From: a virus
Taxonomy: Duplodnaviria > Caudoviricetes
Strand: one strand, 5' to 3'
IMG/VR virus record: IMGVR_UViG_3300025314_000088
Coordinates: 1-26,649 of that record
Length of the DNA: 26,649 bases
Shown here: in pieces, positions 1 through 26,649 of the stretch
Position numbering within the stretch: the first letter of the stretch is position 1
Layout: each line of letters begins with the position of its first letter
Position numbers and translations under genes: made by a program
Notes under the pieces: model-generated
Told to the model about the DNA's origin: nothing
Seen by the model: only the letters and a program-made list of their open reading frames with translations
Database searches by the model: none

Positions 1-53
1 AACAAGTATCTCGTGCGAATCATGGGGTTTTGCGCCGGGTCGAGATACTTGTT
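1..53. repeat. 13-bp perfect inverted repeat at the window edge
   Basis: AACAAGTATCTCG (1-13) is the reverse complement of CGAGATACTTGTT (41-53). Confidence 0.9.
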
Positions 54-608
54 GATCGTAGTATCCTTGGTCTTTGGGTCCGGCCCCGTCCCGCCGTTCC
101 GCGCCTTGTCATCAGCCGGGTTCTCCTCAACCCCGAACACGTCCTTGGCGATCCGCTTAAAATCCTCGACCTCGCCATCAAGGTAGGTATTGAATTCCTT
201 CTCTACCTCCTCCGGCTTTTGGGGCATGAATCGAGTGAGCCGTCCAGCGATAAACTTAGATTGCTTTTCCTCAAGCTTTCGCTCGGTCTTCGCTTTCTCG
301 AAAAGCGACGGGATTCTTGTCTTGGCCGCCTCGATCGTTGAGGTCTTGATGGCTTCATCCTTAGCCTTGAGCTGGACCTCCAGGGCGGACTTTTCCTTGC
401 CGGTATCGGCCAATCGCTTCTCGGTCTCTGCGAGCCGCCGTTTCGTCTCCCGCATCTCGTAGTAGACTTCGGGGCTCACGTTTTTCTCCCGCATTTGCTC
501 CTTGATGGCAGGGTCAGCCGCAATCTCTCCGATCCCAAAAATCTCGGAAGGTTGGAGCCCGGCCTCGCGGATCAACTGCTTGATCTCCTCCGCGGTGGGT
601 TTATCCAA
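1..608 (-). CDS. Probable internally initiated scaffolding protein (in-frame TTG at 608)
   Basis: AAGGAG at 620-615, 6-nt spacer, TTG at 608-606 in frame with ATG 1178 (codon 191), at the protease/coiled-coil boundary. Confidence 0.55.
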   Translation of the reverse strand, partial: MDKPTAEEIKQLIREAGLQPSEIFGIGEIAADPAIKEQMREKNVSPEVYYEMRETKRRLAETEKRLADTGKEKSALEVQLKAKDEAIKTSTIEAAKTRIPSLFEKAKTERKLEEKQSKFIAGRLTRFMPQKPEEVEKEFNTYLDGEVEDFKRIAKDVFGVEENPADDKARNGGTGPDPKTKDTTINKYLDPAQNPMIRTRYL

Positions 609-1178
609 TCGATTCTCCTTTATATGGTATTTTGCGAACGCCTGGAGCTGACCGAGCAGCGTCGCGCCGGGAAAGCCCGGCGTTTCTATGCCCGAATTCC
701 CCAGGGCAATTCCCGTCACGCCATGTACGTCCGTCACCAGAAGATTGGCGCCCGGCTCATACTTCATGTCGACGTCCGCCTCGATCGAAGCAACGTCGAG
801 TGGGGCGCTTCTAAACCTCGGCCTGATATAGCACACGGCAACGGCCTCCAGACCCCGCCACCCTTCCTGGAGCTTCTTGGCCACGACATAACCGATCGAC
901 TCCCGGCCCTCATGGTCATTGGTCTCGGCGTGTCCTTGAAACAGCTGAAGGCCAATCCCGATTTTGTTGAAGAGCTTTTCAATCGTCCCCCGGAACCAGC
1001 GCTTGACCCCATTGCCGATGCCGATGAGATTGCCCTTCGCCTCGCCTTCATGGCCGACGATAAAGGCCTTGAACATGGGGGTCGAATCTTCCCTTTTGAT
1101 CTCGGCGAGCTTATCGGCGGGGATCATCCGCAGGATTTCGGAGGAAGCCATTGCGCGAAGTTGAGCCCTGATTCTCAT
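1..1178 (-). CDS. Prohead protease-scaffold fusion protein (3' end runs off the window; absent from the ORF track)
   Basis: Manual translation from ATG 1178 (overlaps the upstream stop) is open to the window edge: MRIRAQLRAMASSEIL...LFQGHAETNDH...LDVASIEADV...GIALGNSGIETPGFPGATLLGQLQAFAK, then a charged coiled-coil region ending ...NKYLDPAQNPMIRT. His/Ser spacing, the PGFPGA motif and the position after portal fit a maturation protease plus scaffold. Confidence 0.75.
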   Translation of the reverse strand, partial: MRIRAQLRAMASSEILRMIPADKLAEIKREDSTPMFKAFIVGHEGEAKGNLIGIGNGVKRWFRGTIEKLFNKIGIGLQLFQGHAETNDHEGRESIGYVVAKKLQEGWRGLEAVAVCYIRPRFRSAPLDVASIEADVDMKYEPGANLLVTDVHGVTGIALGNSGIETPGFPGATLLGQLQAFAKYHIKENRLDKPTAEEIKQLIREAGLQPSEIFGIGEIAADPAIKEQMREKNVSPEVYYEMRETKRRLAETEKRLADTGKEKSALEVQLKAKDEAIKTSTIEAAKTRIPSLFEKAKTERKLEEKQSKFIAGRLTRFMPQKPEEVEKEFNTYLDGEVEDFKRIAKDVFGVEENPADDKARNGGTGPDPKTKDTTINKYLDPAQNPMIRTRYL

Positions 1179-1579
1179 TTCTTCTTCGGCCTCCCGCGTT
1201 TCGCCGGTTTCTTGGTCTCCTCAAAAGGGGCGCTTGAAAACGCCGGAACCTCCGCCCGTGGTTTGGACGCGGCCTTCTTCGCCATGAGCGCCTTCCGCTT
1301 TTCGTTCTCGGCCTTCCGTCGCATGTCCTCCAAGTCGGAAGACTTCATGAAAACGAGGCCAGGGCGTTTTTGCTGGACGATGTGCACGCCGGGGAAGTTG
1401 TGGGGTAGGGTCCGGGTCGGCCTGTTCTTGACTCTTTCCTGGGAAGTCGTGAAGACGTCTTTCGGGATCGACGAGATTATGTTGCCCGTCGGTTCGCCTT
1501 TCTCGTCTTTCTCTTCCTCAAGGTGTTTGTCAAACCGGTGATTTACCTTCGGTTGAACCTTGTTCGTCGATATAAGCAT
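1175..1579 (-). CDS. Basic hypothetical protein with C-terminal AT-hook-like KRGRPKK
   Basis: 134 aa, K/R-rich, coupled to its neighbours; ends PAKRGRPKKK. Confidence 0.7.
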   Translation of the reverse strand: MLISTNKVQPKVNHRFDKHLEEEKDEKGEPTGNIISSIPKDVFTTSQERVKNRPTRTLPHNFPGVHIVQQKRPGLVFMKSSDLEDMRRKAENEKRKALMAKKAASKPRAEVPAFSSAPFEETKKPAKRGRPKKK

Positions 1580-1782
1580 CAGTCCTCCTTGTCGATTTTG
1601 ATCATGGGATTAAAAAATGGGTCCAAATATTTCATCTCCTGGGCATGGGCGTACCTGGCCCGCATTGCCGCAATAGCCTTCTCCCGCGTGTCGGCGCATA
1701 TTCTCTGTTTGGTTTCCTTATTACGGAAGCACCACTTTTTCTTGCCGTCCACCATTTCCTCTTTGATTTCGGTATAAGGCAT
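1579..1782 (-). CDS. Small head-region protein with a scaffold-like C-terminal motif
   Basis: 67 aa, GAGGGG SD; ends KYLDPFFNPMIKIDKED. Confidence 0.75.
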   Translation of the reverse strand: MPYTEIKEEMVDGKKKWCFRNKETKQRICADTREKAIAAMRARYAHAQEMKYLDPFFNPMIKIDKED

Positions 1783-1784
1783 TT

Positions 1785-2027
1785 TTAGCCCCTCAATCTT
1801 CCGTACATTTCATGAAAGACAGTGCTCATCCTGGCGATGGCAAGCGGAACCATCATCCACCAAAGGCCCAGGATCATCAGCCCGAAAGCCGCGGCAGCGA
1901 CCCAAACGCTCAGGCACCAGCCACAATCGAACGGCCCGCCGAGCCGGCGCAACCGGGCAAAAAGGGGCGAATGAACCAGGATCTCCACCGCGGCCTCGAC
2001 GGCAACAATCGCCACAACCCATTTCAT
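1785..2027 (-). CDS. Small membrane protein, DUF1360-like
   Basis: Hydrophobic segments and a FDCGWCLSVW (CxWCxSVW) motif. Confidence 0.65.
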   Translation of the reverse strand: MKWVVAIVAVEAAVEILVHSPLFARLRRLGGPFDCGWCLSVWVAAAAFGLMILGLWWMMVPLAIARMSTVFHEMYGRLRG

Positions 2028-2182
2028 GTCGTTTCCCTATGCCCGCATCTTAAACATTTCAGATATGCCTTGATGCCCCGCCGCCGCTCCGCACAACAGG
2101 CCCGCCTGACCCGCATCACCCCGCGCCCGCATTTGGGGCAGGTCTTTCGCGTCAAGCTGAGCGGGGCCGCCGTGCTGATCAT
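2024..2182 (-). CDS. 52-aa zinc-ribbon protein (not in the ORF track)
   Basis: MISTAAPLSLTRKTCPKCGRGVMRVRRACCAERRRGIKAYLKCLRCGHRETT; two CxxC pairs; ATGA overlaps with both portal and the next gene. Confidence 0.65.
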   Translation of the reverse strand: MISTAAPLSLTRKTCPKCGRGVMRVRRACCAERRRGIKAYLKCLRCGHRETT

Positions 2183-3597
2183 TCCTCATCTTCCTCCGCC
2201 TCAGTCGCCTGCGCCTTGAGTATGGCCATTTCTTCCTTCGCCCTGGCGGCCTCCTCGACATCACGCTGCTTTTTCCTCTCGGCTTCCGCCTCCATGTCAA
2301 CGCCCGGAATCTGGGAGGCAACGAATTCCTTCGATACAATCCCGCCAAGCGCCGCCGGGATGTAGACTTTCTCCAGGCGGTCGAAATGCTCCTGGGTAAT
2401 GAGCGGGATATTGGCCCTAACCCTCGTTGGATCGAGTTGTTTCTCCTTGGACATCTGGGCGTTTACCTTCGCATTGAAAAGCGCCATTGCCTTGTTGATC
2501 ATCTCGTTGAACACGCCGAGCCAGGTGTGCCGCTCCCGGGTCGTGGCGGCCATTACAAGCTCCCGTGTATTGTCGCCGGTTGCCCGGTTCTTGAGCAGGT
2601 CCAGGAGGCCCAGGAAATGAATCGGAATCCCGGTCGTTCCCGAGATCATCTTGACGCAGAGCTCGATCTCGCGGATGAGGTTCTCGACGCCGGTTCCCTC
2701 CGGTCCCTTAAGGCTGAACCGGCCAGTATGAACAATTGCTTTGCCGATCTTCCAGTTCGTATCTTCTATGTATTTCAGGATTTGGTCTACCTGGTTTTTT
2801 TCGTCACATTCAAAGTCCGGCGTCGGCGATGCGAATAGGTGATCAATTTCCCGTAGATCGCGCAGCGCCTTGTCGAGACGATCCACGATAGTCAGACACT
2901 TCATGACCTTGGGCTGTGCCTCGTTCGGCTCGCTTATCCGGCCCCCGAATTTCTTGTAGACGAATTCAGCCTCATCGACCGAGCCGGCCTGAACGGTGGC
3001 CGTGGCATCCCAGTGGAGTTTCTTGTACCAAAAGTAGTCATTGGAATCGGCATCGACCGTATACTTTTTCGACAGCCAGGACAGGAACCGTGCCGAGACC
3101 ATGCCCGGCCAGGTCTCCCCTCGTACTGTTACGAAAGGCTCCTCGTCATAGAAAAGCCGGATCGCGCATTTACCTTCGATCTCTGCTTCCTTGGCTATCT
3201 CCTGGGCCATCGCGCCATCGAGGTCGTTGTATTCGAGGAAGTCAGCGGCCCATTGAAGCTCCCGCTCGGCCTCGGCCCGGGTCTTCGTCGTATGGACGAT
3301 CTGGATGCCCTCGCCCAGGATGAAGGCTGCGCGCAGGTCAATGATCGTCCCTGTCTGCGTACAGCCCCAGTCCGCCTTGTTGTTGTACTTGTCGGCAATG
3401 GCCTGGACCGCTGTCTGATATTCGGGATAATCATTCCCCTTGTACGCCGTCGTCACTTCTTGGAGCGTGAGAATGTCCTTGACGAGAAGTTCCTGGACTT
3501 CTTTATAGTTCTTGACCTGCTCAGTGAGGAGCCCAGTCTGCTTTCTCAGTTCCTGAATCTCGGCTCGTTTGCTGAATATACTCATCTCATATCTCAA
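2179..3597 (-). CDS. Portal protein
   Basis: 472 aa directly after TerL; ISGTTGIPIHFLG motif typical of portals; start may be ATG 3585. Confidence 0.85.
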   Translation of the reverse strand: MRYEMSIFSKRAEIQELRKQTGLLTEQVKNYKEVQELLVKDILTLQEVTTAYKGNDYPEYQTAVQAIADKYNNKADWGCTQTGTIIDLRAAFILGEGIQIVHTTKTRAEAERELQWAADFLEYNDLDGAMAQEIAKEAEIEGKCAIRLFYDEEPFVTVRGETWPGMVSARFLSWLSKKYTVDADSNDYFWYKKLHWDATATVQAGSVDEAEFVYKKFGGRISEPNEAQPKVMKCLTIVDRLDKALRDLREIDHLFASPTPDFECDEKNQVDQILKYIEDTNWKIGKAIVHTGRFSLKGPEGTGVENLIREIELCVKMISGTTGIPIHFLGLLDLLKNRATGDNTRELVMAATTRERHTWLGVFNEMINKAMALFNAKVNAQMSKEKQLDPTRVRANIPLITQEHFDRLEKVYIPAALGGIVSKEFVASQIPGVDMEAEAERKKQRDVEEAARAKEEMAILKAQATEAEEDEE

Positions 3598-4805
3598 TCC
3601 GGCGAGACATTGTGGGAGATGACGCGGAAGGCGGCGCCGGCCTGTTTACAATGTGTATAAATTCCATACCGAACCGCATCCATCGCGTGATTCTTAAAAG
3701 CTACCGGCTCAGGCAGATCATTGTCCAGCTTGTCTTTCTTCCAACGATATGATCCCTGCTCAGAGATGATATTGAGCGATCCCTGGACAACGTGAACCTT
3801 GACCGCTTTGAGATAATCTATGCCCGTGCGCACTGAGTCCGGCCCTTTGAGCGCAGCCTGGGCATTGATCCCGGCCTCATAGAGCTCTTGGATGGACTTG
3901 GGCTCGGCAGAATCCCAATAGGAAACATCGCCGGTAAATCCCAAACCAGCTTTTATCTTGGCCGCAAGCGCCTGATTGGTTAGGCCCTTCTCATAGATTA
4001 TTTCCTCAATCCAGAACTCGTTGGCTTTGCGATAGATTTTGATGAAGGCTGCTGGGTCAACCGAGTATCCAAAGTCACCGCCGTAGATAATTTCATCGAA
4101 ACGGATATCGGGCAGCGGCTGCACGTCCCAGTTGAAGATGCGCCCAGTCGGGAGCGCCCAGAGGCCAAGGCGGTAGATTTTACGGGCAGTAGCATCATTT
4201 AGGCGGTCCAGAATCTGAACGTATTTATCTCTCATCTCCTTGATGGGGTTATGCTCAACCGTCGAAACATGGACGAAGCTATCGGCGTGCTGCTGGTCAA
4301 AAAAGTCGGCCTTGATCCACGGCCCGAGCGCCTCATCGGGATTAAACGACGCCATGATCTGCTGATAAAGCCCCGTCTCCTCGCGTAGCCTCAGGTCAAC
4401 TTGTATAAAGTCTTGGCGGGTGAACTCCGTCAGCTCCTCCATCCAGATGGAGGTGATGCCTTTGATGGACTTGATCTTCTCGGGATCATCCAGGCCGTCA
4501 AAAAGAATCTCGTTTGTTTTCCCGGCGGGGTTAATAAAAGTGATGACGCGCTCGGATTTGTTGTAGTTGTGGACGACATTGTTATTGGCCAAGATGCAAC
4601 GGATGAGTTCAACGCAGGACTCCTCTACCGTCTTGCGTATTTTGCGAAGCACCAGGAACCGATGGCCGCCCTCGGTCATGCACCTGTAGAATATTTTACG
4701 TCCGGCAAATTCAGACTTCCCCGATCCCGCCCCGCCACACAGAATGAGATACCGTTCCTTGCGGTCAAGGAGGGGAAAGAAGTGGTTACTTACCAGTATT
4801 TCCAT
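3594..4805 (-). CDS. terL: Terminase large subunit, PBSX family
   Basis: Walker A GGAGSGKS, GLDDPEKIKS, Walker B IWMEE, FNP, and nuclease motifs GGDFGY..DP, DSAEP, NHAMDAVRY. Confidence 0.95.
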   Translation of the reverse strand: MEILVSNHFFPLLDRKERYLILCGGAGSGKSEFAGRKIFYRCMTEGGHRFLVLRKIRKTVEESCVELIRCILANNNVVHNYNKSERVITFINPAGKTNEILFDGLDDPEKIKSIKGITSIWMEELTEFTRQDFIQVDLRLREETGLYQQIMASFNPDEALGPWIKADFFDQQHADSFVHVSTVEHNPIKEMRDKYVQILDRLNDATARKIYRLGLWALPTGRIFNWDVQPLPDIRFDEIIYGGDFGYSVDPAAFIKIYRKANEFWIEEIIYEKGLTNQALAAKIKAGLGFTGDVSYWDSAEPKSIQELYEAGINAQAALKGPDSVRTGIDYLKAVKVHVVQGSLNIISEQGSYRWKKDKLDNDLPEPVAFKNHAMDAVRYGIYTHCKQAGAAFRVISHNVSPD

Positions 4806-5127
4806 TCCCGTTTTCGTCCTTCACTTGAACCACTCTGATGGTCAGCGATTGCTTGCCGTTGACCTGGCCAGAGATGGGCTGATTCGGTTTGCCCATAAGC
4901 CGGTCGAGGACAATCTCGATTGCCCACGGACGTTTTGACATGGCTGCATCAACGAGCACTTGAGCCAATTTATCAGGATCTGCCTTCTTTGCCAGAGCAT
5001 TGCGGAATACCTGTTCCCAGGCGGCCCGTTCCTTGCAGACTCCTCCAGTGGGGTTCCGGCGCGGATCAGGCCCCTTCTGAAATGGCCGTAAGCCCGCAGT
5101 ATTCACACGCCGATTGTGTTTTTTCAT
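4786..5127 (-). CDS. terS: Terminase small subunit (DUF5681-like N-terminus)
   Basis: GLRPFQKGPDPRRNPTGG and LDRLMGKP motifs; overlaps the TerL start. Confidence 0.75.
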   Translation of the reverse strand: MKKHNRRVNTAGLRPFQKGPDPRRNPTGGVCKERAAWEQVFRNALAKKADPDKLAQVLVDAAMSKRPWAIEIVLDRLMGKPNQPISGQVNGKQSLTIRVVQVKDENGNGNTGK

Positions 5128-5288
5128 CCTTCCACCGTCACCGTGATCTCTTCATCAGCCTTAACCAACTTTGCCAAATCGCCGATGAGCTTATCGTTGG
5201 GCAGATTAAACTCGATGACCAGCTTCCCGCCCTTGTCTCCAGTCGCCAGGATTCGGGAGGTAAGCTGTTTTATCTGCGCCTTGAACAT
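5124..5288 (-). CDS. Hypothetical protein (~54 aa)
   Basis: MFKAQIKQL... follows the upstream stop closely and overlaps the TerS start (ATGA). Confidence 0.6.
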   Translation of the reverse strand: MFKAQIKQLTSRILATGDKGGKLVIEFNLPNDKLIGDLAKLVKADEEITVTVEG

Positions 5289-5293
5289 GACCT

Positions 5294-5506
5294 TCACTTC
5301 TTCCCCCCGACCCACTTCTTGAACCTCTTCCACATCCCCTCCGGCGTCTGCCCATAGATAACCTCAAGCGCCTCGTTCGCTTCGGTGATCTCCTTCCCGA
5401 GCCGAATGATGTTGTCATTGACCGCCTTGCCGATTCTGAGCGACAATTCCTCAACCCGCTCCACACGGTCGTTCTTGAGGGCGATTCGCAGGCTCTTGTT
5501 TCCCAT
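5294..5506 (-). CDS. Hypothetical protein
   Basis: 70 aa, GGAG SD, amphipathic C-terminus MWKRFKKWVGG. Confidence 0.6.
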   Translation of the reverse strand: MGNKSLRIALKNDRVERVEELSLRIGKAVNDNIIRLGKEITEANEALEVIYGQTPEGMWKRFKKWVGGKK

Positions 5507-5824
5507 CTATTCTCCCGGAGGTAACAGTCTCAATAGCTTTTTCACGTCCCCCCTGACTTCCGTTAGAAGTTCCTTCGTCCCTTCCTGTTTTGTGTCCAAC
5601 TCGATCAGCTTATCTCGATGGGCCTGACATTCCGGCGCCGTCCCCGGTTTCGGCCCCTTACCGTTGCTGTTCCCGTTCGCCCGTCCCCGGCCCCGATGAG
5701 ACTTGAAATATTCCCTGGCCGCCAACGTCCCCGCTGTGATCAAGGCCATGATCGCAACGCCGTCTAACGCGAGATTCGATGTGCTCTTTACCGCTTCTGT
5801 CGCCGCCTGGATAAGCATTGTCAT
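5507..5824 (-). CDS. Membrane-anchored coiled-coil protein (possible lysis accessory)
   Basis: One hydrophobic segment (LALDGVAIMALITAGTLAA) then coiled coil; AGGAG SD. Confidence 0.6.
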   Translation of the reverse strand: MTMLIQAATEAVKSTSNLALDGVAIMALITAGTLAAREYFKSHRGRGRANGNSNGKGPKPGTAPECQAHRDKLIELDTKQEGTKELLTEVRGDVKKLLRLLPPGE

Positions 5825-5838
5825 TGTCCCCGCTCCTA

Positions 5839-6900
5839 TTATTTATCCCACTTCGTAAGTTGCCATTCCGTCCGATCAAACTCACCGTGTTGGGGATGAA
5901 CCATCCAGCTTACCTGCTGAGGCGTGGCTTGGCGTCCCTCTTGGTGGTCATGAGCATCGGTTCCGCTGACGCTTCCTCCGACCCAAAAATATTGCGTCGT
6001 CATGGGCGAATGCCAATGACCGAGAATCACTTTATGGAATTTTGTGAAATCCGGGGCATTCATTCGCTTCATGGCCTCGCGTGCAACCTTTCGCTCAATG
6101 CCATAGAATGGGAAGCCCATCCACCCGGAAACTTCATGGCCATGACAAAGGAGATAATTTCTTCCGTTGACGTTAACGACCTTCTGGGGCTGCGCCCAAA
6201 TATTGACAGCCACGTTTTTGTGCGCCGACAAAAGCATCCTGGAAATATTCGCCACTACATACATCCAGTTATTGATCCCCCCCTCTTTCGATTGGGGTTT
6301 CTTCGTCATTCGCCCATGGTTATCAAGCGTGACGATATCGACAATGACGCGCTCAAAATGCGGAGCCATTGTAGACACTTGCTGCGCGAGAATCTCTCCG
6401 GCCTCAACCGCTTGCTGCGGGGCGGGGAAAGCATTTGTCACACGGAAGTCTTGAATATCTCCAGAGATCAAATCTCCCGTGACCAGGAATCGCGCCTCCG
6501 GAATCGAATAGACGGTGCGATGAAGTTCCGTCCAATCCATGATGTCTTGGACAAATCCGAATTGGCGAAGTCGGGATAGCTCGGGAGAGAAAACCCCGAA
6601 ACCTTCGATTTCGTCTCGGGTCTGAATCGCCCCATGATGAGCATCGGTAACATGGAGGACAACGGCAACATCGCGGTCAACGCGCGTTGTCTTGGGCGGT
6701 TTATATACTGGAGCCTGCGGTTTGATTGCGGGAATAGCGGCCAAAACTTCAGCCATGAGTTGATCGAGTTGGCCATGCTCTTTTTTGTATTCCTTGTAGG
6801 CAGAAGCGATTTGATCGCGTTCGGCCTGAAGGGCGAGAAGTCGTTCGGGTGGACGGAGAGCTTCCCTGACTTCGGAAATGCTTATCTCTTTTTTGGGCAT
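5839..6900 (-). CDS. Calcineurin-like metallophosphoesterase
   Basis: Motifs TDAHHG, GDLISGD, DNHGR, HGH and GHWH in canonical order after an N-terminal coiled coil. Confidence 0.85.
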   Translation of the reverse strand: MPKKEISISEVREALRPPERLLALQAERDQIASAYKEYKKEHGQLDQLMAEVLAAIPAIKPQAPVYKPPKTTRVDRDVAVVLHVTDAHHGAIQTRDEIEGFGVFSPELSRLRQFGFVQDIMDWTELHRTVYSIPEARFLVTGDLISGDIQDFRVTNAFPAPQQAVEAGEILAQQVSTMAPHFERVIVDIVTLDNHGRMTKKPQSKEGGINNWMYVVANISRMLLSAHKNVAVNIWAQPQKVVNVNGRNYLLCHGHEVSGWMGFPFYGIERKVAREAMKRMNAPDFTKFHKVILGHWHSPMTTQYFWVGGSVSGTDAHDHQEGRQATPQQVSWMVHPQHGEFDRTEWQLTKWDK

Positions 6901-6901
6901 T

Positions 6902-7351
6902 TCAGGTATCCCTTATTTTGAGAGCCTCGCCAATATCCAGAACACTTCCCCAGTACCACTTCTTCTCGCCTTCATCGAGCTTGAGGAGAATGCGAAAGGC
7001 CCGGAATCCGTCGGCGTTATTATCGAGCGTGCGCCGGAACCGATTGCGGTCCGTACCAGCCGTCTTCTGGCAGAGCTCAGCCTCAAGTATCAACCGGCCT
7101 TTAGGCAGGGCTGCAAGCTCCCGCCGGATGGCGGAGGCGACATCGTATTTCTCGATGACTTGGGAAAGATTGATGAATCCGGCGGTTGAGGTTACCGGTG
7201 TAACTTCCTGGGTCACAGCCCCATTCCCGAGCGTCGAATACTTATGGCAGACCGTGCATTGGATCATCTGCCGGCCCCGCTGCTTTCCTTGGCGGTGAAC
7301 TTTATCCGCCCCGCACTTGGGGCAGACAAGCGGTTTTTTTTCTTCGGTCAT
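6902..7351 (-). CDS. Zinc-ribbon protein, probably DNA-binding
   Basis: CPKCG...CTVC N-terminal ribbon followed by a helical domain. Confidence 0.65.
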   Translation of the reverse strand: MTEEKKPLVCPKCGADKVHRQGKQRGRQMIQCTVCHKYSTLGNGAVTQEVTPVTSTAGFINLSQVIEKYDVASAIRRELAALPKGRLILEAELCQKTAGTDRNRFRRTLDNNADGFRAFRILLKLDEGEKKWYWGSVLDIGEALKIRDT

Positions 7352-7611
7352 TTCTTCTTCAGCTCTTTGCGCAATTTCTTGACCTCCTCCTTGAGTTCAT
7401 ATACCCAGGTGAGAAACGCCTGATTTACGATGGCGTTACCATCGACATCGAAGGCGAGTGGGTTTTTCTTCACTTCCTCGCTCGGATTTAAGATGTCATA
7501 GCCCGTCCATAAATTCGGCGTATAGGACGCGCAGGACGCAAGGCTGAGACTAAATGTCAAAAAGCACGTCAGCAACACCAGCCCGGTCACGACTCTTGAA
7601 AGCTTTCTCAA
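7348..7611 (-). CDS. Lipoprotein, o-spanin-like
   Basis: Basic N-terminus, hydrophobic stretch, lipobox LASC, C-terminal coiled coil; downstream of the NlpC/P60 gene and overlapping the preceding small ORF. Confidence 0.65.
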   Translation of the reverse strand: MRKLSRVVTGLVLLTCFLTFSLSLASCASYTPNLWTGYDILNPSEEVKKNPLAFDVDGNAIVNQAFLTWVYELKEEVKKLRKELKKK

Positions 7612-7720
7612 GTTTCTTCCTCCGTTTTTTGTCGCCTTCGGAAGCGATGAGCGTTTCGACCTTCTTCTCCATCTTGATAATCTCGTCGAGCAGTTTGATG
7701 ATGGCGAGAAGGTCGGTCAT
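7550..7720 (-). CDS. 56-aa protein in the i-spanin position (not in the ORF track)
   Basis: MTDLLAIIKLLDEIIKMEKKVETLIASEGDKKRRKKLEKAFKSRDRAGVADVLFDI; ATGA overlap with the NlpC/P60 stop. Confidence 0.6.
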   Translation of the reverse strand: MTDLLAIIKLLDEIIKMEKKVETLIASEGDKKRRKKLEKAFKSRDRAGVADVLFDI

Positions 7721-8163
7721 ATCTCTTCCGCCTTGAAGGCATCGACAATCAGGTAATTCGGCCCACGATAGGATAGGGGCCTCATCTTTATGAAGGCGTT
7801 GCGGTCAATTGCCGCTGCCAAATCGGTTGTGGTGGACCCGCCTCCGGAGGCCCCGACGGTATTAAAATCATCGACCATCATCTCGACGTGGATGACCTTG
7901 TCTCCGGAGTACCAGAAGACAAGGCAAGCCGCATAGCCGCGGTCAATCGCTTTAGTTTGGAATTTTTCGTAGAGCGCATCAGCGGTGAAATCTGAGCCGT
8001 GGGGCAGAATCCCGACGGCCTGGAGAATCTCGACGATGAGGCCGGAACAGTCAAAGCCACTCATCGGATCATCGCCTCCCCATAGGTATGGCAGGCCGAT
8101 AAATCGCTGGAGGTATTCCACCGCCTTGTTGCGGAGGTAGACAGATTTTAGAACATCGCCCAT
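7717..8163 (-). CDS. NlpC/P60 peptidoglycan peptidase, probable endolysin
   Basis: GLPYLWGG...GFDCSGL (catalytic Cys) and IHVEM (His). Confidence 0.9.
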   Translation of the reverse strand: MGDVLKSVYLRNKAVEYLQRFIGLPYLWGGDDPMSGFDCSGLIVEILQAVGILPHGSDFTADALYEKFQTKAIDRGYAACLVFWYSGDKVIHVEMMVDDFNTVGASGGGSTTTDLAAAIDRNAFIKMRPLSYRGPNYLIVDAFKAEEI

Positions 8164-8240
8164 GCTAAGGCATGAAAAGCAGATTTAAACTGGTAATGTC
8201 AAATTTAGAGAAGGGGAAAAGCATACATTTATGGGGGGAA

Positions 8241-8753
8241 TTATTTTTCGGGAAGTCGGGGAAAAGCTTTTTGTGAGCGCAGTTTTTCTTTCAGACAATC
8301 CTCATGATAAAAAAATCCGTTGTTATGGACCTTGGCTGGACGGGGCATTGTCTTGATTATCAATTCAAACTTCTCCGGGTCCCACATCAGGCCCCTAATC
8401 GGATCATGACACCATCGACAATGAATCGTTAACTGGCCTCCTTCGATGGTAGACAACGGCGGGGAGAGAGGATCACAAGGCGGACGTTGTTTTCTCGGCG
8501 GCCTCGATTCATCGAAAATAACCCCAGGTTCAACATGGAAAAAGGCGGCGATTTTCTTCTGCGTTCTGTCATGGGGAAAACATATCCCGTGTTCTATTTT
8601 GAAAATCCCGCATGGACTTAAGCCGCAATGTTTGCTCAATCTTCTTTGGCTCAGGCCGGCCCGCTCCCTAAACCAGCGAAGTTTGTTAACGATCCTCTCC
8701 TTCCTCTCCTTGCGGGAGAGGGACAGCCTCTCCTTACTGCCCCCCTCCCATGC
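8241..8753 (-). CDS. XRE-family HTH protein with C-terminal Cys/His motif; start unresolved
   Basis: The frame is open upstream of the track's TTG 8639 and reads NKLRWFRERAGLSQRRLSKHCGLSPCGIFKIEHG...KKIAAFFHV, a full XRE domain; C-terminus has CRWC...HEDC. Confidence 0.75.
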   Translation of the reverse strand, partial: AWEGGSKERLSLSRKERKERIVNKLRWFRERAGLSQRRLSKHCGLSPCGIFKIEHGICFPHDRTQKKIAAFFHVEPGVIFDESRPPRKQRPPCDPLSPPLSTIEGGQLTIHCRWCHDPIRGLMWDPEKFELIIKTMPRPAKVHNNGFFYHEDCLKEKLRSQKAFPRLPEK

Positions 8754-8759
8754 TCATGG

Positions 8760-9095
8760 TCAGGCAGTCTTGAATTTGTACCAGCCGTTAGAAACCGCGA
8801 AGACCGCGACGGTATACCCCACAAATTTGAGGATCGTAAATCCGCCGCCTCCCGTAAACAGGAATACAATGGTAGCCGTCGCTGAAACTAATAGGCTGAT
8901 ACCATAGACCACCGCGCCGTTGACCTTGAGGGCCGTCTTGAGGATCTGGGTCACGGCAATGACGCCGAATCCCAGGAGCCCCCCGGCCAGGATCGAGTCA
9001 ACGACGGCGGGATCAATCTCGGTGGGGTCGGCTGCGAGCGCCAAGCCCAACGAGAAAAAACAGAAGACCGCCAAGAATAAAAATAGACGTTTCAT
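8760..9095 (-). CDS. Holin-like membrane protein with signal-peptide-like N-terminus
   Basis: AAGGAGGTGA SD before ATG 9095; MKRLFLFLAVFCFFSLGLALA-ADP followed by three hydrophobic segments (VTQILK motif); close to the endolysin. Confidence 0.6.
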   Translation of the reverse strand: MKRLFLFLAVFCFFSLGLALAADPTEIDPAVVDSILAGGLLGFGVIAVTQILKTALKVNGAVVYGISLLVSATATIVFLFTGGGGFTILKFVGYTVAVFAVSNGWYKFKTA

Positions 9096-9109
9096 GAACG
9101 TCACCTCCT

Positions 9110-9451
9110 TCAGATTTCATGCTCCGCCTTGCCTTGGTAGGCGTCGCGGGCGCATTTCCATTTGCCATCCAGATCCGGGGGACATACTGGAATTCCGAGA
9201 GTCTCGAATAATTTCTCGATGACCCCCTCTATCACCATCGACATACTAATACCCTTTTTTGTCGGGATATATTCGTGCTGCAAGGCTCGGATAATAGCTT
9301 GGGCTGTTGCATGGATGAGCGCTGCCGAAAGCTCAGGGCTAATTTTTTCCCCCTTTTTGCCTCTCTTTCCCGCCGCGCAGCACAGGGCGGCAATGAGGAC
9401 GCCGAGGAAGAAGCCGACGAAGACCAGGCCGAAGCCGATCAGGTAAATCAT
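9110..9451 (-). CDS. Hypothetical protein with N-terminal TM helix
   Basis: MIYLIGFGLVFVGFFLGVLIAALCCAAGKRGKK; ATGA coupling. Confidence 0.65.
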   Translation of the reverse strand: MIYLIGFGLVFVGFFLGVLIAALCCAAGKRGKKGEKISPELSAALIHATAQAIIRALQHEYIPTKKGISMSMVIEGVIEKLFETLGIPVCPPDLDGKWKCARDAYQGKAEHEI

Positions 9452-9756
9452 GTCTTTCCCTCCTTCTCCAAAATAGCTTTAAAATCTTTGTATCTGCACA
9501 TGACGATATCTCCACCATGCTCCTTACCGAGCTCGTGTAGGATAACGATCGCCGTGTCCCCTTTCGCGTTTCGTTCAGCCTGGGCCATGCAATTGTGAAT
9601 GAACATGGGCAATTTTTCTCTTTCCTTGCACTCACAAGATATCCCCCGATGCAGAATAACGTCTTCCTGTCCAAGTATCCCGACGCGCCGACCGCCGAGG
9701 TCGCGGGCGATGAAGCGCTCCAGGGACTTGCCGCGCTGACGGTTCTTATTGCTCAT
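9448..9756 (-). CDS. Holliday junction resolvase-like PD-(D/E)xK nuclease
   Basis: RQRGKSLER...EDVI...CECK...QA pattern typical of Hjc-like phage resolvases. Confidence 0.7.
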   Translation of the reverse strand: MSNKNRQRGKSLERFIARDLGGRRVGILGQEDVILHRGISCECKEREKLPMFIHNCMAQAERNAKGDTAIVILHELGKEHGGDIVMCRYKDFKAILEKEGKT

Positions 9757-10025
9757 TCCTCAACCTCCACCCCGGCCTCTTCCAGGACCATCGCCAGGGC
9801 ATCAGGCGCGGCCCCCATCGCACGCGCTGAGTTGACCACGAATCCCCTTGTCACTTCCGGCCCATTCTCGATGAGGCGGCGGATGGTATCCTCGGCTTCG
9901 GCGCACCGATGGCTTTTTTCCGGATTTGTTTTTACGCAGGTTTCACAGGGCTCATTGTCTGCATCGGGTACGCATTGGCCAATCCACTCTCGTAGCCATT
10001 CTTTTAGCGTATTCGGCTTACTCAT
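9753..10025 (-). CDS. Hypothetical protein, IRRLIE paralogue
   Basis: 90 aa, coupled; contains IRRLIE and CETC. Confidence 0.65.
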   Translation of the reverse strand: MSKPNTLKEWLREWIGQCVPDADNEPCETCVKTNPEKSHRCAEAEDTIRRLIENGPEVTRGFVVNSARAMGAAPDALAMVLEEAGVEVEE

Positions 10026-10176
10026 CGGCGGCGTCCTTTATTTGTTCCCATTTATGTTGATGATCTTTAGTGGCTGGGCAAAATGTCGGGTCAGGCCCGC
10101 GGCAGCCCAAGTCTTTGAGGAGGGCGAAAAACAAGGCCTCTTTGAGCGTGTATCCACAAGTACGACAACTCGTCAT
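10018..10176 (-). CDS. 52-aa Cys/His protein (not in the ORF track)
   Basis: MTSCRTCGYTLKEALFFALLKDLGCRGPDPTFCPATKDHQHKWEQIKDAADE; AAGGAGG SD. Confidence 0.55.
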   Translation of the reverse strand: MTSCRTCGYTLKEALFFALLKDLGCRGPDPTFCPATKDHQHKWEQIKDAADE

Positions 10177-10262
10177 TCAACCCTCCTTCCCCTGCGGATA
10201 TGAATCCAAGGAAACATGGCGTCGAGCCAAACAAGCCAGCCGGGACGTAATAATAAAATCAT
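10173..10262 (-). CDS. 29-aa peptide (not in the ORF track)
   Basis: MILLLRPGWLVWLDAMFPWIHIRRGRRVE; ATGA overlaps at both ends fill the gap exactly. Confidence 0.4.
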   Translation of the reverse strand: MILLLRPGWLVWLDAMFPWIHIRRGRRVE

Positions 10263-10537
10263 TCTCCCTTCTTCCTGAAGTCGAAGTCGCGGATTTTGCT
10301 GATAAGTTTCAAGGATAATCCAATAGAATTAACCAGACTCACCAAGTCCTTGCCTTCTAATGGAATATTTTTTGCCGCTTCTTGCCACTCCCCCATATCC
10401 TCGACGAGGCGGCGGATGGCTTGTTCTACACGATGCAACTCTTCTCCCCACAAATAATTATCCCTATCGCGCTTCATCATGCGGTCGAAAGCCTCGTGGA
10501 CAGTGTCTAGGATTTCCTCTTTTGTCGGCTCACTCAT
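10259..10537 (-). CDS. Hypothetical protein, IRRLVE/IRDF paralogue
   Basis: 92 aa, AAGGAGG SD. Confidence 0.7.
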   Translation of the reverse strand: MSEPTKEEILDTVHEAFDRMMKRDRDNYLWGEELHRVEQAIRRLVEDMGEWQEAAKNIPLEGKDLVSLVNSIGLSLKLISKIRDFDFRKKGE

Positions 10538-10745
10538 CGGCGCCCTCCTTGCCCGAATTGAAGTCGCGGATATTGAGAATTATTGCCTTCATTTGGTCAT
10601 GGCTGAGGTTCTTTATTCCACAAGTTAATTGCAGTTCATCCATAAACTCGATGAGGCGGCGGATGGCGTCTATTTCTTCCCCGCATAAAGGGGCGTGATG
10701 TTTTATCAGATGCAAAATTTCTAGTATTGTTCTCGGCTCATTCAT
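10530..10745 (-). CDS. Hypothetical protein, IRRLIE/IRDF paralogue
   Basis: 71 aa, AAGGAGG SD. Confidence 0.7.
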   Translation of the reverse strand: MNEPRTILEILHLIKHHAPLCGEEIDAIRRLIEFMDELQLTCGIKNLSHDQMKAIILNIRDFNSGKEGADE

Positions 10746-10902
10746 CGGCGGCCTCCTTTTTCCGACGCTTTACTTCTTTCTCCCGGCGCTTCATAAATGC
10801 CTTGAAGTCCGCAAGGTTCATCGCGGTGACCCCTTCAGGGTGTAAGCTATGCCATTCTTTTGCTATTGCTGTACGGCGAGTCATTCTCTCTGTTTCATTC
10901 AT
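10738..10902 (-). CDS. 54-aa basic protein (not in the ORF track)
   Basis: MNETERMTRRTAIAKEWHSLHPEGVTAMNLADFKAFMKRREKEVKRRKKEAADE; AAGGAGG SD. Confidence 0.6.
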   Translation of the reverse strand: MNETERMTRRTAIAKEWHSLHPEGVTAMNLADFKAFMKRREKEVKRRKKEAADE

Positions 10903-10904
10903 CG

Positions 10905-11147
10905 TCAGCCTCCTTTCCTAAACGGCGACTCTATTTCCAAAGCAACAGGCGGTTGTGTTTGGCCATGTACCCAGAGCCAAACCTTCTGCCCCAATAGAAT
11001 GGCGAACCTTTCCTTGAATGATGGTTCCCAACAGGAAATCAGATGAATGTTATCAGAGAAAACAGAAAGGGAAGTACATTCTGAATCCGTCATATCTTTT
11101 GATTTTGTGAAAAGTTTGTTTGCCTGTTCAAACTTTATGGCCTTCAT
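10905..11147 (-). CDS. Small phage hypothetical protein
   Basis: 80 aa; ISCWEPS..ER...GQKVWLWVHGQTQPPV; strong SD. Confidence 0.7.
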   Translation of the reverse strand: MKAIKFEQANKLFTKSKDMTDSECTSLSVFSDNIHLISCWEPSFKERFAILLGQKVWLWVHGQTQPPVALEIESPFRKGG

Positions 11148-11317
11148 CGGCGTCCTCCTTCCTTCTCCGGCACTTCCTCGATGCGGATGCGGACTGGTTT
11201 TGCATCTTTCATTGTCAAATTATCCAGCAATCTCCTCTTGCTATAGGTGGCTGTTTCCGCAAGTAATTCACCATTCAATTTCCATTTGTAGCACCACCAA
11301 AATTCAGGCTTGCTCAT
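11144..11317 (-). CDS. Hypothetical protein (57 aa)
   Basis: Start moved to ATG 11317 (MSKPEF...) behind AAGGAGG. Confidence 0.6.
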   Translation of the reverse strand: MSKPEFWWCYKWKLNGELLAETATYSKRRLLDNLTMKDAKPVRIRIEEVPEKEGGRR

Positions 11318-11333
11318 CGACGGCCTCCTTTCT

Positions 11334-11525
11334 TCAGCCATCGGCATCTTTCTTGATCGCCCAAATCGGATCAGGACAGTCGCATTTGGCATAATGCTTG
11401 CCGCACTTCCGGCAGTAGCGATAGACAAAATTGCCCCCTAATGCCGACGCAGCCGATCTAAGCCTTTCTTGTAAGTCGGCGCACGTACATTCAGACAACT
11501 CTTTCTGGCATTTACAGCACCACAT
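11334..11525 (-). CDS. Cys-rich 63-aa protein with two CxxC-x6-CxC units
   Basis: MWCCKCQKELSECTC...YCRKCGKHYAKCDC; GGAGGA SD; starts right after the radical SAM stop. Confidence 0.65.
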   Translation of the reverse strand: MWCCKCQKELSECTCADLQERLRSAASALGGNFVYRYCRKCGKHYAKCDCPDPIWAIKKDADG

Positions 11526-11526
11526 C

Positions 11527-12510
11527 TCAATCCTCCTCCGACACTTTCTCCGACAGCATTTCTTCAACATGGCGTCCTTTGCTTAAATATTCGTGTATCT
11601 CTTGATTGTATTTTACAAACCGATAGTTACAGCCGGTAACACAATGGGAATCTTTGCCCGGATTGCCCGGAGGAGCAACTTTGTCACGAAACAAATGAGA
11701 ACAATAGTATTCATCCCCCCATTCGTCATACAAGCGTTCGGTCATTGATAAATAGCAGGGAATTTCAATGTTATGCGGAAAATTATTCCCACCCCTATAA
11801 TGGGTAGTCTTGAAAATTTGCTGGGAAACGGGGTCGAGTTCATTGGCATAAAAGAAAAGCTGGTCTACATCATCCCTGGTGAGGATTAGGGATTTGTTTT
11901 TTCCCTTATAAAAAGATGCCGATATGGAAAACAATCCAGGGAACTCTGTTTGGCAAAAACGGATGAAATTATCAAACCTAAAAGCGTTCTGATGCGTAGC
12001 GCAGAAAGAAACCGAAACATGGCTTAATGCCTGGCAACATCTTTTTATATTTTCTACGACTCTATCAAAATGGTCGCCTCCCGTTAATTCGTTCCATCTA
12101 TCGGCATGGCAATCATCCAAGGAGGTTTTAACCCGGAAAAGCGATTCAAGGGTTTTGTCTTGAGGCATAATCAATAGATTAGAATTCCAGGCAAAACGAG
12201 TATTGCCTTTTTGTCCTTGTATTTCCTTTTCCAACCAAGGAACCAGCGAAGGTTCACCCCCGGTAATGTGGACTACTCCTTGTGGGCCAGCCCTTTGAAT
12301 TAGGCTCCTAAATAATTCCTGCGTCATTATCTGAGAATTCTTCTTCCTGTTCGAACAATATCGACAAGTCATATTACAAAGCGACGTGACGTGAGCTACT
12401 AATCGCACAACTTGCGGAATTCCCCCAATGCTTAAAGCACGCTTAGTTTCTTCGGCTCGTCTAGCAAGACGGTCCCAAAATATTTCCTCTGTTTCCTCAA
12501 TCATCGTCAC
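11527..12510 (-). CDS. Radical SAM enzyme with a probable C-terminal auxiliary (twitch/SPASM-like) Cys cluster
   Basis: CNMTCRYC (CxxxCxxC), HITGGEP, C-terminal IPCY...YYCSH...HCVTGC. Confidence 0.9.
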   Translation of the reverse strand: MTMIEETEEIFWDRLARRAEETKRALSIGGIPQVVRLVAHVTSLCNMTCRYCSNRKKNSQIMTQELFRSLIQRAGPQGVVHITGGEPSLVPWLEKEIQGQKGNTRFAWNSNLLIMPQDKTLESLFRVKTSLDDCHADRWNELTGGDHFDRVVENIKRCCQALSHVSVSFCATHQNAFRFDNFIRFCQTEFPGLFSISASFYKGKNKSLILTRDDVDQLFFYANELDPVSQQIFKTTHYRGGNNFPHNIEIPCYLSMTERLYDEWGDEYYCSHLFRDKVAPPGNPGKDSHCVTGCNYRFVKYNQEIHEYLSKGRHVEEMLSEKVSEED

Positions 12511-12676
12511 TCACCTTCCCGCTCGTCATTTCCGTCGCATGCCTCCCGCCGCCGTCCGTCCAGGTTGCCTCATGGCGGGAGCACCGCTCGTCCAGGGAAA
12601 TGACGACGATGAACAGCGCGGCCAATACGAGGATGGCCCAGGCAAGGACGGATAAGAAGCGATTAGGTTTGGTCAT
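12497..12676 (-). CDS. Small single-pass membrane protein
   Basis: MTKPNRFLSVLAWAILVLAALFIVVISL. Confidence 0.5.
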   Translation of the reverse strand: MTKPNRFLSVLAWAILVLAALFIVVISLDERCSRHEATWTDGGGRHATEMTSGKVSDDD

Positions 12677-12677
12677 C

Positions 12678-13133
12678 CTACTTCCGCAATTCAAAATACT
12701 TTTTGATAAATTCGACAGCCTTAGACTCTTTGCCGTCCAGGATTAATGCCCCATCAATAACCCCGATAGTGCAAATCACTTCGCCTTTTTCACGGAAAAC
12801 AACGAATTCATGTGCGCTTTGACCGACGACAATCTCCCAATCTTCATCTACCTTTGATGGATCGAGGATGATATATGTCTTGCCTGCTTCCAGGGGATGA
12901 TCTGATAGATGTGCCCAATCCACCATGATCACATCCCCTTCTTTCGGTGGTTCTTCGGGGACTTTCCAAACAAAGTCTACCATCGGCGGATTTTCCAAGA
13001 ATTTTCTTTGTTCCTCTGCCCAGTAAGCTTTCTGCCGTGCCCGCGTTTCTATTGAAGTTACAATCATGGCGAATGCCAACCACGATGCGGCCAGCGGCCA
13101 AATGATCCAAGAGATACGCTCAAATTTCGTCAT
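12678..13133 (-). CDS. Membrane-anchored hypothetical protein
   Basis: N-terminal TM helix (ISWIIWPLAASWLAFAMIV); 151 aa. Confidence 0.65.
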   Translation of the reverse strand: MTKFERISWIIWPLAASWLAFAMIVTSIETRARQKAYWAEEQRKFLENPPMVDFVWKVPEEPPKEGDVIMVDWAHLSDHPLEAGKTYIILDPSKVDEDWEIVVGQSAHEFVVFREKGEVICTIGVIDGALILDGKESKAVEFIKKYFELRK

Positions 13134-13275
13134 CTTCCTCCTCCTCTATTTCCTCCGGCTCTATCGCCCCGCATGAAACGCAGTACGGAACCGGATCGCG
13201 GGGGCTAAGGCTATAGAACGAGGCGCGCGGGACATACGCCTTGATCTCGGCGCGGCAGCAGGCGGAGAGGGTCAT
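13120..13275 (-). CDS. Small zinc-ribbon-like protein
   Basis: MTLSACCRA...YCVSCG, acidic tail; GAAGGAG SD. Confidence 0.6.
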   Translation of the reverse strand: MTLSACCRAEIKAYVPRASFYSLSPRDPVPYCVSCGAIEPEEIEEEEDDEI

Positions 13276-13601
13276 GGTTTCTCCTTCGGCAGTAGAGATT
13301 TTAGAAAGGCGAGTTCGGCCTTGGCCAAGCGGTGACAAGCAAGGCATATGATGTGGTATTTATTTATTGGAACATGATGCCAGTCGCGTTGATGTGCCAC
13401 CCAATCGGCATAGGGGCTTTCATAACAATATTGTTTCCCCGTTTCAATGAACACAGGACAAAAAACACAATGCTTTTTCGCCCAATAAAACAGGGAACAA
13501 AGGGCACAATTATATACCCCCTGATCCACTCCTGTTCCCGCAATAATGTCTTCCCATTTGCGGATACTGCCCTTGAGTGCCTTGAGTGTTTTAGCGTTCA
13601 T
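13272..13601 (-). CDS. Cys-rich hypothetical protein
   Basis: MNAKTLKALKGSIRKWE...NCALC...CVFCPV...YC; AAAGGAG SD. Confidence 0.7.
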   Translation of the reverse strand: MNAKTLKALKGSIRKWEDIIAGTGVDQGVYNCALCSLFYWAKKHCVFCPVFIETGKQYCYESPYADWVAHQRDWHHVPINKYHIICLACHRLAKAELAFLKSLLPKEKP

Positions 13602-13649
13602 TGTCTCTCCTTTAATTCCTCCCAAAATTCTCTATCTCGATCCGCTTGG

Positions 13650-13970
13650 TCATGGGAATAACTCCCCCTGTTGCGCGTCAATCAATTCGGGATGGGCCTG
13701 GGCGACACGTTGCCAGCGCTCGAATAATGGGATAGCCTTAGCTTTGAGATACAAACGGTACTCCTCAAGCTCGGCCCGGCTCTCCGGCCAGAACAAACCC
13801 CGTGATGAGGAGACTATGGGAAGCTCGGCGTAAATCTCTCTTAAGTCTCGATCAGAAAGGCCATAGCCAAGGCTATGCAAATAATTCAATAAGTCCTCCC
13901 GCGTGATCGCGTTGGCCCGGCCCCGGTGGTGGGCGCGGAGGATGGAGAGGATGAAATCAGAAAGGGACAA
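13650..13970 (-). CDS. Winged-helix-like DNA-binding protein
   Basis: Start moved to TTG 13970 (GGAGG SD); AITREDLL...SDRDLRE...IVSSSRGLFW pattern; ends QQGELFP. Confidence 0.6.
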   Translation of the reverse strand: MSLSDFILSILRAHHRGRANAITREDLLNYLHSLGYGLSDRDLREIYAELPIVSSSRGLFWPESRAELEEYRLYLKAKAIPLFERWQRVAQAHPELIDAQQGELFP

Positions 13971-14202
13971 TTTCGTCCTCCCCCGGTTCCCGCTCTCCTC
14001 CCGCCTCTGCCTTATAATCGTGGACCGGCTTTGCCCTGCGTCGCAACCGTTTCGCCCGATCCTTCCTGGCCTCCTCTTGCACAATCTCGCCGGCCAATAT
14101 CCACGCCGACTTGCGCCGGCGGCCCTCGGGACATTCGCAGAAAACGGCGGTATTGTCCTTAAGGTACATACCCTCACCATGGCATTCACAGACGGGGTTC
14201 AT
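13957..14202 (-). CDS. Small zinc-finger protein
   Basis: CECHGEG...FCECPEG; ends EDEIVPF. Confidence 0.65.
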   Translation of the reverse strand: MNPVCECHGEGMYLKDNTAVFCECPEGRRRKSAWILAGEIVQEEARKDRAKRLRRRAKPVHDYKAEAGGEREPGEDEIVPF

Positions 14203-14603
14203 GTTTTCCGCCCATTAAAAATAACTATCATGCTCGGGAATGGAGCGCATCCAAATGTGCCATCCGGTCTTGTGAATTTTAATCGTCCCCGGATAAATCG
14301 GATTTCTGGGGCATTAGGCAAAATAAGATCATGAAACCACTTTGTATCTGTCCTTACCGGAAGCAGGAAAATAACTGTCTTACCTTGCTTGTATTCAATG
14401 ATTCCTTTTTCGATCCATTCGCCGACAGCGCGGCCATAAGGCGGGTTGCAATATGTCGATGTTCCCCACGGCCTATCTAATCCAAAAAGACCGCCCGAGG
14501 GACAGGGATCGTCATTGAAATGAAATTCTGCCTTTAATTGATAATAGAGAAAGCCTGGGGTATTCCAATGGGAGGACAGAGAAGAAAACAATACTTTGTT
14601 CAT
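14199..14603 (-). CDS. Phage DNA N6-adenine methyltransferase (phage Dam-like family)
   Basis: WNTP, YCNPPY (catalytic NPPY), LLPVRTDTKWFH, IRFIRGRLKF, APFPS. Confidence 0.9.
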   Translation of the reverse strand: MNKVLFSSLSSHWNTPGFLYYQLKAEFHFNDDPCPSGGLFGLDRPWGTSTYCNPPYGRAVGEWIEKGIIEYKQGKTVIFLLPVRTDTKWFHDLILPNAPEIRFIRGRLKFTRPDGTFGCAPFPSMIVIFNGRKT

Positions 14604-14643
14604 GGCCTAAAGCCTCGCCTCGTATTTAAAATCTTTGTACGTC

Positions 14644-15375
14644 TTAGAAAGGAACATCTCCGTCCTCCTCCGTCTCCGGCATCCTCTCCGACACCTGGGC
14701 CATCGTTTCTTCGAGTATCCGCTTCAACGACCCGGGCACAAGGATCTTCTTCTCCTCCCGTCGTTTTTCCTCAAGCTCCTCTCGCCGTCGCTTAATTTCC
14801 TCGATCTGCTTTCGCTTGTCTGCGCACCACGCCTCATGCTCGACCGCGTTTGCCTCCCAGAAACCCAGGGCGTTTTTTTCCTGAAGCCCGCGGACCGGAC
14901 CCGCGCTCTGCGGCAATCTCGCGAGGTTCATCTGGATCTTTTCATCTCGCTTCTTCTTCTCCCAGTTTGAGTATGCCGGTTCGACATTCCAAGAAGCCTT
15001 CTTCAACCGGCCCTTCTCGCAAGAGCAAAATCGGGCGACTAACTCGTCCAAAAATAACCCTAAATTTCCGCATTTCTGGCAGAAGTCAAGGGCCGAATAA
15101 TCCGGCGGTGCGCCTTCCCTTTCCGGCTCGTACACCTCATCCATACCTTCTTCTTTCATGTCTATAACGGCTGACTCAATCGTGGCCACCGAAGGGAATG
15201 GTTCCGAGGGAAACGGCTTGAAGGAAGACGCAACGAAGTCCACGGCCTTCTCAAACACCTCGTCTTCCACATAATGCAGGGCCCGCCAATACTCGGCCAG
15301 AACTCCGGCCTCGAGTTTCCGCCGAAACAACGCCTCCATCCTTCCGATCTGTTCCTTGAATACCATCTCTCTCAT
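14644..15375 (-). CDS. Replication accessory protein (helicase loader/inhibitor-like N-terminus plus Zn finger)
   Basis: ATGA-coupled to the initiator; EYWRAL...FPSVA helical domain, CQKC...CSC; ends EDGDVPF. Confidence 0.55.
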   Translation of the reverse strand: MREMVFKEQIGRMEALFRRKLEAGVLAEYWRALHYVEDEVFEKAVDFVASSFKPFPSEPFPSVATIESAVIDMKEEGMDEVYEPEREGAPPDYSALDFCQKCGNLGLFLDELVARFCSCEKGRLKKASWNVEPAYSNWEKKKRDEKIQMNLARLPQSAGPVRGLQEKNALGFWEANAVEHEAWCADKRKQIEEIKRRREELEEKRREEKKILVPGSLKRILEETMAQVSERMPETEEDGDVPF

Positions 15376-16067
15376 TTCAGCGTCTCTTTCTTTTTGATCA
15401 ACTCGCTGAATTCTTTCCATTCCTCATCTGTCCGCTTCGGGGTTCCGTCTTTTGTTCCCCCTCTGTCCTGCACCCGCGAAAGCCAGTTTGTGATGAACCG
15501 CCGCCAATTCGACTTCTTTCCCTTCTGTCTGTTCGAGATTATCCATTCTCTCATCCGGGCGAGTTCTATCTTGATGTCACAGACCGGATATGCTTCCTTC
15601 CATCTGATTAGATCATCTTCTGTTATTCCTTCCCATTTAAGAGAAGAGAATATAAAAGAAATATGAGGCAGAAGCAGAGATGTCACGCCTTTTTGTGACA
15701 CGTCACGCTTGTCACAGATTTTTTCTCTGTGCCTTCTTTGACGAATAGCATCGGGACTATCAGAGTAAAGAAATCTTCTATAGTGTTGATAATTCAATAA
15801 CTTCCATCCATGTTTAACCCTCTCGATTCGACGCCCTTCTCTCTTGCTGTTCCGTGATTGCGGGTCGGGTCCTAAAAATTTATCAAAAGCTCGCGTGACA
15901 ATTTCAATTGGTATGTGACAAACATTAGCTAAATAAGCAGGTGAAATTCTGGCGATTCCATCCGCCTCACATGAAGCCATTAGGGCAATCCAAATTTTGA
16001 ATGTATCGGAGTCTTCAGCCATGATAGATGATTGTAGAATCCCCTCATCCAGTTTCGTAAATCCCAT
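15372..16067 (-). CDS. Phage replication initiator (lambda O-like organisation)
   Basis: Start moved to ATG 16067 (MGFTKLDEGIL, GGGAG SD); winged-helix N-terminus, IRQRRHRE linker, C-terminal AYP...SNWRRFITNWL domain. Confidence 0.75.
   Translation of the reverse strand: MGFTKLDEGILQSSIMAEDSDTFKIWIALMASCEADGIARISPAYLANVCHIPIEIVTRAFDKFLGPDPQSRNSKREGRRIERVKHGWKLLNYQHYRRFLYSDSPDAIRQRRHREKICDKRDVSQKGVTSLLLPHISFIFSSLKWEGITEDDLIRWKEAYPVCDIKIELARMREWIISNRQKGKKSNWRRFITNWLSRVQDRGGTKDGTPKRTDEEWKEFSELIKKKETLK
15575..15920. repeat. GTCAC/GTGAC iteron-like repeats, putative replication origin
   Basis: Four clustered copies at 15681-15716 in both orientations, plus 15575, 15894 and 15914; next to an A-rich tract (~15636-15664) inside the initiator linker. 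Confidence 0.6.
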
Positions 16068-16086
16068 CAATTTCTCCCGATATGAA

Positions 16087-16183
16087 GACCCCGCCCCCTC
16101 CAGCGGACCAGTGCTTTGGATATCTGCTTGCGCAGACAGGAGGGGGCTAAGGGTTTTATTTCGTCTCGCATTGTCTGGTCCGC
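16087..16183 (-). ncRNA. Structured leader RNA, copy 2 (69-nt core plus 5' pairing segment)
   Basis: Core AACCC-UUA-GCCCCCUCC-UGUCUGC-GCAA-GCAGAUA-UCCAAA-GCACUGGUCCGC-U-GGAGGGGGC-G-GGGUC; upstream GCGGACCAG (16183-16175) pairs with CUGGUCCGC; covaries with copy 1. Confidence 0.85.
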
Positions 16184-16191
16184 ATGCCATG

Positions 16192-16220
16192 AATTTACCC
16201 CATCACTCCTGCGTTGTCAA
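16192..16220 (-). promoter_or_regulatory. Sigma70-like promoter for the replication operon
   Basis: TTGACA (16220-16215), 17 nt, TAAATT (16197-16192); AT-rich upstream. Confidence 0.75.
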
Positions 16221-16232
16221 GGATGATTTAAT

Positions 16233-16303
16233 AAAAAAACGGGGCCAGGCTCGTTGAAAGGAGGGTGGGGGGAATACCCAAAGAAAAGACCGGCCCGGCC
16301 CCG
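16233..16303 (-). terminator. Terminator-like structure with a large loop
   Basis: CGGGGCCGGGC (16303-16293) pairs with GCCTGGCCCCG (16250-16240), followed by T7; 42-nt pyrimidine-rich loop. Confidence 0.6.
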
Positions 16304-16308
16304 CATGT

Positions 16309-16470
16309 TCAAACTCTCCGCTCCCGTCTTCCCCGAGCCGCAATCTCCCCGACCCGCGTTCCCGGATCGGCCAGGTCGTGGAGATCCCCGCAGCCCAGGC
16401 ACTTCATCCACTGCGCGTCTATGGCCGAGTGCCAAACGAATAGGCCGCCACACTTTCCACAGAAAATCAT
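16309..16470 (-). CDS. Small zinc-ribbon protein
   Basis: MIFCGKCGG...KCLGCG; start uncertain. Confidence 0.55.
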   Translation of the reverse strand: MIFCGKCGGLFVWHSAIDAQWMKCLGCGDLHDLADPGTRVGEIAARGRRERRV

Positions 16471-16480
16471 AAGGTCGCGG

Positions 16481-17149
16481 TTAGGATGTTCGGCTGACGA
16501 CTGTTTCATCGAAGTACGTCTCAATTCCCGGGATGGCCATCTTCTCCCGCTGAATCCGGAAGATCTGCTCTACGCGGGCGCGGTCAAGCGCCAGGAATTC
16601 TCGGGGGACGGCGCCGAGGTCAACGACCCGCCACTTGGTCTCCTTGCGAAGGAATGTGCCTTGGGCCTTGATGGGATCAGGGATGATAGTCTTCGGCGTC
16701 TCGATGGCGACGGCCTCTTCGAAATGCTTCTCGGCTTCTACGGTCTTCCCCGCGTTCTCGGCGTCGATCGCCGCCTGCATTGCGGCCAGCCGCTTGCGCT
16801 CAGCCTCGGCAGCCTCCCGCCGGGCCTTGTCTAAGGCCTCCTGGCGAATTCGGGCCTGTTCGGCCAGCCATGCCCCGAGTTTCGGCTTGATAATTTTCTC
16901 TGCTTCGAGCAAGGGATTAAGATAGCGGGCACGTTGGGCCAGCGCCATGTCGTGGGCTTTGTTCGTGGCGTCCACGGTCGGATCAAAGGCTTCGTGGACT
17001 AACTTCTGCATCTGCTTATCCGCGGCCTGAAGGTCATTCGCCGCCCGGAATGTCGCATCGTTTGTGATCACCAGGGTGCGTGCCTTCTCCGGAAAGGACA
17101 GGGCGGTCTCGATGACTACCAAATTGCTGTTGACAATTTCGTTTGCCAT
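16481..17149 (-). CDS. Coiled-coil phage protein of the recombination module
   Basis: 222 aa, AGGAGGAG SD; long Ala/Glu/Arg-rich helix; C-terminal VPREFL...IPGIE motif. Confidence 0.75.
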   Translation of the reverse strand: MANEIVNSNLVVIETALSFPEKARTLVITNDATFRAANDLQAADKQMQKLVHEAFDPTVDATNKAHDMALAQRARYLNPLLEAEKIIKPKLGAWLAEQARIRQEALDKARREAAEAERKRLAAMQAAIDAENAGKTVEAEKHFEEAVAIETPKTIIPDPIKAQGTFLRKETKWRVVDLGAVPREFLALDRARVEQIFRIQREKMAIPGIETYFDETVVSRTS

Positions 17150-17159
17150 TATCTCCTCC

Positions 17160-18194
17160 TTAGAACGGGATCTCGCCGTCTCCGGCCTGCTTCTCGATGG
17201 CCTGCTTCTTGAGCTTGAAGAACTCGATGGCCTTATCGATCTCGGCCTTTGTCTTGAGCTCGGTAATCCGCTCAGCCTGTTCCTTCATGATTTTTCCGCC
17301 GAGATCCTGATAGCCCTTGAGCAGCGCTTCGAGGTCGTGGCCCGCCTTCACGAGCTCCGCCTTCTCGAAGGCCTCCTTTTCCTTGGCCTTCTTTTTCTCC
17401 TCGTCTTCTTTCGCTTTGGCCACATCCTTCGGTTTTGCTTCCAGCGCCGGCTTCGCCTCTTCGGTCTCGTCTTCGGGCTTGAAGCCGTTCGGGGGATAGA
17501 AGAGGTCGTCCTTGTCCTCGTCCGGGGGAGGCAGCAAAATCATCTCCGGTTTGACTTGCGCAGATTGCTGGAGTTGACGTAGAGTCATCTTTTCGTCCAG
17601 GTCGATCTTCATTGTGTAGTGCGTGGATTTCTTGGGCTTTCCCCCTTCCGCCTCGATGCGCTGTATTTCCATCTTTTGCCGCTTGAGAATCAAGGGGATC
17701 ATGCGCACACGTCCGGCGATGGCGCGTATCATATCAAGGCCGGAATTCAGATCGATGATGGAATTTTTGGAGCTTGTCGTGATTTGGTAAATTCCGAATC
17801 CTTGGACGTCCGGCATGAGAAAGCAGAAAATCCCTATCTGCTTACAGTCCCCCGACTTGAGATAATCGCAGGGACAGGGAATTTCCTTGAGGCCCCCTTC
17901 GTCAGCCCAGCAAAAGGCTTTTTCTCCATCCCCCTTGCACTGAAGCAGGTTTGTCGTATAACGCTTGTAGTATTGGGGAAAAAAGCGCTCAGATTCTTCG
18001 ACGGGAATCATGATCTTCAACTCTGTTGGCTTCTCTCCGAAGACTGCCTGAACCTCCGGGGGACAGACGAAATACTCAACCTCAGTAGGGTAGGGCGCGC
18101 AGGGCGTCCCGTCCTTCTTTACGGCCTTCTTCACGCCGAGATGGATTTTCCCAAGTCGCGGCATACGCCTGGCTTCTGAAATTCCCTTAATCAT
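17160..18194 (-). CDS. Gp3-like / recombination directionality factor-like protein
   Basis: MPRLGKIHLG, CKGDGE, CPC...C, YQITTSS.NS and IPLILKR motifs resemble the Gp3-like family; ends DGEIPF. Confidence 0.65.
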   Translation of the reverse strand: MIKGISEARRMPRLGKIHLGVKKAVKKDGTPCAPYPTEVEYFVCPPEVQAVFGEKPTELKIMIPVEESERFFPQYYKRYTTNLLQCKGDGEKAFCWADEGGLKEIPCPCDYLKSGDCKQIGIFCFLMPDVQGFGIYQITTSSKNSIIDLNSGLDMIRAIAGRVRMIPLILKRQKMEIQRIEAEGGKPKKSTHYTMKIDLDEKMTLRQLQQSAQVKPEMILLPPPDEDKDDLFYPPNGFKPEDETEEAKPALEAKPKDVAKAKEDEEKKKAKEKEAFEKAELVKAGHDLEALLKGYQDLGGKIMKEQAERITELKTKAEIDKAIEFFKLKKQAIEKQAGDGEIPF

Positions 18195-19353
18195 CTTTGC
18201 CTCCTTTGATTCTCAAAACATCTACGAAGGTCGTAATCTTGGCTTGCTCCAGAACGCCTGCGTCGATCATCCCGTCCTTGATGGCCGCCTGTATTTTTTT
18301 GAGGTCGGGTTTCGCAATGAGCAGCCATTTGTCACCGACTTGCTCCAGCAGATAATCCTCATCGAGGATCGATCTTTTCATGGTCCCGTGGATGATCGTC
18401 TGGCCATTAGCGCTTATCTGCTCAAGTCCCGTCGCCTTGAAGTACCGCATAAGCACGGCGCGAAGCCGGTCGACTTCATCCTCGACTTTCTTTTCCTCCA
18501 CCTTGAGCTCGATGTACCGGGCCGCCGCGCTCTCGACGAGCTCTTGTTCTGGTTTCTCAACCGTCTCATCGGCAACGAAAACCGGCGCTTCCGGCCTGGG
18601 TATGCCCTCCCAGCAGATCGAGTCCGCATATCTGCAATAGGTGCACTTGATCGAGTCCCGCTCGAAGGGCCGTATGGGGCACTCACCGGCCAGGATGGCT
18701 TTGTCGAGCGCCGTGAACCGCGCCTTGATAACCGCCACGCGCTCAGCGTCGTAGTCCACGCGCCAGCCGCAGAGAGGCAGGGGGTCGGCTATCATCGCCC
18801 GATCGGCATAGAGTATGAATCCGTAGTTGAGGACTTCGGACTGCCGGATGCTCTTGGCCGAGCTTTCCTTGAGCCGATCGATGTACCAGAGGAGTTGATC
18901 GATTTCGTCCTGGGTTGGCTCCTCTCCGCCGAAGTTGTAGGGATTCTTGGTCTTTATCTCGACAACGGCTATCCCCTTCTCCGTCTCGATGAAGCGATAG
19001 ACGGCTGCGATGAAGTCGAGGCGGCCCGTTGCTTTGTGTGCCCAATCTTCAACGCCCATTTCGATATCGCGTCCCGCCTCAAGCATCCCCCTCCGCCGGG
19101 CCCTGTCCTGGAGGTCATCATGGAGGAGATTGCCGGCGCTGAACATCATGAGCGTCTTGGCCGTGATGGGCCGCTTTTTCTCCGGGCAGGTGAAGTTGTA
19201 AAACGTGGCTCGATCACAAGCCCCGACATCACTTATGTAGAAATTGCCGCGTTTTTGATGATCTCGTTGGCCGGACCGGATTTTGAAATCATTCAGATAA
19301 CTCTCAGTGATTTCCTGGATGAGGAAATGGTCGCTGTTCAATTTCTCGATCAT
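18187..19353 (-). CDS. Cas4-like PD-(D/E)xK exonuclease (not CRISPR-associated here)
   Basis: SDVGACDR, GNLLH, GRLD, EIKT, QLLWY and CTYCRYADSIC (four-Cys Fe-S staple). Confidence 0.85.
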   Translation of the reverse strand: MIEKLNSDHFLIQEITESYLNDFKIRSGQRDHQKRGNFYISDVGACDRATFYNFTCPEKKRPITAKTLMMFSAGNLLHDDLQDRARRRGMLEAGRDIEMGVEDWAHKATGRLDFIAAVYRFIETEKGIAVVEIKTKNPYNFGGEEPTQDEIDQLLWYIDRLKESSAKSIRQSEVLNYGFILYADRAMIADPLPLCGWRVDYDAERVAVIKARFTALDKAILAGECPIRPFERDSIKCTYCRYADSICWEGIPRPEAPVFVADETVEKPEQELVESAAARYIELKVEEKKVEDEVDRLRAVLMRYFKATGLEQISANGQTIIHGTMKRSILDEDYLLEQVGDKWLLIAKPDLKKIQAAIKDGMIDAGVLEQAKITTFVDVLRIKGGKDD

Positions 19354-19622
19354 TGGAACCTCTCCCCCGCCTTGGCCTGCGAATCGAACGTGATCGCATC
19401 CTGGCCTGGCCGGTCCAGGTCCGCCGTCGCCTTGCGGATGGCGGCCTTGATAATATCTACCAGGTCCCCTTCTTCAAATTGCCGTCCGCTCCGAATTCCC
19501 TGAAGATATCTTTCCGTGCGGATACAGGCTTCCAATAGCGCCGGCGCCGCCGCAATCAGCAGGCTCTCGTGTTTCAGTCCCCGCGCTTCCCCCGAAGACG
19601 GGGACGCTTCTGTTTTGCTCAT
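19350..19622 (-). CDS. Hypothetical protein with IAAAPxLL motif
   Basis: LIAAAPALLEAC...AAIRKA; coupled at both ends. Confidence 0.7.
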   Translation of the reverse strand: MSKTEASPSSGEARGLKHESLLIAAAPALLEACIRTERYLQGIRSGRQFEEGDLVDIIKAAIRKATADLDRPGQDAITFDSQAKAGERFQ

Positions 19623-19900
19623 GCTATCCCCGCCAATCTCCGATTGCGTGCCCTTCTCCGCTCCCGCTTTTCCTCAGCTAATTGGAGCATGAGTTCTTTT
19701 CCACCCGGGCTGAGATTCCGGGGGTTATCCTTGACGAAAAGCCAGCGTGCCAGGCCGCCCCTTTTCTCCGGCAAGGAAATAACTGGACCCGCCGGCTTGG
19801 CCGGGAAAGCATGGGATTCGGTGGGCCTTCTATTTTTGTGCCTGAAGGCCGCAGCGACTTTCCCAAACAAACCCTTGAATGGAAATCTAATGGTGCTCAT
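19619..19900 (-). CDS. Basic hypothetical protein
   Basis: 93 aa, GAGGA SD, Arg-rich C-terminus. Confidence 0.6.
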   Translation of the reverse strand: MSTIRFPFKGLFGKVAAAFRHKNRRPTESHAFPAKPAGPVISLPEKRGGLARWLFVKDNPRNLSPGGKELMLQLAEEKRERRRARNRRLAGIA

Positions 19901-19907
19901 GCTATCC

Positions 19908-20147
19908 TCACTCAGTCATGGTCAAAATAATGGATAAATCGCCGAGCATCATTAGGCCTTCGACATAACCCGTGTTCGGATCGATTCGGAGTTGAGCTAA
20001 TTCAAGATATTTTTTGGCCAGCTCTCCGCTGTATTTTCCCTGCAAACGTGTTTCGCTGTTAGAAAATGTCAGGGAATATCCAGCATCGATCAGGTCTTGA
20101 ATCTCACCATAAACCTCACAGAATCTTTGTACGTTGATAATTTTCAT
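19908..20147 (-). CDS. Hypothetical protein
   Basis: 79 aa, GGGGGAG SD, ATGA coupling. Confidence 0.65.
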   Translation of the reverse strand: MKIINVQRFCEVYGEIQDLIDAGYSLTFSNSETRLQGKYSGELAKKYLELAQLRIDPNTGYVEGLMMLGDLSIILTMTE

Positions 20148-20389
20148 TTCTCCCCCGTTTCAAACAATTCCCCTTGCCCCGCTGAAAGGTTGAGGAGGGC
20201 GTTGCCGCCCCCCTCGTTTCCAGCGCCTGAAAGATTCATCTTGGATGTACCTCGATGGCACCTCCTTACTTTCATATGGATTTCAAGTCCGATATCGCCG
20301 GCCTGAGTATTGCAAGTCAGGCAATGACCGCGTCTGAAGAGCTGTTCATAACCGCAGCGCGGACAATAGGAGCGGTGGAGGCTAATCAT
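20144..20389 (-). CDS. First early gene: small zinc-ribbon protein
   Basis: YCPRCG...HCLTC; ends GQGELFETGEK; directly follows leader RNA copy 1. Confidence 0.55.
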   Translation of the reverse strand: MISLHRSYCPRCGYEQLFRRGHCLTCNTQAGDIGLEIHMKVRRCHRGTSKMNLSGAGNEGGGNALLNLSAGQGELFETGEK

Positions 20390-20406
20390 ATTCCGCCAAT
20401 ATGGGA

Positions 20407-20513
20407 GATCCCGCCTCGGCCAGCTCGGGAAAGCTTTGGTTATTACCTTGCGGCAATAGGCCGAGGCTAAGGATCATTTGCTCATTTGATTTGGTCATGA
20501 TGCTTTCCCGAGC
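20407..20513 (-). ncRNA. Structured leader RNA, copy 1 (69-nt core plus 5' pairing segment)
   Basis: Core GAUCC-UUA-GCCUCGGCC-UAUUGCC-GCAA-GGUAAUA-ACCAAA-GCUUUCCCGAGC-U-GGCCGAGGC-G-GGAUC; upstream GCUCGGGAAAGC (20513-20502) is a perfect 12-nt complement of GCUUUCCCGAGC. Confidence 0.85.
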
Positions 20514-20530
20514 GCTTCATTCTGCTTACT

Positions 20531-20580
20531 AATTTATACCGATTTTCAGAAAAGTCAAGCTTTTTTTGCATTTATTTTCA
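20531..20580 (-). promoter_or_regulatory. Sigma70-like early promoter with UP-like A-tracts
   Basis: TTGACT (20558-20553), 16 nt, TAAATT (20536-20531); AAAATAAATGCAAAAAAA upstream; TTTTC-A-GAAAA palindrome at 20543-20553. Confidence 0.65.
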
Positions 20581-20788
20581 GGCCCCAGGAAGCGTTTTCG
20601 TGAAATTTGTTTCCCCGAGAGGGCCGATTTCAGCCTAGTCCCCTAAGCGATCTCCATCTAAAATGGCCTCATTTGGGCCAAAACAGGCCACCTAGGGGCC
20701 TCGGGGCTTGATTCCGAGAACTATCTTCCCGCCCGGACGCTGAGATAGGTTCCGATAACCTCCCCAGTAACGCATCCATTGGCCTGGA

Positions 20789-20881
20789 TCATCCCTTGAA
20801 ATATTTGCGGATTAAATAGCGGATGAGAAAAATCCCGGCAATGATGGCGATGATGGCTCCGGTAATAAATCCAAGAATCAT
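20789..20881 (-). CDS. 30-aa single-TM peptide (not in the ORF track)
   Basis: MILGFITGAIIAIIAGIFLIRYLIRKYFKG behind an AAAGGAG SD. Confidence 0.65.
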   Translation of the reverse strand: MILGFITGAIIAIIAGIFLIRYLIRKYFKG

Positions 20882-20953
20882 TCGAGTCTCCTTTTCCAAA
20901 ACTGCCACCATCGTTTTTGCTTTGGCCTCGGTTGCATCGAACATATCGAGGCA

Positions 20954-21151
20954 TTAAGAAGAAGAAGTAGCATAATTGGATTCATGTTTTTTCCTCCCTT
21001 CCCAGTATTCATCCCATGTCGGATGCTTGATACCAAGTTCGTCGAGGATGCCACAAAGAAAATGCACCCTTTCCCTTAGCCACCAGCGCCCGGGGATTTT
21101 CCCGGCGGTATTCAATAGCCAGTCGCCGCTTACTTCACTCGGCTTGCTCAT
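20954..21151 (-). CDS. Hypothetical protein
   Basis: 65 aa, AAGGAGG SD, Trp-rich. Confidence 0.65.
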   Translation of the reverse strand: MSKPSEVSGDWLLNTAGKIPGRWWLRERVHFLCGILDELGIKHPTWDEYWEGRKKHESNYATSSS

Positions 21152-21164
21152 TGATGGCCTCCTT

Positions 21165-22316
21165 TTAATTCTTTCCCAACAGCCAACGAAATAACTTTGC
21201 TATAATCGAATTCTTTCCGACCCACCAATTCCACCAAGGTTGCTTTTCCGGATCAGGCGGCGGTGGCGGACCGGGGGGAGGCGGTTCCGGCGGCGCTGGC
21301 GGGATAAGCTCAACCCAATCATCCGGGTACTTCCCGTAATTCTCCGGCCAAATACCGAACTTGGCCTTGTATAGCTCGCTTACTGCCATGATAGGTAAAG
21401 CACCGCAAGCATCGTTATTCCAGACCTTACTAATAAACTCAAAGGCAAACTTGGGTTGGCCCGTACTTAATGTGAACTTGGGATGTAGGCCTGCACTGAC
21501 ATAATTCAGGACATACTTGACCGCGCCCATAAACTGGAACGAAGCTGGGCGGACTTGATCTTGGTAGAAGTCGCATAGGCTTGCCCCATTCCTTATCCCA
21601 TCGACAGAAAAGAAGGTGCACATACGATGCCTAGCCCACCATTCAACGGCTTGAATCAGGTTTTCGCTATTCTCATCTCGGATTCCATGTACCTGCTTGT
21701 AGATGGCGAAGGACGTATCGTCTCCCCACTTCTTTGAGGCTTCCTGTTTATGATCCACGATGAGGTCAGGCCCGGCATTGAATGAGTACGATGGGCCATA
21801 GGAGAAGGGGATTTTTCCAACCTTGTCAAATTCCGGGATGATGACATTTTTGAACAAGGCCGTAGATTCATCCTTGTTCAGTTCATTCCCCGACCCAAAG
21901 TCTACGTAATCCAGATCACCAAGTTGAGCGAAGAAAGCACGGCAAAGCCTCCTGGCCTTATCATAATTCACAGGCTCATACATCCATTTTTCGGAACAAT
22001 TATCGAAAAGCTCGACAACTATCCTTGCACCTTGTCCTGCGGATGGCTCCTGACATGGATTGTGTAGGGTAGCAAGATATTCTTTCAGAATGGGAAAATA
22101 TTCCGGATCTTCCCAATCAAACTCTTTCTCAATGGCCCAAGGAGCATGGCGCAGGACGCGGAAGCAGTTAGCGCCGGCATTTAAAAAACGCCTACTTCTA
22201 TTGAAGGCTTTGACCTTATCGAGAATGACAATCCCGTCAACGACCTTTAGGACCCCCCAGGGTGAAGTGGAAAAATCTGCCAATGGACTTTGAAGGAGCA
22301 ATATTTTATCTTTCAT
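21165..22316 (-). CDS. Putative glycoside-hydrolase-like TIM-barrel protein with Pro-rich linker and amphipathic C-terminus
   Basis: VVELFDNC, GSGNE (clan GH-A-like NE), VHG, FSVDG; then PPAPPEPPPPGPPPPP and WWNWW...IAKLFRWLLG. Confidence 0.5.
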   Translation of the reverse strand: MKDKILLLQSPLADFSTSPWGVLKVVDGIVILDKVKAFNRSRRFLNAGANCFRVLRHAPWAIEKEFDWEDPEYFPILKEYLATLHNPCQEPSAGQGARIVVELFDNCSEKWMYEPVNYDKARRLCRAFFAQLGDLDYVDFGSGNELNKDESTALFKNVIIPEFDKVGKIPFSYGPSYSFNAGPDLIVDHKQEASKKWGDDTSFAIYKQVHGIRDENSENLIQAVEWWARHRMCTFFSVDGIRNGASLCDFYQDQVRPASFQFMGAVKYVLNYVSAGLHPKFTLSTGQPKFAFEFISKVWNNDACGALPIMAVSELYKAKFGIWPENYGKYPDDWVELIPPAPPEPPPPGPPPPPDPEKQPWWNWWVGKNSIIAKLFRWLLGKN

Positions 22317-22317
22317 G

Positions 22318-22851
22318 TTAATTCAATAACCTCCATTCCCCGTTTGACCCGGCCCCTATCGTCACCGTTTCCGCCGCTGCCTCGCATCTGAACTGCATCT
22401 GCACTGCCCCGGCGTTCACCCCGTTTATGAGCATGCCCTCAATGATCGTGAATTTATTGGCGGTGAGCTGTGAGGGATTGGAGGTCGGGGTTGAAAAACC
22501 GGAAACCTCCTCATGGGTCAACGTCGGTCCGATGGCGAAAAACTCTATCCTGAACCTGAACTTGGTGGGGCTTGCCGGTCCGGTGAACTGATACCAGAGT
22601 CCGCAGGCAGCCGCCGTTGAGGATGCTTCAAGGACAAACCTGAATTTGTAAGTCTTGCCGGCCAGTGCGTTGAAGGTCAGGCCGGTCACATTGGCCATCG
22701 TCTGCGTGCTGTTCGCAACATCGGACGCAACCCGCATCGTCCCCGACTTGGCAATCCCGGGTGCTACGTTCGGCCAGATGTCGTGGACCGTCCGCCAGTC
22801 TTCCTTCAGGTGATTGTCGAGCGCCGTTTGCTTTGCCGCTTCATCAGCCAT
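22318..22851 (-). CDS. Tail-associated beta-sandwich protein
   Basis: TGLTFNALAGKTYKFRF...GAVQMQFR beta-rich pattern; directly after the large tail gene. Confidence 0.6.
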   Translation of the reverse strand: MADEAAKQTALDNHLKEDWRTVHDIWPNVAPGIAKSGTMRVASDVANSTQTMANVTGLTFNALAGKTYKFRFVLEASSTAAACGLWYQFTGPASPTKFRFRIEFFAIGPTLTHEEVSGFSTPTSNPSQLTANKFTIIEGMLINGVNAGAVQMQFRCEAAAETVTIGAGSNGEWRLLN

Positions 22852-25800
22852 TACACGATCTCCGCCACGAAGTGAGTCTTTGCCGCCGCCGGCGATTTGG
22901 TGATGGCCAGAATTCTAAGATCTAGCTCCGAGGCCGCCCCCGCCGCGCTGAAGAAACGATCCCGGGAGTATTTGATGACGTCCCCCGGCATAACGCCCAG
23001 GAGCAGGAGGGAAACTTCATCCTCAATTATTTCCTTGCCCAGGTCGTCGATCAGTGAATTGATGAGCGCCTGCGCGTCGCTTGCCGTAGTCAGGAAGGTA
23101 CAAAGCGGAAGCTCCTTGGCCGTCCGGTGTTTCCATCCTGCCTCGTTGAGTACGACGCTTAGATATGAATAATTCCCCGTCTGCGGATTCTGGTCATAAT
23201 AGACAGTCACTTTTTGGAAAATGTCGTCGAAGCGCTTATCCTGCCGGTGTGAGAAGATGTGATGATTGCGGACATACCGCGCCGACTCCGATGCCGCCGT
23301 CGCCTTGGGCCTGATCCCTATCCGGCCCTCGGCGTCCTGGAAGCTATAGGCTTGGATTGTCTGCTCGAGCTGTCGGATGGCGTCGCCCGAGCTTATGTCC
23401 TGGTAGAGCGGAACGCTGATGGCCGTCGTTTTCACCGTCTTCGTGTAATAGAGCCAATCAAGGTTGAGCTCTGAGTCTGCGAGCCCAAGGAAATTATTGC
23501 ACATATATTTGAAAATATCCGCGCCGTTGGTCAGCGCTTCATCCGCCGAGTTGACCGCGCCCGTAAACTCAACGAGGAGAAAGTCCGAGTCCTCCCACGG
23601 GTAAGCGCGGGCCAGGGTTATCACCCCGTTCTGATAGTCGATATAGAAATCGGTGTCCACCGTAAGCGTCACTTCGCCCCGCTTCGAGACCGATGTAACA
23701 CTCTTTATCCGCCCGTCATGGAGCTTGAATCTTTTGGCAACAGTATCGATGCAGACGGGGACCGTATTCGCCTTTGTCCCGAAATAGAACGGAACCTTGG
23801 TGTCCTTCTGGGCGCTCTCGATGAGGTTGGGGTACGTCTCAATCGAGTACGAGTTGAGCGGCAGGCTCCGTTCGCAGCCCTCCCGCAAATCCCGAAGGTC
23901 GAGGCCGAAACTGCTATCGTCAATTCCACGGTCCTTGACGATGCCGGTATAGATCGTTTCAAACTGCGCGTAGCTGAAGTCAATCCCCCCGGCCTTTAAT
24001 ATGAGCCGGGCGTTCTCCCAAACGTAGAGTGCGTAGCGCCTGTCGAAATACCATTCGTCTCCGACCTTGCCGTTGATGAATGATACCCGGCCCGATGAGA
24101 CCATGTAAGTCGATTCAAAGTAACGACTTATCTCATGGGTTATGTCCGGGATTCCATCGCGCTTGAGAAGGCCCAAGTAATTATTACCGTTATATATAGC
24201 CGGATCAGCCGCCGTCTTGTAGTCGCTGAAGTAGAGCCAAAACCCGGCCAGGATTTGAAAGTCAACCGGGTCATCGCCCGTCGAGCTGTGCACATAGAGT
24301 ATCCGATTCCAGTAGTCGAAATAGAACGTCGAGGCAGTCGCTTCTACCTCTGTGATGGATGACTTCTCCACATAGGCTTCGCCGTTCTCATGGACTGTCG
24401 TAACGTCTATGCCGCGCTCCTGGATCGTTACTTCATAGGTATAGGTCTGTGCATCGGTAAGGATAAACCCAGCCACTTCCATCTTGGGGTTTATTTCGCA
24501 GAGATAGATGAGTTCCGGTATCGGAGTGCGCAGGAGCGTTTCAAAGAGCGTCTCCGCATGTTGGGCGAGAGTATAGTCGTCATCCGCCGCCGTATAGGAG
24601 GAGTTCCCGGCGGCATTGTAGGCCCTAATCTTGAACCAGTAATGCGTCGAAGGGGTCAGGTCAAAGACCTTGAACCGCGCAAGCCCGGCGCCTATGACGC
24701 AGATTTCGGTGTAATCCGCCCCGTTCAAGGACTTCTCAATCTTGTATCCTGTCTCCGTCGTTGTCGGCGTCCAGGCCAGGACCATATAATCGGCGTCTAT
24801 CTCTGAGATGGAGAATCCCGTCGGAGCCGCCGGTTCGCTGATCGTCGTTGCCTCGGCCTCGTTGGAATAATCCGAGTAGGCCGCGCCCTGCTTGGCGCGC
24901 ACGCGATAGCTGTAGGAAAGGCCCTTGGTCAGCCCGCTGTCCCGGTAGAACGTCGCATTGGGGGGGATGGTAGCGACCTCGGCATAGGAACCCGCCGGCA
25001 GTTCCTTCCGCTCCAGGCGGTGATCGTCCTCCTCATCGGAGTTGTCCTGGAACGTGAGTTCAATCTTCGTATCGGAGAATGGCGTCGCCACGAGATTCGA
25101 GGGTGTCGCTATCCCGGCGAACGTCACCGTGTTGGCCGTGTTCGAGTAGAGCGAATTGCCGTCGCCGTTATAGGCCCGGACCTTGTACCAATACTGGGTG
25201 TTGGAGGAGCGGCCCGTGCGAAGATATGTTTTGACGTTTGCACCGACCGTGGCAATTTGAGAAAATCCCGAACTCGGGCCGGTCGAACTTTCCTCGATCT
25301 TGAATCCCGTTTCGTTGTTGGAGTTGTCCTGCCAATTCAACCGGATTGTCGAGGAGCTCTCCGCCTGGGCCGTAAGCGCAGTCGGCTTGGAAGGGGGGTT
25401 GGTCATGTAAACCGTCGCCTCGTTCGAGAAGGCGCTTGAAACGAGGGCATTATACGCCTTGACTTTGAACGTATAAGTTGCCCCCGGGGTGAGGCCGTCC
25501 TTCTGGTATTCGGTGACATTCGGCCCGACCGTCACCATGTAAATGCCGTTCTTGTAAATCTTGTATCCGCTCTCGGCCTGGGAGTTGTCCTCCCACTCTA
25601 TGAGCGCCGAGTCCGAGTCAACGCAGGTCGCATCACAGCCGGTCGGCTTGGCGAGCCAGGTCGTGGCCGAGGCGGTATTTGAATAATTGGTATATCCTTC
25701 ATTTGGCGGCGTATCCCGATATCCCCGGACGCGAAAATCATAGGATGTTCCGTCCACAAGCCCGGTGCTCTGATAGCTCGTGGGCGTCCCCGGGAGGTTG

Positions 25801-25943
25801 GCGATTTCATTCCAGGACCCGCCGGAGACCCGCCTCTCTACGTGGACCTCATCGTATAAGGGACTCCCGTTTGTCCAGGCAAGATTAATTTTTCCGGTAT
25901 CAACCGCGGCGGCGGTAAGCGCGGTCGGGGCGGCTAACGCCAT
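22851..25943 (-). CDS. Tail tip/hub protein with five N-terminal fibronectin type III repeats
   Basis: Five repeats of the P..L.A...W.DNS..E.G..IE...L...T.Y.Y.VRAY...S.YSN type in the first ~460 aa, then a tail-hub-like region (VPFYFG, FQDAEGRI, PGDVI). Confidence 0.85.
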   Translation of the reverse strand: MALAAPTALTAAAVDTGKINLAWTNGSPLYDEVHVERRVSGGSWNEIANLPGTPTSYQSTGLVDGTSYDFRVRGYRDTPPNEGYTNYSNTASATTWLAKPTGCDATCVDSDSALIEWEDNSQAESGYKIYKNGIYMVTVGPNVTEYQKDGLTPGATYTFKVKAYNALVSSAFSNEATVYMTNPPSKPTALTAQAESSSTIRLNWQDNSNNETGFKIEESSTGPSSGFSQIATVGANVKTYLRTGRSSNTQYWYKVRAYNGDGNSLYSNTANTVTFAGIATPSNLVATPFSDTKIELTFQDNSDEEDDHRLERKELPAGSYAEVATIPPNATFYRDSGLTKGLSYSYRVRAKQGAAYSDYSNEAEATTISEPAAPTGFSISEIDADYMVLAWTPTTTETGYKIEKSLNGADYTEICVIGAGLARFKVFDLTPSTHYWFKIRAYNAAGNSSYTAADDDYTLAQHAETLFETLLRTPIPELIYLCEINPKMEVAGFILTDAQTYTYEVTIQERGIDVTTVHENGEAYVEKSSITEVEATASTFYFDYWNRILYVHSSTGDDPVDFQILAGFWLYFSDYKTAADPAIYNGNNYLGLLKRDGIPDITHEISRYFESTYMVSSGRVSFINGKVGDEWYFDRRYALYVWENARLILKAGGIDFSYAQFETIYTGIVKDRGIDDSSFGLDLRDLREGCERSLPLNSYSIETYPNLIESAQKDTKVPFYFGTKANTVPVCIDTVAKRFKLHDGRIKSVTSVSKRGEVTLTVDTDFYIDYQNGVITLARAYPWEDSDFLLVEFTGAVNSADEALTNGADIFKYMCNNFLGLADSELNLDWLYYTKTVKTTAISVPLYQDISSGDAIRQLEQTIQAYSFQDAEGRIGIRPKATAASESARYVRNHHIFSHRQDKRFDDIFQKVTVYYDQNPQTGNYSYLSVVLNEAGWKHRTAKELPLCTFLTTASDAQALINSLIDDLGKEIIEDEVSLLLLGVMPGDVIKYSRDRFFSAAGAASELDLRILAITKSPAAAKTHFVAEIV

Positions 25944-26649
25944 CTATAATTTCTCCCGCAAATTAAGGCTCCAAGACCAGCTACCATGATTGTCCAACAC
26001 CGGCTGTATGAGTTCGGTATTTTTAACGAAATATGATTGATTGCTCGGAGAGTCAGAATCGAGACAGACGACAAAACCGTAGGATATCCCAACCTCCTCA
26101 AAAAACAGAATTATGCCGTCAGCATCGACGTCGAGAAGGCCATTGTAAGGCAGTGTCCATATTTTTCGCCGGGGACGGGGTTGCCCATATTCGACAAGCG
26201 AATGGCCCTCCTCAACCCAGGAGCTATCATCCTTCCCCCTTACATACGATCGCGCGACAGACCGGCTTAGCTCCCAATACGTACCCATGACCACGGGGCC
26301 GATATGGATATAAGAATTCGGATTCGTCGGGTCCTCAACCTGAATTTGGACATAGCGCTTGGTGCTTGAGGAGCCGAAGAAATAAAACAGATTTGTCGGG
26401 TTATGAGTGATCGTCACTTCCACAAGATTCACGGTAAAGGCGTCATCGTCCGCCCCGCGCCATTTGATTGTTGCTGAGGCGGAAATATTGTGATTGAGAA
26501 GGACCAGGCAATTCACCGTCTGGGCAGTCAGAAGATCATTTGTGATGAAGGCCCGCGGATAGTGGATTCGGCGGTAGTCGCCATCATACGTCAACGCCCC
26601 CGTGTCATCCGCCGCGTCCGAGAACCCGCAGAGGCCGGAAATATCGGCG
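25944..26649 (-). CDS. Tail protein, 5'-truncated by the window edge
   Basis: The frame stays open upstream of the track's TTG 26594 to the edge (ADISGLCGFSDAADDTGALTYDGD...); LLNHNI, KRYVQIQVED and IHIGPVVMG motifs; adjacent to the hub gene. Confidence 0.7.
   Translation of the reverse strand, partial: ADISGLCGFSDAADDTGALTYDGDYRRIHYPRAFITNDLLTAQTVNCLVLLNHNISASATIKWRGADDDAFTVNLVEVTITHNPTNLFYFFGSSSTKRYVQIQVEDPTNPNSYIHIGPVVMGTYWELSRSVARSYVRGKDDSSWVEEGHSLVEYGQPRPRRKIWTLPYNGLLDVDADGIILFFEEVGISYGFVVCLDSDSPSNQSYFVKNTELIQPVLDNHGSWSWSLNLREKL

Follow-up and report, generated by a model that had tools for sequence, protein, structure and literature searches.

The DNA analyzed here, hereafter the window, is a 26,649-nt stretch of a Caudoviricetes virus (IMG/VR record IMGVR_UViG_3300025314_000088), and all coordinates are window positions. 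On its minus strand, predicted promoter 1 (20531..20558, minus strand; TTGACT-16-TAAATT), identified by consensus match only, heads the early/recombination operon, and predicted promoter 2 (16192..16220, minus strand; TTGACA-17-TAAATT) lies 5' of a replication gene. A first-pass annotation had singled these out as the two best promoters, and no site on the coding (minus) strand agrees better with the consensus: they score 10/12 and 9/12, the latter tied with a site at 6016. Promoter-like sites in the window as a whole numbered 14, compared with 10.9 ± 3.0 by chance; because this is no excess, both promoters remain predictions. A hairpin resembling a terminator (16231..16304, minus strand), with a U tract and a large loop rich in C, closes the recombination operon just 5' of promoter 2. 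The first gene after copy 1 of the element described below (20144..20389, minus strand) encodes an 81-aa protein with two CxxC motifs, for which no family match was found and the ESM Atlas gave no usable match. The gene after copy 2 (15372..16067, minus strand) had no PHROG/Pfam match; its N-terminus, MGFTKLD, is common to relatives, and from gene position and family resemblance we take its product to be a putative replication initiator or replisome organiser.

Between promoter and gene in each operon lies a 69-nt element. Element 1 (20407..20475, minus strand) comprises a 5-bp stem P1, an internal loop, a 9-bp stem P2, a 7-bp tetraloop hairpin P3, a junction and a guide hairpin P4, and element 2 (16087..16155, minus strand) folds likewise. 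The reported gap-free alignment of the two copies with 45/69 identity was exact, the next-best ungapped match in the window being 35/69, and a pair table reproduced the copy-to-copy stem changes: 7 double substitutions, one A-U to G-U change and one terminal mismatch. In the predicted free fold, an extra small stem of 3-5 bp caps the guide and produces a three-way junction, which is the minimum free energy (MFE) structure in 4/4 copies, with three stems, a tetraloop and a variable specificity loop. These four full copies come from three phages, and covariation among them was counted without phylogeny. All 86 of 86 stem cells are paired across the four copies, in an alignment that had been fitted to the covariance model, and 12 of 23 pairs are changed on both sides. 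Formation of the guide hairpin with CCAAA as its 5' strand was considered and rejected: this form was 3.5 (copy 1) and 2.7 (copy 2) kcal/mol worse than the open form, and 7-10 kcal/mol worse than the MFE, approaching the latter only in L186 among copy 1, copy 2 and L186. We also rejected the idea that the target is displayed on a conserved 5' hairpin, since no such hairpin was evident in L186.

Unpaired residues are near-invariant between the two window copies, as had been noted, but in relatives UUA/G, GCAA and CCAAA all change, so that the proposed sequence-fixed scaffold was overstated: across the four copies only CC-U, W-C-Y-A, U-GG and a few stem bases remain. These invariant bases gather at the junction, as might a binding site through which a phage or host protein, such as the small downstream CxxC protein, or a small ligand such as a metabolite would shift the balance between free fold and pseudoknot. 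In each of the three phages the gene after copy 1 encodes a small CxxC protein, as does the gene after one copy in G017, a second twin-bearing phage. However, the invariant bases are few, no riboswitch family matches, and the CxxC gene occurs without an adjoining element in L191-L194 and L214, and we regard such a protein or ligand site as doubtful. Size and a pseudoknot-like fold would suit a self-cleaving ribozyme, yet the core is little invariant, the helix order of pistol and HDV ribozymes is unlike that of the element, and self-cleavage would leave the leader reading frame described below unexplained; no ribozyme model in Rfam matched the elements within an E-value limit of 10, and a ribozyme is extremely improbable. 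The suggested comparison with Rfam placed the element in no family: the whole window at E up to 10 gave three weak matches, none at the elements, and 14 short loci including L124 and L186 gave no C4, c4-2 or IsrK row. No description of the element was found in the literature accessible here.

As previously noted, an N8 segment of the element differs at 7/8 positions between the copies, and each version is complementary to the 5' end of its own transcript. Guide 1 (20423..20434, minus strand; 12 nt) forms 12 bp with target 1 (20513-20502; 20502..20513, minus strand; 12 nt, about +12 to +23), which ends 3 nt 5' of a leader AUG. Guide 2 (16103..16114, minus strand; 12 nt) forms 9 bp with 16183-16175 and 3 bp beyond a bulge; target 2 (16168..16183, minus strand) thus consists of 9 nt followed, after a 4-nt bulge, by 3 nt (16170-16168), among which are the last two letters, UG, of the leader AUG. 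The guides are orthogonal, with cognate duplexes at -25.6/-21.4 and cross duplexes at -4.4/-9.7 kcal/mol, and in G017 they are partly so (cognate -12.9/-23.0 versus cross -10.2/-8.4). Complementarity of 9-12 bp, by one contiguous guide per copy, was present in 4/4 copies, and the predicted net gain from pairing was -13.7 to -18.3 kcal/mol, a figure from which pseudoknot loop penalties are not yet subtracted. Covariation between loop and 5' end, which had been put forward as a test, was found in a landmark-based table of three orthologues: 10/10 columns are paired, and 5 carry double changes. A second target downstream was not found: over the following 400 nt, the strongest duplex was no better than those of random windows (20/39, 40/40, 3/36 and 34/38 random windows were as good for the four copies).

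Two related phages carry orthologues of the element. A covariance model built from the window copies alone, as had been recommended, found L186 (E 1e-5) and L124 (E 4e-5) in 706 kb of related phage DNA, with no other match below E 1.9. These two loci share 67/70 promoter bases and 143/150 first-gene bases, including 45/50 third positions, as against 44/71 element columns and 33/57 leader columns; that is, the cassette diverges far faster than its flanks. In addition, in a fragment from sequencing run X5 the promoter is like that of the window and the target is of the L124 type. The strict two-copy pattern occurred among viral contigs only in the window's own record. A looser pattern matched about 170 loci, and among the 120 of these that were listed, the structure filter retained none but the two window copies; model R3 found nothing below E 0.6 in 98 other looser-pattern loci (L105-L122 left out). 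A core pattern yielded 57 loci, of which 3 passed, every one already known, and when the two leaders were compared by blastn with 50,697 annotated phages, only fragments at E 6-7 were returned. A metagenome scan for the CxxC protein (37/64 parts) gave at least 5 loci, none with an element directly upstream, and a genome scan with the Gp3-like protein gave one distant locus without an element. Promoter-wide scans for analogues produced 45 matches versus 21-26 in swapped controls, and are too loose for counts.

A feature absent from the first-pass annotation is a leader open reading frame (ORF) whose AUG stands exactly 3 nt 3' of the 5' target in 4/4 copies and in the X5 fragment; the AUG itself is constant in the landmark-based table, and its flanking bases vary. 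In all four copies the frame opened by this AUG extends for 34-48 codons, crosses the element and stops on the start of the next gene. Leader ORF 1 (20382..20498, minus strand; 38 codons) runs through element 1 and overlaps the first-gene start with its stop, and leader ORF 2 (16067..16171, minus strand; 34 codons) runs through element 2 and overlaps the replication-gene start as UGAUG. The four frames (38, 34, 36 and 48 codons) end at +8, +1, +4 and +4 relative to the next start. With the frame fixed, the fractions of shuffled sequences doing as well were 0.25, 0.057, 0.39 and 0.11, a product of about 6e-4 for copies that are not fully independent. The distance from AUG to guide end is near-constant, at 69-76 nt. 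Because the leader peptides show no relationship to one another and the scaffold is read in a different frame in copy 1, it is translation, rather than its product, that would be conserved, and because the AUG lies at a fixed 3 nt from the target, the guide would cover the ribosome-binding position of a coupled leader. The leader Shine-Dalgarno (SD) sequences are weak, with pairing energies of -2.7 to -4.3 kcal/mol to a generic anti-SD, and the leader ribosome site is predicted to be partly paired even without the guide (unpaired probability 0.27-0.77). Downstream genes have either a weak SD (copy 1, L186) or a predicted SD hairpin (copy 2, L124), that of the replication gene being small (16073..16088, minus strand; mean unpaired probability 0.45, folding prediction); occlusion of the downstream ribosome-binding sites (RBS) is only moderate (0.45-0.64). 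Many related replication genes are preceded by looser analogues of the element. Among five other replication leaders with a significant duplex, a coupled run-through leader is present in L218 and L225, the L220 leader ends at +20, and L223 and L235 have no run-through leader.

The fold together with guide-target pairing likely constitutes an uncatalogued RNA lock that limits early and replication protein output. As to how it works, we lean towards the reading that each copy is a fold-back lock, its loop complementary to 9-12 bases 5' of the leader start codon. If a ribosome loaded on the leader ahead of guide transcription, the element would be unfolded and the ribosome passed to the first gene. 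If the transcript folded first, the leader ribosome site would be buried in a pseudoknot, and the operon's first gene would not be translated. The race between ribosome and pseudoknot would be kinetic, lasting about 70 transcribed bases, and untranslated transcripts might then terminate by polarity. Early and replication-initiator output would in this way be capped per transcript and tied to ribosome availability, and the differing guides would prevent cross-pairing between the two operons. Precedents for separate steps have been described: repA is coupled to a leader in R1 and IncI2 plasmids (PMC8053102), orf45 and anrP are translationally coupled at IsrK (PMC4825925), and MS2 has a kinetic RBS window (PMC4615214). 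Counting against the lock are the weak leader SDs, the partly paired leader ribosome site, the moderate occlusion of the downstream RBS, the run-through leader that some looser analogues lack, and the absence of a clear intrinsic terminator 3' of either window copy.

The first-pass annotation had also offered antitermination of the HK022 put type, in which the nascent RNA would modify RNA polymerase so that later terminators are read through. Each of the two predicted promoters precedes one element, whose length is like that of put (~70 nt; PMC9378689). Since promoter 2 is missing in L124 (as it is in L127), the L124 early transcript must also pass the conserved hairpin before the replication gene. 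The window, however, has its own promoter after that hairpin; put is described in the same source as two side-by-side stem-loops with sequence-specific contact bases, whereas the element is a nested three-way junction of hypervariable sequence; and the AUG, the coupling and guide-target covariation would be left unexplained. We therefore consider antitermination of this type very unlikely.

A fold-back lock acting only in cis does not by itself account for the fast divergence of the cassette. A repressor in trans like C4/CI might, with the excised element accumulating and pairing with the 5' target of new transcripts, its own or incoming ones of the same specificity, to give negative feedback or kin-specific exclusion. 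The three-stem free fold, tetraloop and variable loop are as for C4 (PMC5320573), and the guides are orthogonal within the genome. P4 in L124 carries a double change involving a base outside the pairing with the target, so that the unbound state is under selection. The far greater divergence of element and leader than of promoter and first gene between L124 and L186, and the promoter-target combination in run X5, also favor this reading, as do the regulator genes of HTH, Arc-like or CII-like type that occupy the element position in element-free relatives. On the other hand, there is a single recognition segment and no second downstream target, unlike seqA/seqC of CI; the outer stem starts with GAU, AAC, GGC and GAC rather than a uniform GGW; and the short RNA, if left unprocessed, would be occupied by its own target. 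Integrase-bearing relatives (G004, G014 and G024) gave no element match in the DNA searched. In the complete genome no integrase, recombinase or repressor was recognised; G001-G003 gave neither a tyrosine integrase nor a serine recombinase, and 37 + 24 scanned ORFs of G001 gave no repressor or partition family. The phage may persist in a plasmid-like or carrier state. We judge a trans repressor rather unlikely, and it can coexist with the lock in cis. From the first-pass interpretation, the structured RNA, the covarying loop-to-5'-end pairing and the copy-specific guides are supported, and the fixed scaffold, put-like antitermination and classical prophage immunity are not, the last for want of a downstream target and of a recognised integrase, recombinase or repressor.

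A broader idea, which we hold speculative and slightly less probable still, is that non-integrating phages use RNA alone, without any protein, as an operon switch in place of Cro/CI-type regulators, with the cis race gating early and replication genes and the excised guide serving in trans as a swappable specificity cassette. Such a switch, if real, would commit the phage only in translationally active hosts, and the trans guide would let related phages recognise or exclude one another. The proposed fold-back lock itself suggests a way for phages that lack any recognisable repressor or integrase to restrain their early and replication genes, and would extend leader logic of the C4/CI type beyond enterobacterial temperate phages. 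As a compact unit of ~130 nt with programmable 10-12-nt pairing, natural orthogonal versions and fixed geometry, it lends itself directly to reporter tests and could be used in synthetic biology as a translation limiter.

Among known systems, C4/CI is the closest in fold, as had been suggested. P1/P7 C4 (RF01695), c4-2 and P4 CI are likewise leader-embedded and act on a ribosome-binding region; their outer stem is interrupted, one hairpin ends in a tetraloop, and a variable specificity loop matches a complementary site farther upstream in their own transcript (PMC5320573, PMC4825925 and PMC2864571). Unlike these, the element has no Rfam match, one guide instead of a' and b', no downstream target (a2/b2, seqC) and no recognised integrase or repressor in its phage, and the site that it would mask is part of an ORF whose start lies upstream of the RNA and which runs through it. 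HK022 putL/putR are also two ~70-nt copies after two promoters, but differ in fold, and the accessible part of PMC9378689 describes neither long-range pairing nor a leader ORF. The Gifsy-1 IsrK/orf45/anrP locus is similarly a phage leader with an upstream ORF coupled to a real gene, and IsrK is both sRNA and mRNA; IsrK, however, is located 5' of orf45, ends at a terminator of its own and is an activator in trans (PMC4825925), whereas the pairing segment of the element lies inside the leader ORF and is predicted to be repressive, and the element has no Rfam match. In the MS2 maturation-gene 5' UTR, a cloverleaf sequesters the RBS after a kinetic delay and allows brief translation; MS2 is an RNA phage in which the complement precedes the SD and a metastable hairpin causes the delay (PMC4615214), whereas here the complement follows at a distance of ~70 nt and the unit includes a coupled leader ORF. 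R1 CopA-tap-repA, IncI2 repR-repA and IncI1/IncB repY-repZ couple an initiator to a leader peptide under RNA-pairing control (PMC8053102); they use a countertranscript of the opposite strand, and the pseudoknot of IncI is an activating one. The overlap of leader stop and initiator start typical of R1 is found at copy 2 (UGAUG) for the predicted leader, with the same layout at copy 1 and in the orthologues, but here guide and target are parts of one strand, no plus-strand promoter match was found near either copy, and an operon other than the replication one also begins with the unit. The ingredients, namely the C4 fold, tap-type coupling and an MS2-type kinetic window, are each already known; the element is not a member of C4, although its fold resembles that of P1 C4/P4 CI, and its logic is like that of tap-repA in plasmid R1.

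The two 69-mers, copy 1 at 20407..20475 (-) before the early/recombination operon and copy 2 at 16087..16155 (-) before the replication gene, align without gaps at 45/69 identity; the next-best site in the window reaches 35/69. The stem pair table of the first-pass annotation was reproduced exactly, with seven double changes, one A-U/G-U change and one terminal mismatch. The variable loop segment (guide), likewise as claimed, pairs with bases near its own transcript 5' end (target), over 12 bp in copy 1 and 9+3 bp in copy 2, and is specific: cognate energies are -25.6 and -21.4 kcal/mol versus cross energies of -4.4 and -9.7 kcal/mol (copies 1 and 2, respectively). The proposed fixed unpaired scaffold had to be given up, because the UUA/G loop, GCAA and CCAAA prove variable in relatives; the invariant set is small, namely CC-U where P2 meets P3, W-C-Y-A within the junction, U-GG following the guide, and a few bases in the stems. 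Neither window copy matched Rfam at E up to 10; our literature search found no description of the element, and its motif was not found in those supplement files of PMC10690425 that are searchable. The element is a genuine, uncatalogued structured leader. Elsewhere in the window, 20011-20101 (-), inside a 79-codon ORF, gives a weak Flavo-1 match (28.8 bits, E 0.023, gathering score 42), which is probably due to chance.

Exact sequence patterns returned, among the matches listed, nothing beyond the window's own record, and syntenic relatives were reached through protein anchors. Copy 1 has an ortholog in two related phage loci, L124 (genome G002) and L186 (genome G003), where it lies downstream of a TTGACA promoter and upstream of the small CxxC gene that also follows copy 1. 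A covariance model from the window's two copies alone recovered L186 (E 1e-5) and L124 (E 4e-5), with nothing further below E 1.9 in 706 kb, and a four-copy model found no additional members in 731 kb and 66 kb. Covariation in homologs, on which the claim of function had been staked, was found both in the stems (four copies) and in the guide-target helix (three orthologs). In the model-fitted four-copy alignment, 86/86 cells were paired and 12/23 pairs changed on both sides; no shuffle of 500 matched this pairing and covariation, and sliding controls were only 38-53% paired, which, with four related sequences, is to be read as support and not as a p-value. In the guide-target helix, 10/10 shared columns were paired, with 5 double changes. 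Copy 2 and its promoter are absent from L124 and from a further relative, L127; four others (L126, L188, L190 and L214) lack the early-promoter element and carry HTH, Arc-like or CII-like genes in its place.

The first-pass annotation overlooked a leader reading frame. The first AUG lies 3 nt past the main target helix in all four copies, and a contig end from sequencing run X5 is a fifth case (window-like promoter, L124-type target, 3 nt, ATG; guide not covered). The frames opened there, of 38 (copy 1), 34 (copy 2), 36 and 48 (orthologs) codons, run through the entire element and end at +8, +1, +4 and +4, respectively, relative to the next start, which for copy 2 is confirmed by homologs beginning MGFTKLD. 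Dinucleotide shuffles reproduced this layout in 0.25, 0.057, 0.39 and 0.11 of trials for the four copies, a product of ~6e-4; fixing the frame makes this figure generous, and the shared ancestry of the copies makes it optimistic. The leader peptides are mutually unrelated and copy 1 reads a different frame, so that ribosome passage is what is kept. The target sits at the leader's SD position, the leader SD itself being weak, and the guide ends 76 (copy 1), 69 (copy 2), 73 and 73 nt (orthologs) from the AUG.

The best reading, which we consider on balance probable, is a self-locking translated leader. The leader start would emerge ~70 nt ahead of guide completion, and a ribosome loading within this ~70-nt interval would melt the element and then terminate on the next gene's start, which has a weak SD (copy 1, L186) or a predicted SD hairpin (copy 2, L124). 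Without an early ribosome, the element would fold, the small guide-capping stem would open, at a predicted cost of 2-5 kcal/mol, and the guide-target helix (predicted at -18.5 to -24.5 kcal/mol) would bury the leader entry site; in copy 2, the pairing extends onto the leader AUG itself. Because the target is near a free 5' end, it could thread through the loop. Against such a lock, the leader site is predicted to be partly occluded even before the guide exists, the predicted occlusion of the downstream start is modest, and no intrinsic terminator match follows either window copy. The replication frame is also open for 41 codons further upstream (16068-16190 (-), through element 2, beginning with the ATG at 16190); read-through transcripts could give a longer replication protein bypassing the lock, and the open frame is not significant alone.

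A C4/CI-like role in trans is the main rival, or an addition to the self-locking leader, and we regard it as unlikely. It would accord with the orthogonality of two guides within one genome and with the unbound guide stem covarying independently of the target, but no second target occurs within 400 nt downstream. Also in its favor, L124 and L186 are near-identical in promoter (67/70) and next gene (143/150) and divergent in element (44/71) and 5' leader (33/57), so that the cassette has been swapped or is fast-evolving.

The window is a portion of a tailed-phage genome (G001, complete at 48,666 bp, with terminal repeats). Its annotated genes, on the minus strand, run from tail and holin-like genes through small early genes, a Cas4-like exonuclease, a Gp3-like gene and a putative replication gene to methylase and terminase. 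Searches of G001, G002 and G003 turned up neither a tyrosine integrase nor a serine recombinase, and none of the ORFs scanned in G001 (37 in the window, 24 elsewhere) matched a repressor or partition family. Integrase-bearing relatives gave no element match (whole records of G004 and G024; 14 kb of G014); three element-bearing phages in which no integrase was found, two of them from records 85-89% complete, versus three integrase-bearing relatives are too few for a test. The window also holds a radical SAM gene (11527-12504 (-)), and G001 ~37,600-43,800 a block of sialyltransferase-like, methyltransferase and collagen-like tail genes.

Among replication-gene loci, 8/22 have a predicted promoter directly upstream (match at least 8/12), and in six of these eight, window copy 2 included, the 5'-end duplex beats all 25 shuffles; L230 and L233 have a 7-bp version and fall below the promoter threshold. 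These analogs fold into an outer stem, a hairpin and a guide hairpin, frequently followed by a U-rich tail. Covariance model R2 misses them (best E 0.13), as does Rfam, and they are thus analogs or very distant kin of the element. Of the other five loci with such a duplex, L218 and L225 have a coupled run-through leader, that of L220 misses the next start by 20 nt, and L223 and L235 have none. A second phage, G017, has twin self-pairing leaders with different guides (L264 minus strand ~5231-5410, i.e., G017 ~49,990; L230 ~6870-7000), one preceding the replication gene and the other a small CxxC gene. Replication-type leaders tend to start with AUG/GUG at the predicted start site (window 16185; L218, L220, L225, L235, L230, L233), as leaderless frames of 8-13 codons overlapping the target. 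At L229 2985-3130, a strong promoter precedes a cloverleaf that looks more C4-like; its loop, flanked by CCGG, is complementary to the 5' end.

Before promoter 2, a terminator-like hairpin (16231-16304 (-)) holds in its large loop an anti-SD-like CCCUCCUUU, kept in L124, L127, L186, L188, L192, L224 and L227; in several relatives the hairpin is directly 5' of the replication gene with no promoter in between, and it could act as a second control by self-pairing or be an sRNA. Just 5' of it lies a small Zn-ribbon gene (16309-16509 (-)), conserved in relatives, with a weak Mu Com-like Pfam match (E 0.005, below cut-off), Com being an RNA-binding translational activator.

The background for comparison includes the helix orders of the pistol and HDV ribozymes and the eta/kil arrangement of P4. 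The C4 fold, as given in PMC5320573 and in the alignment rows of the PMC2864571 supplement, resembles that of the element; unlike C4, the element has no second loop, no downstream target and no Rfam score, and for these reasons we do not assign it to C4, c4-2 or CI. The CI system has both seqA and seqC, according to PMC4825925, whereas the element has no second target within 400 nt downstream. The put fold described in PMC9378689 is unlike the element's. Similar logic is found in R1 tap-repA and IncI2 repR-repA (PMC8053102), although the element's antisense is built into the same strand; in IsrK-orf45-anrP (PMC4825925), which parallels the leader coupling; and in the MS2 kinetic window (PMC4615214), which parallels the proposed lock.
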